A stretch of 64,000 bases of DNA from the NCBI GenBank assembly GCA_964555185.1, contig CAZKRD010000001.1, positions 34,185-98,184 on the forward strand, given 5' to 3'. The DNA is from an uncultured Candidatus Saccharibacteria bacterium. Its GTDB lineage: Bacteria; Patescibacteriota; JAQUNI01. Below the pieces are notes generated by a model. It was given only the letters and a program-made list of their open reading frames with translations. It ran no database searches and had not been told where the DNA came from. How positions within the stretch are numbered: the stretch's first letter is position 1; each line of letters begins with the position of its first letter. Shown here piece by piece: positions 1 to 64,000 of the stretch. Both the position numbers and the translations under genes were made by a program.

Positions 1-1086
1 GATGCCAGCAGGTAATTCTTCTAATTCTCTAATTAATGCTGGTATAGAGATCTTTTTTTCTGATTCTGGGCTTTCTTTTGAGTCTGGCACATTTTCTAGA
101 GGAGCGGCTTCTGGTGTTTCTGGTTTTTTTGGAGGTTCTTCTGCGGAGGTTTTTGGAGTTTCTTTTTCCTTTGAGGTTTTGGTAGGAGGAAGGTGTATTT
201 CAACTTGACCTTGTTTTAAGTAAGGGACTGGAAGGATTACGCCTAGATCGAGACCAATTTTTCTGAGTTGTTCACCAATTGTTTCAAGTTGTGCATCAAT
301 TGTTGATTCTGGCTGTTCGGCGTGATTAAAGTCTTCTTCGCTGATATTAAGATAAATATATTGGTTTTCGGGCCAGCTTTCTGATTTAAGCTCTTTTATT
401 TTTTCCAGTATTTGTTCTTGGGGGAATTTTCCCTTTTTTTTGGATTCAATTCTAGCGGCAGGAAAGGTTAGTTGGAATTCACCTTCTTCGGCATAACTTT
501 TTGTTTCCATAAAAACTGGTGAGCAGTCCACTTGTTCCTGAATTTCGTTCGCTTTTTCCTCCGGCACATCTGTATTGAGCCAGACAATCACGGATTTGCC
601 TTCACCAATTTTTTCTAATTCTTTTACCAATTTTTGATACGGGAACTCTTTTGGTTTTTCTGATTCTGAAGATTTAGTTTCGGGTTTTTCCTCTGTTGAT
701 TTTTTTGATTCTTCCGGGGCTTGTTCTTTTGGGAGTTCTATCCGTCTGGCGCTTCTTGGATTTAACCAAAAGAAGCGTCTTGTTGAGCGATCAGGGAGTT
801 GTATGGTGGCTCTATTGTAGCCCTTGCTTCTGCCGTCCGCATAAAAATTTAGGAATGTTGCTTCTTCTGTTCTTCTGCCGGTCACGGCTATTACTTTGTC
901 TCCTGGTTTAAGGGTTTTTAATTCATCCGGAACCTCTTCTCCAAATTCGGGTGTTTTTTCTTCTGATTTTTTTTCTTCTGGGCTTTCTTCTTCTGCTAAT
1001 TTTGATTCATCTGTCCTTGCAAGCATGTCATCAACTTGAGATATTGTTTCTTCTCTCTTAGCAATCATTTCATCAAGTTCAGACAC
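1..1086 (-). CDS. Hypothetical K/E-rich protein; 3' end runs off the left window edge. Start is uncertain: GTG at 1086 or ATG at 1068.
   Basis: Hand translation of the minus strand from about 1095 down to position 1 gives one stop-free frame (...SELDEMIAKREETISQVDDMLARTDESKLAEE...KPGDKVIAVTGRRTEEATFLNFYADGRSKGYNRATIQLPDRSTRRFFWLNP...). It is missing from the ORF track because it has no in-window stop and no early ATG. No family recognised. Confidence 0.45.
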   Translation of the reverse strand, partial: MSELDEMIAKREETISQVDDMLARTDESKLAEEESPEEKKSEEKTPEFGEEVPDELKTLKPGDKVIAVTGRRTEEATFLNFYADGRSKGYNRATIQLPDRSTRRFFWLNPRSARRIELPKEQAPEESKKSTEEKPETKSSESEKPKEFPYQKLVKELEKIGEGKSVIVWLNTDVPEEKANEIQEQVDCSPVFMETKSYAEEGEFQLTFPAARIESKKKGKFPQEQILEKIKELKSESWPENQYIYLNISEEDFNHAEQPESTIDAQLETIGEQLRKIGLDLGVILPVPYLKQGQVEIHLPPTKTSKEKETPKTSAEEPPKKPETPEAAPLENVPDSKESPESEKKISIPALIRELEELPAGI

Positions 1087-1146
1087 TGCTTCGTCAAATA
1101 TGTTTTTTTTTGCTGGCTTTGCTCTATCATTTTTAGTAGGAGGTTA

Positions 1147-1722
1147 TTATGTCTTTTTTTTTTTTTTTTTTTCTTCTGATTCTTTCGGTGCTTGTTCTTT
1201 TGGTAGTTCTGGCTTTTCTTTTTCCGTTCCTGTATTTGAATCAGGTGTTTGCATTCTTTTTTTTATCCTTTCAAGCCTTTCTTTGTCTCTTTTTCCTTCT
1301 CCATGATCAATAATTGCACTAACACTACAATGGGGTTTTTCTTCTCCGGTATCAGTCTTTGTAATAACTTCTTCTTGGTCATATCGGATGGAGACTTGCA
1401 TTTCTAATTCTTTAATAAATTCTAGAATACCTGAAGGTTCCACAAATTGCACTAAATCTGGGTGAATATTAATAACAGCATTTTTTTGATGATCATCATC
1501 TGATGCTTCCCATCTTTTTAAAATTTCTTTTATTCCTTCAATTTTTTGTTTGGCTTCTTCCGCAGTGATTGTTGGTTTTTTTTCTTTTTCTGGTTTGGAG
1601 GCTTCGTGGTCATCTTCTGGGTTTGGCCTGCTGTCTCTTTTGATTTTTTGCCGCCGCCTTTTTTCTCTGGATTCATCCTTTATTTCCGGGGGCTTATTTT
1701 TTTCTCGTTCTTCTGCTGGCAT
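1147..1722 (-). CDS. Hypothetical acidic/basic K/E-rich protein; C-terminal KKKKKK is encoded by a 19-A homopolymer and ends in tandem TAA TAA.
   Basis: 191-aa ORF. The 19-T run at 1154-1172 on the plus strand encodes a C-terminal lysine tract on the minus strand, followed by TAA TAA. Low-complexity ends with a more globular-looking middle (NAVINIHPDLVQFVEPSGILEFIKELEMQVSIRYDQEEV). Confidence 0.5.
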   Translation of the reverse strand: MPAEEREKNKPPEIKDESREKRRRQKIKRDSRPNPEDDHEASKPEKEKKPTITAEEAKQKIEGIKEILKRWEASDDDHQKNAVINIHPDLVQFVEPSGILEFIKELEMQVSIRYDQEEVITKTDTGEEKPHCSVSAIIDHGEGKRDKERLERIKKRMQTPDSNTGTEKEKPELPKEQAPKESEEKKKKKKT

Positions 1723-1733
1723 TTATTTTAAGT

Positions 1734-2063
1734 TTATTTTTCTTTTTCTATTTTATTCCTAATTTGTTCTGCATCTTGAACAATGTCCTGCTTAAAACGG
1801 AGGATTTCGGCCATTCTAATTTCTTCAAGGTTTTTAACTTTCGCGGTCAGGAACTTGTCTACTTCTTGGGGAGAAGGATTTTTCTTGAGCAGTTGATCAA
1901 ATTTCTTTTTGTCCGCTTCGGTAAGCGCATCTAAGATCTGGAGGTTAATTCGGTCTAAAACGGTTTCTGCCATTTTGGAGATCAGCGCTGTTTTGTCTTT
2001 TTCTGGAAGATTTTCTAAGCCTAAGAGTTTGATGATATCTTTTTCTAATATTCTGATGTCCAT
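1734..2063 (-). CDS. Small hypothetical helical protein, possibly DUF5663-like; start placed at the internal ATG.
   Basis: ORF 1734..2117. The likely start is M19 (MDIRILEKDIIKLLGLENLPEKDKTALISKMAETVLDRINLQILDALTEADKKKFDQLLKK). The similarity to small CPR helical proteins is from memory only. Confidence 0.4.
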   Translation of the reverse strand: MDIRILEKDIIKLLGLENLPEKDKTALISKMAETVLDRINLQILDALTEADKKKFDQLLKKNPSPQEVDKFLTAKVKNLEEIRMAEILRFKQDIVQDAEQIRNKIEKEK

Positions 2064-2180
2064 ATATTTTTTATTTTTAATTTTAGGGCAATAGGACTTG
2101 TTTGTATTATAGCACAAAAAACCCCAGAATAAAAATAACAGCCAGTTTGCAGTGAATAGTTTTTGCCTATAAGGCGGCTG

Positions 2181-2534
2181 TTATTTGTTGTCCTCTTTTT
2201 TTTCCTTCTTTTTCTCTTTTTCTGGCTCTGGTTTTGTTTTGGGCTTTTCTTCTTTTTGTTCCTTTCCCTTCTTTTGAGCAAATTTATTGATTTTAGGGGC
2301 TTTGATTACAGCTTCTGAAACCAAAAGATTATGGACAGTATCAGAAGGTTTGGCGCCTTTTTCCAGCCAATATTTGATCCTTTCTTTTTTAAGGCCGATC
2401 TTTTTCTTGATTGGGTCTAAAAAGCCCAGGATTTCAATAAACCGCCCTTTGATTGGGGCCGAGGCCTCGGCAACTACAATGCGGAAAAAGGGCCGGTTCC
2501 GTTTACCTCTTCTGGTTAAGCGAATTTTTAGCAT
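2181..2534 (-). CDS. rpsP: 30S ribosomal protein S16 with a lysine/glutamate-rich C-terminal tail.
   Basis: N-terminus MLKIRLTRRGKRNRPFFRIVVAEASAPIKGRFIEILGFLDP matches the S16 consensus (MVKIRLAR.G.KKRPFY.IVVAD.R..RDGRFIE..G..NP). The tail is ...KEQKEEKPKTKPEPEKEKKKEKKEDNK. Confidence 0.9.
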   Translation of the reverse strand: MLKIRLTRRGKRNRPFFRIVVAEASAPIKGRFIEILGFLDPIKKKIGLKKERIKYWLEKGAKPSDTVHNLLVSEAVIKAPKINKFAQKKGKEQKEEKPKTKPEPEKEKKKEKKEDNK

Positions 2535-2596
2535 TTTGAGTCAGTTAGTAGATTAAGATTTCTATTACTTTACTTTAAATTAAAGTAAAAAGCAAG

Positions 2597-5083
2597 TTAT
2601 TTTTCCAGTTTCATTGAGAGTAGTTTTGAGACCCCGTCTTTACCCATCGTAACGCCGTACAAGACTCGGGCCTGTTTCATTGTTTCCCGGTTATGGGTGA
2701 TTGCGATTAGTTGGATTTTTCGGGAGAGTTGTTTCAAAATTCTGGCAAAGCGGACAGAGTTGGCTTCATCCAGGGCGGCATCCACTTCGTCTAAGATGCA
2801 GAAAGGAGGCTGGCTTTGTTTTAAGATACTGAAAATTAAAGCAAGGCCGACCAGTGATTTTTCGCCGCCGGAGAGCATAGAGAGATTTTTCAGTCTCTTG
2901 CCGGGCGGCGAGGCGCTGATCACAATGCCTTCTTCTTGGTTTTGCGCCAGAGAGGCGCGGCCGCCAGCAAAAAGCAGGCGGAAGTATTTTTTAAAGGAGA
3001 AGTTGATTTGTTGAAAAGACTGATTAAGGCGGAAAGAGATTGTTTTGTTTAATTTTTTGATCAGTTTGTTTAGGGCCAGCGAAGCTTTTTCCAGATCTTG
3101 GGCCTGTTGGTTTAGGAAATCAAATCTTTTTTGAGTCTTTTCGTATTCTTTGATTGTCTCCGGGTCGATTGATCCGATCAGTTCTAATTCCCGCTTGAGA
3201 CGATTTATTTTTTGTTCACATTTGCCCTCCTGCTCCGGCACTTTGATTCTGTCCAAATCTATTTTGTTCCAAGCGAGGCCTAAAGTCTTTCTTGCTTCGG
3301 ATTCCAGGTTCTGTTTTTGGAAAAGGATTTGAGCGCTTTCAATGTTTAGGCCTTCCAAGGTTTTTTTCTCGACAGCAAGCTCGTCCTCTCTTTTTCTTAA
3401 ATTTCTTTCCAAGCCAAAGACCTTTTCCTTGCTCTGTTCTTGGACTTTTAAAGAATCTTCGATTTGCTTTGTGATTATTCGGCTTTGTCTCTCTAGTTTT
3501 TCCAGTCGCGCCTTTAGGGCTTTTAGCTCAAGGTTTATTTCCTCCACTTCCTTTTTTTGATCCGGGGCTTTGATTTTGCTTTTTTTCGCCAGGAACTCAA
3601 TCTTATTTTCAAAGATTCTTTTTTGGTATGCTAGAAAAGCGGCTTTTTCGCCTTGGATTTGTTTTTCCGCCTGGAGCTTGCTTATTTCAAGCTCCAGATT
3701 CTCTTTCTCGTTGGCTAGATTTTTTAGTTTGAGCAAGATTCTCTTGCCCGAGGGGGAGTCGCTTGGCGCTTTCAGTCTTTCAATTAAACCTTTTAGCTCA
3801 TCATAGATGTTCTGAAGTTTGGTTTTTAGTTTTGCCGCGTCTATCCCGCGCTCAAAGGTTTTCAGAATGGTTTGGTGTTTTGCGAGCAGTTTGTTTAGGT
3901 CGGCTTCTATTGTTTGATCCTCGGGTTTTTGGTGTCTTTTCTGTAAGTCTTCTTTTTGTTCATTTATTTTTAAAAGTTCTTTTTGTCGATTTTTGAGTTT
4001 TTGGGCAAGACGGGTTTTGTTTTTTTCGATTGTCTTTATTTCCTGGTTTAACTTTTGGATTTCTGCTTCCAGCTCCCTGCTTTGAGCAAAAATCTGCTCG
4101 CGCGGTTTAAAATTTTGATTGAGGGCTTCGAGCCGGCCTTCTAGGATAGCGATGTTTTTCTGGATTTCATTTTCCTTCCCGTTGAACTCATTTTTTTTAA
4201 GATAGAGATTTTGCCAGATCTCCTGTGCTTTTTTGCGGCTTCTTTCTTGTTTTTGGAGCAGGGCTTTGAGATTGGAGATTTTGTTTTCCAGGGAGATTGC
4301 TTTTTCTTCCTTGACCCTTTTTCCGCTTTGGACTTTTTGCTGTTTCTTCGCTACGGAATCAATTTTTTGGCTGTACCAGGTTTTTTGGAAGGCTTTTAAT
4401 TTTTTTTCTGTTTTTTCTCGGGCGGCGGCGCGCAAAGCCTGCCTTTTCAATCGTTTTAAGTGCGGCTCGATCTCGGAAGTTAAACCCAAAACCTGGACTA
4501 TGTTTTCTTCTGTGGCTTTAAGCTTATTTTCTGCTTCCCGTTTTTTTAATTCCAGGTGCTTGGCGCCAGAGGCCTCCAAAAAGAGCTCTCTTTTCTCTTG
4601 CGGGCCCAAATCTACGATTTTATCAATCATCCCCTGGCCAATCACGCTGTATGTCTTTTGGCCGGCGCCTGTTTGGGTCAAGAATTGTTCAATGTCTTTT
4701 AAACGGACAGAGGCGCGGTTTAAGAAAAATTCTCCTTCGCCATTGCGGTAGAACCTTCTTTTCAAGGTGATTTCGGGGAAATCCAGGATCCTGTTTTTGG
4801 GAGCCTTCTTGCTTTTGGCTGAAATTCTATCAAGATGCAAAGCAACCTCGGCGCGGCCTAAGCTTTTCTTGGACTGAGAACCGGCAAAGATCACGTCTTC
4901 ACCTTTCTTGCTGCGGAGGGATTTTTTAGACTGTTCCCCTAAAACCCAGCGGATCGCGTCAGCGATATTTGACTTGCCCGAACCATTCGGGCCGACAATC
5001 GCTGTGATCCCTCTGTCAAATTCAAGCACCGTGCGGGAAGCAAAGGATTTAAAGCCGGTTAGAGTTAGTTTCTTGAAAGTCAT
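2597..5083 (-). CDS. smc: Chromosome segregation ATPase SMC, short form (828 aa) with no recognisable hinge.
   Basis: N-terminal Walker A (GPNGSGKSNIADAIRWVLGEQ). C-terminal ABC signature and Walker B (LSGGEKSLVGLALIFSIL...ILDEVDAALD). Long coiled-coil middle. It sits next to rnc, as smc does in Bacillus. Confidence 0.8.
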   Translation of the reverse strand: MTFKKLTLTGFKSFASRTVLEFDRGITAIVGPNGSGKSNIADAIRWVLGEQSKKSLRSKKGEDVIFAGSQSKKSLGRAEVALHLDRISAKSKKAPKNRILDFPEITLKRRFYRNGEGEFFLNRASVRLKDIEQFLTQTGAGQKTYSVIGQGMIDKIVDLGPQEKRELFLEASGAKHLELKKREAENKLKATEENIVQVLGLTSEIEPHLKRLKRQALRAAAREKTEKKLKAFQKTWYSQKIDSVAKKQQKVQSGKRVKEEKAISLENKISNLKALLQKQERSRKKAQEIWQNLYLKKNEFNGKENEIQKNIAILEGRLEALNQNFKPREQIFAQSRELEAEIQKLNQEIKTIEKNKTRLAQKLKNRQKELLKINEQKEDLQKRHQKPEDQTIEADLNKLLAKHQTILKTFERGIDAAKLKTKLQNIYDELKGLIERLKAPSDSPSGKRILLKLKNLANEKENLELEISKLQAEKQIQGEKAAFLAYQKRIFENKIEFLAKKSKIKAPDQKKEVEEINLELKALKARLEKLERQSRIITKQIEDSLKVQEQSKEKVFGLERNLRKREDELAVEKKTLEGLNIESAQILFQKQNLESEARKTLGLAWNKIDLDRIKVPEQEGKCEQKINRLKRELELIGSIDPETIKEYEKTQKRFDFLNQQAQDLEKASLALNKLIKKLNKTISFRLNQSFQQINFSFKKYFRLLFAGGRASLAQNQEEGIVISASPPGKRLKNLSMLSGGEKSLVGLALIFSILKQSQPPFCILDEVDAALDEANSVRFARILKQLSRKIQLIAITHNRETMKQARVLYGVTMGKDGVSKLLSMKLEK

Positions 5084-5213
5084 AAGAAGTAATCACCAAT
5101 AACCAAGAAACAATAACCAGACAAATTCCAATAACCAAGTTCCAATTCGTTAGATAATTTGGTTATTCATTTTTTGCTGGTAGGTAGATTGATTATTAGT
5201 TTGTCCAGTGATT

Positions 5214-6152
5214 CTATTGGATAATCTCTTCCACTTTCACTTGGGCGACGCCCGTGCCCAGGGGTGCGATTTTTTTAAAGGCAGGGACATTGAGATCAAT
5301 AATCCTGCCTGGCACAAAAGGACCATAGTCATTAACCGTCACGATTACCTGTTTGTTGTTTTGGAGGTTGGTGACCCGCAAGATGGCGCCCTTTGGCCAC
5401 TTCGTTGCGGCACAGGTTAACTTGTCGCCGTAGCGGTAAAAGCTGGCAACGCCGCGGTAGGCCTCTCCGACCACAATCTTGGTTCCTTCGAGGATAATCT
5501 TGTCCTGCGGTTTTTCCAGGATCTCTTCTTTTTGGAGAATCCTTTGGTTCTCCTTGCCGTCCCGATAAACAATTTGATAGCTCTCCTCTTTGATTCCTTT
5601 TCTGCCCTCCTGGGCGATTTTGGTTGTGCCCCAATTCAAGGTATTGTCTTTTTTATTGATCGTTTGAAAAGGGATCGGAAGGCTTTTCTTGATTGTGCCG
5701 AATTTGACGCGGGTAACTATGATTTCCATATCGGTAAATAGGAATTTGGAAAGACGATAATTTATTTCATCATCAGGGCCCAAGATTACCCCAGTATCGG
5801 CTAAGACTTCTCCCGTGGTTTTTTGGAAGGTGTTAAAGCTTTTCGCTTTGCCGTCAGCTAAGATCGTGATCGGGGTGGCCCGTTCAATAATAATCCGGTC
5901 GTAAGCTTGCTCTAGAGGATCAGGGTAGATTCGGTCTTCGCGGTTTAGGGAGAGCCCGAGCTCAAGCAGGATTTCGGAGACAAGGGATTTGTTGGTTTTG
6001 ATTTTAAAATAGAGGCCGTTGTCAACAATTGTGATTTCTCTTGAAGTTTCTTTTGCCGATTCTTTTGCTTTTGAATCTCCGGGAATAAAAATAGTAGGTA
6101 TAAAAAAACACAGTAACAAAAATAGACTGATTTTGTTTTGATCTGATTGCAT
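5214..6152 (-). CDS. Secreted cell-wall protein with a C-terminal RlpA-like double-psi beta-barrel (G5/DUF348-type linker; Rpf/lytic-transglycosylase-like).
   Basis: Start taken at the internal M (MQSDQNKISLFLLLCFFIPTIFIPG, a signal or anchor). C-terminal ...GEAYRGVASFYRYGDKLTCAATKWPKGAILRVTNLQNNKQVIVTVNDYGPFVPGRIIDLNVPAFKKIA matches the RlpA/DPBB motif. Confidence 0.65.
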   Translation of the reverse strand: MQSDQNKISLFLLLCFFIPTIFIPGDSKAKESAKETSREITIVDNGLYFKIKTNKSLVSEILLELGLSLNREDRIYPDPLEQAYDRIIIERATPITILADGKAKSFNTFQKTTGEVLADTGVILGPDDEINYRLSKFLFTDMEIIVTRVKFGTIKKSLPIPFQTINKKDNTLNWGTTKIAQEGRKGIKEESYQIVYRDGKENQRILQKEEILEKPQDKIILEGTKIVVGEAYRGVASFYRYGDKLTCAATKWPKGAILRVTNLQNNKQVIVTVNDYGPFVPGRIIDLNVPAFKKIAPLGTGVAQVKVEEIIQ

Positions 6153-6245
6153 TGTTTCCCAAAAACTTGCTTTTTGGCTGCCCGCTGAACTAAGAAGGTG
6201 CCGCGGGCTTTGCCCCCCCCTGGGGGGGCTCCTGTCCAATGAAGA

Positions 6246-6929
6246 TTATTTGTATTGATCAAGGGCCGCCTCGGCTGCTGCTACCTGGGCTGTCTGTTTG
6301 GAGCTGCCTGTTCCTTTAGCAATCAGTTTTTTCTCAAGATAGACGCCGACAATAAAATGCTTGTTATGGTCAGGTCCGCTTTCTTTTAAGACCTGGTATT
6401 CGGGAGTAACCCCTTCTCGTTCCTGGGTTAATTCTTGAAAGTGGGATTTAGGGTCGATATATAGTTTTTCTTTGAGGATCCGAGGCAGTTTGACTAGGAT
6501 ATTTTTTTCAATGAATTTTTGGGCAACCTTGTATCCCTGGTCTAGATAAATCGCGCCAATTAAGGCCTCGAAGGCGTTGCCCAAGATGTATTCCCGCGCC
6601 TTGCCTGTGTCTTTCTTCTCCCCGCGGGAGAGATAGAGGAATCCATCCATCTCTAGGCTTTTGGCCATTTTAGCAAGCATTTTACTGTTGACTAGGCTGG
6701 AGCGCCAGTTTGTCATTTCGCCCTCCGGGTTGTCATAGTGGTGGTAGAGGTAGGCGGTAACCACAAGCTCTAAAACCGCGTCGCCTAAGAATTCCAGTCT
6801 TTCATTGTGGCCTAACTCAAAGTTATGGTTTTCGTTGATATAGGAGCGATGGACCAGGGCCTGTTTTAAGAGTTTCTGGTCCTTGAATGTAAGGCCCAAG
6901 GTTCGTTCAAGTTTAGAGAAGTCTTTCAT
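6246..6929 (-). CDS. rnc: Ribonuclease III.
   Basis: MKDFSKLERTLGLTFKDQKLLKQALVHRSY...ERLEFLGDAVLELVV carries the RNase III signature, and a dsRBD follows at the C-terminus. The ORF-track start at 6977 is a TTG; ATG at 6929 is preferred. Confidence 0.9.
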   Translation of the reverse strand: MKDFSKLERTLGLTFKDQKLLKQALVHRSYINENHNFELGHNERLEFLGDAVLELVVTAYLYHHYDNPEGEMTNWRSSLVNSKMLAKMAKSLEMDGFLYLSRGEKKDTGKAREYILGNAFEALIGAIYLDQGYKVAQKFIEKNILVKLPRILKEKLYIDPKSHFQELTQEREGVTPEYQVLKESGPDHNKHFIVGVYLEKKLIAKGTGSSKQTAQVAAAEAALDQYK

Positions 6930-7065
6930 AGTGTTAAATTCCCTGCCTACGCTCACGAGCTTCGGCAGGCGAGGCAAATTTCAAACACTCGCCTTGCGGC
7001 TTGGCTCGCCTAAGCTAGGCGAAGCGGGTGCCTGTAATTTGACATTTGTAATTTTAGAGGATTAT

Positions 7066-7509
7066 TTAATTTTCACTTTTATCTTCTTTTTTCGCTTCAA
7101 TCATCTTACGGTAAATAGTGCCTAAGACGCCGTTGATGAATTTGCCGGAAGAGGACCCGCCAAAAGCCTTGCCCAGCTCAATCGCTTCGTTGATTGCCAC
7201 TTTAGGCGGGACATCATTGTCTAATTTTAATTCGTAGATCCCGATTCGCAGGATATTGCGGTCAACAGTGGTGATCTGGTCCAAGGGCCATTCCGGGGCG
7301 TACTCTTCGATCATTTTGTCTATTTTCTCGCGGTTTTTTAAGACTCCGCGGACTAGATTTTTGACAAAATCAAAATCAGAAACACCAGGGGCGAATTCTT
7401 CGACATTGTGTTGAATGATTGCGGGGATAATTTGATCTTCTTGTCCTCCAAAGTCCCATTCGTAAAGACATTGCATTGCGATCGTGCGGAGGAGGTGTCG
7501 ATTAGGCAT
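7066..7509 (-). CDS. nusB: Transcription antitermination factor NusB.
   Basis: [20 protein letters not shown]...[32 protein letters not shown] is typical NusB. Confidence 0.85.
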
Positions 7510-7557
7510 ATTTTTGAATCATTTGTGGTTTCTATGATTGAAGAAAGAAGGTGCTTT

Positions 7558-7788
7558 TTAAGAGCCGCTTTTCTGCTTCTTTTTCTTTTTCGCTTTCTTT
7601 TTCCTTTCTTTCGCTTCTAGATCTAAAATTGTCCGCCCGCGGTAAACACCGCAAAAAGGACAGGCAATATGAGGAGGAATGCTTTTTTTGCAGCTTGGAC
7701 AGGGCACGAGCGCTGTTCTTTTGATTTTTTTCGCTGTTCTTCGTTTGTTCCGCCGCGCCCGCGTGGTTTTCTTTTTGGGGACAGCCAT
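7558..7788 (-). CDS. rpmF: 50S ribosomal protein L32 with a K-rich tail.
   Basis: MAVPKKKTTRARRNKRRTAKKIK...CPSCKKSIPPHIACPFCGVYRGR matches the L32 consensus including the zinc-ribbon cysteines. Confidence 0.85.
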   Translation of the reverse strand: MAVPKKKTTRARRNKRRTAKKIKRTALVPCPSCKKSIPPHIACPFCGVYRGRTILDLEAKERKKKAKKKKKQKSGS

Positions 7789-7930
7789 AAGAATTTTATT
7801 TAAGAGATTTTACGGTTTTATCGTAGCCCAGATTTGTCAAAATGTCAAAGTAGGATATGAATCTTGAATCTTGAATCATGCCACCAATTCCGAGTGGTCA
7901 CCCAGTAAGGGTGAAATTATGAAATCTGAT

Positions 7931-7960
7931 TTGCCTTAAGTTCTGATATTGTGTTATACT
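7931..7960 (+). promoter_or_regulatory. Candidate sigma-70 promoter for rny: TTGCCT, 18-nt spacer, extended -10 TGtTATACT.
   Basis: ttgcct at 7931-7936 and tatact at 7955-7960 with a TG two bases upstream. It lies about 120 nt upstream of the rny start. Confidence 0.4.
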
Positions 7961-8077
7961 AGGATTGAAGTATTAACAAGATTAAATAGATGATAATTAT
8001 AAATAGCTCTCAAAATTGGATCTTTTTTTACCGATTTTAAAAAGGGGCTATTTAGATTTATCTTATGAATCAAAACA

Positions 8078-9601
8078 ATGAACAATATAATAATTTCGTC
8101 TTTCGCGGCAATAATTTTTGGTTTTGTTGGCGGTTATTTTTTACGAAGATTTTTAGCTCAAAAAAAACAAGATTCTGTCGAGGCTAAGGCCAAAGCTTTA
8201 TTAGAGGAAGCCAAGACCCAGGCCCGGGAGCTAACTTTGGGCGCCAAAGACAAGGCCTTAAAATACACAGAGGAGGCCAAGCGTGAAGAGACACAGCGAC
8301 GAAAGGAGCTTGTCGCCTCAGAACACAGGTTAGCGAGAAGAGAGCAGTTTTTAGATCAAAGATTAAATGACCTAGAGAAGAAACAAAGGTATCTTGGCAG
8401 AGAGCAAAGTCAAGTAAAAGAGGTAAAGCGCGAGGTGCTTGAAATTAAAAAGAAACAGCTTAGAACCCTAGAGCGGGTGGCCAATCTTTCTCTTGCCGAG
8501 GCAAAGAAGGTTCTTTTGGAGATGACTGAAGATGATATGAAAGAACGTTTGATCAAGAGAATCAGGAAGCTGGAGCAGACAGAACAGGAAGAGGTAGATA
8601 GGAAAGCAAAGGGAATTTTGTCTCTTGCGATTCAGAGGTGCGCTTCTTCCCATGCCTCTGAATCCACGGCCACTACCCTGTCTTTACCGTCGGATGAGAT
8701 GAAAGGTCGGATCATTGGGCGGGAGGGCCGCAACATCAATGCGATTGAGAAGCTGACTGGTGTTGAAATCGTGGTTGATGACACGCCGGAGACAATTGTT
8801 ATTTCCGGTTTCTCGCCGATCCGGCGGCAGGTGGCGAAAAAGGCCCTAGAGAGACTGATTGTTGACGGCCGGATTCATCCAGCCAGGATTGAGGAGGCGA
8901 TTTCGGAAGCGAAAAAGGAGATTGCGCGGGATATGAAAGAGGCAGGCGATAACGCTTGTTATGACACCGGGGTTGCCGGCTTGCCTCCTAAATTAATCCA
9001 GCTTTTAGGGAGACTGAAATACCGGACCAGCTATGGCCAGAATGTTCTTCAGCACTCAATTGAGGTTTCTCATCTCTCAAGACTGTTGGCGGAAGAGCTA
9101 GGCGCTGATTCAGCGCTTGCCAAGAAAGCGGGTCTTTTGCATGATATCGGCAAGGCAGTGGATCATGAAATCAAAGGCACCCATATTGAGATCGGCAAAA
9201 GTATTTTAAACAAATTCGGTGTTCCCGAAGAGATTATCAAAGGGATGCAGTCTCATCATGAGGACACGCCCCATTCTTCTTTGGAATCCTTACTTGTGAC
9301 GACAGCGGACGCAATCTCTGGGGCGCGGGTCGGGGCGCGTAAAGACACTTACGAAGATTATTTGAATCGTTTGGAGGATTTAGAGGCGATTGCTAACAAC
9401 TTCCCCGGGGTAGAGAAGACCTATGCGATTCAGGCGGGTCGGGAGATAAGGGTCTTTGTTACGCCAGAAGAAATTGACGATCTAGCCTCGGCAAAGCTTT
9501 CCCGCAAGATTGCGGACAAAATTGAGGAGGAGCTGAAATACCCAGGTGAAATCAAGGTTTCTGTCGTGCGCGAAACCAGGGCTGTAGAGTTTGCGAGATA
9601 A
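8078..9601 (+). CDS. rny: Ribonuclease Y.
   Basis: N-terminal TM helix, coiled coil, KH domain (GRIIGREGRNINAIEKLTGVEIVVDD) and HD domain (LLHDIGKAVDHE...HHED). 507 aa is typical. Confidence 0.9.
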   Translation: MNNIIISSFAAIIFGFVGGYFLRRFLAQKKQDSVEAKAKALLEEAKTQARELTLGAKDKALKYTEEAKREETQRRKELVASEHRLARREQFLDQRLNDLEKKQRYLGREQSQVKEVKREVLEIKKKQLRTLERVANLSLAEAKKVLLEMTEDDMKERLIKRIRKLEQTEQEEVDRKAKGILSLAIQRCASSHASESTATTLSLPSDEMKGRIIGREGRNINAIEKLTGVEIVVDDTPETIVISGFSPIRRQVAKKALERLIVDGRIHPARIEEAISEAKKEIARDMKEAGDNACYDTGVAGLPPKLIQLLGRLKYRTSYGQNVLQHSIEVSHLSRLLAEELGADSALAKKAGLLHDIGKAVDHEIKGTHIEIGKSILNKFGVPEEIIKGMQSHHEDTPHSSLESLLVTTADAISGARVGARKDTYEDYLNRLEDLEAIANNFPGVEKTYAIQAGREIRVFVTPEEIDDLASAKLSRKIADKIEEELKYPGEIKVSVVRETRAVEFAR

Positions 9602-9735
9602 GTTCAAAGTTCAGAATTGAGTTTAAAGTTAAAAGTTGATTAGAGAGTGTTGTTGAGTGTAAAGCGCTGGGGGCTTGTAACTTTAGACTTTGAATTATAA
9701 TTTTTAACTTTGCACTTTGAATTTTTAACTATATC

Positions 9736-10524
9736 ATGACCATCTTATTCTTTGGCGATATTATGGGCCGGACCGGCCGCGAGGCAATTAAAGAAATTCT
9801 GCCCCGCTTGAAGGAGGAAATAAGGCCGGATTTAATTATCGCCAATTGCGAAAATCTGGCCCACGGCAAAGGGGTTACCGCTAAAGTTGTTCAGGAAATG
9901 GAGAAAGCCGGGATTGAGGTTTTTACTTCCGGCAATCATATCTGGAAGCAAAAACAGGCCCAGGACCTGCTCCAGGCAAAAGACAGCCCTATTTTGCGGC
10001 CGGCTAATTATCCGCCAGACGTGCCGGGTAGAGGATATCTGATTTTAGAAGTAGGGACCAAGAAGGTCGCGGTGATCAATCTTGTCGGCCGGGTCTTTTT
10101 TCAGGAAGACTTTGACTGCCCTTTTCGCAAAGCTGATGAGATTTTAAAGGAATTAGAAGCGGAAAAATTAGCGGCAGTAATTGTTGATTTTCACGCCGAG
10201 GCCTCGTCAGAGAGCGTGGCTTTGGGCTGGTACTTAGACGGCCGGGTTTCGCTGGTGGCAGGCACCCATACCCACATCCAAAGCGCGGATCAGCGGATTT
10301 TGCCCCGCGGCACTGCTTATATTACAGACATTGGCCTGGTTGGCGCCTATAATTCAGTGATCGGCGTGGATAAGGATTTGGCCCTGCAGGGGTTCTTGAC
10401 CCAAATGCCGGTTCAGTTTAAGGTCGCGGAGGGCGAAGCGATCGTGAACGCGATTGTTTGCAAGATTGACACCAAGACCGGGCAGGCACGGAAGATTGAG
10501 CGGGTGCGGGAGCTTGTCGCTTAA
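9736..10524 (+). CDS. ymdB: YmdB-like metallophosphoesterase (2',3'-cyclic-nucleotide phosphodiesterase, TIGR00282 family).
   Basis: MTILFFGDIMGRTGREAIKEILPRLKEE...IANCENLAHGKG...GNHIWKQK. It sits immediately downstream of rny, as in Firmicutes. Confidence 0.8.
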   Translation: MTILFFGDIMGRTGREAIKEILPRLKEEIRPDLIIANCENLAHGKGVTAKVVQEMEKAGIEVFTSGNHIWKQKQAQDLLQAKDSPILRPANYPPDVPGRGYLILEVGTKKVAVINLVGRVFFQEDFDCPFRKADEILKELEAEKLAAVIVDFHAEASSESVALGWYLDGRVSLVAGTHTHIQSADQRILPRGTAYITDIGLVGAYNSVIGVDKDLALQGFLTQMPVQFKVAEGEAIVNAIVCKIDTKTGQARKIERVRELVA

Positions 10525-10539
10525 AAAGTCCTTAAATCC

Positions 10540-10569
10540 TTGACACGGTATTGGCTTTGTGCATAGTTT
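10540..10569 (+). promoter_or_regulatory. Candidate promoter for hup: TTGACA, 18-nt spacer, TAGTTT, with a roughly 110-nt leader.
   Basis: ttgaca at 10540-10545 and tagttt at 10564-10569. A tgcTAAGAT extended -10 alternative follows, but its spacing is poor. Confidence 0.3.
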
Positions 10570-10680
10570 ATGCTAAGATGAGCGTAAAGCAAGTGATAAC
10601 TGTTTATTTCAAATATTAATAATATTAATAAACCTTAAGTGGGGAGATAAGAAATTATCTTTTCAAGAGGCGTTAAAAAA

Positions 10681-10971
10681 ATGAAGAAACAAGAATTCGT
10701 AGAGAAGCTCGCCAAAAAGACGGATATGTCCAAGAGCCGGGCACAGGAAGTGCTTGAAGCTTTTGAGGAAATCATCACAAAGGCCCTGGTTGAAGGCGGC
10801 GAAGTGGCCTTGACTGGGTTTGGCGCTTTCTCGGTCTCTCATCGTAAAGCCCGCACCGGCGTCAATCCGCAACAACCCTCCCAGAAGATTCAGATTCCAG
10901 CGGTTGATGTCCCTAAATTCAAGGCTGGGAAGAGCTTGAAGGACGCAGTGAAGAAGCAAACCTCTCAATAG
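10681..10971 (+). CDS. hup: DNA-binding protein HU.
   Basis: MKKQEFVEKLAKKTDMSKSRAQEVLEAFEEIITKALVEGGEVALTGFGAFSVSHRKARTGVNPQ has the HU/IHF fold signature. Confidence 0.9.
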   Translation: MKKQEFVEKLAKKTDMSKSRAQEVLEAFEEIITKALVEGGEVALTGFGAFSVSHRKARTGVNPQQPSQKIQIPAVDVPKFKAGKSLKDAVKKQTSQ

Positions 10972-10989
10972 AGTTTTTCAGCACACAAT

Positions 10990-11030
10990 AAAACCTCGGA
11001 TTAAAAGCGAGGTTTTATTGTTTTGTTTTT
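10990..11030 (+). terminator. Rho-independent terminator after hup.
   Basis: aaacctcgg-attaaaag-cgaggttt hairpin followed by ttattgttttgttttttt. Confidence 0.7.
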
Positions 11031-11107
11031 TTAACCCCTCTCCGGGGGAGAGGATTTTTCAAATTGACCCCGGGCTTGAAATTTGCTATATTTTACCTGT
11101 GTTTCCG

Positions 11108-11181
11108 CGGGGTATAGTGTAAGGGCAGCACGAGTCCTTTGGGAGGATTTAGTCCCAGTTCGAATCTGGGTACCCCGACCA
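11108..11181 (+). tRNA. tRNA-Pro(TGG), CCA encoded.
   Basis: Hand-folded cloverleaf. Acceptor CGGGGTA/TACCCCG, D-arm GTGT...GCAC, anticodon stem AGTCC/GGATT with loop TTTGGGA (anticodon TGG), T-arm CCCAG-TTCGAAT-CTGGG, discriminator A, then CCA. Confidence 0.8.
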
Positions 11182-11251
11182 GATAGATTTTTCAGAGAAA
11201 GAAGGAAACTCGATCCCTGCCGGCGTTGAGGCTTCGGCAGAGACAGGCGCG

Positions 11252-13048
11252 CTACTTTGTTTTCCTAATAGATCTCGTTACTTTGTATAAAAGCAGAGAA
11301 TCTTGACCATACAGCTTCTTGAATCTCGCATCAAACATATCTTTTTTAGCCTTCCATTCATGTATAGACATCGGATCAAGTAAAATATATTTCACGTTGT
11401 ATTTTTTTAAGATATCCAAATTATCTGGATTTGTATAAAAAGCCTTCGCATCTCTTTCTCTTGGAGCATAATCGATACCTTTTGTCCAAAGCCAACCAGG
11501 ATACCCCACTAATACAGGTCTGCCGGCTAACGAAGAAACCAGATTCAAATGCGTACTACTGGTCATTATTTGTGCATCTTTTTCAACATTTTGACGAATA
11601 TATGCAGCCATATCTATTGCGTCTTTATTGAAAGTCGTTGGAATTTTATCGACAGGAACTGCATATCTGGGAATAATATCGATTATTCCCGAGTGAACCG
11701 CTAGAACAAAAAATACCAACAACGAGATTATCCCTAACTTCCTGTGAAATTTTATCAGATACATAAACAGGAATACCAAAACCGGGGCAACAAAGAATTG
11801 GAAATATACAAGCAGTTTGTTGTTGTCATAATCCCATGGTTGGAATTTAAATAATTGAACGAGAGCAAAAAACATTATACCTGATAATATAAAGAACTTG
11901 AGGTTTTTGTGTTTAATTTTTTTTCTGAAACCCCAAAAAGCGGCAAAAATAAATAGTGGGAGAATTATCCCAAAGTTAACCCAGAGAAATCTTGTATACG
12001 AAATTATTGTTTCCCAGAAGCTTGGATCGCTGTCCGGATACTTCACAGATCCGATTGTTGGATCGGTCATCCAACCCCATCTGGGTTGGATAAATGAATT
12101 CTGCCCGGAAATGATATTTTCCTTTCCTATAACAAGATAAAGAACTGCCGGCATAGAAAGTATTGCCGCGAATATTAAAATCAAAACAGCTTTTTTGAAC
12201 ATTTCGCGGTCTTTTTTGTACAAATGGAATATTGCAAACAAAATCAGAGTAAAGCCCATAGCCATAAACGAATGGTAATGCGCCAAGAGAGAGAAACCCA
12301 ATATGACAATAAGGGAATAAAAAAACTTTTTTTTCTTCGTTTCCTGGAAACGTAAAAGAAGATAGAAGAAAAGCGTAAAAACAAAAAAGCCCAACAAGAA
12401 GGATCTTTGATGAACCAAAGCCAAAGTTAACGGTGCTCCCCAGGCAATATTTTGCTGAGGATATTGGGCATCCCATTTCGTAACAGTTGAAATATTATTA
12501 TCAACCAAATAATCAGAAAATTCCGATAGAGACATTGATTGGCCGATCCATTGATCGGTGATCAATGAATAGGCGCCAAAGCCGGAACCCAAGAAAAATA
12601 TCAGCAAAGCAGCCAATGCTGCCCATTTTTTTTTGAGAAACTTTTTGTAAATCAAAAAAGTTAAAATAGTGCTTGCTATAGCAAAAAGCATGGCAGGAAA
12701 ATGAAAGGCAAATCTTAGATTGCCCACGATTTTAAATAAAAATCCGCTTATCCAATTTATGAAAAAGCTGTATTTTATAGACGTTCCGGTAAATATAGGT
12801 TCATTCAGATCAAAGAGACTGGTATATCCGAATTTGGTTACCTGGGTAAGATGAAACGGGATGTCTCCGTAACCCAATATGGCAGTCTTCATATTCCCAA
12901 CTGCATCGTAAAGCAGTGTTTTTGAAAGCAAAAGTCCGTGCAATAAAATAAAGAGGATTAAAATCCCGTAAACTATCAATTTTTCTAAAATTTTAGAAAT
13001 TCCTCTCATATGAGTCGCATCTAAGGGGGAAGAATTCCCCTTGGCCAA
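11252..13048 (-). CDS. Large polytopic membrane protein, possibly a GT-C-fold glycosyltransferase (PMT/ArnT/YfhO-like). Function not established.
   Basis: 598 aa with more than 12 predicted TM segments. A large extracytoplasmic C-terminal domain (…YIRQNVEKDAQIMTSSTHLNLVSSLAGRPVLVGYPGWLWTKGIDY…) resembles GT-C enzymes. Alternative start at M14 (13009). Confidence 0.35.
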   Translation of the reverse strand: MAKGNSSPLDATHMRGISKILEKLIVYGILILFILLHGLLLSKTLLYDAVGNMKTAILGYGDIPFHLTQVTKFGYTSLFDLNEPIFTGTSIKYSFFINWISGFLFKIVGNLRFAFHFPAMLFAIASTILTFLIYKKFLKKKWAALAALLIFFLGSGFGAYSLITDQWIGQSMSLSEFSDYLVDNNISTVTKWDAQYPQQNIAWGAPLTLALVHQRSFLLGFFVFTLFFYLLLRFQETKKKKFFYSLIVILGFSLLAHYHSFMAMGFTLILFAIFHLYKKDREMFKKAVLILIFAAILSMPAVLYLVIGKENIISGQNSFIQPRWGWMTDPTIGSVKYPDSDPSFWETIISYTRFLWVNFGIILPLFIFAAFWGFRKKIKHKNLKFFILSGIMFFALVQLFKFQPWDYDNNKLLVYFQFFVAPVLVFLFMYLIKFHRKLGIISLLVFFVLAVHSGIIDIIPRYAVPVDKIPTTFNKDAIDMAAYIRQNVEKDAQIMTSSTHLNLVSSLAGRPVLVGYPGWLWTKGIDYAPRERDAKAFYTNPDNLDILKKYNVKYILLDPMSIHEWKAKKDMFDARFKKLYGQDSLLLYKVTRSIRKTK

Positions 13049-13129
13049 TAATGGGGTTCATTTTTATTTTTTAAGCCCTCATTCTTCATCAGTAATTTTC
13101 AGGTCTTTAATTTTGTTCGACCGATTTTG

Positions 13130-13262
13130 CATATATAGAAATAAGTTGTCATTGCCCGTAGGGGTAGGTCTTGCTTGCCTTGCCCCGCTTAGCCTGCGAG
13201 GCGGACGGTAGGCAGATGTCTACCCTGCCCGGGCGACCACGCGGGGTCGCCCCTACATTTAG
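13130..13262. repeat. Family C: GC-rich hairpin element (cccgtagggg ... ggggtcgcccctac), copy 1.
   Basis: Shares termini with the copies at 17011-17160 and 53247-53340. Much higher GC than its surroundings. Confidence 0.6.
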
Positions 13263-13264
13263 TT

Positions 13265-13915
13265 TTATGAGATTTCTTGATTTCTTTTTAAGAAAACAAA
13301 AAGCGCCATTTCTGTGATCAAGTAAGACCTGCCTATCTTTTCAGATTTGATTTGCCCATTGGCAATTAACCGTCGGACTAGAGCAGTACTCACTTTGAGA
13401 ACACGGGCGGCTTCGGATACAGAATAGACTTTTCGCTTTGCCTGCTTTAAGTAGGTTAAGAACGCTTCTTGGGCTATCCGATGCAGTCTGCCAATTTTAA
13501 AAGCCGCTATCCTGCCCGAAGCAATTAGCTTTATGGCAGTCAAACGGCTTATTTCAAGTTCTTTTTGGAGATTCTTAATATCCAGAAGGGGCTTAACTTT
13601 TTTTTGGTTGGTGAATTTGAGGATTTCCTGTTCTGGGATCCGGTAGAGAGCGCCTACTTTGAGGCTTTTAATTCTTTTTGTTTTTAAGAGTTTCCGGACA
13701 GTGATATGACTGACCTTAAATAAGGAAGCGACCCTTTCAATAGTGTAGAACTTTTGCTTTAAGGAATAGTTAAAGGCTGCCTCTTGAGAGAGGTAGAGAA
13801 AGCGGCCTTTTTGGATAGTTTTAATCCGCCCTTTTTTTATTTGGGCGCGAATCGTCATCTCATTGACCTTGAGAATTTTGGCAGCCTTTTTAATTTTTAA
13901 GAGATGACGAATCAT
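13265..13915 (-). CDS. Protein of four tandem excisionase/MerR-type HTH_17 DNA-binding domains.
   Basis: Four roughly 50-aa repeats, each with a helix-turn-helix and a G(R/A)hhhI wing: ...AAKILKVNEMTIRAQIKKGRIKTIQKGRFLYL; ...VASLFKVSHITVRKLLKTKRIKSLKVGALYRI; ...ELEISRLTAIKLIASGRIAAFKIGRLHRI; ...AARVLKVSTALVRRLIANGQIKSEKIGRSYLI. Confidence 0.6.
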   Translation of the reverse strand: MIRHLLKIKKAAKILKVNEMTIRAQIKKGRIKTIQKGRFLYLSQEAAFNYSLKQKFYTIERVASLFKVSHITVRKLLKTKRIKSLKVGALYRIPEQEILKFTNQKKVKPLLDIKNLQKELEISRLTAIKLIASGRIAAFKIGRLHRIAQEAFLTYLKQAKRKVYSVSEAARVLKVSTALVRRLIANGQIKSEKIGRSYLITEMALFVFLKRNQEIS

Positions 13916-14332
13916 TATTGGGAAGTTGTCGAAAATAAAAAATCTATCGCAATATCAATATATACGACCTAAAATAGGATATCCACAAAGATGGAAGTTT
14001 AACTGACATCCAATTTCATCGTTTATTTTCTGCTTATTTTAGCTAAATATCTCGGTATTGAAATTGTTAAATTGTTGACATAAAACTTAAATATAATATA
14101 CATAGATTATAACATCTTATATGAAAATAGACAAAATAAGATTAAACTCTTTCAGATTTTTTTAAGATCAAAATAAAAACCACCTTTTTCTTAGCGGTTT
14201 TTTGAAGGAGAATAATCACTGCTCCCCTAGTTTGGGGATTATTGCATTTTTGAAATTGACCTTAAGCTTAAAATCTGGTAAATTTTATAGTAGTTTCTCT
14301 TTTTTAAAAAATAAAGATCCCAAGTTGTTCTT

Positions 14333-14403
14333 GCGGGATTAGTATAGTGGTAGTACGTCACCCTTCCAAGGTGAAGGCGCCAGTTCAATTCTGGTATCCC
14401 GCT
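14333..14403 (+). tRNA. tRNA-Gly(TCC), no encoded CCA.
   Basis: Acceptor GCGGGAT/ATCCCGC, D-arm AGTATAGTGGTAGTAC, anticodon loop CTTCCAA (anticodon TCC), T-arm CGCCAGTTCAATTCTGG. Confidence 0.75.
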
Positions 14404-14477
14404 CAATCTATTTTGATTAAAACCAAAAAACACCTGCTACTTTCATTTTAAAGAGGTGTTTTTTGTTTTTATAAAAA

Positions 14478-15317
14478 CTATTTTTTGGTAGGCTTTTTAG
14501 ACTTTTCTTTTTTTTTGGGCTTTAAAGCTTTTTTGATTTTTCCAATGATTTCCTCGGTGGTGAAATTAGCTTTGACCAAATAATCCTGGGCGCCTAAAGC
14601 TTCTCCTTTTTGAATATCGGTTTCTTGTCCGAGATTGGTTAAGAGGATGACCGGGATCCTGGCGATCTGTTTTGAAGCGCGCATTTGCTTCAAGACCTCA
14701 AACCCGTCGATTCCGGGCAGAATGATATCAAGGAGGATTAAAGCCGGCTTTTCTTTTTCAATTTTCCGTAATCCCTCTTGCCCGTCAATCGCGGTGGTTA
14801 CGTCAAAACCCTCTTTCCGCAATTTAGTAACACAGAGGTCTCTTAAGATTTCATCATCCTCGATTAAGAGAATCTTGGTGCCACCACTGTTTTTGGTAGG
14901 CTTTGTTTCCCCTTTTTTGGTATCTGGGCCGATGTCATTTAAGTGCGCTTCTATTTTGAGAATAATGTCTTCAGGGGTTAGATCAGATTTAACCATATAG
15001 TCTCGCGCTCCCAGGGAATATATTTTTTCTTCATTGGGTTCGGAGCTGGAAATGACAATCACTGGTATTTTGGAGATGGTTGGATCATTTTGGATCTCCT
15101 CTAGGACCTCGTAACCATTTTTTTCCGGAATCACGATATCCAAAAGGACCAGGTCTGGTTTGGTTGCTCTGATTTTGCGCAGGCCCTCTTTGCCGTCATG
15201 GGCACTGATTGTTTTGTAGCCTTCTTTGGTTAATTTTTTCCCCATCAGCACCAGGAGATCTTTTTCATCTTCAATAATCATAATTTTAGTTTTTTTGGAG
15301 GTATTGTTTTGAGCCAT
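14478..15317 (-). CDS. Response regulator with two tandem receiver (REC) domains and no output domain.
   Basis: Two CheY-like modules: IMIIEDEKDLL...DLVLLDIVIPEKNG...VIVISS and ILLIEDDEILRDL...ALILLDIILPGIDG...VILLTN. K-rich tail. Confidence 0.8.
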   Translation of the reverse strand: MAQNNTSKKTKIMIIEDEKDLLVLMGKKLTKEGYKTISAHDGKEGLRKIRATKPDLVLLDIVIPEKNGYEVLEEIQNDPTISKIPVIVISSSEPNEEKIYSLGARDYMVKSDLTPEDIILKIEAHLNDIGPDTKKGETKPTKNSGGTKILLIEDDEILRDLCVTKLRKEGFDVTTAIDGQEGLRKIEKEKPALILLDIILPGIDGFEVLKQMRASKQIARIPVILLTNLGQETDIQKGEALGAQDYLVKANFTTEEIIGKIKKALKPKKKEKSKKPTKK

Positions 15318-15388
15318 ATGTTTTGATTTAAATTTTTATTATCTTTAAGGTCCCAGGGAAAACCTGATGATTTTTTGGGGTATTTATT

Positions 15389-16801
15389 TTAAGCCAAGGG
15401 AAGGCTGAAGTGGAAGGTTGACCCCTTGTTTTCTTCGCTTTCTGCCCAGATTCGGCCTTTGTGTTTTTCGATGATGTTTTTAGCAATAAAGAGGCCCAAG
15501 CCCGAACCTTCGGTTTGCATCCGGATCGCGTTGTCGGCTCTAAAGAATTTAGTGAAAAGGTGGTGCTGCTGTCTTTTGGGGATGCCCATACCAGTGTCTT
15601 CAATACTTACGATTAGCTGTGATTTTTCCACTCTTAAGGAAATTTTTATTTTTCCTCCCGAAGGAGTGTAGGTTGTCGCATTGTTGATAATGTTCTGAAG
15701 CACGACATGGATTTTAGATGGATCCATCTTGATTTTGGGCAGAGGTTTGGGGGGCTTTTGAAAAGTTAGGGTTGTATTTTTTTCCTCCAGAGAGTAACGG
15801 AATTCGTTGATCGTGCGGGCAACAAGGTCTTCCAGCGAGGCGGAGACAAATTTGTATTGGAACCGGCCTTCTTCAATCCGGGAGATGTTGAGCAGATCGT
15901 TAACCAGGTGAATCATTCTTTCATTGGAGCGGTAGCCTTTGGCTAAGATGCTTTTTTGCTCTCCGGTCATTTTGCCGATATCGCCGTCTAGGAGCATTTT
16001 AATACTCCATTTCACTGCCGACAAAGGCGTCCTTAGTTGGTGGGAGACAATCGAGATCAGTTCAGATTTCATTTTGTCCACTTCTTTTTCCCTGGTGATG
16101 TCGCAGATGATTTTGACCGTGCCTAAAATCTCTTTTTTCTTTTTGATTGGCGCGTTGGTAACCTGCAGAATCATTTTCTGGGGTTTTTGGATTTTGATTT
16201 CTGCTGTGGAGAAGTGCTCTAAATCTTTGCCCGCCTTCAAGATTTCACGCAGATTCTTGTAGGAGGGGTGAGCCAGGCTGCTGATCGTGGCAGTCATGAC
16301 TTTGTTTTCTTTCACGCCCAGTATTTTTTCTGCTTGCTGGTTTAAGAAAATGATTTGATTCTTCTTATCCAGAATAATAATACCGTCAATCAAGCTGTTT
16401 AGGATCCCTTTTGTTTTGTCTTTAGATGCAAAAGTGGAACTGAAAGCGGGTTTTTTTTGGATTTTGAAGACAAGCCAGGAGGTGATCGCGCTCGCTCCTA
16501 AGAAATAGATCAAAAGCATCCATGTTTCTAAGGGATCGGGATAGGCGAGTCCTTTGCGGAAAAGGTGGACGGTGATCAGGCCGTAGCCCAAGATGCTGAT
16601 TGAGGCTGTGAAGATGCAGACCTTGTAATTATAGAGAAGGCTGGTTAGGGCAAGCAAGACAAAGTAGCCCAAGATCGTGGAGGATTGGTGGCCGGTGAAA
16701 TAGACAACGACCGCGATTAAAGAGGCGACAGCCCCGCAGAGGATATAGATCGCAAGCGAGGTTTCGATTTTTTGAGTTTTATTTTTTACCTGCTTAGACA
16801 T
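15389..16801 (-). CDS. Sensor histidine kinase (TM region, PAS, HisKA, HATPase_c).
   Basis: N-terminal TM helices. PAS-like ILNSLIDGIIILDKKNQIIFLN. H-box SHQLRTPLSAV. G-boxes DTGMGIP...GSGLGLFIAKNIIEKHKGRIWAES. Confidence 0.85.
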   Translation of the reverse strand: MSKQVKNKTQKIETSLAIYILCGAVASLIAVVVYFTGHQSSTILGYFVLLALTSLLYNYKVCIFTASISILGYGLITVHLFRKGLAYPDPLETWMLLIYFLGASAITSWLVFKIQKKPAFSSTFASKDKTKGILNSLIDGIIILDKKNQIIFLNQQAEKILGVKENKVMTATISSLAHPSYKNLREILKAGKDLEHFSTAEIKIQKPQKMILQVTNAPIKKKKEILGTVKIICDITREKEVDKMKSELISIVSHQLRTPLSAVKWSIKMLLDGDIGKMTGEQKSILAKGYRSNERMIHLVNDLLNISRIEEGRFQYKFVSASLEDLVARTINEFRYSLEEKNTTLTFQKPPKPLPKIKMDPSKIHVVLQNIINNATTYTPSGGKIKISLRVEKSQLIVSIEDTGMGIPKRQQHHLFTKFFRADNAIRMQTEGSGLGLFIAKNIIEKHKGRIWAESEENKGSTFHFSLPLA

Positions 16802-16896
16802 TTATTTTAATCTGCGCTGGAAAGTTAAGAGATTGCATCCAATTGATTGAATTATAGCATATTTTTTGGTTACAACAAATTTGTGGTATAATTAGA

Positions 16897-17160
16897 AGTG
16901 AGGAGAAAGTGAAATTCCTTTTCACTTTATCCGAGCAAGAATTTCAAGCTTGCTTATAATTAGAAGTGAGGAGAAAGTGAAATTCCTTTTCACTTTATCC
17001 GGGATTATTGCAATGGCCCGTAGGGGCGGACCCATGCTCGCCTCGCTGGCGAAGCGGGTGTCCGCCCGTTGTTGGTAAACCAAGAGTAGGGCGACCACTC
17101 ACCTACGCCAAGGCTCTGGCGGGCGGGCACGGGGTCGCCCCTACGAATTGTTACATCCAA
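16897..17160. repeat. Composite family-C repeat: two 47-bp direct repeats (tataattagaagtgaggagaaagtgaaattccttttcactttatccg) followed by a GC-rich hairpin element with CGTAGGGGCG inverted termini.
   Basis: Direct repeats at 16897-16943 and 16965-17011, separated by the palindrome agcaagaatttcaagcttgct. GC-rich body at 17023-17150 ends in ggggtcgcccctacg. Related copies at 13130-13262 and 53190-53345. Confidence 0.7.
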
Positions 17161-17193
17161 GAGCGACCGTTATTATTTAAACCTTAACTCTTT

Positions 17194-18747
17194 ATGATAT
17201 CAAAAGACCCCAAACCCTTAGTGCTTGTGATTCTTGATGGTTGGGGCATAAATAAAAATAAAGAAGGCAATGCCGTGGCCCTGGCCAAAACCCCGGTTTT
17301 TGATGATTTGTGGTCTCGCTATCCCCACTCGGAGCTCAAAGCTAGTGGTTCTGCCGTGGGTCTGCCGAAAAAGCAGAGCGGTAATTCAGAAGCAGGACAT
17401 ATGAATATCGGCGCGGGCCGGGAGATTAAACAGGACGCAGTGGTGGTTAATGAATCTATTGCTGACCGCACTTTTTTTAAAAACCCCGCCTTTATTCAGA
17501 CGATTAGATCGGTTAAAAAAAACAAGAGCCGGCTGCATTTAATGGGGCTTTTAACCGGCACTCAAAGCGCTCACGCGAATCAGAGCCACCTTTACAGTTT
17601 CCTATCCTTGGCCAAAAAGGAAGGTTTAAACGAGGTCTATTTGCATTTATTTACTGATGGCCGAGATTCCACGCCTACTGCCGGTCTTCACTATTTGAAG
17701 GATTTACTCAAAGAGATTAAAAGGTTAGGTTTGGGCAGGATAGCGACGATTACTGGACGTTATTACGCAATGGATCGGATCAAGAAATGGGAACGGACAC
17801 AAGCCGCATATCAAAATCTCACTTTAGGCAATGGTGAGCAAGTACAGGATGTTGTTCAAGCTGTTAAGAATTATTACGCCCGCGGGATTACGGATGAGTT
17901 TATTCCACCGACCGTAATCAGGAAGTCCCCCCTTATCCTGATTGATGATAAAGATGGAGTGATTTTTTTTAACTTGAGAACAGACAGGGCTAAGCAAATT
18001 ACTCAAGCTTTTGTCCAAGAACGATTTAAGGGCTTTAAGAGAAAGAAAGTCTTAAAGGATTTGTGTTTTAGCATTATGACCGAGTTTGGTCCGGAATTGG
18101 GCGAGGTTTTAACTGCTTACCCGGGCCGGGTGCACGGTCATACCCTGCCGGTCGTGATTGGCAAGTGCAGTGCCTACAAACAGCTTTATATCGCGGAATC
18201 CGAGAAATTCCCCCATGTCACCTATTTTTTAAACGGCGGTTTCAGCAAAGTGGTGGATCGCGAGAGGCGGATGGTCATCCCCTCGCTCGCGGTCAAGAGC
18301 TATGCTCAAAAGCCGGAAATGAGAGCCAAGGAGCTGACCAGCAGGATTGTTAAGTTTTTAAAAAACAATTCTTACAATTTTATTGTGGTCAATTATGCCA
18401 ATCCTGACATGGTCGGGCATACCGGCGATTTGAAAGCGGCGATTGTTGCCCTTGAGTTTCTGGACCAGCGCTTAAAAGAATTAATGCGAGCAGTAAATAA
18501 GCGTCGAGGGACAATGGTTGTGACCGCTGATCACGGCAATGTTGAGGAAATGATTGATCCAAAAACTAAGGAAGTCCTAACCGCCCACACAGCCAATCCG
18601 GTTCCCTTTATTTTGGCTTCAACTTCTGAAGGTTCGCTTCGACTCCAAAAAGAGGGTAAACTTGCCAATATCACGCCAACCATTTTGGATTATTTGGATT
18701 TAGAAAAGCCGAAAGCAATGAAAGAGAAGAGTCTAATTATTGCTTAA
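17194..18747 (+). CDS. gpmI: 2,3-bisphosphoglycerate-independent phosphoglycerate mutase.
   Basis: VLVILDGWGIN...SGNSEAGHMNIGAGR and the C-terminal metal-binding region TADHGNVEEM. 517 aa. Confidence 0.9.
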   Translation: MISKDPKPLVLVILDGWGINKNKEGNAVALAKTPVFDDLWSRYPHSELKASGSAVGLPKKQSGNSEAGHMNIGAGREIKQDAVVVNESIADRTFFKNPAFIQTIRSVKKNKSRLHLMGLLTGTQSAHANQSHLYSFLSLAKKEGLNEVYLHLFTDGRDSTPTAGLHYLKDLLKEIKRLGLGRIATITGRYYAMDRIKKWERTQAAYQNLTLGNGEQVQDVVQAVKNYYARGITDEFIPPTVIRKSPLILIDDKDGVIFFNLRTDRAKQITQAFVQERFKGFKRKKVLKDLCFSIMTEFGPELGEVLTAYPGRVHGHTLPVVIGKCSAYKQLYIAESEKFPHVTYFLNGGFSKVVDRERRMVIPSLAVKSYAQKPEMRAKELTSRIVKFLKNNSYNFIVVNYANPDMVGHTGDLKAAIVALEFLDQRLKELMRAVNKRRGTMVVTADHGNVEEMIDPKTKEVLTAHTANPVPFILASTSEGSLRLQKEGKLANITPTILDYLDLEKPKAMKEKSLIIA

Positions 18748-18805
18748 AGGAAAAAGATAAAAACAAAATTTAAAAATATATAGTTTTGCATTTTGCATTA
18801 ATGTT

Positions 18806-20530
18806 ATGTTCAAAGACAGTGAACTAAAAAAAATCCTTTTAAGGGATAAGGTGGTAAGACCGGATAAGATTCGCAAGGCCGAACAGCAGGCCAAGAAGGA
18901 TAAAATCAACTTGGCTTCGGAATTGGTTAAGCAAGGCGCGGTTTCAGAGCAGGAATTGGTGGAGGTTTTCTCTGAAAATTCGAAGATCCCTTACGTCAGT
19001 CTAAAGAACAAGAGGATCCCTCGCGATGTCCTGCTTTTGATTCCAGAGCCGATCGCCCGCAACCATCAGGTGATTGCTTTTGAAAAAGAACGTAATAAGT
19101 TAAAACTGGCGATGGTTGATCCGAGTGACCTTCAGACTATTGAGTTCATTAAAAAGAAAACGGGTTTTCAGATTGAAGCTTCCCTGGTGACCGCTTCCGA
19201 TGTGGCGGAGGTTTTGAAGCAGTATCGCAAGAGCTTAAAGACAGAATTTTCCGAGATCGTTGAGGAGGTGCCGAAAGCGAAGGGAGAGGAGGAATTAAGA
19301 GAGATGGCGCAGAGACTGCCCGTGGTCAAGATCGTGGATACGTTTTTAGAGTATGCGATTTACGAAAACGCTTCGGATATTCACATCGAACCGTTGGAGA
19401 AAGAGATTATCGTCCGTTATCGGGTGGACGGCATATTGCGGGATGTGATGAATCTGCCCAAGAAAGTGCTGTCCGGGGTGGTAGCGCGGATTAAGGTGCT
19501 TTCTGATCTTAGGATTGATGAGCATCGTCTTCCTCAAGACGGACGTTTTAAGATCGAGACTGATGAATACAAAATTTCCTTTCGGGTATCTGTGATCCCT
19601 GTTTTTGACGGCGAGAAGATAGTGATGCGTTTGCTGTCAGAATCCACGAAACCTTTGAATTTAGAGGAATTGGGCTTACGCAAAAACGCGCTTAAAGTGG
19701 TTCAATTAAACATCAAGAGGCCGCACGGGATGATCCTTGCTACCGGCCCTACCGGTTCGGGTAAGACCACCACCCTTTACAGCATCTTGAATATTCTAAA
19801 TACGGTCAAGGTCAATATTTGTACGATTGAGGATCCGATCGAATATCACCTGTCTCGGATTAATCAGAGCCAAGTAAAACCCAAGATCGGCTATGCTTTT
19901 GCCAATGGTTTGCGGGCGCTCTTGCGCCAGGACCCGGATATTATTATGGTTGGCGAGATTCGCGACCGCGAGACCGCCGAGATGGCTGTTCATTCCGCGC
20001 TTACCGGTCACCTGGTTCTCTCTACTCTGCATACCAACAACGCAGCCGGAGCGATTCCGCGCCTGATTGATATGCACATCGAGCCGTTTTTGGCCGCTTC
20101 AACCCTGAATGTCCTGATCGCCCAGAGACTGGTCCGCCGGATTTGTGCTAATTGTATTGAAAGTTATCACCTGGATAAGAAAATGTGGAAGAATGTGGGC
20201 GGGCAGGTCAATCTCAAAAAACTTTTAGCGATTTTAGCCAAAGAAGGAGTGATTGTTTCTTCTAAGGCCAGGCCCGGTTCTTTGTTGTTTTACCGGGGCC
20301 GTGGTTGTTCGCAATGCAATGACACCGGTTATAAGGGTCGGATTGCCACCCTTGAGGTTTTAGAGGTGAGCGAGGAGATTCAAAAACTGACCGTGCAGAA
20401 GGCGCCGACAGAAGTGATTGAAAGACAGGCGATTGCCGAAGGGATGGTAACGATGCTGGAAGACGGTTTTTACAAAGCTAAGATGGGCATCACTACGATT
20501 GAAGAGGTTTTAAGGGTAACCCAGGAATAA
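18806..20530 (+). CDS. pilB: Type IV pilus assembly ATPase PilB (GspE family).
   Basis: T2SSE_N domain. Walker A GPTGSGKTTTLYSIL, Asp box, His box. C-terminal tetracysteine CANC...CSQCNDTGYKGR. Confidence 0.9.
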   Translation: MFKDSELKKILLRDKVVRPDKIRKAEQQAKKDKINLASELVKQGAVSEQELVEVFSENSKIPYVSLKNKRIPRDVLLLIPEPIARNHQVIAFEKERNKLKLAMVDPSDLQTIEFIKKKTGFQIEASLVTASDVAEVLKQYRKSLKTEFSEIVEEVPKAKGEEELREMAQRLPVVKIVDTFLEYAIYENASDIHIEPLEKEIIVRYRVDGILRDVMNLPKKVLSGVVARIKVLSDLRIDEHRLPQDGRFKIETDEYKISFRVSVIPVFDGEKIVMRLLSESTKPLNLEELGLRKNALKVVQLNIKRPHGMILATGPTGSGKTTTLYSILNILNTVKVNICTIEDPIEYHLSRINQSQVKPKIGYAFANGLRALLRQDPDIIMVGEIRDRETAEMAVHSALTGHLVLSTLHTNNAAGAIPRLIDMHIEPFLAASTLNVLIAQRLVRRICANCIESYHLDKKMWKNVGGQVNLKKLLAILAKEGVIVSSKARPGSLLFYRGRGCSQCNDTGYKGRIATLEVLEVSEEIQKLTVQKAPTEVIERQAIAEGMVTMLEDGFYKAKMGITTIEEVLRVTQE

Positions 20531-20621
20531 GTTAAAAGTTAAAAGTGCAAAGTTGAGTTCAAAGTTCAAAGTTTTAGATTTTTAATTTTGAACTTTGAAC
20601 TTTGAATTTTGAACTAGAAAC
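20531..20621. repeat. Family B dyad spacer (caaagtt words): gttcaaagttcaaagtt...aactttgaactttgaa between pilB and pilC.
   Basis: Imperfect long inverted repeat built from tandem caaagtt-type words. Related spacers at 9600-9735, 29155-29262, 40764-40879 and 49795-49842. Confidence 0.6.
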
Positions 20622-21842
20622 GTGCCTTTATATACTTACACAGCCCGGGATAAGCAGGGCAATATTAAACAAGGCGAAATCAACCTCGGATCCGAGCGCA
20701 AGCTAGCTCACTGGCTTTATGCCCAAGGTTATTTATTGACCAAATTTGAAGAGAAAGGAGGCAGAGGCAAGAGCGCTTTTTGGGACAAAATTCGCTTGCG
20801 ATTAGGCTATATTTCCCTAATTGACAGGGTCCTGTTCACTCGTTATCTAGAGGTGATGTTGAAAGCAGGGCTCTCTCTGGTTAAGGCCCTTCATATTTTA
20901 GCCGAGCAGACCGAGAATCGGAAATTAAAAAAGGTGATCGAAACCCTGGGCAGTGATTTGGAAGCGGGCTCCACCCTTCATCAGGCAATGAAAAAGCACG
21001 ATGATGTTTTTTCCGAGTTGTATGTGAGTGTTATCAAGACAGGAGAGGCTTCAGGGACCTTGGATAAGTCTTTAGATCAATTAGCGACTCAATTGAAAAA
21101 AGACCGCGACTTGGTCAAAAAAGTCACTGGGGCGATGATTTATCCTGCTTTGATCTTTTTAGGGATGGGCGGGCTTGGTTTTGTGATGATGACTTTTGTT
21201 CTCCCTAAATTAACCAGTATTTTCGAGGAGTTTGACACTACCCTCCCCTTGCCGACCAGGATTTTGATTCTGGTCAGCAATTTTATGGCCGTTCACAGCC
21301 TTTGGATTATTGCTGCTCTTGTTATTTTTGGTTTCCTGCTGGTTAGATTTGTCCGTTCAAAGACCGGGCATAAAATTTTTCACTTTCTTTATTTAAGGAT
21401 TCCTGTAATCAGCGGAATCGTAAAGAAGTTTAACATTGCCCGCTTTGTCCGCAATTTAGGTTCTCTTTTGGCTTCCGGCCTGCCGATCTTGAGAGCGCTG
21501 GAGATTGTTGCTGATGCTTTAGGAAATGTTTATTACAAAAAAGCGGTCAAGGTTTCAATCGAAGATGTGGGCAGGGGACTTTCTCTAGGCAAAACTTTAG
21601 CCCAAGATTCCCTCCTTTTCCCTCCTGTGGTCACCCAGGTGATCCAAGTGGGGGAAGAAACCGGTTCGTTAGATGAGATCTTGGGGCGCCTGGCTACGTT
21701 TTATGAAGAGGATATTGATCAGACTATGAAAAATATTTCCACAATCATTGAACCGATCTTGATGTTGATTATGGGCGGAGCAGTGGGAGTAATGGCTGTT
21801 TCGATTATCCTGCCGATCTATTCTTTGACTGGCAGTATGTAG
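20622..21842 (+). CDS. pilC: Type IV pilus platform protein PilC (GspF family).
   Basis: MPLYTYTARDKQGNIKQGEIN... with two T2SSF repeats and three TM segments. 406 aa. Confidence 0.85.
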   Translation: MPLYTYTARDKQGNIKQGEINLGSERKLAHWLYAQGYLLTKFEEKGGRGKSAFWDKIRLRLGYISLIDRVLFTRYLEVMLKAGLSLVKALHILAEQTENRKLKKVIETLGSDLEAGSTLHQAMKKHDDVFSELYVSVIKTGEASGTLDKSLDQLATQLKKDRDLVKKVTGAMIYPALIFLGMGGLGFVMMTFVLPKLTSIFEEFDTTLPLPTRILILVSNFMAVHSLWIIAALVIFGFLLVRFVRSKTGHKIFHFLYLRIPVISGIVKKFNIARFVRNLGSLLASGLPILRALEIVADALGNVYYKKAVKVSIEDVGRGLSLGKTLAQDSLLFPPVVTQVIQVGEETGSLDEILGRLATFYEEDIDQTMKNISTIIEPILMLIMGGAVGVMAVSIILPIYSLTGSM

Positions 21843-21878
21843 TTTTTTAAAAACCTATGATCAAGAGGAGAATTATAT

Positions 21879-22346
21879 ATGTTTAGCTATTATCAAAGAG
21901 GGATCAGTCTGGTTGAGCTTTTAATCGTGATCGCGATTATTGTCGCTGTTTTGGGGGTGAGCATCCCTGCCTGGCGGGCTTTTGCTCCTCGTTTTAAATT
22001 GAACAGTGAAACCGAAAGAGTGGTGGAGGAACTGCGCCTGGCCCAGCAGAAAACGGTTTCGGAGCAGATTGTTTATGTTTTAGAGTTTGACAAGGAAGCA
22101 GAGAGCTATACCCTGATCCGTTTTAATCCAGACCCAGAGAATCCCGGTGAATACATCCCCGAGACATTAAAGACCGAAACCCTGGATCCAGAGATTGAAA
22201 TTAAAGAGCTGTATGATCTCACAGAGCCGGAGATAAGGTTTACGGCAGCGGGCGGGGTGGCAGAAGCGGGCCAGATTGAACTTGTAAATCAGAAGGGAGA
22301 TACAAAACTGATTGATGTCCGGCCGTCAGGGTTTATCAACTATTAG
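21879..22346 (+). CDS. Pseudopilin / minor pilin with a prepilin-type N-terminal cleavage/methylation domain.
   Basis: MFSYYQRG|ISLVELLIVIAIIVAVLG follows the G-[FI]-[ST]-L-[IV]-E prepilin motif. Confidence 0.7.
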   Translation: MFSYYQRGISLVELLIVIAIIVAVLGVSIPAWRAFAPRFKLNSETERVVEELRLAQQKTVSEQIVYVLEFDKEAESYTLIRFNPDPENPGEYIPETLKTETLDPEIEIKELYDLTEPEIRFTAAGGVAEAGQIELVNQKGDTKLIDVRPSGFINY

Positions 22347-22352
22347 AATTAA

Positions 22353-22775
22353 ATGATTTTTACAAAACAAAACAAAAGAGGTTTCACCTTAGTTGAGGCG
22401 ATGATTGCCCTGACCATTTTTGTGATTGGTATTCTGGCTGTTTTGCAGTTTTTGCCAATGAGCACCAAACTGGCTGCCCGAGCGAGGTTGAAAAGCCAAG
22501 CGATTTTCTTGACCCAGGGTAAAATGGAGGAATATCTGGCAAAGTCTTATTTGGAGCTTACGACCGGCGTGGTGGAAATACGCGCCCCTCAAGTTTCTGA
22601 TACGACAAGCCAGCTTTATTATTTTGAGACCGAGGTGGAGATAGATTATGTTGACGAGAACCTGGTTGAGGTTTTCGAGGATCAGGGGATGAAAAAGATC
22701 GAGATTACCACCTACTGGACAGAAAGAGGAACGGAAAAGCAGGATAAATTAGTGACCCTGGTGAGCAGGTATTAA
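22353..22775 (+). CDS. Pseudopilin / minor pilin (PilV/GspI-like).
   Basis: MIFTKQNKRG|FTLVEAMIALTIFVIGILAV is a prepilin motif. Confidence 0.7.
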   Translation: MIFTKQNKRGFTLVEAMIALTIFVIGILAVLQFLPMSTKLAARARLKSQAIFLTQGKMEEYLAKSYLELTTGVVEIRAPQVSDTTSQLYYFETEVEIDYVDENLVEVFEDQGMKKIEITTYWTERGTEKQDKLVTLVSRY

Positions 22776-22805
22776 AAAATTTCGCTTTAGCAGAAATTAA
22801 TTAAA

Positions 22806-23447
22806 ATGTATTTGAATTCAGATCCTAAAACCTCCGCCTTCGCCAAAGGCGGACGAGCGGACAGGCAAATTTCAAACCACACCCGCCAGAGGGGCTTCAC
22901 TTTGATTGAGGTTTTGGTTGCGGTTGCTATTGGCACTTTGATTATTTTGTTGACGTATGTCTCGTATGATCTTGTGATCCGTCTGACCGAAAGAGAGAGC
23001 AGGAAAATTGAACTTGTCCAAAACGGACGGGTGGCTTTGGATCGGATCACTCGGGAAATCCGGCAGTCTGATGATCTGGTAACCATTCTGCCGGAGACAG
23101 CAGACGATCCTCTAGACCCGCCCCCTGCCGAGATTATGTTTCAAGATGGCCATAGTTTGGATCCAATCAGCTATCTCCGTTATTATTTGGACGAAAATTT
23201 TCTTCATCGCGAGGTCTCTCATTATTCTTTTGACAGCGATCCAGAGATATGGGTTTATTGGGGTGCTGAAGATGAATTTGGCACCCCTGCTTCCCAGATG
23301 GTTGATCAGGATGACATTATTGCTGAATACATTGAGGATTTAATCTTCTGGGGCGGAGACCGGTTAGTGAGTATCCGTTTTTCCACTTCTTCCGGTGATG
23401 AGCAGGTAGAGTTTTTGACTAAGGTTTGCGGCAGAAACCTATGGTAG
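22806..23447 (+). CDS. Pilin-like protein with an unusually long 30-aa leader before RG|FTLIEVLVAVAIGTL. The true start is uncertain.
   Basis: The prepilin motif lies at residues 29-45. The leader-coding DNA (22830-22890) is GC-rich and shares the motif ggcaaatttcaaac with the rnc leader at 6976. Confidence 0.55.
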   Translation: MYLNSDPKTSAFAKGGRADRQISNHTRQRGFTLIEVLVAVAIGTLIILLTYVSYDLVIRLTERESRKIELVQNGRVALDRITREIRQSDDLVTILPETADDPLDPPPAEIMFQDGHSLDPISYLRYYLDENFLHREVSHYSFDSDPEIWVYWGAEDEFGTPASQMVDQDDIIAEYIEDLIFWGGDRLVSIRFSTSSGDEQVEFLTKVCGRNLW

Positions 23448-23486
23448 AATTAAAGAATTAGCGAGTTAACGAGTTAAAGAATTATT

Positions 23487-24704
23487 ATGAACAAGGGTTT
23501 TGCCTTAATATCAGTGATTTTAATCCTAGGAGTACTTTTACTCATCGGTACCGCCTTTTTCACTTTGGTCAGTTTTGAGAATAAGATTTCTTTAAGCCAG
23601 GAATCTACTTTCGGCACCTATTACCTCGCCGAAGCTGGTATCAATGAAGTTATTTACAAATTACGAAATGATTCAGTCTGGCAGGATGAATTTGAAGACG
23701 GTACGATTGACCGCGGCTTCACCAGAACAGATGATTTGGTCGAGAGCGGGTCTTATCAAGTCAGGATAGTTTCTACAGACCCTGGCGAGGCGGACATAGT
23801 ATCAATTGGCAGATTAGACCTTCACGGCTCGATTGCCCAGAGAGTGGTTAAAACCAAGGTGATTAAAGCGGTTAACCCCAATCCCCTAGCTGATATGACT
23901 ACCTACACGGATGAGGATACCAATATCAATTTAAGTTTTGTCACAGTGGAGACCGGTAGTATATTTGCTAACGATGATTTAAATTTGTTTGCCTGGAGCA
24001 GAGCGGATATTTTAAACGGCCAAGCAATGGCGGCTGATCAGATTAATCTCCGCGGCACCTCTACTTTAAATGCTTCTGGCGGCTGCTTCGCGACTAATTG
24101 TCCGTCCGATTGTTCTTCTTGCAATCCCGCTCCGGACCATGTTGCTATGCCAATGCTTGATTTTGATTCGGATGACGAGAATTCCTATAAAAGCAAAGCA
24201 GGAGCGGTTTACACCGAGGCCGAATTTAAGGATCTTTTGGATAATAATAATCCTCTGGTTTTAGATCGCGATGTTACTTATGTCGAGGGCGATGTCAGGA
24301 TTAAGCGGGGGCACTCTCTGATCTTGAGCGGGATTTTGGTGGCGGATGGCAACATCACTTTTGGCGAATGGGCCGGAAGCAGTCATATTGAAATTAATCA
24401 CACACCAGGCAAGGGTTCGGGTTTAATTTCCAAAAACTCCATTGAGTTTATGATGCAGCCCTGGGCTGATGACATTAATATTGAGGGAGTGCTCTATGCG
24501 ATGGATCGGGTCCGGATCAGAGACATAGCCTTTATCGGCAATTTTTCTTTAACCGGCGCGATTGTGGCGCGGGAGCTTACTTTTTTTGATCTTTGGGGCA
24601 ACAGCACTCTTAATTATGATGATGATACCCTAGTCAAAACCCTTTTTGGCCCGCCGGCTGACGCGCCCGTGGTCACAATTGAACATTGGGAGGAAGAATA
24701 CTAG
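23487..24704 (+). CDS. PilX-like minor pilin / pilus tip-associated protein (PilX_N-type N-terminus).
   Basis: MNKGFALISVILILGVLLLIGTAFFTLVSFENKISLSQES matches the PilX N-terminal pattern. Large variable C-terminal domain. Confidence 0.5.
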   Translation: MNKGFALISVILILGVLLLIGTAFFTLVSFENKISLSQESTFGTYYLAEAGINEVIYKLRNDSVWQDEFEDGTIDRGFTRTDDLVESGSYQVRIVSTDPGEADIVSIGRLDLHGSIAQRVVKTKVIKAVNPNPLADMTTYTDEDTNINLSFVTVETGSIFANDDLNLFAWSRADILNGQAMAADQINLRGTSTLNASGGCFATNCPSDCSSCNPAPDHVAMPMLDFDSDDENSYKSKAGAVYTEAEFKDLLDNNNPLVLDRDVTYVEGDVRIKRGHSLILSGILVADGNITFGEWAGSSHIEINHTPGKGSGLISKNSIEFMMQPWADDINIEGVLYAMDRVRIRDIAFIGNFSLTGAIVARELTFFDLWGNSTLNYDDDTLVKTLFGPPADAPVVTIEHWEEEY

Positions 24705-24853
24705 GTTAATTTTCAATTTTCAAGTACCAATGTACTAATCAATTTTCAATTTTCAAGTATCAATTTTCAATAACCAATGACTAAATGTTCAAACTGTTTG
24801 AAAATTAAATCTATTCGAACCTTCGGATTTGATTGAAAATTGAGATTTGAAAA
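24705..24853. repeat. Family A intergenic repeat (caattttcaa... aatgttcaaactgtttgaaaattaaatctattcgaa...), copy 1.
   Basis: Near-identical to 29395-29530 and 44407-44550, and in inverted orientation to 42171-42310. Contains the palindrome TTCAAAC-T-GTTTGAA. Confidence 0.75.
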
Positions 24854-25912
24854 TTGAAAATTATATTTATGCGTGCTTTCGGTCTGGATTTATCAGACGC
24901 CAGTTTAAAATTAATTGAATTGAAGAAAGAAGGACAAAACATTGAATTGGCCAATTTTTGTGACTTGCCGCTTGCCGAAGGGGTGATTGTCAAAGGGAGG
25001 ATCGTGAAAGAAGATTTGTTAGCAACCTCGATTAAGGAAGTTTTAAAAAAAGCGCAAAAAGGAAAAGTTAAGAACCGGTTTGTTGTCTCTTGCGTACCTG
25101 AATCTGAATCATTTGTCCGGATTATTAGTCTCCCCAACCTGCCCGAGGAGGAGCTTCCCCAGGGCGTGCGCTGGGAATTTGAACAGCATATCCCTCTTTC
25201 CTTGAACCAGGTTTATTTAGATTGGCAGAAAATTGAATCAGAAGAGGAGGAAACCAAGGTTTTAGTTATCGCTTCGCCTAAGAAGCTGATTGATGCTTAT
25301 ACCAGCGCCCTGAAAAGAGGCGGCTTGATCCCCTGGGCTGTCGAGGCGGAATCAGCCGCCACTGCCCGCAGTTTAATCAAGGAGGGAGATCCGGCTTGTT
25401 TTTTGCTGGTGGATATTGGTTTTAGCCGGACCGGCCTAATTATTTATGATCATGAGACACTGCAGTTTACTTCTGCGGTTGAACCCTTTGGCCAGTCTTT
25501 TACCGATAAATTAACCGAAGATTTAAAAGTGGGCCTGAAAGAGGCAGAGAGCCTCAAGAGAACCTATGGTTTAAGCAGCAGGAAGAAGGGGCCTTCGGAG
25601 AAGGTTCACAAATCCCTCTTGCCCCTGGTTCAATTTTTGGCCAAAGAAATTAGAATCGCGCTCAAGTTTTACTCGGAGCATTTTCCCAGAGGTCAAGCGG
25701 TCAAAAAGATTGTCTTATCCGGCGGCGGATCTAAACTGAAAGGCCTAGTACCTGAACTGAAAGCGATCCTGAAAGCGGACGTTACTTTGGGCAACCCTTG
25801 GGTTAATATTCTGGATCCAGACCATAGATATCTGCCCGAGATCAGCCGTAAGGACTCCTTAAGCTACGCGACAGCGATCGGCTTGGCCTTGCGGGGTGTG
25901 GAAGGAGTGTAA
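24854..25912 (+). CDS. pilM: Type IV pilus assembly protein PilM (actin-like ATPase).
   Basis: FGLDLSDASLKLIELKKEG...VDIGFSRTGLIIY...LSGGGSKLKGL. Alternative start at M6 (24869). Confidence 0.8.
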   Translation: MKIIFMRAFGLDLSDASLKLIELKKEGQNIELANFCDLPLAEGVIVKGRIVKEDLLATSIKEVLKKAQKGKVKNRFVVSCVPESESFVRIISLPNLPEEELPQGVRWEFEQHIPLSLNQVYLDWQKIESEEEETKVLVIASPKKLIDAYTSALKRGGLIPWAVEAESAATARSLIKEGDPACFLLVDIGFSRTGLIIYDHETLQFTSAVEPFGQSFTDKLTEDLKVGLKEAESLKRTYGLSSRKKGPSEKVHKSLLPLVQFLAKEIRIALKFYSEHFPRGQAVKKIVLSGGGSKLKGLVPELKAILKADVTLGNPWVNILDPDHRYLPEISRKDSLSYATAIGLALRGVEGV

Positions 25913-25931
25913 CAATTTTTTAAGATTTTTT

Positions 25932-26474
25932 ATGATTACGATCAATCTTCTGCCTAAAAAAAATATTCGCCAATTGAAATTGGTGAGATTAAGAGGTTTT
26001 ATTTTAAAAAGAGTTATTATCCTCTCTGTTTTTGGTCTTCTGGCGGTTTTGGCGTTAGGGGCCTTGGATTTTATGCTAAGACGGAACTTGGAGGCTTTGA
26101 ACGCTGAATTAGAGGCCAAGATGAGCGAGGCGGATACTTCTCACTCTTTGGCTTTACAAGGAAAAATTGATCGCTTTAACCAAAATCTGGAAAAAGTCGC
26201 CAAATTACAAGAGAATCACGTTCCTCTAAATCCTTTTTTGGTCGAGCTTGCCCGGATCACCCCTGCCAAAGTAAGTTTGACTTCTTTAAAGATTTTTAGA
26301 GCAGAGGCGGGCGGCGAATTGACAGGCAAAGCAGAGAGGAGGGATGATCTGTTGGAGTTCCAAGAGAATCTTAATGAAAGCGATTTTTTTGAGAGCATAG
26401 AGTCTCCCCTTTCTAACCTGACCAGCAGAGAAAATGTTGATTTTCGCTTAAAATTCAAGATCAAGAATAAATAA
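25932..26474 (+). CDS. pilN: PilN-like pilus assembly protein.
   Basis: MITINLLPKK... with a single TM helix and a coiled coil. Follows pilM in the standard pilMNO order. Confidence 0.65.
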   Translation: MITINLLPKKNIRQLKLVRLRGFILKRVIILSVFGLLAVLALGALDFMLRRNLEALNAELEAKMSEADTSHSLALQGKIDRFNQNLEKVAKLQENHVPLNPFLVELARITPAKVSLTSLKIFRAEAGGELTGKAERRDDLLEFQENLNESDFFESIESPLSNLTSRENVDFRLKFKIKNK

Positions 26475-26476
26475 TA

Positions 26477-27049
26477 ATGAATAAACTTTCTCCCAAACAA
26501 AACTTTTTAATCTTTATCCTTGTAACTTTAGCTTTCTGGACGGTTTTTGGTCTGCTGGCGTATTATTTTCTCGCTTCAGACATTAAGAGATTGAGCAAAG
26601 AAGTCTTTTTAAAAAAAGCAGACTTGCTCCAATTGGATTACAATGCGCGCAACATTGATTATTTCCGGGAGGATTATCAAAAGCTGGAGCAGGACGGACT
26701 GCGTCTGGAACATGCAGTTTTGTCAGAAAGCGAGACGATTGTTTTTATTGAAAGGCTGGAGCAGATTGCCGCAGACCATAATGTGACCCAGGAAATTGAG
26801 CTTTTCGAGACAGAAACCAAAAAGGATAAAAAAAGCGAGAAGAAGGGAGAGGCAGAAGAAATTGATTTAGCCGGTCTCAAGCCTCTTACTTACCGCTTGG
26901 GGCTTGCCGGCAATTTTTTTGATTTAGTAAGATACATTCAAGCCTTGGAGAATTTAGATAATTATACTAATTTGAATTTCATCAACTTAACAATCCAGGA
27001 GGAGAGCGGAGTTTTGGGCGTGATTGAGGCCGAGGTCTATGTTGAATAA
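26477..27049 (+). CDS. pilO: PilO-like pilus assembly protein.
   Basis: N-terminal TM helix, coiled coil and a C-terminal PilO-like domain. Position in the pilMNO order. Confidence 0.55.
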   Translation: MNKLSPKQNFLIFILVTLAFWTVFGLLAYYFLASDIKRLSKEVFLKKADLLQLDYNARNIDYFREDYQKLEQDGLRLEHAVLSESETIVFIERLEQIAADHNVTQEIELFETETKKDKKSEKKGEAEEIDLAGLKPLTYRLGLAGNFFDLVRYIQALENLDNYTNLNFINLTIQEESGVLGVIEAEVYVE

Positions 27050-27075
27050 AAGCCAGCCGTAGAGGTTTTAAATTT

Positions 27076-27357
27076 ATGAAAGTTGAGATAAAAATTAAAC
27101 CCCTGGTTTCTTTATTGCGGAAACATCACCGTTTCCTTGCTTTTTGCGGAGTGATGCTTATTATTTTATTTGTTGGTTTGATTGTGGTCCGTTTTGTTAA
27201 TACTATTTTGACGCCGGAAGATTCAGGCGAGCTTGATGATGGAGTCAAAGAATTGCGCGTGGATATGCGTCTCTATCGCGAAGTGATCGGTCGGATGAAC
27301 AAGGATCAGGATGCTTCTGCTGCTAGTATTGATGGTTTGGAAAATCCTTTTAGGTAA
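27076..27357 (+). CDS. Small single-TM protein ending the pilus operon (PilP-like position).
   Basis: 93 aa with one TM helix. RBS aggtttt present. Confidence 0.4.
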   Translation: MKVEIKIKPLVSLLRKHHRFLAFCGVMLIILFVGLIVVRFVNTILTPEDSGELDDGVKELRVDMRLYREVIGRMNKDQDASAASIDGLENPFR

Positions 27358-27364
27358 ATTAGGT

Positions 27365-27418
27365 AAAATAAAAACACCAAAAAGCTTTATTTGTCATTTT
27401 TTGGTGTTTTTTATTTGT
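27365..27418. terminator. Bidirectional terminator between the convergent pilus operon and the anti-sigma gene.
   Basis: aaaaacaccaaaaa-gctttatttgtc-atttttggtgtttttt is a stem flanked by A- and T-runs. Confidence 0.6.
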
Positions 27419-27982
27419 CTAAAAAAGAATACTTTCTATCGTGATTATTTTGGAGCCGTCAATTAATATATATTCTACTAGTTGAAAGCCGTTATCCTCT
27501 TGAAATATTTTATAGTTGCCTTGTTTTTTAAGCTCCGCCACTTCTAAGAGGTTAGAGTTAAAGTCGAGTAGGTCATTGTTTGCCTGGTTTGCTTGCGGGA
27601 CAGAGTTAGGCTGACCATTTAATACCCTGCTCCATGCTTGTTTGAGATTATTGTTAGTGGCCAAGGCGATCAGCAAAAGAAAAGAGGCAGCCAGGGGTAT
27701 GGTTTTCAAGGCCCAGGGCTTGGGGATCGGATTTTGCCTGATTTTTGAGACATTTTCTTTTAGAAGGTTCGCTTCTTTGTTTAGGTTAATGTGGTTGCTA
27801 ACAAGGGCCTTAAAAAGTTTTTGGCCGAAATTTTTTGGCGCTTTGGGCGTGACTGTAATCAGGCGAGCGCAAAAACCCAAAAGAGAGTTTTTGTAAATCA
27901 AAGCCCTGCCCTTTTTCGAGAGCATCTTTTCAATCTGGGAGAGGAGGTCTTTGTTATCCAAATTGCGTTTTTGCATGGTCAT
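27419..27982 (-). CDS. Putative anti-sigma factor (single TM), cognate to the upstream ECF sigma.
   Basis: Cytoplasmic N-terminus, a TM helix (TIPLAASFLLLIALA) and an extracytoplasmic C-terminal domain. It sits immediately downstream of the ECF sigma on the same strand. Confidence 0.5.
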   Translation of the reverse strand: MTMQKRNLDNKDLLSQIEKMLSKKGRALIYKNSLLGFCARLITVTPKAPKNFGQKLFKALVSNHINLNKEANLLKENVSKIRQNPIPKPWALKTIPLAASFLLLIALATNNNLKQAWSRVLNGQPNSVPQANQANNDLLDFNSNLLEVAELKKQGNYKIFQEDNGFQLVEYILIDGSKIITIESILF

Positions 27983-28017
27983 TGTTTTCTATTATTTAAA
28001 ACGAAAGACGGGCAAGA

Positions 28018-28584
28018 TTACTGCAGTTTTCTGTATTTTTTGTGCAGAGCGCGGAGCGCGCGGCAGAGATTAGAAGCCACGGTTTTTTCCGAAGACCCTA
28101 GGGTCTCCGCGATCTCCTTGTTTTTTCTCTCGGCAAAGAAGCGCAGGGTGATTGTTTCCTTTTGGACCCTTGGCAGTTCCTCGACTAGTTTCTGCAGTTT
28201 TTGGAATAATTCCTTGCGCTGTATTTGTTCTTGGGGCAGGATTGCTTGGGATCTGATTTCAGGAATATCCTCTAAATCAATGAACTTCCTTTTCTCACTG
28301 CTTTTATAATAATCGATTATTGTGTTGCGGGCAATCCGAAAGAGCCAGCTGCCAAAGTTTGCCCCTTTCTGCCAGTGGAATCTGGATAAGTTCTTAAGCG
28401 CTTTAAAAAAAACATCGGAAACCAGGTCTTCCGTGTCTATCTTATTTCCCACCCGCCAAACAACAAAGCGGTAGATTTTGGGGAAATAGAAATTATAGAG
28501 CCGAGCAAAGCTTCGAGGATCTTTCTGTGCCTTTTTAACTAACTTTTTTTCTTGGTTTCTGTTGAGCATATTCCTTGTGATCAA
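28018..28584 (-). CDS. ECF-type RNA polymerase sigma factor (sigma-70 regions 2 and 4).
   Basis: Region 2 FARLYNFYFPKIYRFVVWRVGNKIDTEDLVSDVFFKALKNLSRF. Region 4 ETITLRFFAERKNKEIAETLGSSEKTVASNLCRALRAL. Confidence 0.8.
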   Translation of the reverse strand: MITRNMLNRNQEKKLVKKAQKDPRSFARLYNFYFPKIYRFVVWRVGNKIDTEDLVSDVFFKALKNLSRFHWQKGANFGSWLFRIARNTIIDYYKSSEKRKFIDLEDIPEIRSQAILPQEQIQRKELFQKLQKLVEELPRVQKETITLRFFAERKNKEIAETLGSSEKTVASNLCRALRALHKKYRKLQ

Positions 28585-29079
28585 TCTATTCTAGCACAAG
28601 TTTTGCAGAAAATAAAAAACCGCGCAAGAGAAGCTATTTTGCTTTTAGCTTTAGCGCGGTAAAATGAGCATTTCTATTATTAGTAATAGATTTTTTGTGA
28701 GAGTATCATTGACATTCTAGAAAGCGCTCCTTGGCCTGCATTTTCGTCCCATCCCTTCAGAGTTTCAATCTTTTCAAGGGTTGGTATAAGATCAAATGGG
28801 CTAGATTTATGTGGTTTACGCAACAGACTTAGTAGTCTTTTGAATCCCCTAATAAACATCTCTATCACCCCTCATGTCTTGAGTGTTACAAAATACTTCA
28901 ACTCATTAGTAATATCGGTATAAAGCGCAATAAGTACTATCTTTTTTACTTTGTAAGATATAAACGAAATACATGATAAAATTACAACACTTGCTCTTTT
29001 TCGTTTCTAGTTAGGTTATGAATTCTTTATTTAGAGTGCTTGCACTCCGAAGCTCCGAACGAAGTGAGGAGCGAAGGGG

Positions 29080-29152
29080 TGGACCCAGCGAGATTCGAAC
29101 TCGCGACCTCGCGCATGCCATGCGTGCGCTCTACCAACTGAGCTATGGGCCC
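29080..29152 (-). tRNA. tRNA-Ala(GGC), G3:U70 present, no encoded CCA.
   Basis: Reverse complement is GGGCCCATAGCTCAGTTGGTAGAGCGCACGCATGGCATGCGCGAGGTCGCGAGTTCGAATCTCGCTGGGTCCA. Anticodon loop ATGGCAT (GGC). Acceptor carries the G3-T70 wobble identity pair. Confidence 0.75.
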
Positions 29153-29264
29153 AAAATAATTAAAAGTTTAAAGTGCCTGCCTTGCCGGTAGGCAGGCAAA
29201 GTTCAAAATTTTTAACTTTAAATTCAACCTTTAACTTTGAATTTTGCACTTTAAACTAAATTAG

Positions 29265-29336
29265 TGGGTCTGGTAGGATTCGAACCTACGACTGACTCGT
29301 TATGAGCGAGCTGCTCTACCACTGAGCTACAGACCC
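29265..29336 (-). tRNA. tRNA-Met(CAT), elongator or Ile-lysidine type, no encoded CCA.
   Basis: Reverse complement is GGGTCTGTAGCTCAGTGGTAGAGCAGCTCGCTCATAACGAGTCAGTCGTAGGTTCGAATCCTACCAGACCCA. Anticodon loop CTCATAA. It lacks the initiator three-G:C anticodon stem. Confidence 0.75.
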
Positions 29337-29339
29337 GGG

Positions 29340-29640
29340 TTTTCAATTTTTAATGGTTCGACTATACTCACCACCTTGAGCTTGCCGAAGGGTTTACTAA
29401 TCAATTTTCAATTTTCAAGTACCAATTTTCAATCAATTTTCAATAACCAATGACTAAATGTTCAAACTGTTTGAAAATTAAATCTATTTGAAAATTGGGA
29501 TTTGATTGAACATTGGTCCTTGTAAATTGGTAATTCAAACAATATTTTCAAGTACCAATGGTTCGACTATGCTTACCACCCTGCTTACCATCCTGAGCTT
29601 GCCGAAGGGTTTTTAAACAATTTCCAATGTTTTAATGTTT
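29340..29640. repeat. Family A repeat, largest copy: a full A unit (29395-29530) flanked by two ggttcgactat...gagcttgccgaagggttt sub-units (29353-29395 and 29562-29615).
   Basis: Direct sequence identity with 24705-24853 and 44407-44555, and with 42171-42367 in reverse. Confidence 0.75.
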
Positions 29641-29645
29641 AATTT

Positions 29646-30581
29646 TCACTTCAGTTTAAATCTTCTGAATCTTAGTTGTTTATAGGTCAGAGTCCAGGCT
29701 GTGGATTCAAAGGCCGAGATTAGGCCTGCTGTTACAGCCGCGATTGCAAGTGAAGCAGTAATGATCAAAACCAGCATCACCGGTATGGTCAGGTAGTGGA
29801 GAATCAGCCAGAGAATAATGGCAACAAGCGCGAGCGGGATCAGGAGAATCAGGAAGACCAGGATATAGCCGCAGGAAAGGATTAGGCTTGAGATCGCGAG
29901 CAGGATATGGATGATAATCGTGGGGATCAGGTTTTGGGTCAAGAGCTTATAGGATGCGGCAATAGAGGAAGCGAGCCCTTTGTCTTCTAAAACAATTAGG
30001 ATTACTCCGTACCTTAAAACAAAAAGAGCGACCATAATCAGAATAAATGCAATCAGGCCGCCAACAAAAGCCAAGATAATTGAGGTCAAGATTTTTGCTT
30101 TGAAGACAAGCAGGCCGACAGAAGGACCCAGGAAGACAGCGATAATTACTATTATTGCTAAACCAAAGAGGAAATCAATACTTAAAGTCCGCCAGAAAAA
30201 TTTAGAGCCAACTTTAAGACTTTCGCGGACATTGAGTTTCTGCTTCTTTTTGGTTACTACCTGGTTGACCGCGCAGATTAAGCCTGCTTGAGAAAGACAA
30301 CCCAGGATTACAAAAACAAGGATGATCAGAGTTAAAGCGAAAGCTCCGATAGCTATCCGGAGCGGATGTCCTGCAAAGAAATCAAGAACGCTAGACAGAA
30401 ACCCCTTGAGGTCTAGATTGACCAGGGAGGAATCTTGAATATTAATTCTGAAGCGGGGCGAGAGGTTATTCAAGAGCATTATTCCGGCGCTAAAAAAACC
30501 TAAAACCCAGAGATATTTGTGATACCAGACTATTTTAAGGGATTTTAAGACAGTGTTAAGATAATCTATTTTTGTTTGCAT
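29646..30581 (-). CDS. Hypothetical polytopic membrane protein.
   Basis: 311 aa with 8 or more TM helices. No family recognised. Confidence 0.5.
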   Translation of the reverse strand: MQTKIDYLNTVLKSLKIVWYHKYLWVLGFFSAGIMLLNNLSPRFRINIQDSSLVNLDLKGFLSSVLDFFAGHPLRIAIGAFALTLIILVFVILGCLSQAGLICAVNQVVTKKKQKLNVRESLKVGSKFFWRTLSIDFLFGLAIIVIIAVFLGPSVGLLVFKAKILTSIILAFVGGLIAFILIMVALFVLRYGVILIVLEDKGLASSIAASYKLLTQNLIPTIIIHILLAISSLILSCGYILVFLILLIPLALVAIILWLILHYLTIPVMLVLIITASLAIAAVTAGLISAFESTAWTLTYKQLRFRRFKLK

Positions 30582-32478
30582 GAGCAGATAGGGGTTCGAC
30601 TTTGTTTTTTATTTTTTTGGCTGGCTTTTTATCCTTTTTTGTTCTCAAGCGGGCCGGCCCCATTAGCTTTTCAAAGGCTTCCCGTTCAATCGTTTCCTCG
30701 CTGATCAGTTTTTGGGCAATCAGTTCTAATTTGCCGCCTTTTTTCTCAATCACTTCTTTCGCTTTTTTTAGGGCTTCGGCAATAAAACGTTTCACTTCTT
30801 CGTCAATTTCGCTCGCCACTTTTTCGCCATAATTGCGGTGTTCAGAAATAGTCCGGCCTAAAAAAACCAATTCATCTTTTTCACCAAAGGTCATTGGGCC
30901 TAAAGCTTCACTCATCCCGTATTCAGTGACCAGTTTGCGGGCGAGCTGGGTCGCTTCTTGAAGGTCATTGGTCGCGCCGGTTGTTAATTCGTTAAATATC
31001 TTTTTTTCGGCAGCATGGCCGGCTAAAAGCACGGCCAGTTCATCCAAAAATTCTGATTTAGTATGCAGTTTTTTGTCTTCTAAAGGCAACTTCAGGGTAT
31101 AGCCAGCGACGCGGCCGCGGGCGACAATAGAGATTTTGTGTACAGGGTCAGCATGAGGCAGGGTATGGGCAACCAGGGCGTGGCCTGCTTCGTGATAGGC
31201 CGTGATTTTTTTCTCTTTTTTTGATAGCAGATGACTTTTGCGCTCTGGTCCTAAAAGCACCTTTTCAATCGCGGATAAGAAGTCTTTTTGGCCCACTCTT
31301 TTTTTGTTTTTGCGGGCAGCCGCGATTGCCGCTTCATTAACCAGATTAGCGAGATCAGCGCCAGAGAAGCCAGGCGTCCTTTCCGCCATTTCGCGCAGGT
31401 TCACATCAGACAAAAGTGGTTTTCCCTTGATATGAACTTTTAAGATAGCCTGGCGGTCATCAATATCAGGGAGATCCAAAATCACGCGGCGGTCAAAGCG
31501 TCCAGGACGCAGTAGGGCCGGATCTAGGACATCAGGCCGGTTAGTCGCGGCAATGATGATTACGTTGGCGTTCTGTTCAAATCCGTCCATTTCAACCAGG
31601 ATTTGATTCAGGGTTTGTTCGCGCTCATCATGGGACCCGCCCAAGCCTGCGCCGCGCTGTCTTCCGACTGCGTCAATTTCGTCTAAGAAAACGATCGCCG
31701 GCGCGGCCTTTTTCGCTTTTTGGAAAAGTGATCTAACCCGACTAGCTCCGACTCCGACAAACATCTCCACAAACTCGGAGCCGGACATATGAAAAAAGGG
31801 CACATTGGCTTCGCCAGCCACGGCGCGGGCCAAGAGCGTCTTGCCTGTGCCGGGAGGGCCGATCAGCATCGCGCCTTTGGGAATTTTGGCTCCAATTGCT
31901 AAGTATTTGCGCGGGTGGCGCAGGAAGTCCACCACTTCTCGCAGTTCTTCTTTTGCTTCTTTACAGCCAGCAACGTCTAGGAAGGTAGTCCTTTTTTGCT
32001 TGGGGTCTTCGGGTTTAGCTTCGCGGGCGCGATCCTGGCCAAAAGACATTGCGGTCCGGTTGCCGCGCTGGACGCCGCGGAACATAAACCAGATAAAACC
32101 GCCGATCAGGAGAATAGGCAGTAAAAAAGGCAGGATCGTATTGAGCCAGAGTTTGCTTCCAGATAAGTCCTTAACCTTAATATCAACCCTGTCTGTTTTT
32201 TCTTGGGAAACGCCAAGCGAGGCTAAGGAATCAAAAAAGGAGACTCCAATTTCCTTTTGGGCTTCTTGTAAAGAACCGTCATTAAGTTCAATTTTGAGCC
32301 TGTCTTCCTCGATTTCAATCGCTTTGACTCTTTCCTTTTTAATTTCCTGGGCTAGCGTGGTCAGAGAGACGGTTTCTTTCTTTTCTAATTCCGGATTATT
32401 GTAAAGGGAAAAGATGCCGGCAATCGCCAAAAAGACGATAAAGGCAAGGATCAGATTTTTAACTATTTTTTTCATCAT
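30556..32478 (-). CDS. ftsH: ATP-dependent zinc metalloprotease FtsH.
   Basis: AAA module [23 protein letters not shown] with [13 protein letters not shown] zinc motif. N-terminal TM helices. Confidence 0.95.
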
Positions 32479-33422
32479 TGTTTCTTGTTTAAAAACAAGC
32501 GAATTCTACCATCTTTTTTGAGAATTTGCAATCCGCGCGGCAGATTCTTTTTTTTGTTGCCGAAGCTAGTTGCGAGCATATTTACCGTTTCTTCAATATG
32601 GACAGCGTAGATGTCTTGGAGGCTGCCCGAGAGGTTAAAAATCGCTTGGCGCAGGGTTTCCCTTTTTAGCGCGCGGGGCAGGGCTTGCCATGATTTTAAA
32701 GGGAGGTTTGCAGGATTTTTGGCAATGAATTCCCGGGCTCTAGCAGTAAGGTATTGATTTGTTTCTTGGGCAAGCAGAGCCAGATTTAGGATGCTCTTTT
32801 TGAAATTGGGATTATATTCTCGGGTTAAAAGAGGGATCAGTTCATGGCGGATCCGGTTGCGGGTAAAGGCAGGATCTAAATTTGTTTTATCCAGGCAGAA
32901 AGGGAGCTTGTTTTTTTTAAGGTAGGCAAGGATTTTTTGATGTGAGCAGGCAAGAAGCGGCCTGATAATTCTGTTGTTTTGGTAACGGATCCCAGAGAGG
33001 CCAGCAAGCCCCGCTCCCCGCAAAAGGTGTAAAAGAATGGTTTCGATCTGATCATCTTGACTGTGGCCAGTGGCGATTTTTTGTGCCCCTTTTTGTTTCC
33101 TGACTGTTTCTAGAAATTGATAGCGCGCTTTTCGCGCCTCTTCTTCGCTTTTGGGTTTATGGTCAAGTTTTTCATCAACGAGAGACAGGTTGAGCCTGCG
33201 GGCGAACTTTTGAACAAAGCAGTTGTCTTGATCGCTCTCTTTTCCGCGCAAGCCATGGTTTAGGTGGGCCAAGATAATCTCAAACTCCAATTCTTTTTGG
33301 AGAGATTTTAAAAGATGAGCAAGACAAACAGAATCCGGCCCGCCAGAGAGAGCAATGATCACGGTGTTCCCGGGTTTTAGGAGTTTATTTTCTTGGAGAG
33401 TGTCTTTGACTTTACTAAGCAT
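32475..33422 (-). CDS. tilS: tRNA(Ile)-lysidine synthetase.
   Basis: PP-loop SGGPDSVCLAHLL. Overlaps the ftsH start by ATGA. An alternative upstream start at 33476 would absorb the hairpin spacer. Confidence 0.8.
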   Translation of the reverse strand: MLSKVKDTLQENKLLKPGNTVIIALSGGPDSVCLAHLLKSLQKELEFEIILAHLNHGLRGKESDQDNCFVQKFARRLNLSLVDEKLDHKPKSEEEARKARYQFLETVRKQKGAQKIATGHSQDDQIETILLHLLRGAGLAGLSGIRYQNNRIIRPLLACSHQKILAYLKKNKLPFCLDKTNLDPAFTRNRIRHELIPLLTREYNPNFKKSILNLALLAQETNQYLTARAREFIAKNPANLPLKSWQALPRALKRETLRQAIFNLSGSLQDIYAVHIEETVNMLATSFGNKKKNLPRGLQILKKDGRIRLFLNKKQ

Positions 33423-33556
33423 ATTTAAAAAATCCAAATGCCAAAATCCAAATGCCAAATCAATAACCAATGTCAAATTTCAAATGACAAATTAATTTGA
33501 CATTAAGTTATTTGTAATTGATTTGACATTTGATATTTGAAATTTGGAATTAATAA
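33423..33556. repeat. Family B dyad spacer of the ccaaatg/gtcaaat type between rpsA and tilS.
   Basis: ccaaatgccaaaatccaaatgccaaatc ... gatttgacatttgatatttgaaatttgg form imperfectly complementary arms around a palindromic core. Confidence 0.55.
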
Positions 33557-34801
33557 TCAAGACTTTCTGGTTGGTTTCTTGGGTTTAGCTTTAGGCTTGG
33601 CTTTAGATTTAGGCTTGGCTTTAGCTTGAGCTTTAGGTTTAGCTTTAGATTGAGGCTTGGCTTCTTCTTCTTCAAGCGCCTTAATCGACAGACCGAGCCG
33701 GTGTTCCTCTGGTTCAATCGAGAGGATTTTGAATTTTCTCTTTTGCCCCACATTGAGCAGGTCTTCAAGTTTTTTCTTATCTCCTGAAGTGATTTCAGAG
33801 ATATGGGCCAGGCCGTGAATATCGCGATCCAATTGGACAAAGGCGCCAAAGGGCGAGAGTTTAGTAATTTCACCTTCTACTATTTTTCCTATTTTATACT
33901 TCCGCGCTTTTTTCTCCCAAGGGTCTTTTTTTAAGGCTTTTAAGGAGAGAGAGATCCGCGAGGAGTCAATGCTGATAATTTTTGCTTTAACCTTGTCTCC
34001 CATTTTGATTACGTCTTCTGGATTTTCAATCCTTTTCCAGGCCAATTCTGAAATATGGATCAGGCCCTCTAGGCCGTCAAAACGGATAAAAGCGCCAAAA
34101 TCAACAACGCCGGTGATCTCTCCGGAAACGATATTGCCCACTTTTAATTTTTCAATAATCTTCTTTTGCTTTTCCGCCGAGGCCTGTTTTTCGGAAATGA
34201 TCAGACGGTCTTCTTCCTGGTTTGAGTCAATGATTTTTACTTTCAATGTCTCGTTGATTAGGTTATTGAGTTTAGCTAAGATTTTGTTTCTATCTGCGCC
34301 TTCGACTCTAGGATAATGTTTGTGGTGCAGTTGGGAGACCGGGAGGAAGGCGGGGATTCCTTTGATTTGAGTTATTAAGCCCCCTTTATTGGCTTGATTG
34401 ACTTTAACCTCAATCGTTTCTTCTTTTTTGATTATTTCATTGATTTCGCGCCAAGCCGCTTCTCGGTGGGCCTTTTTTGAGGAGAGCTCCATCTTGCCTG
34501 CTTCATTTTCTATTTCTAAAACCGTGGCCGTTATTTTGTCGCCTAATTTGATTTTTTTCTCGGGATCCTCGTAAAGTTCAGGGCCGCGAATTACGCCTAC
34601 GCCAATTCCGGCGATGTCTACTTCGATTTCATTTTTGGAAACAGAAATTGCCTTTCCCTCAATCATGTCGTCTATTTGAGGGATTTTAAAAAGAGCGCCC
34701 TTTTTTTTCAGCAGTTTCTCCATGTCCGTTCCTTGTTTGGTTTTGGCCTCCTCTTGTTTCTTGATTAATTTGCTTAAATTTTTGCTTAAATCTTTATTCA
34801 T
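33557..34801 (-). CDS. rpsA: 30S ribosomal protein S1-like (four S1 domains) with a C-terminal AKPK repeat tail.
   Basis: Repeated S1 motifs (GDKVKAKIISID..., GNIVSGEITGVVDFGAFIRF..., GDKITATVLEIEN...). The tail is KAKPKAQAKAKPKSKAKPKAKPKKP. Confidence 0.8.
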   Translation of the reverse strand: MNKDLSKNLSKLIKKQEEAKTKQGTDMEKLLKKKGALFKIPQIDDMIEGKAISVSKNEIEVDIAGIGVGVIRGPELYEDPEKKIKLGDKITATVLEIENEAGKMELSSKKAHREAAWREINEIIKKEETIEVKVNQANKGGLITQIKGIPAFLPVSQLHHKHYPRVEGADRNKILAKLNNLINETLKVKIIDSNQEEDRLIISEKQASAEKQKKIIEKLKVGNIVSGEITGVVDFGAFIRFDGLEGLIHISELAWKRIENPEDVIKMGDKVKAKIISIDSSRISLSLKALKKDPWEKKARKYKIGKIVEGEITKLSPFGAFVQLDRDIHGLAHISEITSGDKKKLEDLLNVGQKRKFKILSIEPEEHRLGLSIKALEEEEAKPQSKAKPKAQAKAKPKSKAKPKAKPKKPTRKS

Positions 34802-34894
34802 ACAAGGGTATTGTAGTCATAAAGCGGCTTGTTGTCAAATGCTTTATTTCGTGTTAAACTTGTGGTAGTTTCTATCTTACTTAATGTCCAACCT

Positions 34895-35533
34895 ATGATT
34901 ATTACCTGGTTTGGTCAATCCTGCTTCAATATTCAAGACAAAAACTTGACTCTGCTGACCGATCCTTTTGGACTGGCTACAGGCTTAAAGCCGACCAAGG
35001 CCAAGGCGGACGTGGTTACAGTAAGTCACGCGCATAACGACCATAACTACTTAAACGGCGTGATGGGTAACCCGTTTGTAATCAATGAACCCGGAGAATA
35101 CGAGGTGAAGGGTGCATATATCCTCGGCATCCCCTGTTTCCATGATCAAAAAGAGGGCCGAGAGCGCGGGACGAACATTATTTACCGTTATTCGATTGAA
35201 GGGATGACCCTGGTTCATTTAGGGGACTTGGGACACCTGCTTTCGGAGGAGATCATTCACCGTTTGGGTAATGTAGATATCCTTTTCGTGCCGGTGGGTG
35301 GTGTTTACACCTTGGCTGTTGACAAGATCCCAGAGTTGATTAGCCAGATTGAGCCCCGATTAGTGATTCCAATGCATTACAAGCTGCCGGGCTTGAAATT
35401 TTCCTTGGAGCCTCTTTCTAGGTTCTGTGGAGAGATGGGGATTTCCTCTGGATCCAAGCTTCCGAAGTTAAAGATCAAGAAGAAGGACTGTTTGAGCGAG
35501 AAAACCGAAATCAAAATTCTAGAAAAACATTAG
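34895..35533 (+). CDS. UPF0173-type metal-dependent hydrolase (metallo-beta-lactamase fold).
   Basis: MIITWFGQSCFNIQDKNLTLLTDPF...VTVSHAHNDH has the HxHxDH motif. Confidence 0.75.
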   Translation: MIITWFGQSCFNIQDKNLTLLTDPFGLATGLKPTKAKADVVTVSHAHNDHNYLNGVMGNPFVINEPGEYEVKGAYILGIPCFHDQKEGRERGTNIIYRYSIEGMTLVHLGDLGHLLSEEIIHRLGNVDILFVPVGGVYTLAVDKIPELISQIEPRLVIPMHYKLPGLKFSLEPLSRFCGEMGISSGSKLPKLKIKKKDCLSEKTEIKILEKH

Positions 35534-35648
35534 AGATTTAGAGATTTTTTTCAGGATTGATTTTTTATCCGCCGAAGCTTTAGCTTCGAGGAATTTCGCT
35601 TCATCAAAAGAACAAAAGATACCATGGACTTAGAGTTCATAGAGTTTC

Positions 35649-36266
35649 ATGTTGCTTAAAGAAAGTGAATCTTTTAGGAAAAAATTAGCCTTTTTTTTAG
35701 TGGCAGTAAGCGGCTTAGGGGTATTTATTTTTTGGCTTTTAACCGTTGATTTTGAAATTAAGGGGGTGGAGCTGCCTCCCAGCCGGTCAGACTTTGGCCA
35801 GGTTTTAGAATCAAAGAAAGCTTTTCAAAAGGCCCAGAGCAGCCTGGAACAGGCAAAAGAGGAGCTAATACCAGAAGAGTCTGGCAGTCAGATTATTGTC
35901 GAACGGGAAGTGGGGCAAACTCAAGAAAAGATGGGCTTGCGGGTCACTTGCTTTAATTTTGTTTTTAAACAAGAGGAAACTTGGGTTTATTTGGGCTTAG
36001 AGAATCGTAATCAGAATCGTGTGCTTTTGCGTGCTTCTTCGGAAGATCAGATCAAAATTATTCAAGACAACCAGGAATTCTTCGAGCTTAATAAAGAGAA
36101 GTTCCTTGATTATCCCCTCCCTGACATCATTGAAGGCCAAGAAGAAATAACGGGCACTCTGCATTTTAAGGGCCTTAATCCGGAAAAGTCTTTAATGCTG
36201 TTTATTTCCGGCGTGAAAATTGAAGGAGAGCAGGAACATTTTAACTTTTTATTTAAAATTGACTGA
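35649..36266 (+). CDS. Hypothetical membrane-anchored protein.
   Basis: N-terminal TM helix (LAFFLVAVSGLGVFIFWLL) and an extracytoplasmic domain. No family recognised. Confidence 0.45.
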   Translation: MLLKESESFRKKLAFFLVAVSGLGVFIFWLLTVDFEIKGVELPPSRSDFGQVLESKKAFQKAQSSLEQAKEELIPEESGSQIIVEREVGQTQEKMGLRVTCFNFVFKQEETWVYLGLENRNQNRVLLRASSEDQIKIIQDNQEFFELNKEKFLDYPLPDIIEGQEEITGTLHFKGLNPEKSLMLFISGVKIEGEQEHFNFLFKID

Positions 36267-36296
36267 TGATCCTGTCAATTCTTATCATCAATCCAA

Positions 36297-38738
36297 ATGG
36301 AAATCGGCTATATCAAAAAACGTTGTATCACGGAAGAGATGGAGGAGTCTTATTTGGATTACGCGATGAGCGTGATTATTGACCGCGCCCTCCCTGATGT
36401 CCGAGACGGTCTGAAACCAGCCCACCGGCGGATTTTAGTGACCTTGAATGATTTGGGCCTAAAACCAAGGGGTCGTTTTCGCAAGTCAGCCAAAATCTGC
36501 GGCGATGTTTCTGGTAATTATCACCCGCACGGCGAAGCGATTGTTTATCCCTCAATGGTTCATCTGGCCCAGACCTTTAAGATGCGCTATCCGCTGGTTG
36601 ACAGCCAGGGCAACTTTGGCTCGATTGACGGCGATCGGCCGGCGGCGATGCGTTACACGGAAGCGAGAATGAAGGTTTATACCGAGGAGACCCTAAAAGA
36701 CCTCTATAAAGATACGGTTGATTGGCGCGATAATTATGACGGCACCAGACGCGAGCCTGTGGTTCTGCCCGGTCTTTTCCCTGCTTTGATTTTAAACGGT
36801 ACGATCGGGATTGCGGTTGGGATGGCGACAAACATTCCGCCTCATAATTTGGGCGAGGTAATTGATGCCTTGATTTATTTGATTGGTCATCGGGAGAAAG
36901 CAACCGTGGAGGACCTGATGCGCTATATCAAGGGTCCGGACTTTCCGACCGGAGGCCAGATTTACGACCAAAAAGAAATCAAGCAAGCTTATGCTTTAGG
37001 CAAGGGTTCGATTGTGATGCGCGCCCGGACCCAAATCCTGGAATCAAGGCCCGGGGGCTATGAAATTACGGTTACGGAACTCCCCTATCAGGTTAACAAA
37101 GCTACTCTAATCGAGAAGATTGCGGAGTTAGTGAAGAATAAGAAAATCCAGGGGATTCGCGATATCCGCGATGAGTCTGACCGTCAAGGCATCCGTTTGG
37201 TCATTTTTTTGAAAAAAGACGCTTATCCGCAAAAGGTTTTGAATCGCCTTTTTGTCTTAACCCAGTTGCAGTCAACTTTTCACGTTAATATGCTCGCCCT
37301 GGTGGACGGGATTCAACCCCGGGTTCTGCCCCTAGAACAGATGTTGGAGTGTTATTTAGACCATCGTTTTGAGGTTGTCAGCCGGCGCAGCGAGTTTGAA
37401 CTAGCCGAGGCGCGCTCGCGCGAGCATATTTTAGAAGGGTTAAAGAGAGCTTTGGATAAACTTGATCAAGTGATCACCACGATCCGCAAGAGCAGGGATA
37501 AAGAGTTGGCCCAGAATAATTTGATTAAAAAATTTAAATTCACGGACAAACAAGCAGCCGCTATTTTAGAGATGCGCTTGTCCAGCTTAGCCGGCCTGGA
37601 GCGCAAGAAGGTTTTAGATGAACTGAGTGAGAAAAAGTCCTTAATCGCTAAACTTAAAGGCATTCTGGCTTCCAAGAAAAGGATTTGGGGAGTGGTCAAA
37701 AAGGAATTAGAAGGACTGAAGGAAAAGTATGCTGACCCTCGCCGGACCCGTGTTTTTAAGCGCAAGGTCAGTGAATTTTCGGAAGAGGATTTGATTGCGG
37801 ATGAAGAGACGATTATTACTCTAACCCGCGGCGGCTATATCAAAAGGATGCAAACTGATGTCTACCGTGCTCAAAGCCGGGGTGGCAAGGGGGTTAGCAG
37901 TCAGAAGGTCAAAGAAGAAGACGTGGTTGACTACTGCTTTACCACGACCACTCACTCTAATTTGTATTTCTTTACGGACCAAGGCCGGGTTTTCCAGATT
38001 AGGACCTACGAGATTCCAGAATCAAGCCGCACGGCTCGCGGCCAGCTGATCGTGAATTTTATCCAGATCGGGGCAGACGAGAAAGTAACCGCGGTAGTGG
38101 ACATTCCGAAAAAACACAAATTTCGCTATTTGGTAATGGCAACTAGAGGCGGAGTGGTGAAGAAAACCAAATTAGAGGAGTATGCTAACGTGCGTCCTTC
38201 TGGTCTGGTTGCGATCCGTCTGCGGAGAGGAGATGTCTTGGAATGGGTAGAGCCTTCCACTGGTTTTGATGAGGTGATTTTAGCAACCAAGGCCGGTCAG
38301 GCGATTCGTTTTTTGGAAAAAGACGCCCGGCCAATGGGAAGGGCCGCTGCCGGAGTGAAAGGGATTGCTTTGCGTGAAGGCGACCAAATGATTGCGATGG
38401 AAATTATTCCGCGCAAGTATTCGATTATCGGCTTTCAGGTCTTGGTGGTGACAGAGAACGGTTATGGCAAACGGACGCCATTAAAATTTTACAAAGTGCA
38501 GAAACGGGGCGGTAAGGGTTTGAAAACCGCGAAAGTAACCGCCAAAAACGGTAATCTGGTCGCGATGAAGCTATTAGGCAAGGAAGAGAGGGATTTGATC
38601 CTGGTTTCGTCCCGCGGTCAAATCATCCGCATTCCAGCCGGAAGCATTTCCGAGCAATCAAGAGCGACCCAGGGGGTAACCCTGATGCGCTTTAAGGATA
38701 AGGATAAGGATAAGGTAGCGAACGTGACTTGGGTCTAA
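36297..38738 (+). CDS. gyrA: DNA gyrase subunit A.
   Basis: SYLDYAMSVIIDRALPDVRDGLKPAHRRIL...YHPHGEAIVY has the active-site Tyr region. C-terminal beta-pinwheel repeats. 813 aa. Confidence 0.9.
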   Translation: MEIGYIKKRCITEEMEESYLDYAMSVIIDRALPDVRDGLKPAHRRILVTLNDLGLKPRGRFRKSAKICGDVSGNYHPHGEAIVYPSMVHLAQTFKMRYPLVDSQGNFGSIDGDRPAAMRYTEARMKVYTEETLKDLYKDTVDWRDNYDGTRREPVVLPGLFPALILNGTIGIAVGMATNIPPHNLGEVIDALIYLIGHREKATVEDLMRYIKGPDFPTGGQIYDQKEIKQAYALGKGSIVMRARTQILESRPGGYEITVTELPYQVNKATLIEKIAELVKNKKIQGIRDIRDESDRQGIRLVIFLKKDAYPQKVLNRLFVLTQLQSTFHVNMLALVDGIQPRVLPLEQMLECYLDHRFEVVSRRSEFELAEARSREHILEGLKRALDKLDQVITTIRKSRDKELAQNNLIKKFKFTDKQAAAILEMRLSSLAGLERKKVLDELSEKKSLIAKLKGILASKKRIWGVVKKELEGLKEKYADPRRTRVFKRKVSEFSEEDLIADEETIITLTRGGYIKRMQTDVYRAQSRGGKGVSSQKVKEEDVVDYCFTTTTHSNLYFFTDQGRVFQIRTYEIPESSRTARGQLIVNFIQIGADEKVTAVVDIPKKHKFRYLVMATRGGVVKKTKLEEYANVRPSGLVAIRLRRGDVLEWVEPSTGFDEVILATKAGQAIRFLEKDARPMGRAAAGVKGIALREGDQMIAMEIIPRKYSIIGFQVLVVTENGYGKRTPLKFYKVQKRGGKGLKTAKVTAKNGNLVAMKLLGKEERDLILVSSRGQIIRIPAGSISEQSRATQGVTLMRFKDKDKDKVANVTWV

Positions 38739-38793
38739 AGGTAAGTCAAAAATTAAATATCAAAGATACAGATTAAAAGTTAAACATTGGAGA

Positions 38794-38820
38794 ATGCCGG
38801 GCAGGATGCCCGGTTTTTTG
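38794..38820. terminator. GC-hairpin terminator after gyrA.
   Basis: gccgggcaggatgcccggc followed by ttttttg. Confidence 0.7.
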
Positions 38821-38835
38821 AAATAAAAAAGATCT

Positions 38836-39303
38836 CTAGAGAAAAAAGAGATCTTGAGCGCAGTAAAGGGCCGGATTTGCCAGGAATTTAAAAGCATGAA
38901 TAACTACTAGAACTTCAGCCGTCAGACAGATGCCTCCCAGTAGGCCTGTGGGAAATTCGTCTTCCAGTTGATACATCATAGTGAAGAAGGCGAAAGCATA
39001 AGCAGCCATTATCACAATAAATATCCACCCTTCACCTAAGAGATAAAGAAAGTGGATAGAGAGCGCAACCAGTAGTATGTAGAGCGGGCTTAAACAAATT
39101 TTGACCCAGGGCAGAAAATGGCCGATGACAAAGCTCAATCCTATACCACCGAGGGTGAAAATAAGTAGAAAGTTCGCTGTCATAACAAAGCTATAGCGGA
39201 GAGACAATGAAAAGAGCAGACCAAGGCCCAAAGCTGTGATAACAGCAGTAGAAATCACGAATTGCTTCTCGCCTGCTTCCATCCAGTATTCTGAATCTCT
39301 CAT
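38836..39303 (-). CDS. Hypothetical small membrane protein (4 TM).
   Basis: Start at the internal M (MRDSEYWMEAGEKQ...). Hydrophobic. Follows a similar membrane-protein gene. Confidence 0.45.
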   Translation of the reverse strand: MRDSEYWMEAGEKQFVISTAVITALGLGLLFSLSLRYSFVMTANFLLIFTLGGIGLSFVIGHFLPWVKICLSPLYILLVALSIHFLYLLGEGWIFIVIMAAYAFAFFTMMYQLEDEFPTGLLGGICLTAEVLVVIHAFKFLANPALYCAQDLFFL

Positions 39304-39329
39304 CTTCAGTCTCCTTTCAGAATTTTTGG

Positions 39330-39782
39330 TCAGGATATTCGTTTTACCGCCTCTATAATAAGAACGATCAACAAAAACTCGATCCCAACCCCAAATAACC
39401 ATCTGGCTTTTAATGGACTGTCAGGTCCGAGGTAGTAGGTGGGGGAATAGATAGTCAGGAACATGCCACCTAATAAGCAGATTAGGGCCACGCCATCCAG
39501 GACATCTGGCCAGGGCGAAAGGCGGCAGCCAATGATCATAATACAACCACAGGCTAAGATGAAAGCTCCCAAAAAAGTCAGGGCCTTTCTGGAAAATAGA
39601 GAGGCAACCACGGAAACCACGATAGCACCAAGAGTCGTGAAGAGGGCAGCATAGATACAATTCTCCAGTGTGAGAACTTTGGTTATTAAAGGAACAAAGA
39701 ATGTGCCTAGCGCTACAATGGTAGCTAGGCCCGTAGCGATCAGGACTATGTTGTTATCTAATCTTTGCTTTAATCCAGCCAT
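39330..39782 (-). CDS. Hypothetical small membrane protein (4 TM).
   Basis: 150 aa and hydrophobic. Confidence 0.45.
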   Translation of the reverse strand: MAGLKQRLDNNIVLIATGLATIVALGTFFVPLITKVLTLENCIYAALFTTLGAIVVSVVASLFSRKALTFLGAFILACGCIMIIGCRLSPWPDVLDGVALICLLGGMFLTIYSPTYYLGPDSPLKARWLFGVGIEFLLIVLIIEAVKRIS

Positions 39783-39821
39783 TATTAGGTCTCCTTTCCT
39801 TTCTCGGTGTTCGATGTGAGC

Positions 39822-40166
39822 TTAATCTATCCGTTTACAACCTTCAAAATGAACCTTGTTGTCATTAAATACTTTGACAACCTTGTATCTTCCTTTTGTA
39901 TATATTTCCTTGTTTTTAATAAAATGGGTTGCTTCTAAAATAATAATGCTTGCTTTTGGCCGTGAAAGCTGTTGATTGCCTTTGGTTTCGACAAGAGGGA
40001 TTTCACCATGCAGCCAGTAATTGCGCTGTTCTTTTTTTAAGAAAGGGTAGATTCTGCCTGTTTTCAAATTTGCCGGGATGCATTCCGCCCTCTTGCGTCT
40101 GCCTTTTTTGAATTCTGCTATGTTGCGCAGAGCAAGATCTGGATTGAACTCAACTTTAATACCCAT
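39822..40166 (-). CDS. Hypothetical basic 114-aa protein downstream of clpP.
   Basis: MGIKVEFNPDLALRNIAEFKKGRRKRAECIPANLKTGRIYPFLKKEQRNYWLHGEIPLVE... No family recognised. Confidence 0.45.
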   Translation of the reverse strand: MGIKVEFNPDLALRNIAEFKKGRRKRAECIPANLKTGRIYPFLKKEQRNYWLHGEIPLVETKGNQQLSRPKASIIILEATHFIKNKEIYTKGRYKVVKVFNDNKVHFEGCKRID

Positions 40167-40187
40167 GGTTTTAGTGTGGGGTTGATT

Positions 40188-40763
40188 TTACTTCTTAATC
40201 ACTTTGTCTACGATTCCGTATTTTACTGCTTCTTGGGCAGTCATATAAAAGTCGCGGTCTGTGTCTTTTTCGATTTTCTTTAAGGCCTGGCCAGTATGCT
40301 TGGCCAAAATTTTGTTGATCCGGTCTTTAACTTTCAGGATGTGCTCGGCTCGGATCGCAATGTCCGTGGCCTGGCCTTCTGCTCCGCCCATTACTTGGTG
40401 GAGCAGAATTTCGGAATTGGGCAGGGCAAAACGTTTGCCAGGAGTGCCGGAAGTGAGGAGCGCGGCCCCCATCGAGCTAGCCAGACCAATGCAGATTGTG
40501 GAAACATCGGGTTTAATGTATTGAATCGTGTCGTAGATAGCAAAGCCGGATGTGACTGAACCGCCGGCTGTATTGATGTAGAGATGAATCTCTTTATCCT
40601 GATCTTCCGAAGCCAGGAACAGAAGCTGGGCAATCACTGTATTGGCGACAGCATCATTGATTGTGTTGCCCAAGAAAACAATCCGTTCCTTTAAGAGCCG
40701 GGAGTAGATATCAAAAGCTCGCTCTCCGGAGTGTGATTTTTCAATGACAGTTGGAATCAACAT
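40188..40763 (-). CDS. clpP: ATP-dependent Clp protease proteolytic subunit.
   Basis: [20 protein letters not shown]...[11 protein letters not shown]...HQVMGG carries the Ser/His/Asp triad context. Start at the internal ATG (40763). Confidence 0.9.
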
Positions 40764-40879
40764 ATAGTTCAAAGTTAAAAGTGCAAAATTCAAAGTTGAA
40801 TTCAAAGTTCAAAGTTAAGTTTTTTTAATGATTTGGGTCTTAGATTGCAACTTTTAACTTTGCACTTTGAACTTTTAAC
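40764..40879. repeat. Family B dyad spacer between nrnA and clpP (gttcaaagttaaaagtgcaaa ... tttgcactttgaacttttaac).
   Basis: Near-perfect inverted arms of about 21 nt flanking a 60-nt core. Confidence 0.6.
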
Positions 40880-41830
40880 TTATTTTTGGATCACCCACTT
40901 CCCTTTTTTACGCGCTAGGCGCCCTTTGATCGTAAAGCCGGAAGCTAGTGGGTGTCCCCCGCCTCCGTAGCGGGCAGCGATTTTAGCGACATCGACTCCC
41001 CGCCCTTTTTCCGAACGCAAACTTGCTTTGATCTTGTTTTTTTCTTGTTCCGAGAGCAGCATGGCGTATTTAGTGCCTTCAGCGGTATTGATGATGCTGA
41101 CCACGCCGTCCAGGTCCTCTGGTTTGGCCCCGAGTTCTTCAAAATCCTTTTGGGTAATAGCAGACAGAGTGACGCCCTTTTTCTTATCTTGGAGGGTGCG
41201 GGTAAGCGCTCGCCCCCAGATTTTTAAGGCGGGCAGGGATTTATTCTGATAGGTTTGCTGGGCGATTTTGTTCAAGTTTGCTCCTTGCTTCATTAGATCA
41301 GCGGCTACTTCCAGGGTCTGGGGCAGGGTGTTGGCGTGTTGAAAACTGCCTGTGTCCGTAAAAATTCCAGTCAGAAGGCAGTTGGCAATCTTGTGGTCCT
41401 GGATATTTAGTTTTTGAATCAGAAAATAGAGTATTTCGGCCGTAGAAGAAGTTTTGGTTTCAACCAGATTCAGATTACCAAAGGGCTTTTTTTGGGGATG
41501 ATGGTCGATATTGATCAGGGCCCTGTATTGAAGGTGGGACCATTTCAAGCCAATCCTTTTTTTATCCCCGGCATCCAAGGCGATAATAATATCAAATTTT
41601 TTCCCGGGAAGCTCATTCACGATTTTATCAGAAGCAGGCAAGAAAGAGAGATTTTTGGGGACAGGATCAGGAGAAAAACAGACGACCCTCTTCTTCATCT
41701 TTTTTAAAGCCAGAGCCAAAGCGAGCATTGATCCCACGCCGTCGCCGTCAGGATTTTCATGAATAGCAAGCAGAAAAGAGGAAAATTTCTTCAATATTTT
41801 CAAGACAAGGTTAAGGTCTTTTTTTGACAT
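40880..41830 (-). CDS. nrnA: DHH-family phosphoesterase NrnA (nanoRNase / pAp phosphatase).
   Basis: HENPDGDGVGS...INIDHHPQ are DHH motifs, followed by a DHHA1 C-terminal region with GGGH. Confidence 0.8.
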   Translation of the reverse strand: MSKKDLNLVLKILKKFSSFLLAIHENPDGDGVGSMLALALALKKMKKRVVCFSPDPVPKNLSFLPASDKIVNELPGKKFDIIIALDAGDKKRIGLKWSHLQYRALINIDHHPQKKPFGNLNLVETKTSSTAEILYFLIQKLNIQDHKIANCLLTGIFTDTGSFQHANTLPQTLEVAADLMKQGANLNKIAQQTYQNKSLPALKIWGRALTRTLQDKKKGVTLSAITQKDFEELGAKPEDLDGVVSIINTAEGTKYAMLLSEQEKNKIKASLRSEKGRGVDVAKIAARYGGGGHPLASGFTIKGRLARKKGKWVIQK

Positions 41831-42170
41831 TTTGATCTAAGAGTTTATTGATCCTTTCTGCTTTTTCTTGAGAAGTGTCAACACTAAAGTGAAGTTTGGG
41901 GATCTTTCTTAAATGGAGGCGGGAACTAAGGAGGGATTGTAGCTTAATCTTATTTCTTTGTAAAGTTTTCACAATTAAGCTTCTTTTATCTTCAGGTAGA
42001 ACCGAAATCCAAATGCGAGCTTGGGACAGATCTCGAGAAGTGACAACTCGAATTATGGTCGTAAGAGTATTAGGCGGCAGATCGATTTCTGTCAAAATCG
42101 CATTTGCCAGTTCCTTTTTAATCAGGCTGTTAAGTTTTGCAATACGGTAGGACATGGGGTTAATTTTCAA
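41811..42170 (-). CDS. rbfA: Ribosome-binding factor A.
   Basis: RIAKLNSLIKKELANAILTEI...TIIRVVTSRDLSQARIWISVL. Downstream of infB, as in the canonical operon. Confidence 0.8.
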   Translation of the reverse strand: MKINPMSYRIAKLNSLIKKELANAILTEIDLPPNTLTTIIRVVTSRDLSQARIWISVLPEDKRSLIVKTLQRNKIKLQSLLSSRLHLRKIPKLHFSVDTSQEKAERINKLLDQNVKKRP

Positions 42171-42367
42171 TTTTCAAATCTCAATTTTCAATCAAATCCG
42201 AAGGTTCAATGATTTAATTTTCAAACAGTTTGAACATTTCATCATTGGTTATTGGAAATTGATTAGTAAATTGGTACTTGAAAATTGAAAATTGATTGTA
42301 AACCCTTCGGCAAGGTCCAAGCGGTGAGCATAGTCGAACCATTGAAAATCGTCAATTGAAAATTTCC
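42171..42367. repeat. Family A repeat, inverted copy, with an adjacent ggttcgactatgctcaccgcttgg...gccgaagggttt sub-unit.
   Basis: Reverse complement matches 29395-29615. Confidence 0.7.
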
Positions 42368-44128
42368 CTACAGGGTTTGCTTTTCCTTTTCCACCTTATA
42401 GAATTCCAAGATATCCCCTACTTCTATTCTTATTTCACCGATGAATCTAATACCCGCTTCCTGGCCGGCTTTTACTTTTCCTACTTTTTGCTTAGCTGAC
42501 TGCAATTCTCCTAAAACCCCTTCGCCCAAAAGCTCCCCTCCTCTCTTGACTCTGATTTTACTGTTTGTTTCCACTATACCTTGGGTTACCCTGCCGCCGA
42601 CGATCATCCGGTCTTTCTCGGTCCTAAAGATGGCCAAGACTTCCAATTTGGCGATTTCTTTGATTTTGATTTGGGGTTTCAGCATTTCCAGAAGGCCTTT
42701 TTTGATGCTGTCAGTCAACTCATAAATAACCTGATAGGTATGGATCTCAACCCCTAGTTGTTTGGCCAGCTTTGTCGCTACCGTACTTGGCTCGACCCTA
42801 AAGCCGATTAGTTTTGAATTGGTGATGTGGCTTTTGATCACGTCTGATTCAGTGATTCTGCCGGTTCCTTCACTGACAATATAGGCGGCAACCTTTTTAG
42901 ATTTCAATTTGGCTAGATTCTCAAGGATTGCTTCTCTCGAGCCGTGGGTGTCTGTCTTAATGATTAAATTCAATTTTTTAATTTTGGGATTTAGGGCTTT
43001 TTTGTTGATTTGATTCAAGACCTCCCTCTCTTTCTGATTCCTTGTTTTGTTTGTTTTTTTAGAATGTTTAGCTGTAGTCTGGACTAGACTGCCGACCGGC
43101 GGGATTTCGGAGAAGCCGATGATTTTGACTGGGGTGGAGGGGCCGGCCCGCTTGATCATTTTGTCTTGATAGTCCTCCATTCTTTTAATCTTACCGTTAA
43201 TGCTAGCGGCTGTGACCAGATCCCCTATTCGTAGAGTACCTGATTGGATTAGGATCGTCGCTTCCGGTCCTCTTTGCGAAGAAAGGTGGGATTCAATCAC
43301 CGTGCCGAATACGGGCTGTTTGAGCGGGGCCTTTAACTTTTCCATTTCAGCAATGAGCAGAATGAGATCAAGAAGCTCATCTACCCCCTGTCCTGTTTTA
43401 GCCGAGATTTCCTGGAGCGGCGTCTTCCCTCCCCATTCTTCGATCTGAATGTTTACAGAAGCGAGTTCTTGTTTGACTTTATCTGGTTTTGCCTCTGGCT
43501 TGTCTATTTTGTTAAGCGCGACGATCAGCGGAATTTTTGCTTTGTGAATATGTTTGATTGCTTCCTTGGTTTGGGGCTGGACCCCGTCATCAGCGGCAAT
43601 AACCAGGATCGCGATATCAGTGAGGTGCGCTCCTCGCTCGCGCATTGCTTTAAAGGCCTCGTGGCCGGGCGTATCAATAAAAGTAATGACTTGACCATTG
43701 TGCTTTACTTGATAGGCGCCGATGTGTTGAGTGATGCCGCCGGATTCTTGGCTGATTGTGTCTGTTTTACGCAGATAATCAAGAAAGGTTGTTTTGCCAT
43801 GATCAACGTGGCCCATCACGGTTACTACCGGGGGCCGTGGTCCTAATTTCCCGGAGACTTTTTCGCCTTTTTCCTTCTTTTTTTTCGGGATCGGAGCTTT
43901 GGCCTCGGAGTTTGTCTTCTGTTTTGATTGAAAGACCGCCTCGTAACCTAGATCCTCGGCAATCACCGCCGCGGTTTCCTGGTCGATTTCTTCATTGATC
44001 GTGACATAAATGTCATTTTGGATCAACTCTTTAATCACCCGGGGCGTTGGCAAATCTAAAATTTGGGCCAAGTCTTTGACCCTGATCGTAGCGGGAATTA
44101 CTATTTTTTGGGGAGTCTGGTTAATCAT
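42368..44128 (-). CDS. infB: Translation initiation factor IF-2.
   Basis: G domain [16 protein letters not shown]...DTPGHEAF...NKID and a C-terminal beta-barrel. Confidence 0.95.
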
Positions 44129-44160
44129 TATTCAAAATTTATGGTTCAAGATTCATTTCC

Positions 44161-44406
44161 CTATTTTTTCTTAATAATTTGATAGACAAGGGCAACGATC
44201 AAAAAAACAGCGCCGACCCAGAAACAGCCCAGGATGAATTTCACTAGTCCACCCAAGCCCGCGAAAACCAGAATAAGAGCGAGGATAATCAGGCCTAAAA
44301 GCCAGCGCAGGGGGACGGGTAGATAGTCGGCGAAAATACCCGAAACATTATAGACGGGTTCTTTAAGGTATTTTTTCACTCCTTTTTTAATTTGCCTTCT
44401 GGGCAT
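44161..44406 (-). CDS. Small hypothetical two-TM membrane protein.
   Basis: 81 aa with hydrophobic segments. Confidence 0.4.
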   Translation of the reverse strand: MPRRQIKKGVKKYLKEPVYNVSGIFADYLPVPLRWLLGLIILALILVFAGLGGLVKFILGCFWVGAVFLIVALVYQIIKKK

Positions 44407-44555
44407 GGGAGGGGGTTAATTTTCAATTTTCAAGTACCAATTTTCAATCAATTTTCAATAACCAATGACTAAATGTTCAAACTGTTTGAAAATTAAATCT
44501 ATTCGAAAATTGGGATTTGATTGTAAATTGAAAATTGTAAATTGAAAAATTTTCT
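44407..44555. repeat. Family A repeat, copy 4.
   Basis: Identical core to 24705-24853. Confidence 0.75.
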
Positions 44556-45425
44556 TCAGAATGTTCTCGTTTTCCCTACGATCACCCTTAATTTTTGGGG
44601 GACAGCCTGGATTATAACCGGGGTGCGGCCTGCGTTTTGGTTGTCAGCGATAATCGAGAACGGCTTTTTCCCGACCGAGTTTACTTCCACTTTTTTGGCT
44701 TTAAAGATCGATGTTCTAGGCAGGGAGTGATAGGCCTCGCTGCTGGCCAGCTTCAGGTTTTTAGTCAGAGAAAATTTGTGATATTTGCTAGTAATAAATA
44801 TGTTCAAGAGTCCGTCTTCCGGGTTCGCGCGCGGTGATGTTTCAGGATGGGAGGATAGATTGACAAAAGCCGCTTGGAAGAGATCCAATCGGATTTGAAA
44901 TTTCTGATCCAGGTTCAAGACAACCTCGCGGGGGTGATAGTGGAGGGCGCGGAAAAGCGAGGGGTTGCCATTTTTATCTAAATCCTGTTTCCGTCCGCCA
45001 AAGCCGATTAGGGCGCGGGTCAAGAAATACTGACGGTTGACTTTGCCCAAGTCAATCAATTTGACGATTCTTGAAGAGATGGTGTCGCAAGCCGCCTCGC
45101 CGATTTGGGCGCCTAATGCTTGGCCGATTGAGTTAGGTTTGGAGATGGGGATCAGCCCCAAAGTAATTTCAGAAAGCGGCTTTTTATTTTGGGTCAGGAT
45201 TGTATTTGAGATTTTTTTAAAGGTGTGATCATTGCCCACCGCGACGATTGTAACTTTTTCTTCTTTTAATCCTTCTAAAACAATTTCCTCCATATTGCGC
45301 AGGAGCCGTACTCTATTGGTTTCTCCGGCGATGTCAAGGTCAGCCAGTTTGATTTCAATCCGGTCAAGGATTTTGCGGTATTTTGGCTTTTCCAGGAATG
45401 AGTCGTAAATATAATAATACATCAT
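44556..45425 (-). CDS. Diacylglycerol-kinase-catalytic-domain (YegS/BmrU-like) lipid kinase family protein, with a degenerate glycine motif.
   Basis: TIVAVGNDHTF stands in place of the GGDGT nucleotide loop. The overall size and layout of about 290 aa fit the DAGK_cat family. Confidence 0.4.
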   Translation of the reverse strand: MMYYYIYDSFLEKPKYRKILDRIEIKLADLDIAGETNRVRLLRNMEEIVLEGLKEEKVTIVAVGNDHTFKKISNTILTQNKKPLSEITLGLIPISKPNSIGQALGAQIGEAACDTISSRIVKLIDLGKVNRQYFLTRALIGFGGRKQDLDKNGNPSLFRALHYHPREVVLNLDQKFQIRLDLFQAAFVNLSSHPETSPRANPEDGLLNIFITSKYHKFSLTKNLKLASSEAYHSLPRTSIFKAKKVEVNSVGKKPFSIIADNQNAGRTPVIIQAVPQKLRVIVGKTRTF

Positions 45426-45519
45426 TAAAAGTCAAAAATTAAAAGTGGTCTTGTTTCTTTTTTAGAAATTAAGCCTTGGGTCTAAATTGAGGAGTTTGAT
45501 TTGATCTCCGGCGTTTGTT

Positions 45520-45906
45520 TTAATTTTCCGCTTCTTCTACTTTGATTTCGGTTTCTTGGCCTTCTTGGCTTGGCATCTGACATTGACCACGCAAGATCGC
45601 GCCGGGCGAGATCGAAATGATTTTGGCTGCGATATCGCCTTCCACCTGTCCGGTTTCGGTAATTTCCAGTGCTTCTTCTGCGGTTACATTCCCCTTGACC
45701 TTGCCGGCAATAACGATGTTTAAGGCCTTAATATTGGCGGAAATCATTGCCTGTTCGCCCACAGCCAGGTTTTGGGTCGTTTGGATGTTGCCGGCAACCT
45801 GGCCGTCAATCCGGACATTGCCTTGAGAAGAGAGCTCCCCTTCTACTTTGACGGACGGCCCGACAATAGTTTCTGCTTGATTTTCTTCTTGTTTTTTGTC
45901 GCTCAT
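45520..45906 (-). CDS. Bactofilin (polymer-forming cytoskeletal protein).
   Basis: Repeating beta-helix motif: GNVRIDGQVAGNI...IAGKVKGNV...GQVEGDIAA. Confidence 0.7.
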   Translation of the reverse strand: MSDKKQEENQAETIVGPSVKVEGELSSQGNVRIDGQVAGNIQTTQNLAVGEQAMISANIKALNIVIAGKVKGNVTAEEALEITETGQVEGDIAAKIISISPGAILRGQCQMPSQEGQETEIKVEEAEN

Positions 45907-45962
45907 AGAGTTTTTAAATAGAGATTTAATGTAGGGGGTTTTTGGATCGCCTAAGAAACCTG

Positions 45963-46418
45963 CTACCCCCTTTTGTTAATTGCTTCTAATTCTTCTTTGG
46001 TTAGTTGATATTTCGATTGACCGCCGAAAACAGGCTTGGCATAGATGCGGTCGCCTGTGCTACTGTGGAGATTAGATATTACCACGCCGCTTTTATGTCG
46101 ATCAAGAAGAGCGATTGAAAAGCTTTGATCTCCGCCCTCGTCGGCAAAAGGATTAAACCGGACAATGTTGACCTTCTGGACAGTGAAGTCTAATTTTTCT
46201 TCTAGTTTTTTTACCGAATCTTTTAGGGCTCGAATTTTATCTTGAACTGTTTTTAAGTTCTTGTTTTGGGAATTCAAAATTTCCTCCAGATTGCTCCCCT
46301 GCGCTTGGCCTAAGAGCTCTTTGTTTGCCCGGTGGGTTTTATAAAGCGTATAATGCAGGTAAGAAACCCAAGCCAAAAGGACAACTGTGATTCCAACCAG
46401 GATCAAGGTAAAAATCAT
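45963..46418 (-). CDS. DUF4446-like membrane-anchored protein.
   Basis: N-terminal TM helix followed by ...VNIVRFNPFADEGGDQSFSIALLDRHKSGVVISNLHSSTGDRIYAKPV. Family assignment from memory. Confidence 0.4.
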   Translation of the reverse strand: MIFTLILVGITVVLLAWVSYLHYTLYKTHRANKELLGQAQGSNLEEILNSQNKNLKTVQDKIRALKDSVKKLEEKLDFTVQKVNIVRFNPFADEGGDQSFSIALLDRHKSGVVISNLHSSTGDRIYAKPVFGGQSKYQLTKEELEAINKRG

Positions 46419-46576
46419 TTAAAGGATTTGAGTTCATTAGATAATTCATTATATCCTTTGTTTGGCCTGTTTGTCAATTTTGGTTTGTTTGACATTTAGA
46501 GTGATTTGTGATATGTTTAGAAGCTGTGAAGTTTGGTAATGTTTGGAATATAGGTAACCAGGAGGAGGTGTGATTG

Positions 46577-47005
46577 ATGAGAAGAATAGTATCTGCTGTT
46601 GGTGTTCTACTCTGCTGCTGGATTGTTCTTAGTTGTGATTGCCCCAGTCCTGTTGTTGGCAATCCAAGGGGCCATAGATTTGAATTTATCAACAAGACCT
46701 ATGGCGTTGGAGCTATTAATGTTCACGTTATTGCTATGGGTGATGGCAAAAGTTTCTGGATACGCGGGTTGAAATATGGCTATATGGATAGTGTAGAAGT
46801 TCAGGCCGATCTCTTTGAGACTTATGATATAATTTACATTATCCCGGCATACCAGAATGGCCATCAATGGTTTGAACTTCGCCACTATGACTGGGATAAT
46901 TATATTGTTCCTGAGAGTGGTGAGTATGGGATCATCGAAATGATCAGCCCAGAAGGTGTCAATAGGTATGATTGGGAGGAATGGACAGAGATTGATCCTC
47001 CTTAG
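46577..47005 (+). CDS. Small secreted lipoprotein, hypothetical.
   Basis: Signal peptide with a lipobox-like LSC (MRRIVSAVGVLLCCWIVLSC|D). RBS aggagg is present. The G+T-rich codon usage is atypical for this window. Confidence 0.5.
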   Translation: MRRIVSAVGVLLCCWIVLSCDCPSPVVGNPRGHRFEFINKTYGVGAINVHVIAMGDGKSFWIRGLKYGYMDSVEVQADLFETYDIIYIIPAYQNGHQWFELRHYDWDNYIVPESGEYGIIEMISPEGVNRYDWEEWTEIDPP

Positions 47006-47089
47006 GCGCTAGCCAGATTGGTTAGCGTTTTTTTATTTTGAATAAAAAGTATGTTATAATGATTTTGTGCAACCAGTATCTAATAATTT

Positions 47090-47446
47090 ATGAGCAGTAA
47101 AAATCATTTTAAAAAACACAAAAGCCGCAAGTTCCGCAAGGCCAAAATAAAATCCCCTCAAAAGAATTATTGGGAGGGTGTGGCCAGTGATCCGGAAGAG
47201 AAAGGTGAACTTGATCGAGTTCCCGAAAGACAGAAACAAAACAGAGAGAAGATTATTAAAGCCCCCCTGTCCAAAGAAGAGCCAGAGGCAAAGACAGAAA
47301 ACAAAGATATTGCTTCAGATTGCAAAAAGGTCTTGACAACTTTTTTGGGGTTTGCTATACTATTATTAGTACTGTGGATAATTAAAATCAAAACTTCTCT
47401 TTTCGATATCGCAGTAGATTACTTTTACAAAATTTTTGCTCTTTGA
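47090..47446 (+). CDS. Hypothetical basic protein with a C-terminal TM anchor.
   Basis: 118 aa with a K-rich N-terminus and a C-terminal hydrophobic helix. Confidence 0.35.
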   Translation: MSSKNHFKKHKSRKFRKAKIKSPQKNYWEGVASDPEEKGELDRVPERQKQNREKIIKAPLSKEEPEAKTENKDIASDCKKVLTTFLGFAILLLVLWIIKIKTSLFDIAVDYFYKIFAL

Positions 47447-48332
47447 TCTTTGAGTGATAATTAGAGTGTCACTCAAACCCTAAAAACAAAAAAGAAAAAA
47501 ACAAAAAGACACGGACGAGTAATGGAAGATAAAACAAAAAGAAAAACAAAAATTATAAAAAACAATTTGCATTTATCCTATTAGGTGTTTGACTTAATAG
47601 GAGGAAGGGCCCTTCCAAGGTTTCGTTTTATGACTGGGCATTTTAGGGGCTAATGGTCGGAAGTTTTTTGTTTATCCAGAATATTTTTTGATTTTAAATA
47701 ATTTAGCCAGTAATCGTAATTTTCCTGTTTCAGGTTCAACCTGAACTGTCACCCCTTGGAATAACCACCCCTTGGAATAATTGAGTCCCCTCTTCTTCAT
47801 TTAAATAATTAAACGTTCTGGGTAAATCATTTTTTGGTTTCAGTTGGTCTTTATTAATCTTGATGTTTTCAAGTTGATCAGGGAATATATTTTTTATTTT
47901 TAAGCCTCCTATAAAATTAAAAATAAAGACACTCCTGATTGGTTAATGCAAATCTCGTTCGGTTTGCAACTCGCCTCAAATTTTGGGTCAATTTCGAGTT
48001 GTCGTGAAATTTGAAAACTGTTTCAGTATTTTTGTGAGGAGATTTTATTTTTTTACTTGTTTGTCGCGAGAAGAAAAAGAATTCTTAAATCCACTATTTT
48101 TATTTACTCGCCGCTCACTGTTAAGACCATGGGTCTTGCCGTGTGATCCCACCGTGAATTCGGAAATACCCTCTGTCCGGTAGGCAGGCTTTGATCGTCC
48201 CTCGACAAGCTCTGGACTCGCTCGTAATGACATTTTGTGAGTTTCCAGATTCACGGATTCCACTTTTGACAATTCATTTGTTTTTTGTTTTTATTTTCAA
48301 GAACCCCTTTAGAACAATTGAGGTAATGGATG

Positions 48333-49757
48333 TTATACATTATATTGACTGTCTTGTAAAGAGGTTAAGGTCCAGATAAAGCCCAAGACAAGCCAAAAGA
48401 TCAATATACCCTGTTGAAGATCATAAAAGTAATGATCAAAAAGCCCGATCAAGCAATAGGCAATAAGAACCGCAGATAAAGTCAAACTTTCAAGTTTGTT
48501 CTTGGAGATTTTAAATCTAAGATAAAAGGTTAAGTAAAGAAAGGTGAGGAAAATTAACAGTCCGGGCAGGCCTATCTCCGCGGCATAAGCAAGGTAGATG
48601 TTATGGACTGGTTGAAAGCGCCAGCCGGGGAAATCAAAACCAAGATAAGAAGAGAGCGCGGGGACAAAGTTTCCGATTCCAATCCCCAAGAGAGGATTTT
48701 TAGAAATGATCAGCAAGCCAAGCTTGTTAAGCAGGATGCGGTTAGAGAGAGCAAAATCTGAATCAGGGGAATCAGTAACTCGCGACCGGGCGGCCAGTTC
48801 AGGCCAAAACAAAACTGATAAAATAATTATCGTGATCATTAAACTTACTATAAGAGGGAAGTAATTTTTTAAAAGAGAATTTTTGAAAATATAAATCAGA
48901 AGCAATCCCAAGATGATTGCGAAACCGAACCAGGCGGTGCGTGAAAAGGTAAGGATCAAGACAAAAACAAAAAATAGGACAGTAAGGATCAATCCACTTT
49001 TCAAAAATAATTTTTGCAGAGACGATTTCTGGCTCGGGCGGAAAATTTTTTGATAGAGCAAAAAGCAAAGCGGAATAACAAAGATCAAGAATCCAGCCAG
49101 AAGGTTGGGGTGGGGAAGCGTGCCATAGCCGCGGATTATTTTTTGACCCTGGACTACGATCTTCGCCACGCCGACAAGTTCTGGCGAGAGATCAGTCTCG
49201 CCGAAGATTTTTAAACCCAGCGAGTGTTGCTTCCAGTATTGGGAAGCAGCAATTACACCTTGAATCAGGCCGCTGAAAATTAGGCTCAAATAAGCCAAAA
49301 AACGGGGTCTTTGTTTTGAAAAATTTTTAACCACAAAAACAAAAAGCAGAATTGCTTCTGAAAGTTTTAAGAGGCGATAGAGGCCAACCTTCAGGTTTGG
49401 GCTTTGGGGCACAGAGAGCAGAGACCAGAGGACGAGGCCAGCTAATAACCAATAACCTACAATCTTCAATCCGCAGTCCCTGGTCCTTGATTTTCTTTGT
49501 TCGGTTTTTTTAAGAAGGGACAATTCTCCAAGCCAAAAGAGAAGAGCAATTCCAAAAATAATATCAGAGAGATATAAACTGATTGCGGTCCATTCATTAA
49601 ATTGCCCCGCGATCGGATCAAAAGAAAAAATATGCCGCTTCTGCCAGGGGAGGACAACGAGGAAGATAAAAAAAGAAAGATATTTTAATTTGGCGAGAAT
49701 GATTTTAATTTTTTCTTTTGACATATGGTGAAAGTAAAATTCTTTAAATTCTACCAC
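48333..49757 (-). CDS. O-antigen ligase / Wzy-like polytopic membrane protein.
   Basis: About 12 TM helices with a large periplasmic loop, the pattern typical of the Wzy_C/O-antigen ligase family. Confidence 0.45.
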   Translation of the reverse strand: MVEFKEFYFHHMSKEKIKIILAKLKYLSFFIFLVVLPWQKRHIFSFDPIAGQFNEWTAISLYLSDIIFGIALLFWLGELSLLKKTEQRKSRTRDCGLKIVGYWLLAGLVLWSLLSVPQSPNLKVGLYRLLKLSEAILLFVFVVKNFSKQRPRFLAYLSLIFSGLIQGVIAASQYWKQHSLGLKIFGETDLSPELVGVAKIVVQGQKIIRGYGTLPHPNLLAGFLIFVIPLCFLLYQKIFRPSQKSSLQKLFLKSGLILTVLFFVFVLILTFSRTAWFGFAIILGLLLIYIFKNSLLKNYFPLIVSLMITIIILSVLFWPELAARSRVTDSPDSDFALSNRILLNKLGLLIISKNPLLGIGIGNFVPALSSYLGFDFPGWRFQPVHNIYLAYAAEIGLPGLLIFLTFLYLTFYLRFKISKNKLESLTLSAVLIAYCLIGLFDHYFYDLQQGILIFWLVLGFIWTLTSLQDSQYNV

Positions 49758-49845
49758 GCCAGCAATTTACAAGCAATGGAGTTTTATAATATACTGAATA
49801 CAAACAAACTTTAAACTTTGCACTTTGAATTTTGAACTGAATCCC

Positions 49846-49919
49846 GCCCCTGTAGCTCAGCTGGATAGAGCAGCGCACTCCTAACGCGCAGGTCACACGT
49901 TCGAATCGTGTCAGGGGCA
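49846..49919 (+). tRNA. tRNA-Arg(CCT), no encoded CCA.
   Basis: GCCCCTGTAGCTCAGCTGGATAGAGCAGCGCACTCCTAACGCGCAGGTCACACGTTCGAATCGTGTCAGGGGCA. Anticodon loop CTCCTAA, with one A:C mismatch in the anticodon stem. Confidence 0.7.
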
Positions 49920-50071
49920 CAAGGTACATAATCTAGATTTTTTATTTGGGTTTTGATATAATAATTACAAAACAAAAAGCCAAATCTGAATCAGGAGGGA
50001 TTTGGCTTTGTTTGGTCCTTTTCAAACTTACTTATCTAATCCTGTAACTGGCAACACAAGGAGGAATGGTT

Positions 50072-51556
50072 ATGATTGAGCGATATACAGACGGGAAGAT
50101 TGTTGAAATCTGGTCCGATTCACACAAACTGTCTCTTTGGCAAAAGACAGAACTGGCAGTGATTGAGGCGATGGCCAATTTGGGGCGGATTGAAAGAGGG
50201 GTCTACAGCCGCATCCGTGAGGCCTTGGATGGTAATCCCATAGATATAGAATGGTGGAAACAAAGAGATCAAGAAATTCATCATGATCTTAATGCTTTCC
50301 TTGATGAGCGTGCGCGTTTCTTGGGCGCTGATCTAGAGCAATATTGGCATCAGGGACTCACTTCTTATGATACAGAAGAGCCTGCTTTTGCCAGAATGCT
50401 TCGATCATCACTGCACAGGGTCGAAGCCCATTACGGCAATTTAGTAGAAGCTTTAAAAGAGAAGGCGTGGCAGTATCGTTATGTGATTATGATCGGTCGC
50501 ACCCATGGCCAGGCCGCTCAATTGCAAAGCGCTGGCAAGAGGTTCTTGTGCTGGCTTCAAGATCTTGCTGTAGATGAGGTGAGTTTATTGAAAGCAGGGA
50601 GGAACCTCAAATATTCTAAACTCTCTGGCGCAATTGGCAATTATGGAGGCCTTGATCCTGATTTAGAGAAAGAGGCTTTGCGTGTCTTAGGATTCGAGCC
50701 TTTCTATGGTGCAACTCAAATTATGCCTCGTGAGATGTGCGCACCTTTGGCTCAAGTGCTTTGCCAGCTGGTTTGTACTTTAGACAAAATTGCAGTTGCA
50801 ATACGGTTAGGCGCGAGAAGTCCGCATCCGATCTATCAGGAGCCGTTTGGCCAAAAACACAAAGGCTCTTCTGTTATGCCTCAGAAGAAGAACCCGATCC
50901 GTAGCGAGCAAGTTGAAGGTATGGCTAATATGGCTAAGGCGTATTTGCGGATGATCATGGATAACATCCGCACCTGGGAAGAAAGAGCAATTGAACAGTC
51001 TTGCGTAGAAAGGGTTGCTTGGCCTGATCTTTTCCATATTGTTGTCCATGTGCTCAAAAGAATGGAAAAGGTGCTTCAGGGCTTAGTGATTTATCCTGAC
51101 AATATGCTCTGGGAGATCCATGAAAGCCGAGGATGTTATGCTTCTTCCGAGGCCAAGGAGTTTCTGAAGCGAGAGGGAGTAGAATATGGTCTTAGCGCTG
51201 AAGACGCCTACCGGATTGTGCAGCTTGCTGCTTTTATTGCTTTCGAACCAGGTGATCGTTTGCGAGATTTGCGCACAGACCTGCCTATTTCTCTAGTGGA
51301 AGCAGACCATCTACTTTTAGCTTTCCCGCAGATGCCCAAATCCCCTGATGTTTCTCTATGTTATATTATCAGGGAGGGCCTCTTGAGTATTTCAGAAGAG
51401 CTTGCCGCCACAGAGGAGGAAATAAAAAGGTGGGTAGAGATTTTAGAGAAGATTTTCACTGAACAGGAAAAACGTGATGATTGGAATCGGCTTTTTTTGC
51501 CCTCTTATCTCTTGCGTAATGAGGAAAAACTCTACCAAGAGATTTTGAGTCTATAA
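50072..51556 (+). CDS. purB: Adenylosuccinate lyase.
   Basis: Fumarate-lyase signature GSSVMPQKKNP and a PurB-like N-terminus ERYTDGKIVEIWSD. RBS aaggagg at 7 nt. Confidence 0.8.
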   Translation: MIERYTDGKIVEIWSDSHKLSLWQKTELAVIEAMANLGRIERGVYSRIREALDGNPIDIEWWKQRDQEIHHDLNAFLDERARFLGADLEQYWHQGLTSYDTEEPAFARMLRSSLHRVEAHYGNLVEALKEKAWQYRYVIMIGRTHGQAAQLQSAGKRFLCWLQDLAVDEVSLLKAGRNLKYSKLSGAIGNYGGLDPDLEKEALRVLGFEPFYGATQIMPREMCAPLAQVLCQLVCTLDKIAVAIRLGARSPHPIYQEPFGQKHKGSSVMPQKKNPIRSEQVEGMANMAKAYLRMIMDNIRTWEERAIEQSCVERVAWPDLFHIVVHVLKRMEKVLQGLVIYPDNMLWEIHESRGCYASSEAKEFLKREGVEYGLSAEDAYRIVQLAAFIAFEPGDRLRDLRTDLPISLVEADHLLLAFPQMPKSPDVSLCYIIREGLLSISEELAATEEEIKRWVEILEKIFTEQEKRDDWNRLFLPSYLLRNEEKLYQEILSL

Positions 51557-51573
51557 TTAAGGAGGAATGGATT

Positions 51574-52086
51574 ATGGCTAAAGTTGCGGTTGTTGTAGGT
51601 AGTAAGAGTGACCTTGAGATAGTAAAAGAGTCTGGAATGTTAGAGGTGTTTAACGAAATGGGCGTGCCTATAGAGGTATCGATCATTTCCGCGCACCGTA
51701 ACCCAGATACACTACCGAACTATTGCCAGAAGGTTCTTAAGAGAAATGATGGCCGGGTGATTTTCATTGCCATTGCTGGAATGGCTGCTGCCCTGGCAGG
51801 CGCGATTGCCGCCCATGCCCGGAAAACGTCAGTGATTGGCGTACCTTTGCCTTCCCGAGAAAAACCAGAAGCGGAAGATGCTTTGTACGCTATGCTTCAA
51901 ATGCCCAAAGATGTTCCGGTGGCTGTGCCTGGAATAGGGAAGTCTGGATTATACAAGGCCGCCATCTTGGCTTGCCAGATTTTGGCCCTGACGGATTCAG
52001 ACTATTGGCTCGCACTAGATGGTTTTATTAAAGATCATCATAAAGAGCCCCAGATTGATATTTCGTTATCAGAAGAGGAGGAGTGA
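51574..52086 (+). CDS. purE: Phosphoribosylaminoimidazole carboxylase catalytic subunit / N5-CAIR mutase.
   Basis: MAKVAVVVGSKSDLEIVKE...SAHRNPD...GMAAALAG is the PurE fold signature. RBS aaggagg. Confidence 0.85.
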   Translation: MAKVAVVVGSKSDLEIVKESGMLEVFNEMGVPIEVSIISAHRNPDTLPNYCQKVLKRNDGRVIFIAIAGMAAALAGAIAAHARKTSVIGVPLPSREKPEAEDALYAMLQMPKDVPVAVPGIGKSGLYKAAILACQILALTDSDYWLALDGFIKDHHKEPQIDISLSEEEE

Positions 52087-52089
52087 ACA

Positions 52090-53115
52090 ATGGGAGCAAA
52101 GATTCCAGAAGCAATTCAGGAAACAGCGTTAAGCCGTAAGCTTGCTGCTGCCGGTCTTAATCGAGTTTATCAAGGTAAGGTCCGGGATACTTGTGCCGTA
52201 CCAAGTAATGACAAACTTCTACTGGTTGTTGCTTCAGGTCGTTTGAGTATTTTTGACTTTGTGTTGAATTGCCAGGTGAAAGATAAAGGTCAAATCTTGA
52301 CTGCTCTAACCATCTTCTGGCTGACCACTGTATTGAAAGATACAATACATCACTTGATCGCTTTCGGTGCAGGCATTGATGCGTATTTACCTCCTGACTT
52401 GAGAGGAAATCCAGAGTTGCAAGCCAGAGCCGTGGTGGTCAGAAAACTTGAGATAATATCAGTTGAATGCGTGGTCAGAGGTTGTCTTACGGGTTCGGGT
52501 TGGCGATCCTATCGAATGGATGGCACTGTTTGTGGTCAGAGCTTGCCACCTGGTTTGCATGATGGATCAAGACTAGATAAGCCTATTTTTACACCAACGA
52601 GCAAGGCAGTATTTGGTCATGATCAGCCCATGACTAGGGAGCAGGTAAGGCAGAGACATACAGAAGAGCTAGAAGATTTTAGTTTGGCATACTATAACAC
52701 AGCACGTAGTTATGCTGAAGAACACGATGTCATCATCGCTGATACTAAATTTGAGTTTGGCCGTTTAGACGACGGATCACTCTCTGTTCTTGCTGATGAG
52801 GTAATTACCCCTGATTCATCGCGTTTCTGGGACCGAGAAGAATGGGAAATAGCCCAAAAAGAACAGAGAGCACCTCAAGGTTATGATAAAGAGCCTGTGC
52901 GTCAAGAGGGCAAGGGAGTTGAAACGCCTTTTTCCGGTTTAACTGGTATTCATAGTCTTGATGCGCAGGATGAAGAGCATATCATATTTGTACATCAATG
53001 GAGGGTTCCAAAAGAGGTTCTTTCCGCCACTAGAAAACGTTACCGCACGATCTTTGAACGTTTAACTGGGAGGTCTCTTGAAAGCTTCCAGAGAGATGTG
53101 ATGCACATTGGCTAG
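52090..53115 (+). CDS. purC: Phosphoribosylaminoimidazole-succinocarboxamide (SAICAR) synthase, long form.
   Basis: YQGKVRDTCAV...LLLVVASGRLSIFDFVL...IADTKFEFG are PurC motifs. Confidence 0.8.
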   Translation: MGAKIPEAIQETALSRKLAAAGLNRVYQGKVRDTCAVPSNDKLLLVVASGRLSIFDFVLNCQVKDKGQILTALTIFWLTTVLKDTIHHLIAFGAGIDAYLPPDLRGNPELQARAVVVRKLEIISVECVVRGCLTGSGWRSYRMDGTVCGQSLPPGLHDGSRLDKPIFTPTSKAVFGHDQPMTREQVRQRHTEELEDFSLAYYNTARSYAEEHDVIIADTKFEFGRLDDGSLSVLADEVITPDSSRFWDREEWEIAQKEQRAPQGYDKEPVRQEGKGVETPFSGLTGIHSLDAQDEEHIIFVHQWRVPKEVLSATRKRYRTIFERLTGRSLESFQRDVMHIG

Positions 53116-53189
53116 ATATCGCCACAGAGCATTTTAGACACACATAGGCACCAATTTATCTTTGAACGGTGCCTTTTTTATAATTCGCA

Positions 53190-53345
53190 GTGAGCCTGCC
53201 TGCCGGTAGGCAGGGTAGGCAGGGAGAAAGTGAAATTCCTTTTCACTTTATTCGGGATTATTGTCATTACCCGTAGGGGCAACCCTTGTGGTTGCCCGTC
53301 TGTGGCATTTGTTTAGCCGACAATGGGCAACCACAAGGGTTGCCC
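53190..53345. repeat. Family C element, copy 3: cctgcc/ggcagg hairpin, agaaagtgaaattccttttcacttt hairpin, then a 25-bp perfect inverted repeat (gtaggggcaacccttgtggttgccc) around a 27-nt loop.
   Basis: The perfect inverted repeat is visible directly at 53268-53344. Confidence 0.7.
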
Positions 53346-53494
53346 CTACAAAACCGTCCCAGACTAGGTGATATTATTGGCGCATTTAAATCAATGACAA
53401 CCTGTAGTTACATCCAAAATTAAGAATTTCGAGCTTGCTTGATTTGTCTGAATTTTGCTATATTTAAAGAATGAGAATAAGATACTAGAAACAA

Positions 53495-54148
53495 ATGACC
53501 CTGCCTTCAGAAATTGAAAAAAAATTAAAACAAAAAAGTCACAAAACAATCATTGGCGTGGATGAGGCCGGGCGCGGGCCTTGGGCCGGTCCTGTGGTCG
53601 CGGCTGCTGTTTTTTTGCCGGATCGTGCTCAAAATCGCGTTTCCGATATTCTTTTGGACAGGATTACTGATTCCAAAAAAATAAGCGAAAAGCTGCGGGA
53701 GGAACTTTTTGATTTAATCTGTGAACAAGGGGAGTATGGGATTGGAATTGTAAGTCCTTTTCTTGTTGATAGATTAAATGTTTTGGGCGCTACTTTTCGG
53801 GCGATGCAAAAAGCGGTTTTGGAATTGTCTCGAGTTCTTCCTGTAGAGATTAGTTATGTTTTGGTTGATGGTAATTTAGAAATTCCCAGACTCTCTTATT
53901 TCCAGAGTCCCGTAGTCCACGGCGATTCTCTGGAGCGACTAATCGCGGCCGCTTCGATTGTCGCTAAAGTAACCCGCGATCGCTTGATGCTGAAATTAGA
54001 CAAGAAATATCCCCAGTACGGTTTTGCCCAGCACAAAGGGTATGGTACAATGGGACATAGAGAAGCATTATTACAGTATGGGGTATGTCCGGTGCACAGA
54101 ATGAGCTTTAGGCCAATTCGGGAGATTGATCAAATTTATAATTCTTAA
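53495..54148 (+). CDS. rnhB: Ribonuclease HII.
   Basis: IGVDEAGRGPWAGPVVAAAVFL is the DEAGRG active site. VDGN..., ASIVAKVTRD. Confidence 0.9.
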   Translation: MTLPSEIEKKLKQKSHKTIIGVDEAGRGPWAGPVVAAAVFLPDRAQNRVSDILLDRITDSKKISEKLREELFDLICEQGEYGIGIVSPFLVDRLNVLGATFRAMQKAVLELSRVLPVEISYVLVDGNLEIPRLSYFQSPVVHGDSLERLIAAASIVAKVTRDRLMLKLDKKYPQYGFAQHKGYGTMGHREALLQYGVCPVHRMSFRPIREIDQIYNS

Positions 54149-54284
54149 TTTCTAATTTTTAATTAATGCTTAATTTGTAATGATTTAATTTTCAAAAAAT
54201 CAAAACGCGTGATAGGTTTGAAAATTAAAAATTAGGTTATTAAAAATTGATTAAAAACTAAAAATTAAAAATTTATTCAAATTC

Positions 54285-54827
54285 ATGCCAAGAATAGAGG
54301 GTTTTATCAAACCAGAAAAAGTTTTAGACCGCGTGGAGCTTTCAGAGAGAGCCCAGGTCGCTGACTTGGGCTGCGGCGCGGGGTTCTTTAGCTTAACCGC
54401 GGCTACCTTTGTCGGCGAGACCGGCAAGGTCTATGCGGTTGACATCCAGCAATCAGCTCTGTCCGCAGTAGACGACAGGGCTCATTTGCAGGGGTTAGAA
54501 GATGTGATCAAACTGGTCTGGGCTGATCTAGAGGTTTTGGGGAGCACTAAAATCAAAAAGAACTCCATTGATCTCGCGATTGTCGTCGATGTCTTGTTTC
54601 AAAATGAAGGACCAGAGAAGATTTTACGAGAAGCCCAAAGGATGGTTAAACCAGGCGGCAAGATTCTAATTATTGACTGGAAGACAAAAAAACTGCCCTT
54701 GGGACCATTGCCGGATAATAGGATTTCAGAGCACAAAGTAAAACAGCTCGCCGAGGGTTTAGACTTGAAGCTAGTTGATTCCTGGGATCCCAGCCCCTAT
54801 CATTATTCTCTGGTCTATAAAAAGTAA
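54285..54827 (+). CDS. Class I SAM-dependent methyltransferase.
   Basis: VADLGCGAGFFS motif I and KPGGKILIID. Confidence 0.7.
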   Translation: MPRIEGFIKPEKVLDRVELSERAQVADLGCGAGFFSLTAATFVGETGKVYAVDIQQSALSAVDDRAHLQGLEDVIKLVWADLEVLGSTKIKKNSIDLAIVVDVLFQNEGPEKILREAQRMVKPGGKILIIDWKTKKLPLGPLPDNRISEHKVKQLAEGLDLKLVDSWDPSPYHYSLVYKK

Positions 54828-54874
54828 CCTCTTGATTTTTTAAATCAAGAGGTCATTGCGAGCGATTTCGTTCC

Positions 54875-55255
54875 ATGATTATTAGAGACAAAAGGAAAAT
54901 TGGCGAGCTGGGTGAAAATTTGGCTTGCCAGTATTTAAAGAGAAAAGGTTACAAAATCATTGGCCGTAATTTCAGGAAAACAGGGGGAGAGATTGACATT
55001 ATTGCCCGCGATCAGAAGAATGGAATTTTGGTTTTCGTTGAAGTTAAAACAAGAACCGGCAATGCCTTTGGTCAGCCGCAGGAAGCGGTTGATTTTTTTA
55101 AACAAAGGAAACTTAAAAAAGCCGTTTTTGCTTATCTCAATCAAAAGAGGAGTGATTGCGATTTCCAGATTGATGTTATTGCCATTCTTTTAAATTACAA
55201 GATAAGAAAGGCGCGGATTAAACACTATCAGAATGTTGTGGAAGAGAGTTGGTGA
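54875..55255 (+). CDS. yraN: YraN-family (UPF0102) endonuclease.
   Basis: GELGENLACQYLKRKGYKIIGRNFRKTGGEIDIIARD...VFVEVKTR. The rnhB-yraN neighbourhood is common. Confidence 0.8.
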   Translation: MIIRDKRKIGELGENLACQYLKRKGYKIIGRNFRKTGGEIDIIARDQKNGILVFVEVKTRTGNAFGQPQEAVDFFKQRKLKKAVFAYLNQKRSDCDFQIDVIAILLNYKIRKARIKHYQNVVEESW

Positions 55256-55425
55256 TTTTGCTTTACTTGATTTTTTTTATATGCTATTCTAAAAGAGTGA
55301 ATAATGGTGGTTAAGATTAGAGCCTTTCCTGTCCGGAAAGGTATTTTTGTAAAAATAGGAACGAGCGAGTCACGAGTAGGCCTCTTATCTAGGGGTGATC
55401 CCGCGTGCTCGCCCGAAATAAATCC

Positions 55426-56745
55426 ATGTTAACCAAAGAATTTGACGCGGCAATTAATCAAATCTGTGATGAGAAAAGTATTGATCGCGAGGTCGTGATC
55501 AAAACAATTGAGGCGGCATTGGCCGCGGCTTATCGTAAGGATTACGGCAAGCCTGATCAGAATATTAAGACTCAATTCAATCCCAAAACAGGCAATTTTG
55601 ATATTTTTGATGTTAAGGAGGTTGTGGCCGAGGAAGAGGAGATTACTGATTCGCGCAAGCAGATTGTGCTCTCGGAGGCAAAAAAGAAAAAGAAGAGCGT
55701 CAAGGTGGGAGAAGAAATAAAAGCCAAGATTAAGCCCCCGGGAGACTACGGCCGGGTCGCGGCCCAGACCGCAAAACAGGTGATCGTCCAAAGGATCAGG
55801 GAGGCGGAAAGAAATGCCCTATTCCAGACCTTCAAGAAGCGCGAGGGCGAACTGGTTATCGGCGTGATCCAGCGGATTGAGGGCAATACCATCTTTGTTG
55901 ACTTGGGCCAGACCACTGGTTTTATTCCGATTTCCGAACAGGTATCAGGCGAGAATTATCAGATCAACCAAAGACTAAAAGTCTATATCAGCGAAGTGCG
56001 CGAGGGGTCTAAGGGTCCGGAAGTGGTATTATCCCGCACCCATCCAGAGATGATTAAAATCCTTTTCAGTTTGGAAGTGCCGGAGGTGAACGCGGGCACG
56101 GTGGAGATTAAGACCGTAGCTCGAGAGCCGGGATTAAGGAGTAAGATCGCGGTCAAAAGCAGTGATCCAGAAGTTGATCCGATCGGGGCTTGCGTGGGCC
56201 AGCGCGGCTCCCGGGTCCAGGCCGTGATCAATGAGATCGACGGCGAAAAGATTGACATTATTGAGTGGGCGAAAGACCCGGCTAAATTTATTAGCAACGC
56301 TTTAGCGCCCGCCAAAGTGGTTAACGTGGAAGTTGGTAAAGAAGATAATACAGCCAGGGTATTGGTCGAGCCGGATCAACTCTCTTTGGCGATCGGCAAG
56401 GAGGGACAGAATGTCCGTTTGGCTGCTAAATTGACAACTTGGAAGATAGATGTTAAACCAGTGCCCGTAAAGGAAGAAGAAAAGGTTGAAGTAAAGAAGG
56501 TCAAAGAGGAGAAGGAAGCAAGGAAGGAGACGGTGCAAAAAGTCAAAAATCAACCTTCGAGTCCTGAGCCTCAGGTCGAGGGAAAATCAAAAGTCAAAAA
56601 TGCCTCGCCTACCGGGAGGCAGGCAAATAAAAAATCAAAAATAAAGAAAGTAGAGAAAAAGACAGTAAAGAAGGAGAAGAAAAAGGATAAGAGGATTAAA
56701 AAAGGACCTTCTAAAGAAAAAAAGGAAAAGGAGAACAAGAAGTAA
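55426..56745 (+). CDS. nusA: Transcription termination/antitermination factor NusA with a long K/E-rich tail.
   Basis: N-terminal domain MLTKEFDAAINQICDEKSID..., S1 and KH domains (GACVGQRGSRVQAV). The tail is about 100 aa of KE repeats. Confidence 0.85.
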   Translation: MLTKEFDAAINQICDEKSIDREVVIKTIEAALAAAYRKDYGKPDQNIKTQFNPKTGNFDIFDVKEVVAEEEEITDSRKQIVLSEAKKKKKSVKVGEEIKAKIKPPGDYGRVAAQTAKQVIVQRIREAERNALFQTFKKREGELVIGVIQRIEGNTIFVDLGQTTGFIPISEQVSGENYQINQRLKVYISEVREGSKGPEVVLSRTHPEMIKILFSLEVPEVNAGTVEIKTVAREPGLRSKIAVKSSDPEVDPIGACVGQRGSRVQAVINEIDGEKIDIIEWAKDPAKFISNALAPAKVVNVEVGKEDNTARVLVEPDQLSLAIGKEGQNVRLAAKLTTWKIDVKPVPVKEEEKVEVKKVKEEKEARKETVQKVKNQPSSPEPQVEGKSKVKNASPTGRQANKKSKIKKVEKKTVKKEKKKDKRIKKGPSKEKKEKENKK

Positions 56746-56901
56746 AATGATTTTTGATTTTTTCAGCTAGTCAGAGTATATTTTTAAGATAAGAATTAAC
56801 CACGAAAGTACAAATTTCAAGAGACTAAAAGGCATTTTTGACTTTTGATTTTTGCCTGCCCGCCAAAGCCTTGGCGAAGGCGGGACTTTTGATTTTCTAT
56901 T

Positions 56902-58878
56902 ATGCTGCCTGTAATTGTTTCTGGCTTGGTTGCCGTGCTTGCTTTGCTTTTTGCTCTGCTTTTTGCTTTGCGAATCGGACGGCAAAAAACGGGCAATAAA
57001 AAAATGCGCGAAATCGCGCGCGCGATTCATGACGGCGCGATGGCCTTTTTGCACAAGGAGTATAAGATTTTAATTATTTTCGTGATTGTTTTTGGTTTTG
57101 TTCTTTACATCACTTTGGGTTTGGAAACTACGATCGCTTTTCTCTTGGGCGCGTTTTTTTCCGCGCTCGCGGGCAATATTGGGATGCGGATTGCGACCAA
57201 AGCCAATGTCCGGACAGCAAGAGCCCTGAAAAAAGGGATCAAGGAGGGATTGATTTTAGCCTTTTCTTCCGGTTCGGTGATGGGGCTTTCGGTTGTAGGT
57301 TTAGGTTTAGCCGGGATTAGCGTACTTTATTTAATTGTCCGCGATCCGAATATTATTTACGGTTTTGGTTTTGGCGCTTCTTCAATTGCCTTATTCGCGC
57401 GGGTGGGCGGCGGCATCTACACGAAAGCGGCTGATGTGGGCGCGGATTTAGTCGGCAAGGTAGAAAAAGGGATTCCAGAGGATGACCCGCGCAACCCGGC
57501 GGTGATCGCGGATAATGTCGGAGACAATGTCGGAGACGTGGCGGGCATGGGCGCGGATCTTTTCGAGTCTTATGTTGATTCGATCATCGCAGCGATGGTG
57601 ATTGGTGTTTTTGCTTTTTCCAGTTTCCTGCAGGCAGACGCGGTGGTTTTACCCTTGCTTTTGGCGTCGGTTGGGATTATTGCCGCTATCTTGGGAAATC
57701 TGGTTGTGTTTTTAAGTCGGGGCGCGCGCAACCTGCATAGCGTTTTAAACCGCGGTATTTACGCGGCCGCTGTTTTTATGATCATCGGTTCTTATCTTGT
57801 GATTAAGGTTTTCCATTATTTTGACGACATCAGAGTATTCTACGCTTCTTTGGTTGGCGTGATCGGCGGCGTGGTGATCGGCTGTATTACTGAATACTAT
57901 ACTTCAGACAAACACAAACCAACCCGAAGACTGGCCCAGATTTCCAAGACCGGTCCGGCACCGAACATTATTCGGGGTTTGTCTTTGGGGATGATCAGCA
58001 CGATTGTGCCGGTTCTGGTCGTAGCGGCGGCGATCTGGCTCAGCTTTTGGCTGGCCGGGCTTTACGGTATCGCGATCGCGGCCGTAGGAGTGCTTTCGAC
58101 CTTAGGAATCACACTGGCCGCTGACACCTATGGTCCGGTTGCGGACAATGCGGCAGGGATTGCGCAAATGGCGGGAATGGGCAAGAAAGTGCGGGAACGG
58201 GCAGAGAACTTGGACGCTGTCGGCAATACGACCGCGGCGATCGGCAAGGGTTTCGCGATTGGCTCGGCCGCTCTAACCGCGCTCGCCCTTTTTGCCAGCT
58301 TCACGGGCATTGTTGGTTTGAAATATATTAATATTGCCGAGCCCAAGGTGATCGCGGGGATGTTTATTGGCGGCTGTTTGCCTTTCCTTTTCTCCGCTTT
58401 GACGATGAAAGCAGTGGGAGAAGCGGCTTACGATATGGTTTCAGAGGTGCGGCGTCAGTTTAAGGAAATCACTGGTTTGCTTTCTGGACGCGCAAAGCCT
58501 GATTATCAACGTTGTATCTCAATTTCAACCGCGGCCGCTCTTCGCAAGATGATTTTGCCTGGGATCACGGCGATCGGTGTTCCGGTTGCGGTTGGTTTCT
58601 TAATGGGGCCGGCGGCCTTGGGCGGACTTTTGGCTGGTTCGGTAGTTACCGGTTTCCTGCTTGCGGTGATGATGGCGAATGCCGGCGGCGCTTGGGATAA
58701 TGCCAAAAAATACATCGAAAAAGGCAATCTCGGCGGTAAGGGCTCTTTCGCCCATCGGGCGGCAGTCGTTGGAGACACGGTCGGTGATCCGTTTAAAGAC
58801 ACCTCTGGCCCTTCGCTTAATATTTTGATTAAACTAATGGCAATCGTGGCGATTCTTTTAGCTCCTCTGATTGTTTAG
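56902..58878 (+). CDS. hppA: Membrane-bound proton/sodium-translocating pyrophosphatase.
   Basis: GGIYTKAADVGADLVGKVE...DNVGDNVGDVAGMGADLFESY and the C-terminal VGDTVGDPFKDTSGPSLN. About 16 TM helices. Confidence 0.9.
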   Translation: MLPVIVSGLVAVLALLFALLFALRIGRQKTGNKKMREIARAIHDGAMAFLHKEYKILIIFVIVFGFVLYITLGLETTIAFLLGAFFSALAGNIGMRIATKANVRTARALKKGIKEGLILAFSSGSVMGLSVVGLGLAGISVLYLIVRDPNIIYGFGFGASSIALFARVGGGIYTKAADVGADLVGKVEKGIPEDDPRNPAVIADNVGDNVGDVAGMGADLFESYVDSIIAAMVIGVFAFSSFLQADAVVLPLLLASVGIIAAILGNLVVFLSRGARNLHSVLNRGIYAAAVFMIIGSYLVIKVFHYFDDIRVFYASLVGVIGGVVIGCITEYYTSDKHKPTRRLAQISKTGPAPNIIRGLSLGMISTIVPVLVVAAAIWLSFWLAGLYGIAIAAVGVLSTLGITLAADTYGPVADNAAGIAQMAGMGKKVRERAENLDAVGNTTAAIGKGFAIGSAALTALALFASFTGIVGLKYINIAEPKVIAGMFIGGCLPFLFSALTMKAVGEAAYDMVSEVRRQFKEITGLLSGRAKPDYQRCISISTAAALRKMILPGITAIGVPVAVGFLMGPAALGGLLAGSVVTGFLLAVMMANAGGAWDNAKKYIEKGNLGGKGSFAHRAAVVGDTVGDPFKDTSGPSLNILIKLMAIVAILLAPLIV

Positions 58879-58889
58879 ATTTTTTAAGT

Positions 58890-60164
58890 ATGGAAATTAA
58901 AATCAAAAAACTCCCCCGTTCACAAATTGAGCTTTTGATTGAAGTTGAACTTCGCGAAATTAAGCCTTATTTGGATAAGGCGGCTTCAGTGATTTCAGAG
59001 AGAATTAAAATCGCTGGCTTTCGGCCGGGCAAGGCCCCGTTAGCGGTTGTGGAGAAGCGGGTAGGTAAAACTCAAGTTTGGGAAGAGGCGGCGAAACAGG
59101 GTCTGCCTCGCTTTTTAGAAAAGGCGCTGGAGCAGCATAAAATTGAGGTTTTAGGCCGGCCCCAGATCAGTGTTATAAAGCTGGCCCCTGATAATCCTTT
59201 AATTTTCAAGGCAATGGTTGCTGTGATCCCGCCGGTTGATTTGGGTGATTACAAAAAGATCAAAGTTAAAAAACCATTGGTCAAGAAACTCAAACCAAGG
59301 GAGGTCGATAAAGTCTTAAAGCGGCTGCAGAAGATGCGCGCCAAGGCAGTAACCGTTTCCCGAGGAGCACAAAAAGGAGACCGCGTCGAGATTGATTTTA
59401 AGACGTATTTGAAGAATAATTTGATTGCCGGCGGCGTAAGCCGCAACCACCCCTTTATTTTAGGCGAGGGTCAGTTTGTGCCCGGGTTTGAGGATAAGCT
59501 TGTTTCAATGCGGGCAAAGGAAGAGAAAGAGTTCCAAATCAAGTTTCCGCGCGATTATTTTAAGAAGAATCTGGCCGGCCGTCTGGTCCGTTTTAAGGTC
59601 AAGGTGAATCTGGTCCAAAAACTGGAGTTGCCGGAAATCAATAACCAGTTTGCCAAGACTTTGGGTCCCAAATTTGGTTCGCTAGGCGAGCTCAAAAGGA
59701 AGCTAGAAATAAATTTAAAAACGGAAGCAGAGGCGCGGGTTCGTGAGAAGTATGAGCTGGCTGTTTTAAACCAAGTTGCCTCTCGGGCGAGAGTAGAAAT
59801 CCCGGCTGTTTTAATCAAGTCGGAACAGGATAAAATGTTGAAGGAAATTCAAGAGAGCATTGAAAAACAGGGAGGCAGGTTTGAAGATTATTTAAAGAGT
59901 ATTCAGAAGACGGCTGACGAGCTGAAAGGTTCTTTTGAGCAACAGGCCCGTAAAAGGATGAAGACCAGTCTGGTCTTAAGGGAGATCGCGCGTAAAGAAA
60001 AGGTCAAGGTGCCGGCAAAACAAATCGAATTAGAGATCAATAAAGCCCTGAAATTATACCCCGATCTGCCGGAGGCCAAGAAGCGCTCCCGCAGTCCAGA
60101 GTACAGGGAATACATCAGAGGGATGTTGAGGAACAGGAAAGTGATTAAGATGCTTTGTGATTAA
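58890..60164 (+). CDS. tig: Trigger factor.
   Basis: MEIKIKKLPRSQIELLIEV...GFRPGKAP, an FKBP-like middle and a C-terminal arm domain. Confidence 0.85.
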   Translation: MEIKIKKLPRSQIELLIEVELREIKPYLDKAASVISERIKIAGFRPGKAPLAVVEKRVGKTQVWEEAAKQGLPRFLEKALEQHKIEVLGRPQISVIKLAPDNPLIFKAMVAVIPPVDLGDYKKIKVKKPLVKKLKPREVDKVLKRLQKMRAKAVTVSRGAQKGDRVEIDFKTYLKNNLIAGGVSRNHPFILGEGQFVPGFEDKLVSMRAKEEKEFQIKFPRDYFKKNLAGRLVRFKVKVNLVQKLELPEINNQFAKTLGPKFGSLGELKRKLEINLKTEAEARVREKYELAVLNQVASRARVEIPAVLIKSEQDKMLKEIQESIEKQGGRFEDYLKSIQKTADELKGSFEQQARKRMKTSLVLREIARKEKVKVPAKQIELEINKALKLYPDLPEAKKRSRSPEYREYIRGMLRNRKVIKMLCD

Positions 60165-60244
60165 ATCTTCAAATTCTGATTAGGGATTTGACATTTTTAG
60201 CTTTGGAATTTGAAATTTGGGGTTCAGCTCTTGGGGATAATTTT

Positions 60245-60273
60245 CTTGACAGCACCAAGACCCCATGCTAAGC
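60245..60273 (+). promoter_or_regulatory. Candidate promoter: TTGACA, 17-nt spacer, extended -10 tgcTAAGCT.
   Basis: ttgaca at 60245-60250 and taagct at 60268-60273 with tgc upstream. Confidence 0.4.
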
Positions 60274-60450
60274 TCTTAATTAGTTTTTCCAGGATTTAAA
60301 GATATTTGATGAGGCCCGAAGAAGCTTTGTTTCAAGAAGCTCAAAAAGGGCTCTATTTACTCGTTTAAAGAGGAGTGAATTATCAGAGTATCCGTTAAAA
60401 CGTTTACTGAAAATCAGTCAGAGGAGCTTGGGGATTCTTTAGAGCCGCCA

Positions 60451-61743
60451 TTGGCAGAAACCGGCGGGAAAAGGGTTTTTCTTGAGAATAAACAATTGAA
60501 TAATCCGAAGAAAAAATTCCTTTCTTTTTTCGCACCCGCTCGCCTGAAGAAATCCATTCTTTTTTTAGGAAGAGCGGCAAAAAAGGTAGAAAGGGGTTTT
60601 ATTTTTATCAAAAATATTGTTGAGAAATTTTTTCCTTTGATCCCTCGTTATGCTATGCATTTGGCGATTTTGATTGTCGCTTTACTGGTGATTTTTAACA
60701 ACCTAAGCGGCAGAACGGATCAGAATAAAGGGGAAGAAAGAGAAGGGACGAGCATTTTATTTGCCGGTGTTTTGAGCAGCGGCAATTTTCGTTTAGTTGA
60801 AGGCCGCGCTAATCCCGCTGATTTACCGCAGGGCATTGGCGGGTTCAGATCGCAGGTTTTAAATACGGTTTTAGCGAGCGACGATAACACCGATTCAGCG
60901 GAAGGAATAGAAGAGGGGCCGGCTTTGGCTACGATTTCCGGGGTCGCTCTGATCCCTTTGGCAATTTTAGAGCAGGAGATAGAGGCCGGCCCGCTTGAAG
61001 AAGAGCGGAAGGAGACAATAGAGCATGTTGTCAGCGCGGGCGAGTCAATCAGCACGATCGCGGCTTCTTATGGGGTGACCGCGGCTACTGTGCTTTCGGC
61101 CAATGATCTGTCCGAAACAACCTATATCAAACCCGGAGACAAATTGGAGATTCCGCCTGTATCCGGTGTGCTATACACGGTCAAACCGGGAGATACCTTG
61201 GGTGTAATTGCCAAGACCTACAAAGGGGATTTGGATCAGATTATGGAGTATAATGATCTGGACAGTGAGGATAGTATTCAGATCGGTCAGGTCCTAATGA
61301 TCCCGGGAGGCAAAATTCCGCCGCTGCCGGCTAAAACCCCTTCCAAGTATGCTGTCCAGTATCCGAACAATCAAACTTCGGTCGGAAAGGCAGGGTGGAG
61401 ATGGCCGGCCGCTTCCCGTAAAATCAATCAATATTACAGTTACCGCCACCACGGCGTGGACATCGGCGCCGCCACTGGTTCGCCGATTTACGCGGCGCGA
61501 GGAGGAACAGTTGTCTTTGCCGGCTGGCGCTCTGGTTATGGAAAAACCATTATCATCAGCCATCCCAATGGGACCCAGACCCTCTATGCTCACCTTTCCG
61601 GCTACAAAAGAACATCAGGCAGTGTAGCTTCGGGGGAGCTTGTTGGTTATGTCGGTTCTACTGGCTGGTCTACTGGCTCCCACCTGCATTTTGAGATCCG
61701 GACATCAAGGGGTACGGTTAACCCCTTAAATTACATTAGATAG
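60451..61743 (+). CDS. LysM-domain M23 family metallopeptidase (start uncertain; the TM anchor begins near 60652).
   Basis: Two LysM repeats (VSAGESISTIAASYGV..., VKPGDTLGVIAKTY...). M23 motifs HHGVDIGAATGSPIYAA...GYGKTIIISHPNGTQTLYAHL and the C-terminal HLHFE. Confidence 0.8.
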   Translation: MAETGGKRVFLENKQLNNPKKKFLSFFAPARLKKSILFLGRAAKKVERGFIFIKNIVEKFFPLIPRYAMHLAILIVALLVIFNNLSGRTDQNKGEEREGTSILFAGVLSSGNFRLVEGRANPADLPQGIGGFRSQVLNTVLASDDNTDSAEGIEEGPALATISGVALIPLAILEQEIEAGPLEEERKETIEHVVSAGESISTIAASYGVTAATVLSANDLSETTYIKPGDKLEIPPVSGVLYTVKPGDTLGVIAKTYKGDLDQIMEYNDLDSEDSIQIGQVLMIPGGKIPPLPAKTPSKYAVQYPNNQTSVGKAGWRWPAASRKINQYYSYRHHGVDIGAATGSPIYAARGGTVVFAGWRSGYGKTIIISHPNGTQTLYAHLSGYKRTSGSVASGELVGYVGSTGWSTGSHLHFEIRTSRGTVNPLNYIR

Positions 61744-61873
61744 TTTTCATTGACAATTTAGTAAAAATAGTATATAATATGAATCTTAGTAAATAAAGTG
61801 GGAGTACTTTTAGGTCGACCTTTACTTTATTTGCTTTTTCAAGATTTTTAAGTAACGCTAAGTTTGACAAAGT

Positions 61874-62200
61874 ATGGCAAAAGAACAGGACTTGGAGTTC
61901 CTCGAATTCGTGGTCAAGGCGCTTGTGGACAATCCTTCTAAAGTAAAAGCCGTTCGTTCAGTTGATGAAATGGGCGTGCTGATTACTCTAGAGGTAGACC
62001 CTGCTGATATGGGTCAAGTTATCGGACGCAACGGCCAAACCGCTTCTTCGATCAGAACTCTGTTGCGAGTTGTCGGGGCGAAAAACAATGCCCGGGTTAA
62101 CCTTAAGATTCTAGAGCCGGAAGGTTCAGAAAGAGGTCCAGGCAGAGAACGCGCTCCTCGCAGTCAATCTACTGATGTAGTTGACGATTTGAAACTGTAA
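61874..62200 (+). CDS. KH-domain RNA-binding protein (UPF0109/YlqC-like).
   Basis: ...GVLITLEVDPADMGQVIGRNGQTASSIRTLLRVVG carries the GxxG KH motif. It sits upstream of trmD as YlqC does in the rpsP-ylqC-rimM-trmD layout. Confidence 0.75.
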   Translation: MAKEQDLEFLEFVVKALVDNPSKVKAVRSVDEMGVLITLEVDPADMGQVIGRNGQTASSIRTLLRVVGAKNNARVNLKILEPEGSERGPGRERAPRSQSTDVVDDLKL

Positions 62201-62230
62201 GGCTTTTCTTTAAGGAAGCTTTCAGAAGAC

Positions 62231-62267
62231 AACCAAAGCCGCTTGAATTTTCGGGCGGTTTTTGGTT
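62231..62267 (+). terminator. Candidate Rho-independent terminator after the KH gene.
   Basis: aaccaaagccgcttgaattttcgggcggtttttggttt is a short GC stem followed by a T-run. Confidence 0.45.
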
Positions 62268-62270
62268 TAA

Positions 62271-62400
62271 TAGTCTTGTAACCTATAACGTATAACCTAT
62301 AACCTATAACATAATAACCTATAACCTGTAACTTGTAACCCAAGAATGATATTCTTTGTTTTTCAAAAAACTTGCGTTACAGGTTACAAGTTACACGCTA
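62271..62400. repeat. Family B dyad spacer of the taacctat type, with the nested palindrome aagaatGATattctt, upstream of trmD.
   Basis: About 8 tandem taacctat-like words, then an inverted arm gttacaggttacaagttac. Confidence 0.6.
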
Positions 62401-62406
62401 CAAGAT

Positions 62407-63081
62407 ATGACTTTTGACATTTTGACAATTTTTCCTAAGATATTTAACTCATATTTTAATGAGGGTATTTTAGGTCGAGCAAGAAAAAAAGGCTTAATTA
62501 AAATGAATATTCATAATCTTCGTGATTTTACTCGTGACAAGCATAAGACCACAGACGATCTGCCTTATGGCGGCGGTCCGGGCATGGTGATGAAAGTGGA
62601 GCCAATCTTCCGGGCGCTAAAGGCGATCATTCCAGAGAGGATCGGTCCTCGCGGTTTAAAGGGCGGCCGCAGGGTAAAGTCTAAAATCATCCTTCTTTCT
62701 GCCCGGGGCAAAACCTTTGATCAAAAAAAAGCGCGAGAATTATCACGGATTGATAGGTTGGTTTTAATTTGCGGCAGATACGAAGGCGTGGACCAGAGAG
62801 TAGGGGATTTTTTAGTTGATAACGAGCTGTCAATCGGCAGCTTTGTTTTAAGCGGGGGAGAGCTGCCCGCGATGCTTATCGTGGACACTGTGTCTCGATT
62901 GGTCCCCGGCGTTTTAGGGAACAAAGAATCTTTAGGCGAAGAATCTTTTTCTGTTGGCTTTAATAAAGAATATCCGCATTATACTAGGCCGCGTGAATTC
63001 CATGGTTTTAAGGTGCCTAAAGTTCTTTTTTCCGGCGATCACGAGAAGATAAAGAAGTGGCGCAAAAAACATCAGAAATAA
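62407..63081 (+). CDS. trmD: tRNA (guanine37-N1)-methyltransferase.
   Basis: MTFDILTIFPKIF...LPYGGGPGMVMK...ICGRYEGVDQR...SIGSFVLSGGE. Confidence 0.9.
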   Translation: MTFDILTIFPKIFNSYFNEGILGRARKKGLIKMNIHNLRDFTRDKHKTTDDLPYGGGPGMVMKVEPIFRALKAIIPERIGPRGLKGGRRVKSKIILLSARGKTFDQKKARELSRIDRLVLICGRYEGVDQRVGDFLVDNELSIGSFVLSGGELPAMLIVDTVSRLVPGVLGNKESLGEESFSVGFNKEYPHYTRPREFHGFKVPKVLFSGDHEKIKKWRKKHQK

Positions 63082-63134
63082 AAAGGCCGCCTTTTATGTT
63101 AACAAGGCGGCAAGGGCTGGCTCGAGAAAGTAAT

Positions 63135-63410
63135 TCAGTATCTCTGTTCCCTTTGGCGAGCCTTTTTGTCCTTTCGGTGGTAAAAATACCACACAAAGAA
63201 TATTATCAAAGGGACAATAGGCGCTTCAATTATGAGCGCTTTTTTGAATGCCTTTCCCTGTGGGTCCGGCCTTCCGCGGTAGCGCGGATCCTGATCCTCG
63301 CGAGATACAGCGATCATAACCAGTATCCCTGATATGAGTATCATAGTGATGCTCCAGCCAAAAACTCGGCCGAAGTAATCCTGACTTGTGTATGATTTTT
63401 TTCGTGCCAT
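63135..63410 (-). CDS. Small hypothetical two-TM membrane protein.
   Basis: 91 aa and hydrophobic. Confidence 0.35.
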   Translation of the reverse strand: MARKKSYTSQDYFGRVFGWSITMILISGILVMIAVSREDQDPRYRGRPDPQGKAFKKALIIEAPIVPLIIFFVWYFYHRKDKKARQREQRY

Positions 63411-63601
63411 TTTTCCCTCCTCCTTGATATCATGCCCTATGTCATAGCTATTATTCCACTTCAGTTTTCGGATTTTACATTATATCACAATAAATCTATT
63501 TTGTCAATTCTTTGCATAAACTAATATAATCTGGACAAGTATTTGAAAGGGTAGTAGAATATAATTAGCTTTTACAAATTAAATAAAAACAAACAAAAAT
63601 T

Positions 63602-64000
63602 ATGTCCAAAAAAGCAAAAATTATTCTAGGGATTGTTTTGGGTCTAGTCGGCCTGTTTATCCTCCTCTTTATTGGCGCTGTTGTTTTGAGCCTGGCTTAT
63701 AGGAGTGCGGGCGTAGACACGGAATCCTATGGCAGAGACAAGAGTTACGCGCCCACGTCAAGCGAGAGTCTTTTTGAAGCAGACGATTTGGGCGCTTCGC
63801 CTGAATTAGCAATGGAAGCCCCAGTTTCAGCTGTTGATAAGAGTTTAGGGTCTGAACCAAATTCTTCTACAACAGTAGATGTTTCCGAAAAGAAGATTAT
63901 CCGCACTGGAGAATTAGATATGATGGTTGAGGGCGTGGATCAGACGGTTTCAGATCTAACTTCTATGGCCGAACGGGCCCAAGGCTTTATTCAGAGCGCT
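63602..64000 (+). CDS. DUF4349-like secreted/membrane-anchored protein, partial (continues past the window end).
   Basis: MSKKAKIILGIVLGLVGLFILLFIGAVVL anchor, then ...KIIRTGELDMMVEGVDQTVSDLTSMAERAQGFIQSA resembles the DUF4349 pattern. The open frame runs to the window edge. Confidence 0.4.
   Translation, partial: MSKKAKIILGIVLGLVGLFILLFIGAVVLSLAYRSAGVDTESYGRDKSYAPTSSESLFEADDLGASPELAMEAPVSAVDKSLGSEPNSSTTVDVSEKKIIRTGELDMMVEGVDQTVSDLTSMAERAQGFIQSA

What the first reader, a model, noticed from the sequence alone, without database searches (positions are those of the whole stretch)
29340..29640. Family A intergenic repeat (~140-200 bp) in four or more copies with a TTCAAAC-N-GTTTGAA palindromic core and a tRNA-like ggttcgactat sub-unit
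Near-identical copies lie at 24705-24853, 29395-29530 and 44407-44555, and in inverted orientation at 42171-42310. The consensus is caattttcaattttcaagtaccaattttcaatcaattttcaataaccaatgactaaatgTTCAAACtGTTTGAAaattaaatctattcgaaaattgggatttgattg. The copies at 29353-29395, 29562-29615 and 42298-42350 add a GC-richer sub-unit, ggttcgactat(a/g)ct(c/t)accacc...gagcttgccgaagggttt, that resembles a tRNA T-arm. One copy abuts tRNA-Met. This density of a long repeat in about 20 kb is unusual for a small genome.
Basis: seen in the sequence. Interest (0 to 1): 0.7.

Follow-up and report, generated by a model that had tools for sequence, protein, structure and literature searches.

The report
Palindromic heptad-repeat mobile element family
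The repeat is real: a 130–170-base, AT-rich, hairpin-forming, non-coding element that looks like a miniature transposon and has been copied into the tiny gaps between genes of an ultra-small (CPR/Patescibacteria) bacterium, even inside its ribosomal-protein operon; this is notable because such streamlined genomes are thought to carry few repeats.

Summary
Four copies lie at 24705-24863, 29396-29540, 42160-42297 (inverted) and 44416-44548, with a degenerate fifth at 54132-54277. Three copies of a GC-richer unit are nested at their edges.

Each copy is an imperfect palindrome. Its arms are arrays of the heptad AATTTTC and its complement. The centre is the 23-nt palindrome AATTTTCAAAC-N-GTTTGAAAATT.

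Full-length copies end in a perfect 17-18-nt terminal inverted repeat with TA at both ends. They have no coding capacity and fill the gap between a stop codon and the next ATG.

The family is not local. More copies lie elsewhere on the same 707-kb scaffold and on a second scaffold, including between ribosomal genes S5 and L15. About 47 non-redundant relatives occur in other CPR genomes and metagenomes.

A close relative shows element gain or loss, replacement, solo-end remnants and length changes in multiples of 7 nt.

I found no compensatory evolution, no bias towards the transcribed strand and no Rfam match. The tRNA-like reading and the operator idea have no support.

Best reading: a MITE-like foldback element, closest in behaviour to Neisseria Correia elements. 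It is one family within a genome-wide habit of heptad palindromes at operon junctions. The transposase and any host function remain unknown.

The parts
24705..24863 (+). Family A copy 1, full length with both ends intact (TA-ATTTTCAATTTTCAAG ... TTTGAAAATTGAAAAT-TA). It fills the gap between the pilX-like gene's stop codon (24702-24704) and the pilM ATG (24869).
24784..24806 (+). 23-nt core palindrome of copy 1 (AATGTTCAAACTGTTTGAAAATT)
29346..29395 (+). GC-richer unit u1 (GGTTCGACTATACTCACCACCTTGAGCTTGCCGAAGGGTTT), nested at the left edge of copy 2, next to tRNA-Met
29396..29540 (+). Family A copy 2. The left terminus is replaced by the GC unit and the right arm is a variant. It lies between a 311-aa ORF (-) and tRNA-Met (-).
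29457..29479 (+). 23-nt core palindrome of copy 2
29556..29615 (+). GC-richer unit u2, carrying an internal 12-nt duplication (TGCTTACCACCC x2.2)
42160..42297 (-). Family A copy 3, inverted relative to the others by its asymmetric core. Its right terminus GAAAATTA lies 5 nt before the rbfA ATG. It sits in the infB|rbfA gap.
42216..42238 (+). 23-nt core palindrome of copy 3
42298..42349 (-). GC-richer unit u3 attached to copy 3
44416..44548 (+). Family A copy 4, in the gap between the DAGK-like gene and an 81-aa ORF (both on the - strand). The orthologous gap is only 28 nt in relative L074.
44472..44494 (+). 23-nt core palindrome of copy 4
54132..54277 (.). Degenerate family A-like copy. Its core halves are split by about 19 nt (aattttcaaa[aaatcaaaacgcgtgatag]gtttgaaaatt).

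Best explanation
Family A is a non-coding, non-autonomous mobile element of the MITE type with a foldback design.

Anatomy:
- The master copy is 168 nt.
- It has perfect 17-18-nt terminal inverted repeats (TAATTTTCAATTTTCAA / TTGAAAATTGAAAATTA).
- TA sits at both ends.
- The arms are arrays of the heptad AATTTTC and its complement.
- The centre is AATTTTCAAAC-loop-GTTTGAAAATT.

Shown here:
- Copies were pasted into the very short spacers between a stop codon and the next start codon of co-directional genes, in either orientation.
- After insertion the arms change length by slippage in units of 7 nt.
- Small GC-rich modules insert into the elements.
- Elements are partly or wholly deleted, leaving solo ends.
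- Other heptad-palindrome families can replace them at the same junction.

Inferred:
- A transposase supplied in trans moves them. A TA-targeting DDE enzyme of the IS630/Tc1-mariner type is the obvious candidate. It was not found.
- The element is co-transcribed within operons and folds into a 45-55-bp AU-rich hairpin.
- That fold-back is what makes it tolerable between an upstream Shine-Dalgarno-like motif and the downstream ATG.
- The hairpin is a plausible RNase III substrate.
For: Anatomy:
- Defined termini, with TA at every intact end in copies that have unrelated flanks.
- AT-rich: the gaps these copies fill are 23-32% G+C.
- No ORF.
- Predicted hairpins of -29 to -44 kcal/mol, z -2.5 to -7.4.

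Dispersal within one genome:
- 4 copies plus 1 degenerate copy in the window.
- 2 more at 53-74 kb on the same scaffold.
- 2 full copies, plus variants, on scaffold_19.
- Both orientations occur.

Dispersal across genomes: 3 loci in 2 GTDB species genomes, and 66 metagenome contigs giving 47 non-redundant copies.

Gain and loss:
- The DAGK|81aa gap is 149 nt here but 28 nt in L074.
- Against the close relative L081: L4|L23 is filled only in L081.
- SecY|Adk is 146 nt here versus a 19-nt solo end in L081.
- At Map|RuvX a different family is present in each genome.
- A sister family shows a clean 129-nt whole-element indel at L22|S3.
- The GC unit is a clean insertion.
- Heptad slippage gives length differences of exactly 49 and 14 nt.

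Consistent with a selfish element, not a selected structure:
- 0 of 42 pairs are compensatory.
- The arms are no more complementary to their own partner than to arms of other copies.
- There is no difference between sense and antisense in stability or in G:U pairs.

Effects on the host:
- The elements sit inside the S10-spc ribosomal operon, so they cannot be strong terminators.
- The MITE criteria and the Correia precedent come from PMC10969869 and PMC2649163.
Against: - No transposase or autonomous partner with the same ends was found in about 125 kb of this genome or in the fetched loci.
- TA is itself a palindrome. A TA target duplication therefore cannot be told apart from a terminal repeat that simply begins with TA.
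- No filled/empty pair for family A itself has flanks that can be aligned base for base. The clean indel belongs to a sister family, and deletion explains it equally well.
- The most conserved part across lineages is the centre, although my search pattern partly forced that. In classical MITEs it is the termini.
- In more distant relatives the same junctions hold heptad palindromes of other sequence. That could mean the site needs a hairpin, not just that the junction tolerates insertions.
- Paralogous copies are no more alike than orthologous ones (92% vs 91%), so recent activity is low.
Confidence: 0.6

Rival explanations
1. A host-selected structured spacer between genes. On this view the long AU-rich hairpin exists because the operon needs it. 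It could be an RNase III processing or stability site. It could bridge the upstream Shine-Dalgarno-like motif to the downstream ATG. It could act as a transcriptional insulator carrying outward promoters. Copy-and-paste would be only the way it was acquired.
For: - Orthologous junctions (infB|rbfA, DHH|clpP, bactofilin|DAGK) hold heptad palindromes of different sequence in relatives with only about 62% IF-2 identity.
- 33 of 81 sampled co-directional junctions are AT-rich palindromes.
- SD-like motifs are enriched in the last 28 nt of the upstream gene: 55% against 26% of coding background, p about 4e-4. Only 6% of the downstream starts have an SD.
- The element's end lies a tight 5-10 nt before the ATG.
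- Outward TTGAAA-N17-GAAAAT promoter-like sites at the element ends would place a transcription start at the pilM and rbfA ATG.
- An RNase III gene is present (window 6246-6929).
- Stems reach 18-20 contiguous pairs.
Against: - No compensatory substitutions.
- No element-specific covariation between arms.
- No preference for stability or G:U pairs on the transcribed strand (14 vs 17 copies; 85 vs 91 pairs).
- The same junction can be empty or hold only a solo end in a close relative.
- The SD enrichment is only marginal against ribosomal-protein genes (39%), and SD use is low genome-wide.
- The promoter matches are 9/12 consensus hits in repetitive AT-rich DNA.
Confidence: 0.2
2. Growth in place without transposition. 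Heptad microsatellites expand by slippage in spare intergenic DNA of a repair-poor genome. They become palindromic by template switching or fold-back synthesis. Gene conversion then homogenises them between loci.
For: - Length differences of exactly 7 and 2 heptads between close relatives.
- Many heptad flavours exist, and each is used in both arms of its palindrome.
- The SecY|Adk element carries a matched change in the arms and the core (AATTTCC / GGAAATT).
- At L22|S3 the outermost arm unit is already present in the 'empty' genome.
Against: - Nine or more loci share the same non-repetitive internal sequence (AATAACCAATGACTAAATG, the asymmetric G in the core, GTACCAA) and sharp common ends next to unrelated flanks. 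Independent local growth cannot produce that.
- A full copy is present at L4|L23 in one genome only.
Confidence: 0.14
3. The palindromic core TTCAAAC-N-GTTTGAA is the operator of a DNA-binding regulator, or a DNA-uptake signal for the type IV pilus and competence machinery. The repeats would then mark a regulon or uptake sites.
For: - The 23-nt perfect palindrome has an unconstrained centre base and is conserved at four positions my search pattern did not force.
- One copy lies in a pilus operon.
- Inverted DNA-uptake sequences at gene ends are known in Neisseria (own knowledge; Kingsford 2007, PMC1852404, was listed but not read).
Against: - The core is never found outside the elements.
- Its halves are 1 to about 19 nt apart in different copies.
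- The flanking genes are unrelated housekeeping genes.
- The copies sit after stop codons, not at promoters.
- There are too few copies, and the distribution across lineages is too patchy, for an uptake signal.
Confidence: 0.04

Closest known systems
Correia repeat-enclosed elements (CREE / nemis) of Neisseria
   Same: - Length of about 100-160 nt, non-coding, with terminal inverted repeats, TA at the ends, a characteristic conserved core and many dispersed copies next to genes.
- Length variants arise by internal deletion or duplication, and single-repeat remnants occur.
- Outward promoter-like sequences are created at the ends.
- The transcribed hairpin is an RNase III substrate.
- No transposase is known.
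(PMC2649163 and PMC10969869. That the Correia target duplication is TA is from my own knowledge.)
   Different: - There is no sequence similarity.
- Here the arms are tandem heptad arrays, not a unique 26-bp repeat.
- The whole element is a near-palindrome.
- The core is itself a perfect palindrome, not a directional core with an IHF site.
- The host is a CPR bacterium.
- Promoter activity, IHF binding and RNase III cleavage are untested here.
Prokaryotic MITEs in general (ERIC, RUP, BOX, Nezha, Rickettsia palindromic elements)
   Same: Under 500 bp, AT-rich, with terminal inverted repeats, intergenic, multi-copy, giving stable stem-loop transcripts, and showing presence/absence differences between relatives (PMC10969869).
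   Different: - No parent insertion sequence is known.
- The target duplication is ambiguous.
- The terminal repeats are made of short tandem repeats.
- Several parallel families with the same design but different heptads share one genome and replace each other at the same junctions.
Intergenic heptamer arrays: cyanobacterial STRR repeats and the TAACTGA repeats of Beggiatoaceae, Cyanobacteria and Bacteroidetes
   Same: Tandem 7-nt units in intergenic DNA, often immediately upstream of start codons that lack a canonical ribosome-binding site; patchy phylogenetic distribution; unknown mechanism (PMC4679880; STRR from my own knowledge).
   Different: - Those are direct-repeat arrays. Only one inverted set was reported in the Beggiatoa genome.
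- Here every array is paired with an inverted partner around a centre.
- Whole units with unique internal sequence are copied between loci.
Eukaryotic Foldback (FB) transposons
   Same: Long inverted arms that are themselves built from short tandem sub-repeats, so the whole element folds back on itself (own knowledge).
   Different: Those are eukaryotic and kilobase-scale, and some carry coding capacity. No evolutionary link is implied; this is an analogy of design only.
REP / REPIN elements mobilised by RAYT (Y1) transposases
   Same: Hairpin-forming intergenic repeats that spread within a genome. The GC-rich modules nested in these elements (cccgtagggg, cctgcctgccggcaggcagg) look REP-like, and relative L074 encodes a Y1 transposase next to such hairpins.
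   Different: Family A is AT-rich, lacks the GTAG-type REP head, has TA-flanked terminal inverted repeats and is 130-170 nt. No Y1 gene was seen in the sampled parts of this genome.

Membership tests
MITE (criteria from PMC10969869) | Small size (50-500 bp) with no transposase or other coding capacity | tested here: met
   Copies are 117-170 nt and the master copy is 168 nt. They are AT-rich heptad arrays with no ORF.
MITE (criteria from PMC10969869) | Terminal inverted repeats of about 4-30 bp | tested here: met
   TAATTTTCAATTTTCAA / TTGAAAATTGAAAATTA is a perfect 17-nt repeat in w24 and in L033/L079 S5|L15. One end is intact in w42, w44 and L030.
MITE (criteria from PMC10969869) | Flanking direct repeats made by target-site duplication | tested here: inconclusive
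   TA is present at every intact end. TA is palindromic, however, so it may belong to the terminal repeat. No family A filled/empty pair has flanks that align base for base.
MITE (criteria from PMC10969869) | AT-rich, in AT-rich intergenic DNA, with a transcript predicted to form a stable stem-loop | tested here: met
   The gaps these copies fill are 23-32% G+C (the three without GC units 23-25%), against about 43% for the window. MFE is -29 to -44 kcal/mol, z -2.5 to -7.4.
MITE (criteria from PMC10969869) | Multiple dispersed copies and evidence of mobility (presence/absence between genomes) | tested here: met
   At least 8 full copies at unrelated loci on two scaffolds of one genome. L4|L23 is filled only in L081. 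The DAGK|81aa gap is empty in L074. Solo ends and replacement were seen.
MITE (criteria from PMC10969869) | Mobilised in trans by a related autonomous insertion sequence that shares the terminal repeats | not testable with these tools
   No transposase was found in the roughly 125 kb sampled, and the whole genome could not be read. Patterns spanning more than 600 nt cannot be searched.
Correia element (CREE) of Neisseria | The 26-bp Correia repeat and the CCGGTACGG...TCAGGACAA core; restricted to Neisseria | tested here: not met
   The sequence is unrelated and the host is a CPR bacterium. The likeness is in behaviour only.
   ARAGORN and Rfam at E<=10 give no tRNA-like hit on the unit. Fold z is about 0. 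The unit is on the opposite strand to tRNA-Met.
Any curated RNA family (Rfam 15) | A match at or above a family's gathering score | tested here: not met
   Only the 5 tRNAs reach threshold. The relaxed search gives weak plant miRNA-precursor hits, which simply reflect a generic long AU hairpin.
Intrinsic (Rho-independent) terminator | GC-rich stem followed by a T run, at the end of a transcription unit | tested here: not met
   The terminator scan found none within the elements; its only hits near copy 4 (44395-44413) lie mainly in the 81-aa ORF's start and flank. Copies lie inside the S10-spc ribosomal operon. Convergent gaps in the window use classical terminators instead.
REP / REPIN-RAYT system | GC-rich 20-40-nt palindromes with a conserved GTAG-type head, together with a cognate Y1 (RAYT) gene | tested here: not met
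   Family A is AT-rich and has no such head. The three ORFs at the position that holds a Y1 gene in L074 (38836-40166) have no Pfam hit; the rest of the window's ORFs were not scanned. The nested GC modules may belong to such a system, but they are a separate feature.

The most novel reading that the evidence does not exclude
Heptad-array foldback elements may be more than parasites. They could be a clade-wide way of building operon junctions in these CPR bacteria. On this reading the hairpin loops the spacer out of the mRNA, so that a Shine-Dalgarno-like motif at the end of the upstream gene is brought next to the downstream ATG. Alternatively the hairpin is cut by RNase III. Either way, roughly 40% of co-directional junctions, including a dozen in the ribosomal-protein operon, would depend on interchangeable, fast-evolving palindromes for coupled expression.
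Probability: 0.15. Interest if true: 0.8.

Novelty: new variant of a known kind. Interest (0 to 1): 0.55.

Why it matters
CPR/Patescibacteria genomes are treated as highly streamlined and poor in repeats. In this genome, however, about 40% of sampled junctions between co-directional genes hold 60-280-nt AT-rich palindromes built from 7-nt units. That includes about a dozen junctions in the S10-spc ribosomal operon. At least one family (this finding) has been copied around the genome and occurs in other CPR lineages.

I found no description of this in the literature I searched.

It matters in three ways:
- **Assembly and annotation.** 12 of 58 non-redundant occurrences of the core pattern lie at contig ends, so these repeats break assemblies.
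- **Operon expression.** It raises the question of how essential operons are expressed when a 150-nt hairpin separates the upstream ribosome-binding-like motif from the start codon.
- **Mobile-element biology.** It is an unusual design: terminal repeats made of tandem heptads, a palindromic core with a free loop, and no known transposase.

Tried and rejected
- **Rfam.** At gathering thresholds and at E<=10 it gave only tRNAs plus weak generic-hairpin miRNA hits.
- **tRNA-like GC unit.** Rejected.
- **Element-specific arm covariation.** Absent.
- **Compensatory changes.** None among the 8 same-genome copies.
- **Bias towards the transcribed strand.** None in stability or in G:U pairs.
- **Enrichment between co-directional genes.** About 80% of copies lie there. 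I did not measure the share of co-directional junctions in CPR genomes and, from my own knowledge, expect it to be similar, so this is not informative. True convergent cases exist (L028, L067).
- **Classical terminators inside the elements.** None found.
- **Strong promoters.** Only 9/12 consensus matches.
- **Viral contigs and GenBank phages.** No copies.
- **Near-strain empty site for the window copies.** The closest IF-2 relatives are only 61-63% identical. I therefore used the ribosomal locus, where a relative with 90% S5 identity exists.
- **Window edges.** The 13.6 kb beyond them holds no further copy.
- **Within-genome homogenisation.** Not seen: 92% vs 91%.
- **Y1/RAYT association.** The weak Y1 transposase is in relative L074 only. 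The equivalent window ORFs have no Pfam hit.
- **TIGR or CRISPR array.** Considered and dismissed without a test: the period is 7 nt, there are no spacers, and no Cas/Tas gene showed up in the calls I made (the window's ORFs were not scanned systematically).
- **S8|L6 length difference between L079 and L081.** This reflects different start-codon calls, not an insertion.

Full report
**1.

The repeat finder, a self-BLAST and direct reading confirm the Family A copies:
- 24705-24863
- 29396-29540
- 42160-42297 (inverted)
- 44416-44548
- A degenerate copy lies at 54132-54277.

A 29-nt stretch (AAATGTTCAAACTGTTTGAAAATTAAATC) is identical in all four copies. The 23-mer AATTTTCAAAC-N-GTTTGAAAATT, allowing up to 3 mismatches, occurs four times against 0.02 expected, and only inside the elements.

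The GC-richer unit is present at 29346-29395, 29556-29615 and 42298-42349. tRNA-Met (29264-29336) does abut one composite copy.

**2. Anatomy**

*Palindrome.* Each copy matches its own reverse complement at about 74%. As a single strand it folds into a long hairpin of -29 to -44 kcal/mol (z -2.5 to -7.4) on either strand.

*Heptad arms.* The arms are arrays of AATTTTC on the left and GAAAATT on the right. Tandem Repeats Finder independently reports period 7.

*Ends.* I oriented the copies by the one asymmetric base in the core and aligned them. This reveals a 168-nt master copy with perfect terminal inverted repeats, TAATTTTCAATTTTCAA ... TTGAAAATTGAAAATTA. TA is present at every intact end, next to unrelated flanks.

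*Position between genes.* The element fills the whole gap between two genes. Its left end lies 0-5 nt after the upstream stop codon or overlaps it. Its right end lies 5-10 nt before the downstream ATG.

*Orientation.* Both orientations relative to transcription occur.

**3. Context and organism**

The flanking genes are ordinary housekeeping genes: pilM, ftsH, infB, rbfA and others.

The window comes from a 706,972-bp scaffold of a metagenome-assembled Patescibacteria (CPR) genome. Its closest IF-2 relatives are only 61-63% identical: Doudnabacteria/Torokbacteria-like.

A crude gene map shows that Family A is one of several families with the same design but different heptads. They lie in gaps between co-directional genes:
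- AAGTTCA
- CAAATGC
- AATAACC
- TATAACC

Convergent gaps carry classical GC-stem/T-run terminators. Divergent gaps carry TTGACA/TATAAT promoters.

**4. Not local and not an artefact**

*Other genomes.* A pattern scan found the same architecture in two GTDB species genomes, a Jacksonbacteria genome and another Patescibacteria genome. It also found it in 66 metagenome contigs, which give 47 non-redundant copies.

*Extent of the core.* In those copies the core palindrome extends four positions beyond what the pattern forced, and the centre base is free.

*Same genome, other loci.* Contigs from another assembly carry copies 99-100% identical to the window's but with different flanks. Exact-sequence look-ups place those flanking proteins on the same scaffold outside the window and on a second scaffold of the same assembly.

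Fetching those loci showed the following:
- Full copies at S5|L15 and GT2|GalT.
- A truncated copy at 459aa|GT2b.
- A copy at GT2b|DUF4012 whose core is split by 16 nt.
- A variant at SecY|Adk whose arms and core both carry the matched change AATTTCC / GGAAATT.

Nearly every wide gap in the S10-spc ribosomal operon holds a heptad palindrome of some family. Of 81 sampled co-directional junctions, 33 are AT-rich palindromes of 60 nt or more.

**5. Evolutionary behaviour**

*Distant relatives (about 62% IF-2 identity).* In the syntenic loci the same junctions hold heptad palindromes of different sequence (infB|rbfA, DHH|clpP, bactofilin|DAGK). The DAGK|81aa gap, which holds a Family A copy here, is only 28 nt in L074.

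*Close relative L081 (S5 90% amino-acid identity, 93% nucleotide identity).* It is fully syntenic and shows all of these:
- Length differences of exactly 49 and 14 nt, that is, 7 and 2 heptads.
- A Family A copy at L4|L23 in L081 only.
- A 146-nt element at SecY|Adk here, against a 19-nt solo end in L081.
- A 66-nt mini-element in L081 made of terminal repeats only.
- Different families at the same junction (Map|RuvX).
- A clean 129-nt whole-element indel in a sister family (L22|S3).
- GC units as clean insertions into an orthologous Family A copy (GT2|GalT).

*Age.* Paralogous copies (92%), the orthologous pair (91%) and the flanking gene (93%) are about equally diverged. The family is therefore about as old as the split between these two genomes, with a few younger events.

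**6. Tests of function**

*RNA structure.* Nothing supports a selected RNA structure:
- None of 42 predicted pairs shows a compensatory change.
- An element's arms are no more complementary to each other than to the arms of other copies. Arms do match at the level of heptad family.
- The transcribed strand is not favoured in stability (14 vs 17 copies) or in G:U pairs (85 vs 91).

*Known RNA families.* Rfam finds only generic-hairpin noise.

*Termination.* No intrinsic terminators lie within the elements; the scan's only hits near copy 4 (44395-44413) sit mainly in the 81-aa ORF's start and flank. Copies sit inside the ribosomal operon, so strong termination is implausible.

*Promoters.* Outward TTGAAA-N17-GAAAAT matches at the element ends would start transcripts at the pilM and rbfA ATG. 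They are only 9/12 consensus hits.

*Operator idea.* The core halves are separated by 1 to about 19 nt in different copies. That fits a hairpin loop, not a fixed-spacing operator.

*GC unit.* It is not tRNA-like.

*Shine-Dalgarno pattern.* One suggestive pattern remains. Shine-Dalgarno-like motifs are enriched at the end of the upstream gene: 55% against 26% of coding background, p about 4e-4. The enrichment is only marginal against ribosomal-protein genes. The motifs are nearly absent before the downstream ATG. This looks like tightly coupled gene pairs split between SD and start codon. From it I infer that a fold-back insert is tolerated because the hairpin brings the two flanks back together. 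That is inference, not demonstration.

**7. Comparison with known systems**

By the criteria in PMC10969869 the element meets these MITE features: size, terminal inverted repeats, AT-richness, stem-loop, multi-copy dispersal, and presence/absence between genomes.

Two points stay open. The target duplication is ambiguous, because TA is palindromic. The autonomous partner is unknown.

In behaviour it most resembles Neisseria Correia elements (PMC2649163). It shares no sequence with them.

It differs from typical MITEs in three ways:
- Its terminal repeats are made of tandem heptads.
- Its centre is palindromic, with a free loop.
- It coexists with parallel families that replace each other at the same junctions.

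Intergenic heptamer arrays in Beggiatoaceae and cyanobacteria (PMC4679880) are the nearest precedent for the 7-nt unit, but those are direct repeats.

Literature searches found no description in CPR. No copies occur in viral or phage collections.

**8. Verdict**

This is a real, dispersed, MITE-like foldback element family. I rate it a new variant of a known kind (confidence about 0.6). It sits within a striking and apparently undescribed habit of heptad palindromes at operon junctions in a CPR clade. Whether the host uses these hairpins is open (about 0.15-0.2).

Noticed in passing
window 9602-9735, 20531-20620, 29154-29263, 40764-40879, 49797-49845; L079 S3|L16 and GalT|Sm; L077 PfkB|FtsW: A second dispersed palindromic family (family B) built of AAGTTCA / TGAACTT heptads. 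Two copies flank tRNA genes (between tRNA-Ala and tRNA-Met; a half-array directly upstream of tRNA-Arg). Several have a GC-rich module at the centre.
   Followed up: partly
window 5084-5213, 33423-33556, 62201-62406; L079 L3|L4, S19|L22, L22|S3, L5|S14, Map|RuvX: Further heptad-palindrome flavours: AATAACC/AATCACC, CAAATGC, TATAACC/GTTACAA and GTTAACG. In the sampled roughly 125 kb, 33 of 81 co-directional junctions are AT-rich palindromes of 60 nt or more, including about a dozen inside the S10-spc ribosomal-protein operon.
   Followed up: partly
window 29170-29200, 13150-13260, 17000-17150, 53230-53400; L079 4170-4195, 5785-5815; L074 13204-13337 and 13917-14555: GC-rich palindromic modules (cctgcctgccggcaggcagg; cccgtaggggc...gcccctac) are nested in or next to the AT-rich elements. 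One is a clean 31-nt insertion polymorphism between L072 and L074. L074 encodes a Y1 (IS200/RAYT-type) transposase (PF01797, E 3.8e-7) flanked by GC hairpins, so this may be a REP/RAYT-like system.
   Followed up: partly
window 16902-16959, 16970-17027, 53223-53280: A 58-nt repeat beginning GGAGAAAGTGAAATTCCTTTTCACTTTAT occurs three times (two in tandem). Each is followed by a cccgtagggg-type GC module. Its function is unknown.
   Followed up: no
window 42140-42160, 44400-44420; L079 9585-9600: Genes directly downstream of the elements lack a Shine-Dalgarno sequence and are instead preceded by C-rich tails (TTAACCCC-ATG, AACCCCCTCCC-ATG, ACTCCC-ATG). Genome-wide, only about a quarter of starts have a strong SD.
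   Followed up: partly
L014, L017, L022, L026, L030, L038, L042, L045, L052, L062, L066; L005; L080: Many contigs end inside or right at a Family A copy (12 of 58 non-redundant occurrences of the core pattern). The Logan contig L005 spans exactly from one copy to the next. These repeats evidently break short-read assemblies of CPR genomes.
   Followed up: no
window 14405-14477, 27358-27418, 38739-38835, 63082-63134: All four convergent gene pairs in the window use textbook bidirectional intrinsic terminators (GC stem plus T run). Canonical termination signals therefore exist in this organism and are distinct from the heptad palindromes.
   Followed up: no
window 6246-6929 (-); L075 4113-4403 and 5483-7006: The genes for RNase III (Ribonuclease_3 plus dsRBD), HU and RNase Y lie in the window (about 6246-6977, 10681-10971 and 8078-9601). 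These are the obvious candidates for acting on long hairpins or bent AT-rich DNA.
   Followed up: no
L076 15715-18241 (about 1.8-4.3 kb beyond the window's right edge, equivalent to window 64604-67130): A 2.1-kb stretch with no called gene is followed by a LAGLIDADG homing-endonuclease ORF. This may be an intron-bearing rRNA gene, as reported for CPR.
   Followed up: no
window 33578-33654: An 18-nt tandem repeat (CTTGGCTTTAGCTTTAGG, 3.9 copies) lies at the 3' end of the 414-aa ORF 33557-34801 (-), i.e. a repetitive C-terminal tail in the protein.
   Followed up: no

Follow-up and report, generated by a model that had tools for sequence, protein, structure and literature searches.

Intergenic heptamer repeats have been known from cyanobacteria for decades, and to our knowledge no function for them has gained acceptance. 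Among transposable elements, bacterial MITEs such as Correia/NEMIS, RUP and Nezha are small and non-coding, carry terminal inverted repeats, occur as dispersed, polymorphic copies and have the potential to form folded RNA when co-transcribed. In the Foldback transposons of eukaryotes, which are of kilobase scale, a variable middle is enclosed by long inverted termini made up of short tandem repeats. The STRR (short tandemly repeated repetitive sequences) of filamentous cyanobacteria, for example at hupS-hupL, are 7-bp tandem units able to fold into hairpins in the spacers of co-transcribed genes (PMC2670836). What they do has not been established; suggested roles are in transcript stability, translational coupling and pausing (PMC2670836). 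Direct repeats of the heptamer TAACTGA are found in intergenic regions of marine Beggiatoaceae, some cyanobacteria and Bacteroidetes (PMC4679880). REP and REPIN elements, which are mobilised by RAYT transposases, are palindromic repeats of intergenic DNA whose evolution takes place inside a genome (PMC3116915, PMC3733652).

The stretch analysed here, a window of 64,000 nucleotides, belongs to a 707-kb metagenomic scaffold whose closest relatives are MAGs of Patescibacteria (CPR) labelled Doudnabacteria, Berkelbacteria or Saccharibacteria. Its NusA shares 75% identity with a protein of "Candidatus Doudnabacteria", and its NrnA is 68% identical to that of a MAG labelled Saccharibacteria and 45% identical to that of Berkelbacteria. 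A cyanobacterial origin, which heptamers might suggest, was rejected on the grounds that the relatives are all Patescibacteria and that the window holds only two sites of the cyanobacterial marker HIP1.

The 116-bp spacer between nrnA and clpP (40764..40879; palindromic elements and cores are given without a strand) is occupied in its entirety by a palindromic heptamer-repeat hairpin. Both neighbours lie on the minus strand: upstream is a gene for an NrnA-like DHH/DHHA1 phosphoesterase (40880..41830) and downstream is clpP (40188..40763), whose start, the ATG at 40763-40761, aligns with the ATG of its orthologues. As delimited by TRF, the left arm (40766..40816, plus strand) is a tandem array of 7.6 copies of the word AGTTCAA (nAAAGTT) with a period of 7, and the right arm (40849..40881, plus strand) comprises 4.7 copies of AACTTTG, the reverse complement of the left arm; between them lies a non-repetitive core or loop (40817..40848; AAGTTTTTTTAATGATTTGGGTCTTAGATTGC). 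The right arm includes the signature of the CAAAGTT family, AACTTTGCACTTTGAA, and the core varies from one member of that family to another. A repeat finder placed two arms of 42 nt each, 83% complementary, at a spacing of 31 nt. In the transcript of the minus strand the stem opens with the final base of the nrnA stop codon and ends 2 nt ahead of the clpP AUG. The minimum free energy of the RNA is -31.8 kcal/mol, compared with a mean of -14.2 for dinucleotide shuffles (z = -5.76; 0 of 200 as good), and as single-stranded DNA the spacer reaches -21.9 (z = -5.82). When the sequence was shuffled in 7-nt blocks, which keeps the words and destroys their mirror order, none of 200 shuffles matched the native fold (z = -3.5). 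The long hairpin of mirrored tandem words that a first-pass annotation had read from the letters here is borne out by the TRF arrays, the complementarity of the arms and the folding energy, and an assembly artefact is excluded by the independent Logan short-read contig L002, which runs through the spacer with 100% identity.

Among the 45 intergenic spacers of at least 40 nt in the window, about a quarter (12) contain a hairpin with heptamer arms and one more contains a lone arm. All 12 hairpins are intergenic and flanked by co-directional genes or tRNAs, and convergent spacers have none. The first-pass annotation had reported such hairpins in nearly every spacer, in co-directional and convergent runs alike; its observation is real and partly confirmed, with its extent overstated and only the co-directional part of the placement upheld. 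At least six word families are present (nAAAGTT, AATTTTC, CCAAATG, TAACCTA, TAATTTT and AATAACC). Besides the focal copy, CAAAGTT-family hairpins lie between the RNase Y gene and a YmdB-like gene (9602..9735), between pilB and pilC (20531..20621) and between tRNA-Met and tRNA-Ala (29154..29263), where the element fills the spacer and a small GC-rich hairpin is nested within it. A lone right arm of this family stands beside tRNA-Arg (49807..49838, plus strand); it had been listed as a hairpin at 49795-49842 and forms none (MFE -2.8, IR score 0). AATTTTC-family elements are found upstream of pilM, after a hypothetical gene (24705..24872), at 29398..29540 with a nested GC-rich element on either side, between infB and rbfA (42157..42300), and between the gene for a YegS-like kinase and a small ORF upstream of infB (44416..44550). 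The remaining hairpins are a CCAAATG/CATTTGG copy between rpsA and tilS (33423..33556), a TAATTTT/AAAATTA copy between the genes for RNase HII and a methyltransferase (54149..54284), a TAACCTA array of 8.7 copies with a GTAACnT/AnGTTAC hairpin between khpA and trmD (62271..62406), which stops 2 nt short of the trmD ATG (62407), and a weaker AATAACC/GGTTATT hairpin (5084..5213). The last of these and the four AATTTTC elements are five that had been overlooked earlier; at the other six loci beside the focal one, the architecture is as first described, and the gene names pilB/pilC, nrnA/clpP, rpsA/tilS and KH (KhpA)/trmD were correct.

These elements follow a common plan. They measure 90-170 bp, with arms of 40-55 nt that are 76-94% complementary and 15-31% GC around an internal core of 10-60 nt. 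Each begins at the upstream stop codon or a few nucleotides from it, and as a rule stops 2-6 nt short of the start that follows. TRF returned a period of 7 in every arm, and identity at lag 7 is 0.44-0.73 compared with about 0.29 at other lags; of the 6-8 bp words first proposed, the 7-bp unit stands and those of 6 and 8 nt are indel variants. Between the arms, inverted 6-mer matches number 18-37 and direct ones 0-3 in most hairpins. Predicted stabilities range from -22 to -42 kcal/mol. Measured against dinucleotide shuffles, the hairpins score z = -2.9 to -6.0, and whole spacers about -1.6 to -5.6; 7-nt block shuffles, which keep the words, are beaten too (z = -2.6 to -6.6), and the feature is statistically solid. 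No ORF of at least 80 aa is listed inside the element spacers.

With STRR the elements have in common tandem heptanucleotide units, an intergenic position, many dispersed loci and several families per genome. They differ in their host, a member of the CPR/Patescibacteria with two HIP1 sites as opposed to a heterocystous cyanobacterium, and in the mirrored two-arm plan that spans the spacer from stop to start, with concerted evolution and swapping of families at orthologous sites. The words, too, are not those of the classical STRR units. Like MITEs, they are 90-170 bp long, have inverted termini, lack coding capacity, occur as dispersed homologous copies with filled and empty sites and could fold as RNA when co-transcribed; unlike MITEs, their inverted repeats are tandem heptamer arrays of variable length, and neither an autonomous parent nor a transposase was found among the genes of 8806-64000. 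The likeness to Foldback transposons, eukaryotic and of kilobase scale, is one of architecture only. The TAACTGA repeats resemble them in being intergenic heptamer arrays just upstream of start codons, distributed patchily across phyla and with a proposed role in translation (PMC4679880), but nearly all of them repeat a single word in direct orientation, in 2-6 copies, with only one inverted set reported (PMC4679880), whereas here several families form inverted pairs of arms. REP elements are likewise intergenic palindromic repeats evolving within a genome, but they are 20-40 nt long, GC-rich and tagged with GTAG/CGTC, whereas the heptamer hairpins are AT-rich, far longer and untagged. The elements are best described as a new form, from a CPR lineage, of heptamer-repeat palindromes that are STRR-like and MITE-like.

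Separate copies share more than their word. When the 16-mer AACTTTGCACTTTGAA was searched for with up to three mismatches, 23 matches were obtained compared with 1.7 expected, 22 of them within five spacers, and the copies at 9602, 29154, 40764 and 49807 have their word variants in the same order at the outer ends. All five complete copies of the CAAAGTT family have TA at both ends, a dinucleotide that is self-complementary and could extend the inverted repeat; the AATTTTC family is inconsistent in this respect. The four AATTTTC loci have in common their arms and a conserved, non-repetitive core of ~60 nt, which is found in either orientation relative to transcription. The short-read contigs L002 and L003 terminate inside three elements, as expected since dispersed repeats break assemblies in this way. 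Identity between AATTTTC paralogues is 87-93% in the window and 92% in the relative L041, compared with 79-80% for orthologous copies between the two and 91-93% for the flanks, and one orthologous pair has its core inverted. This is good evidence that the AATTTTC family is under concerted evolution, probably via gene conversion or re-insertion, and the excess of paralogue over orthologue identity indicates that copies would group by genome and not by locus.

Comparison with relatives shows that elements are gained, lost or exchanged for another family at the same spacer between close relatives. The nearest is a JGI contig (L041/L110), with a 95% identical NrnA and 91-93% nucleotide identity to the window over 35 kb, so that orthologous spacers are comparable. 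There the rpsA-tilS hairpin is retained (94% identical), two AATTTTC elements keep their arms and have different cores, the words of the lone arm at 49807 differ, the TAACCTA array at khpA-trmD has about 2 copies compared with 8.7 in the window, and the RNase HII spacer holds an AATTTTC-family element in place of the TAATTTT hairpin. The focal hairpin is absent: its spacer contains 107 nt of unrelated, GC-rich sequence (fold z = -0.54), of which the compared loci have no other copies. Elsewhere the nrnA-clpP spacer carries a TGAAAAn hairpin (L043), an AAAGTCA hairpin (L006) or, in L045, no hairpin (fold z = +1.64). The pilB-pilC spacer is just 14 nt long in L046, and five relatives have hairpins of four word families there (CAAAGTT, TAATTTT, CATTTTG or AATTTTC among L051, L049, L047 and L050); the final few nucleotides ahead of the ATG are conserved between relatives, as expected if elements inserted into a short ancestral spacer. 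Array length changes as well, from 7 copies in L070 to 12 in L071. Taken together, there is good evidence that turnover of the elements outpaces that of the neighbouring genes. A clean empty site or an unambiguous target-site duplication was not found in the relatives compared, and Pfam detected no transposase domain among the genes called in 8806-64000 of the window.

We surveyed 637 kb of CPR loci, the window included, and 351 kb of non-CPR control loci of similar or lower GC with a simple detector. The CPR loci yielded 31 heptamer hairpins and the controls none. All 31 lie in co-directional spacers (of which there were 224, alongside 33 divergent and 35 convergent), an outcome with a chance probability of about 3e-4; in the 35 convergent spacers alone about 4 hairpins were expected and 0 seen (P about 0.01). 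This shortfall counts against a purely selfish element and hints at some tie to co-transcription. Period-7 arrays are unevenly spread among CPR lineages, and L070, L071 and L079 have heptamer arrays that are not palindromic. Across 77 arrays in CPR loci, words of the type A(3-5)-[G/T]-T-N dominate, with AAAATTG, AAAAATT and AAAGTTC the most frequent. These word types come back in CPR lineages whose PilC proteins are only about 40% identical, a recurrence for which constraint on the sequence itself, and not drift, could be the reason. We found no heptamer or tandem repeats of this kind described in the literature on CPR, Patescibacteria or Saccharibacteria, of which our coverage was incomplete, so that their absence from it is unproven.

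On balance we consider it somewhat probable that the focal spacer holds one copy of a lineage-specific class of CPR palindromic repeats, STRR-like or MITE-like, which spreads at the DNA level, is tolerated in operons and may affect expression. The principal competitor is that the hairpins are selected intercistronic RNA stem-loops (RNase III-type processing sites, 3' stabilisers or coupling devices) whose sequence drifts while the stem stays. It would account for the restriction to co-directional spacers, for stems that begin at the stop codon and leave only 2-6 nt ahead of the start codon, for the filled tRNA-tRNA spacer, where a processing stem would be sensible, and for the presence of hairpins with differing words at pilB-pilC, infB-rbfA and nrnA-clpP in several lineages, and it would suit a genome in which Shine-Dalgarno motifs are infrequent. 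We nevertheless regard it as unlikely. An asymmetry between sense and antisense folds, which would mark selection at the RNA level, was sought and not found: the sense strand is the more stable in 17 of 34 (Wilcoxon p = 0.76), with 108 G.U pairs compared with 121. Arm covariation in orthologous spacers, proposed as a check in the first-pass annotation, gave no compensatory substitutions between the window and L041; the substitutions are few and mostly pair-breaking in a fixed alignment, if anything a negative result, although tandem words permit register shifts that make the test uninformative. Close relatives (L041, L045 and L046) lack a hairpin at the same sites, and the conserved AATTTTC core occurs in both orientations. 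Because compensation and strand asymmetry are lacking and both core orientations occur, the comparison points to palindromes that are made and maintained at the DNA level. Rfam identified only tRNAs, at the gathering score and at E <=0.1. Least probable of all, in our estimation, is that the hairpins are AT-rich intrinsic terminators or attenuators that halt or pause RNA polymerase between genes, as the first-pass annotation had offered. They are long and stable, each begins directly after a stop codon, and STRR hairpins of cyanobacteria have been proposed to pause or terminate transcription (PMC2670836); but where a terminator has a short GC-rich stem (about 5-15 bp) and a small loop, these have AU-rich stems of 40-55 bp, which are separated by 2-6 nt from the start codon that follows (for example ...GAACUAU-AUG) and have no U/T-run on their 3' side, and a terminator scan of the window did not report them. 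Nor do they stand at the ends of transcription units: convergent gene ends are without any (0 of 31), and the hairpins are located between two tRNAs and within gene pairs that remain adjacent in the relatives examined. Ordinary sites with a GC-rich stem and T-run exist elsewhere, at a convergent gene end (38796-38814) and just downstream of khpA, the latter conserved in L110 and L111 where the adjacent heptamer array is not, and the focal hairpin is missing from the otherwise near-identical L041. These observations are evidence against the heptamer hairpins being intrinsic terminators.

Three further readings concern how the arrays arose or what might recognise them. The elements may constitute an operon device used throughout the CPR, in which the stem brings the stop codon next to the start codon and is unwound or cleaved, so that downstream cistrons, most of them without a Shine-Dalgarno sequence, receive ribosomes passed on from the upstream gene or, after double-strand cleavage, are translated as near-leaderless mRNAs, with a dedicated protein that reads the A(3-5)-[G/T]-T-N words; we hold this to be decidedly unlikely, and if true it would be a way of expressing operons not known before in Patescibacteria and would give the cyanobacterial heptamer repeats a testable function. 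That the arrays are primarily sites for a sequence-specific DNA- or RNA-binding protein, with palindromy secondary, seems to us very improbable. Candidates would be a nucleoid protein, a regulator, a cold-shock or KH/S1-type protein that takes up one unit per heptamer, or a DNA-uptake receptor, and both the dominance of one word type in the 77 CPR arrays, recurring in distant lineages, and the discussion of cold-shock protein binding to TAACTGA repeats (PMC4679880) speak for it; at least six unrelated word families in one genome and the switching of family at a given site between relatives speak against it, the bias towards AT-rich words may merely be that of spacer composition, and no candidate protein was identified. 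We think it less probable still that each hairpin arose in place, by expansion of an AT-rich spacer through replication slippage and its mirroring through quasi-palindrome template switching, with no dispersal. In its favour, long simple repeats in most of the bacterial genomes examined are reported to have heptamers as their most frequent unit (PMC4679880), array copy number differs between close relatives, and L070, L071 and L079 also have non-palindromic arrays. Of the earlier suggestion that slippage generated an unusual repeat class, the change in copy number holds, but slippage alone is insufficient, because separate loci share the order of their word variants or a non-repetitive 60-nt core and because copies are homogenised within a genome, with paralogues more similar than orthologues; the same families also occur at unrelated sites of different genomes.

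For a dispersed palindromic repeat tolerated in operons, which we favour, the plan of two head-to-head arrays of a 7-bp word flanking a short core suggests the following course. Elements would originate and spread at the DNA level through slippage combined with either gene conversion or a switch of template from one arm or copy to another, or through a putative transposase. Their persistence in operons may be owed to folding of the transcribed insert upon itself, which would loop out the 90-150 inserted nt and leave the stop codon beside the start codon; in a streamlined genome with operon spacers of ~14 nt, only inserts that fold in this way would survive there. A probable side effect is that the downstream start would lie at the foot of a stem whose folding energy is about -30 kcal/mol, to be opened by the ribosome that terminates on the upstream gene, which would make translation of the downstream gene dependent on the upstream ribosome, as in classical translational coupling. 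The stem might also serve as a site of double-stranded RNA processing or stabilisation, and processing would suit the tRNA-tRNA case.

CPR genomes are thought to be low in dispensable DNA, and an element class in about a quarter of the longer spacers stands out among them. The presence of heptamer repeats in these very small, streamlined genomes means that the phenomenon is no cyanobacterial oddity, and mirror-image arrays confined to operon-internal spacers offer a compact system in which to study how palindromes spread and are tolerated. On the practical side, the elements break short-read assemblies of CPR genomes and mislead the calling of start codons, as in clpP, tilS and trmD, whose ORF calls are over-extended into the arms; they could be used as strain markers.

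Two possible links to known mobile DNA were pursued and rejected. A scan of viral contigs with AACTTTGCACTTTGAAC gave 13 matches, none in the context of a heptamer array and most of them coding-like, and a Y1 transposase beside clpP in L043/L044, considered as a mobiliser, has no homologue at that position of the window; GC-rich palindromes of the GTAG type are its likelier partner. The AATTTTC element at infB-rbfA is adjoined by a GC-rich insertion of 39 nt, GGTTCGACTATGCTCACC...CTTGCCGAAGGG (42302..42340, minus strand), with further copies at 29355-29392 and 29560-29609. This GC-rich element, 39-50 nt in length, is nested beside three of the four AATTTTC copies and is missing at the orthologous site in L041. 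The window also contains a separate class of GC-rich GTAG...CTAC palindromes, which suit the REP family better than the heptamer hairpins do.

Two intergenic spacers of the window hold GC-rich palindromes, at 16902-17145 and 53195-53349, of a kind distinct from the heptamer hairpins, the palindromic elements built from two mirrored arrays of 7-bp words. In the first, CGTAGGGGCGGACCC... pairs with ...GGGTCGCCCCTACG across 17019-17145; in the second, the pairing at 53273-53349 is formed by GTAGGGGCAACCCTTGTGGTTGCCC and its perfect 25-nt complement. When folding energies were compared with those of dinucleotide shuffles, the spacers containing them (16802-17193 and 53116-53494) gave z-scores of -5.8 and -8.6, respectively, the strongest in the window. 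Both palindromes look like GTAG-tagged REP elements. In one relative, an IS200-like Y1 transposase gene (L043, 11737-12303; Pfam E = 3.8e-7) adjoins clpP.

A smaller GC-rich element of 39-50 nt, GGTTCGACTATRCTYACC...CTTGCCGAAGGG, adjoins hairpins of the AATTTTC word family at 29355-29392, 29560-29609, and 42302-42340. The last of these copies is absent from the orthologous site in L041, a contig of a close relative that is 91-93% identical to the window. Similar GC-rich palindromes, GTCATTGCGAGGAG...CTCGCAATGAC, occupy the cores of heptamer hairpins in three other CPR loci (L050, L079, and L111).

Directly 3′ of khpA, at approximately 62230-62268, lies a GC-rich stem with a T-run (AACCAAAGCCGCTTGAATTTTCGGGCGGTTTTTGGTT). 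Both stem and T-run are retained in the close relative (L110) and in L111, whereas the neighboring heptamer array is not, and this site may represent a bona fide terminator or attenuator within the khpA-trmD cluster.

Repeats of other kinds were also identified. Within rpsA, a hexamer/18-mer tandem repeat (TTTAGC...) at the 3′ end of the gene (33578-33654) encodes a low-complexity C-terminal tail and differs in length by 42 nt between the window and L041. The long (598 nt) convergent spacer at 47447-48044, only partially conserved in L041, contains A-rich arrays of period 6-8 at 47482-47552 and, at 47750-47780, two copies of CACCCCTTGGAATAAC that constitute a perfect 16-nt direct repeat.

Gene content differs in places from that of the close relative. 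L041 has no counterpart of the ~1.1 kb located 3′ of clpP (39046-40185), which contains two small ORFs devoid of Pfam domains, together with the 5′ part of another. Between Wzy_C and RNase HII, the window carries three purine-synthesis genes, Lyase_1, AIRC, and SAICAR_synt (50066-53115), in place of which L041/L110 has two small hypothetical ORFs; Lyase_1 and SAICAR_synt genes are present in this interval of the more distant L111.

Contigs L002 and L003, assembled independently from short reads of the same organism, end within heptamer hairpins, at 33430, 40773, and 42190, and the starts of clpP, tilS, and trmD were over-extended into hairpin arms by both ORF finding and gene callers. Among all predicted gene starts in the window, a Shine-Dalgarno-like motif was found upstream of only about 10 of 64, and most are preceded by A/T-rich sequence. 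Farther along the same scaffold, approximately 4.7 kb past the 3′ end of the window, is a LAGLIDADG homing-endonuclease ORF (L096, 19789-20229).

What the first reader, a model, noticed from the sequence alone, without database searches (positions are those of the whole stretch)
47447..48332. 880-bp gene-free island rich in stems and direct repeats: candidate structured ncRNA locus
This is an unusually long non-coding stretch in a dense genome. It contains a 14-nt perfect palindrome after an aggagg (ggaagggcccttcc, followed by gtttcgtttt, which is terminator-like). There is a direct repeat accccttggaataa x2, a caggttcaacctgaactg dyad, and a caactcg...cgagttg stem. Long-range pairing is possible between caccgtgaattcgg and ccagattcacgg (48150-48260). 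A ccggtaggcagg motif is shared with family C. I could not match it to RNase P RNA, tmRNA, SRP RNA or 6S RNA consensus by eye.
Basis: seen in the sequence. Interest (0 to 1): 0.55.

Follow-up and report, generated by a model that had tools for sequence, protein, structure and literature searches.

The report
Composite spacer: conserved RNA tail, junk
The 886-bp gene-free gap is not one big structured RNA: about a third of it is a conserved, probably transcribed tail of the upstream gene, and the rest is fast-changing filler that carries a small mobile-element-like insertion.

Summary
The gap (47447-48332) is real. It lies between two convergent genes of a 707-kb Patescibacteria (CPR) scaffold, and public gene callers also leave it empty. 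It matches no Rfam family, tRNA/tmRNA, Pfam domain or conserved ORF.

Two related species (L020/L008 and L009) show it is composite.

(1) 47447-~47720 is conserved at 81% with L009, against 66-71% for the flanking genes. A 71-nt run (47593-47663) has no substitution. One hairpin has a compensatory change, and the G·U pairs fit only the + strand. A near-consensus promoter (TTGACA-17-TGnTATACT, 47333-47361) inside the end of the upstream gene is conserved too. Best reading: a ~260-310-nt 3'UTR or 3'UTR-derived small RNA of unknown target.

(2) 47724-48332 cannot be aligned to L009. The "long-range pairing" is the inverted ends of a 103-bp element with an 8-bp flanking duplication, and L020 lacks exactly this element.

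With only three species, the covariation support is weak. Modest interest.

The parts
47333..47361 (+). Promoter-like site TTGACA-17-TG(n)TATACT inside the 3' end of the 118-aa CDS, pointing into the conserved flank. The predicted transcription start is near 47368.
   Evidence: It scores 11 of 12 with an extended -10. It is one of only 6 sites with at least 11 of 12 in the 64 kb, against 1.85 expected. The other 5 all sit upstream of genes in the right orientation. It is conserved in L020 and in L009 (TTGACA-17-TGT-TATATT) and is absent at that position in L012.
47449..47477 (+). Hairpin 1, starting 3 nt after the stop codon of the 118-aa gene (TTTGAGTGAT / GTCACTCAAA, 9-nt loop).
   Evidence: It has a compensatory A-U to G-C change in L020, and a U·G to U-A change in L009. 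All cells pair.
47480..47565 (+). A-rich spacer, moderately conserved.
   Evidence: Alignment A5; low-complexity repeats.
47576..47602 (+). Hairpin 2: an 11-bp stem TCCTATTAGGT / ACTTAATAGGA with a 5-nt loop.
   Evidence: The stem is kept in all three species while the loop changes (GTTTG versus TTT in L009). An invariant G·U pair and two U·G variants would be A·C mismatches on the - strand.
47603..47631 (+). Hairpin 3: the 14-nt palindrome GGAAGGGCCCTTCC followed by AAGGTTTCGTTTTAT. It looks like a terminator for + strand transcripts.
   Evidence: It is invariant in all three species. The U-rich tail exists only on the + strand. The simple terminator scan did not call it, because 4 nt separate the stem from the T-run.
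47593..47663 (+). Ultra-conserved 71-nt run: no substitution and one 1-nt indel against L009. It is followed by a T6 tract at 47664-47669, a second possible transcript end.
   Evidence: The flanking CDS are only 66-71% identical to L009.
47724..48144 (.). Lineage-specific variable spacer. It holds the dyad (47731-47743), the CACCCCTTGGAATAA x2 repeat (47750-47780) and the caactcg/cgagttg stem (47967-48001).
   Evidence: It cannot be aligned to L009; the forced global alignment gives 52.6%. It is 86% identical to L020, but the dyad and the stem are broken there. L020 also has a different segment of about 297 bp in place of window 47777-47864.
48145..48263 (.). MITE-like insertion: a 103-bp element (48153-48255) with inverted ends CCGTGAATTCGGAAA / TTTCCAGATTCACGG, flanked by an 8-bp duplication GATCCCAC (48145-48152) / GATTCCAC (48256-48263). 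Inside are CCGGTAGGCAGG (48177-48188) and a 37-44-nt GC-rich module (48188-48231).
   Evidence: It is absent from L008 and L020. The length difference is exactly 111 bp, which equals 103 + 8. The arms are (I14). The inner module recurs in intergenic DNA of L012 and L015-17 at 86-92% identity.
48259..48332 (-). 74-nt 3' flank of the Wzy_C gene.
   Evidence: It is 98.8% identical to L008. No terminator-like hairpin was found.

Best explanation
The gap is a composite intergenic spacer, not one RNA gene.

Part A (47447 to about 47720, + strand) is a conserved non-coding RNA segment attached to the 118-aa membrane-protein gene. It is transcribed either as that gene's 3'UTR or, more interestingly, from the conserved sigma-70-type promoter at 47333-47361 inside the end of the gene. 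It runs through hairpin 1, an A-rich spacer and hairpin 2. It ends at the GC-rich palindrome plus U-rich tail (about 47630) or at the T6 tract (about 47670). That gives an RNA of roughly 260-310 nt. Its invariant 71-nt core is most likely the functional part, through base-pairing or protein binding. The target is unknown.

Part B (47724-48332) is unconstrained filler between convergent genes. It turns over quickly and collects small GC-rich palindromic repeats.

Shown here: the conservation pattern, the maintained hairpins, the conserved promoter sequence, the indel with inverted ends and duplication, and the absence of a conserved ORF.

Inferred, not shown: that the region is transcribed, the transcript ends, and any regulatory role.
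For: - Synteny and a gap of similar size (887 bp) in L009.
- Identity to L009 is 81% for 47447-47723, against 65.7-70.7% for the neighbouring CDS and 52.6% for 47724-48332.
- A 71-nt run has no substitution against L009.
- All 69 cells of the three hairpins pair on the + strand. There is 1 compensatory and 3 one-sided changes. Seven of the cells are G·U pairs, which would be A·C on the - strand.
- The promoter is conserved in all three species, and sites of this quality are rare and otherwise sit upstream of genes.
- ORFs are not conserved. The 78-aa minus-strand ORF of L020 has an in-frame TAA in the window and a frameshift in L009, and there are about 10 amino-acid changes in about 60 codons. 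There are no homologues or domains.
- The MITE-like indel fits exactly: 111 bp = 103-bp element + 8-bp duplication. Its inner module is dispersed in other CPR loci.
- L020 carries a different GC-rich insertion at another spot of the same gap. That insertion holds a copy of the window's 53195-53224 palindrome.
Against: - Only three species carry the element, so covariation is statistically weak: 172 of 500 shuffles reach the observed values.
- Folding energies are not better than those of shuffled sequence.
- There are no expression data.
- Promoter conservation could partly reflect the conserved amino acids (V-L-T ... I-L) that it overlaps.
- Hairpin 3 is separated from its T-run by AAGG, so the simple terminator scan did not call it.
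- The 103-bp element is single-copy in all sequence available here, and its inverted ends were not found elsewhere. A deletion in L020 between the 8-bp direct repeats would give the same pattern.
- The invariant block could also come from recent transfer between lineages rather than from constraint.
Confidence: 0.6

Rival explanations
1. Part A is only the ordinary 3'UTR and intrinsic terminator of the 118-aa gene. It has no independent RNA and no regulatory role, and the promoter-like site is a by-product of the coding sequence.
For: The hairpins lie directly after the stop codon, and hairpin 3 plus its U-rich tail looks like a terminator. The promoter hexamers overlap conserved codons. The more distant L012 simply has a canonical terminator after its homologous gene.
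Against: A plain terminator does not need 71 invariant nucleotides extending 47 nt past the hairpin, nor about 270 nt conserved above the level of the CDS. The promoter scores 11 of 12 with an extended -10 in all three species, even though neighbouring codons changed. The other 5 sites of this quality are genuine upstream positions.
Confidence: 0.25
2. The invariant block acts as DNA. It could be a protein-binding or recombination site (an attB-like integration site, dif or parS) next to which variable DNA is inserted.
For: An ultra-conserved block directly abuts a highly variable segment. In relatives that segment holds different insertions (L020), or whole genes in the equivalent Wzy_C-to-118-aa-homologue interval, as in L012 with TrmB and others.
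Against: There is no GC-skew inflection and no cluster of DnaA boxes. I saw no resemblance to the dif or parS consensus; that check was by eye and from memory of the consensus, not a computed test. No integrase gene is nearby. The G·U pattern and the compensatory change argue for RNA on the + strand.
Confidence: 0.08
3. One reading: the whole ~880 bp is one long structured non-coding RNA locus.
For: The gap is long, and many short inverted repeats are present.
Against: - Two thirds of the gap is not conserved even at 67% protein-identity distance.
- The flagged stems are broken in L020.
- A 111-bp piece is an indel.
- Folding z-scores are no stronger than -1.2.
- There is no Rfam hit.
Confidence: 0.03
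4. The gap contains a missed or decayed protein-coding gene.
For: JGI called a 78-aa and an 81-aa ORF in the L020 gap. The equivalent Wzy_C-to-118-aa-homologue interval in L012 holds real genes.
Against: - Those ORFs are interrupted by stops in the window and by frameshifts in L009.
- Substitutions are almost all non-synonymous.
- There is no Pfam hit.
- No homologue was found among 5.8 billion proteins, and only one marginal hit among 1.84 billion representatives.
- tblastn with neighbouring proteins of the relatives found nothing.
Confidence: 0.04

Closest known systems
3'UTR-derived small RNAs with their own promoter inside the upstream CDS (the 'type I' class, e.g. DapZ and MicL of enterobacteria; from my own knowledge, not tested here)
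   Same: A strong promoter sits inside the last ~100 nt of a CDS. The transcript would share the gene's 3' end and terminator. The conserved core lies just upstream of or around the terminator hairpin. There is no ORF.
   Different: There is no expression evidence, and no known chaperone or target. It has an unusually long A-rich spacer. It is restricted to three uncultured CPR species. Conservation extends past the first terminator-like hairpin.
Bacterial MITEs and other small repeat elements (e.g. Correia elements, RUP, ERIC, REP/BIME; from my own knowledge)
   Same: It is about 100 bp and non-coding. It has 15-nt imperfect terminal inverted repeats and an 8-bp flanking direct duplication. 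It is present in one species and absent in a sister species, and it sits in an intergenic position.
   Different: Only one copy with these ends is seen in the DNA available. Only an inner 37-44-nt GC-rich module recurs, and in other genomes that module has different flanks. No parent IS or transposase was identified.
Rho-independent (intrinsic) terminators
   Same: A GC-rich hairpin (GGAAG-GGCC-CTTCC) is followed by a U-rich stretch downstream of a gene.
   Different: Four nucleotides (AAGG) separate the stem from the U-run, and the stem has only 5-7 bp. The element sits about 155 nt after the stop codon and is embedded in a much longer invariant block.
TIGR arrays (tandem interspaced guide RNA arrays of the TIGR-Tas system, reported in CPR bacteria; PMC12045711)
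   Same: A gene-free stretch in a CPR genome that contains short repeats and palindromes.
   Different: There is no ~36-nt periodic unit and no alternating 8-12-nt repeats. No Nop-domain Tas gene lies within +/-10 kb.

Membership tests
Any Rfam 15 family (RNase P, tmRNA, SRP, 6S, riboswitches and others) | A covariance-model score at or above the family's gathering threshold | tested here: not met
   At gathering threshold only tRNAs were found, all elsewhere in the window. In E-value mode on 47300-48500 the best hit was 22 bits against a threshold of 60, and all E-values were at least 0.33. L009 and L020 likewise gave nothing in the gap. ARAGORN found no tRNA or tmRNA in the gap.
3'UTR-derived sRNA with internal promoter | A promoter within the 3' part of the upstream CDS, conserved across species | tested here: met
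   TTGACA-17-TGnTATACT at 47333-47361. It is conserved in L020 and L009, and sites of this quality are rare in the window.
3'UTR-derived sRNA with internal promoter | A discrete stable transcript with defined 5' and 3' ends | not testable with these tools
   No RNA-seq data or end mapping were available.
3'UTR-derived sRNA with internal promoter | A conserved non-coding core with a structure supported by covariation | tested here: inconclusive
   The 71-nt run is invariant, and the three hairpins pair in 100% of cells with 1 compensatory change. With only 3 sequences, however, 172 of 500 shuffles do as well.
MITE | Short, non-coding, with terminal inverted repeats | tested here: met
   A 103-bp element whose arms at 48152-48166 and 48242-48256 are 13 of 15 complementary. 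No supported ORF: the one ORF overlapping it (75 aa, TTG start, 48045-48272, minus strand) has no Pfam hit and only one marginal hit among 1.84 billion representative proteins.
MITE | A target-site duplication and an empty site in a related genome | tested here: met
   GATCCCAC and GATTCCAC flank the element. L020 and L008 have a single GGCTCCAC and are 111 bp shorter, which equals 103 + 8.
MITE | Multiple copies with the same ends, or a related autonomous IS | tested here: not met
   The terminal repeat was not found elsewhere in the 64 kb beyond chance level. Only the inner module recurs, in L012 and L015-17. The rest of the 707-kb genome could not be scanned.
Intrinsic terminator | A GC-rich stem-loop immediately followed by a U-tract | tested here: inconclusive
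   The hairpin at 47603-47616 is followed by AAGGTTTCGTTTT. The consensus scan did not call it. It is conserved in all three species.
TIGR or CRISPR array | Periodic repeat-spacer units together with an adjacent effector gene | tested here: not met
   No periodic array was found. No Nop or Cas domains appear in the neighbouring genes. The criteria are taken from PMC12045711.
oriC or dif region | A GC-skew inflection, with a DnaA-box cluster or a dif-like site | tested here: not met
   GC skew is positive across almost the whole window (31 of 32 2-kb bins; the single exception, at 42-44 kb, is -0.008) and shows no turn near the gap. The only DnaA boxes are isolated, with at most 1 mismatch.

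The most novel reading that the evidence does not exclude
Part A is a new, clade-specific riboregulator of CPR bacteria: an independently transcribed RNA of about 300 nt that starts inside the 118-aa gene. Its invariant 71-nt core could switch between two exclusive pairings. One is the GGAAGGG/CCCUUCC hairpin. The other is GGCCCUU with AGGGGCU, as in the RNAalifold consensus. The RNA would control either termination into the antisense of the convergent Wzy_C gene or a trans target.
Probability: 0.25. Interest if true: 0.45.

Novelty: new member of a known kind. Interest (0 to 1): 0.3.

Why it matters
Almost nothing is known about RNA-based regulation in CPR/Patescibacteria, which have tiny genomes and few regulators. 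A non-coding block that is more conserved than its neighbouring genes and has its own conserved promoter is a concrete candidate to test in metatranscriptomes. The presence/absence of the 103-bp element and of the GC-rich palindromes also shows that small mobile repeats reshape intergenic DNA in these reduced genomes. However, the element is known from only three uncultured species and its function is unknown, so the immediate impact is modest.

Tried and rejected
- Rfam, gathering and E-value modes, on the window and on relatives: nothing.
- ARAGORN: no tRNA or tmRNA in the gap.
- Single-sequence folding of 48080-48280 and 47540-47725 on both strands, and of L009: z-scores from +0.1 to -1.2, not informative.
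- Six-frame ORF inspection, Pfam, tblastn of relatives' neighbouring proteins, a homologue search with L020's 78-aa ORF, and a 1.84-billion-representative search with the window's 75-aa ORF: no coding signal.
- oriC/dif idea, raised by the strand switch of the genes: rejected by GC skew and DnaA-box counts.
- TIGR/CRISPR-like array: no periodicity and no effector gene.
- Phage and plasmid BLAST: only a chance 33-nt AT-rich hit.
- Search for more homologues:
  - Genome contigs by Wzy_C gave only a relative at 27% identity.
  - A 20-mer of the core in metagenome contigs found only the L009 contig.
  - nhmmer with the 3-species profile found no copy in the more distant loci L012-L018.
  - The 118-aa protein has only one other homologue cluster.
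- Target prediction by duplex folding against 64 start regions in the window: no better than shuffled cores, and the output looked unreliable.
- The long-range closing helix suggested by RNAalifold (5' end with GGAAGU): either invariant or broken, so not claimed.

Full report
**Setting.** The window comes from a 706,972-bp scaffold of a metagenome-assembled Patescibacteria/CPR genome (ENA ERZ23486238, BAEC19-1 scaffold_1). Identical copies occur in three Logan runs. The finding lies between two convergent genes. Upstream is a 118-aa lysine-rich protein with a C-terminal membrane helix (+, 47090-47446). Downstream is a Wzy_C/O-antigen-ligase-family gene (-, stop at 48333).

**Observation.**
- The gap is 886 bp, and the public gene callers left it empty.
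- It is the second largest non-coding stretch in the 64 kb. The largest contains two tRNAs.
- The region is not thermodynamically unusual. Folding z-scores range from +0.1 to -1.2.
- The terminator scan called nothing inside it.

**Known families.** None matches.
- Rfam 15 gives only tRNAs elsewhere in the window at gathering threshold. In E-value mode on 47300-48500 there is nothing credible; the best hit is 22 bits against a threshold of 60.
- ARAGORN finds no tRNA or tmRNA.
- Pfam finds nothing in any ORF fragment.

**Relatives.** Homologues of the Wzy_C protein and of the 118-aa protein led to two further species with the same gene order.
- L020 (the same species as L008): Wzy_C 93% and 118-aa 90% amino-acid identity.
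- L009 (identical to L010, L011 and L019): Wzy_C 67% identity, with an empty gap of 887 bp.
- More distant relatives (L012, L015-L018, 44-47% identity) have other genes or short spacers there and lack the element.
- No other carriers were found by a 20-mer scan of metagenome contigs, by a genome-contig scan, or by searching with the ORF that JGI called across the block.

**Part A: the conserved third (47447 to about 47720).** Identity to L009 by segment:

| Segment | Identity to L009 |
|---|---|
| 47447-47723 (conserved flank) | 81% |
| 142-aa CDS | 67.2% |
| 118-aa CDS | 65.7% |
| Wzy_C CDS | 70.7% |
| 47724-48332 (rest of the gap, forced alignment) | 52.6% (noise level) |

Within the flank, 47593-47663 (71 nt) has no substitution and a single 1-nt indel.

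Three local hairpins are kept in all three species:
- Hairpin 1 (47449-47477) starts 3 nt after the stop codon. It shows a compensatory A-U to G-C change in L020 and a U·G to U-A change in L009.
- Hairpin 2 (47576-47602) keeps an 11-bp stem while its loop changes.
It is followed by AAGGTTTCGTTTT, with a further T6 tract at 47664-47669.

All 69 stem cells form standard pairs on the + strand. Seven of them are G·U pairs, which would be A·C mismatches on the - strand, so the + strand is the likelier RNA. With three sequences this is not statistically decisive: 172 of 500 shuffles do as well.

No ORF is conserved across the block.
- The 78-aa minus-strand ORF called in L020 has an in-frame TAA in the window and is frameshifted in L009. 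Nearly all of its substitutions change the amino acid.
- The 20-aa and 30-aa ORFs of the window lose their start codon or their frame in L009.

**A promoter pointing into Part A.** The site TTGACA-17-TG(n)TATACT lies at 47333-47361, inside the last ~110 nt of the 118-aa CDS.
- It is one of only six sites with at least 11 of 12 matches in the window, on both strands, against 1.85 +/- 1.5 in shuffles.
- The other five all lie just upstream of genes in the correct orientation. For example, a 12-of-12 site lies at 46448-46477, before the DUF4446 gene.
- The site is identical in L020. In L009 it reads TTGACA-17-TGT-TATATT, although nearby codons differ.
- L012, which lacks the block, lacks this site and has a canonical terminator right after its homologous gene.

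This fits a transcript that starts near 47368 and ends near 47630 or 47670, about 260-310 nt long. I infer transcription; it is not shown.

**Part B: the variable two thirds (47724-48332).** It cannot be aligned to L009. It is about 86% identical to L020, but with large indels.
- In L020 the dyad is broken: CAGGTTCAACCTG becomes ...CCTT.
- In L020 the caactcg/cgagttg stem is also broken: AAACTCG ... CGAATCG.
- The CACCCCTTGGAA repeat exists in L020 but not in L009.
- Right after that repeat, L020 has about 297 bp of unrelated GC-rich sequence where the window has 88 bp. This segment includes a 30-nt copy of the window's palindrome at 53195-53224.

**The GC-rich piece is an insertion.**
- The window has GATCCCAC (48145-48152), then a 103-bp element (48153-48255) with ends CCGTGAATTCGGAAA / TTTCCAGATTCACGG, then GATTCCAC (48256-48263).
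- L020 has one copy, GGCTCCAC, and is exactly 111 bp shorter.
- This is the signature of a MITE-like insertion. Less likely, it is a deletion in L020 between the 8-bp repeats.
- The element's inner 37-44-nt module (TCGTCCCTCGACAAGCTCTGGACTCGCTCGTAATGAC) recurs at 86-92% identity in intergenic DNA of L012 and L015-17, with different flanks.
- The terminal repeat was not found again in the 64 kb, so membership of a true multi-copy MITE family is not established.

**Other ideas tested and dropped.**
- oriC/dif: the genes switch strand here, but GC skew shows no turn at the gap (positive in 31 of 32 2-kb bins) and DnaA boxes do not cluster.
- TIGR/CRISPR-like arrays, which are known from CPR (PMC12045711): no ~36-nt periodicity and no Nop-domain gene nearby.
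- Phage or plasmid origin: no similarity.
- Pseudogenes: no hits.

**Conclusion.** The rest of the described 'structure' is non-conserved filler plus a small mobile-type insertion. The best-supported mechanism for the conserved third is a + strand 3'UTR or 3'UTR-derived small RNA with its own promoter. Its function and target remain unknown. The confidence values in this report separate the composite anatomy, which is fairly secure, from the sRNA role, which is tentative.

Noticed in passing
window 50066-53115; L020 13952-14254: The purB-purE-purC cluster is intact in the window. In the sister species L020 only about 150-nt remnants of the purB upstream region and start, and of the purE start, remain. 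L020 has two other small genes after the tRNA-Arg instead. Purine-synthesis genes are being lost, or were gained, within this CPR clade.
   Followed up: partly
It recurs in relatives at non-homologous places. One copy-like stretch lies inside the lysine-rich C-terminal tail of NusA, where it codes ...PEPQVEG...SPTGRQA.
   Followed up: partly
window 53273-53349: A perfect 25-bp inverted repeat (GTAGGGGCAACCCTTGTGGTTGCCC / its complement) with a 27-nt loop lies in the 379-bp gap between purC and RNase HII. Each arm is itself nearly palindromic.
   Followed up: no
window 28585-29645: This is the largest gene-free stretch of the window (1061 bp). It holds two tRNAs on the - strand, two ~40-nt direct repeats (29340-29378 and 29545-29583...GGTTCGACTAT..CACCACC.TGAGCTTGCCGAAGGG) and a 42-nt imperfect inverted repeat at 29403-29535.
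   Followed up: no
window 46448-46477 (-), 61750-61778 (+), 63479-63507 (-): Perfect 12-of-12 sigma-70 consensus promoters (TTGACA-17/18-TATAAT) sit upstream of genes. This CPR organism therefore appears to use canonical promoters.
   Followed up: partly
L012 13950-13985 (- strand): The more distant relative has a textbook intrinsic terminator (CAGGTTTGAAACCTG followed by a T-run) right after its homologue of the 118-aa gene. More family-C-type GC-rich palindromes follow it.
   Followed up: no
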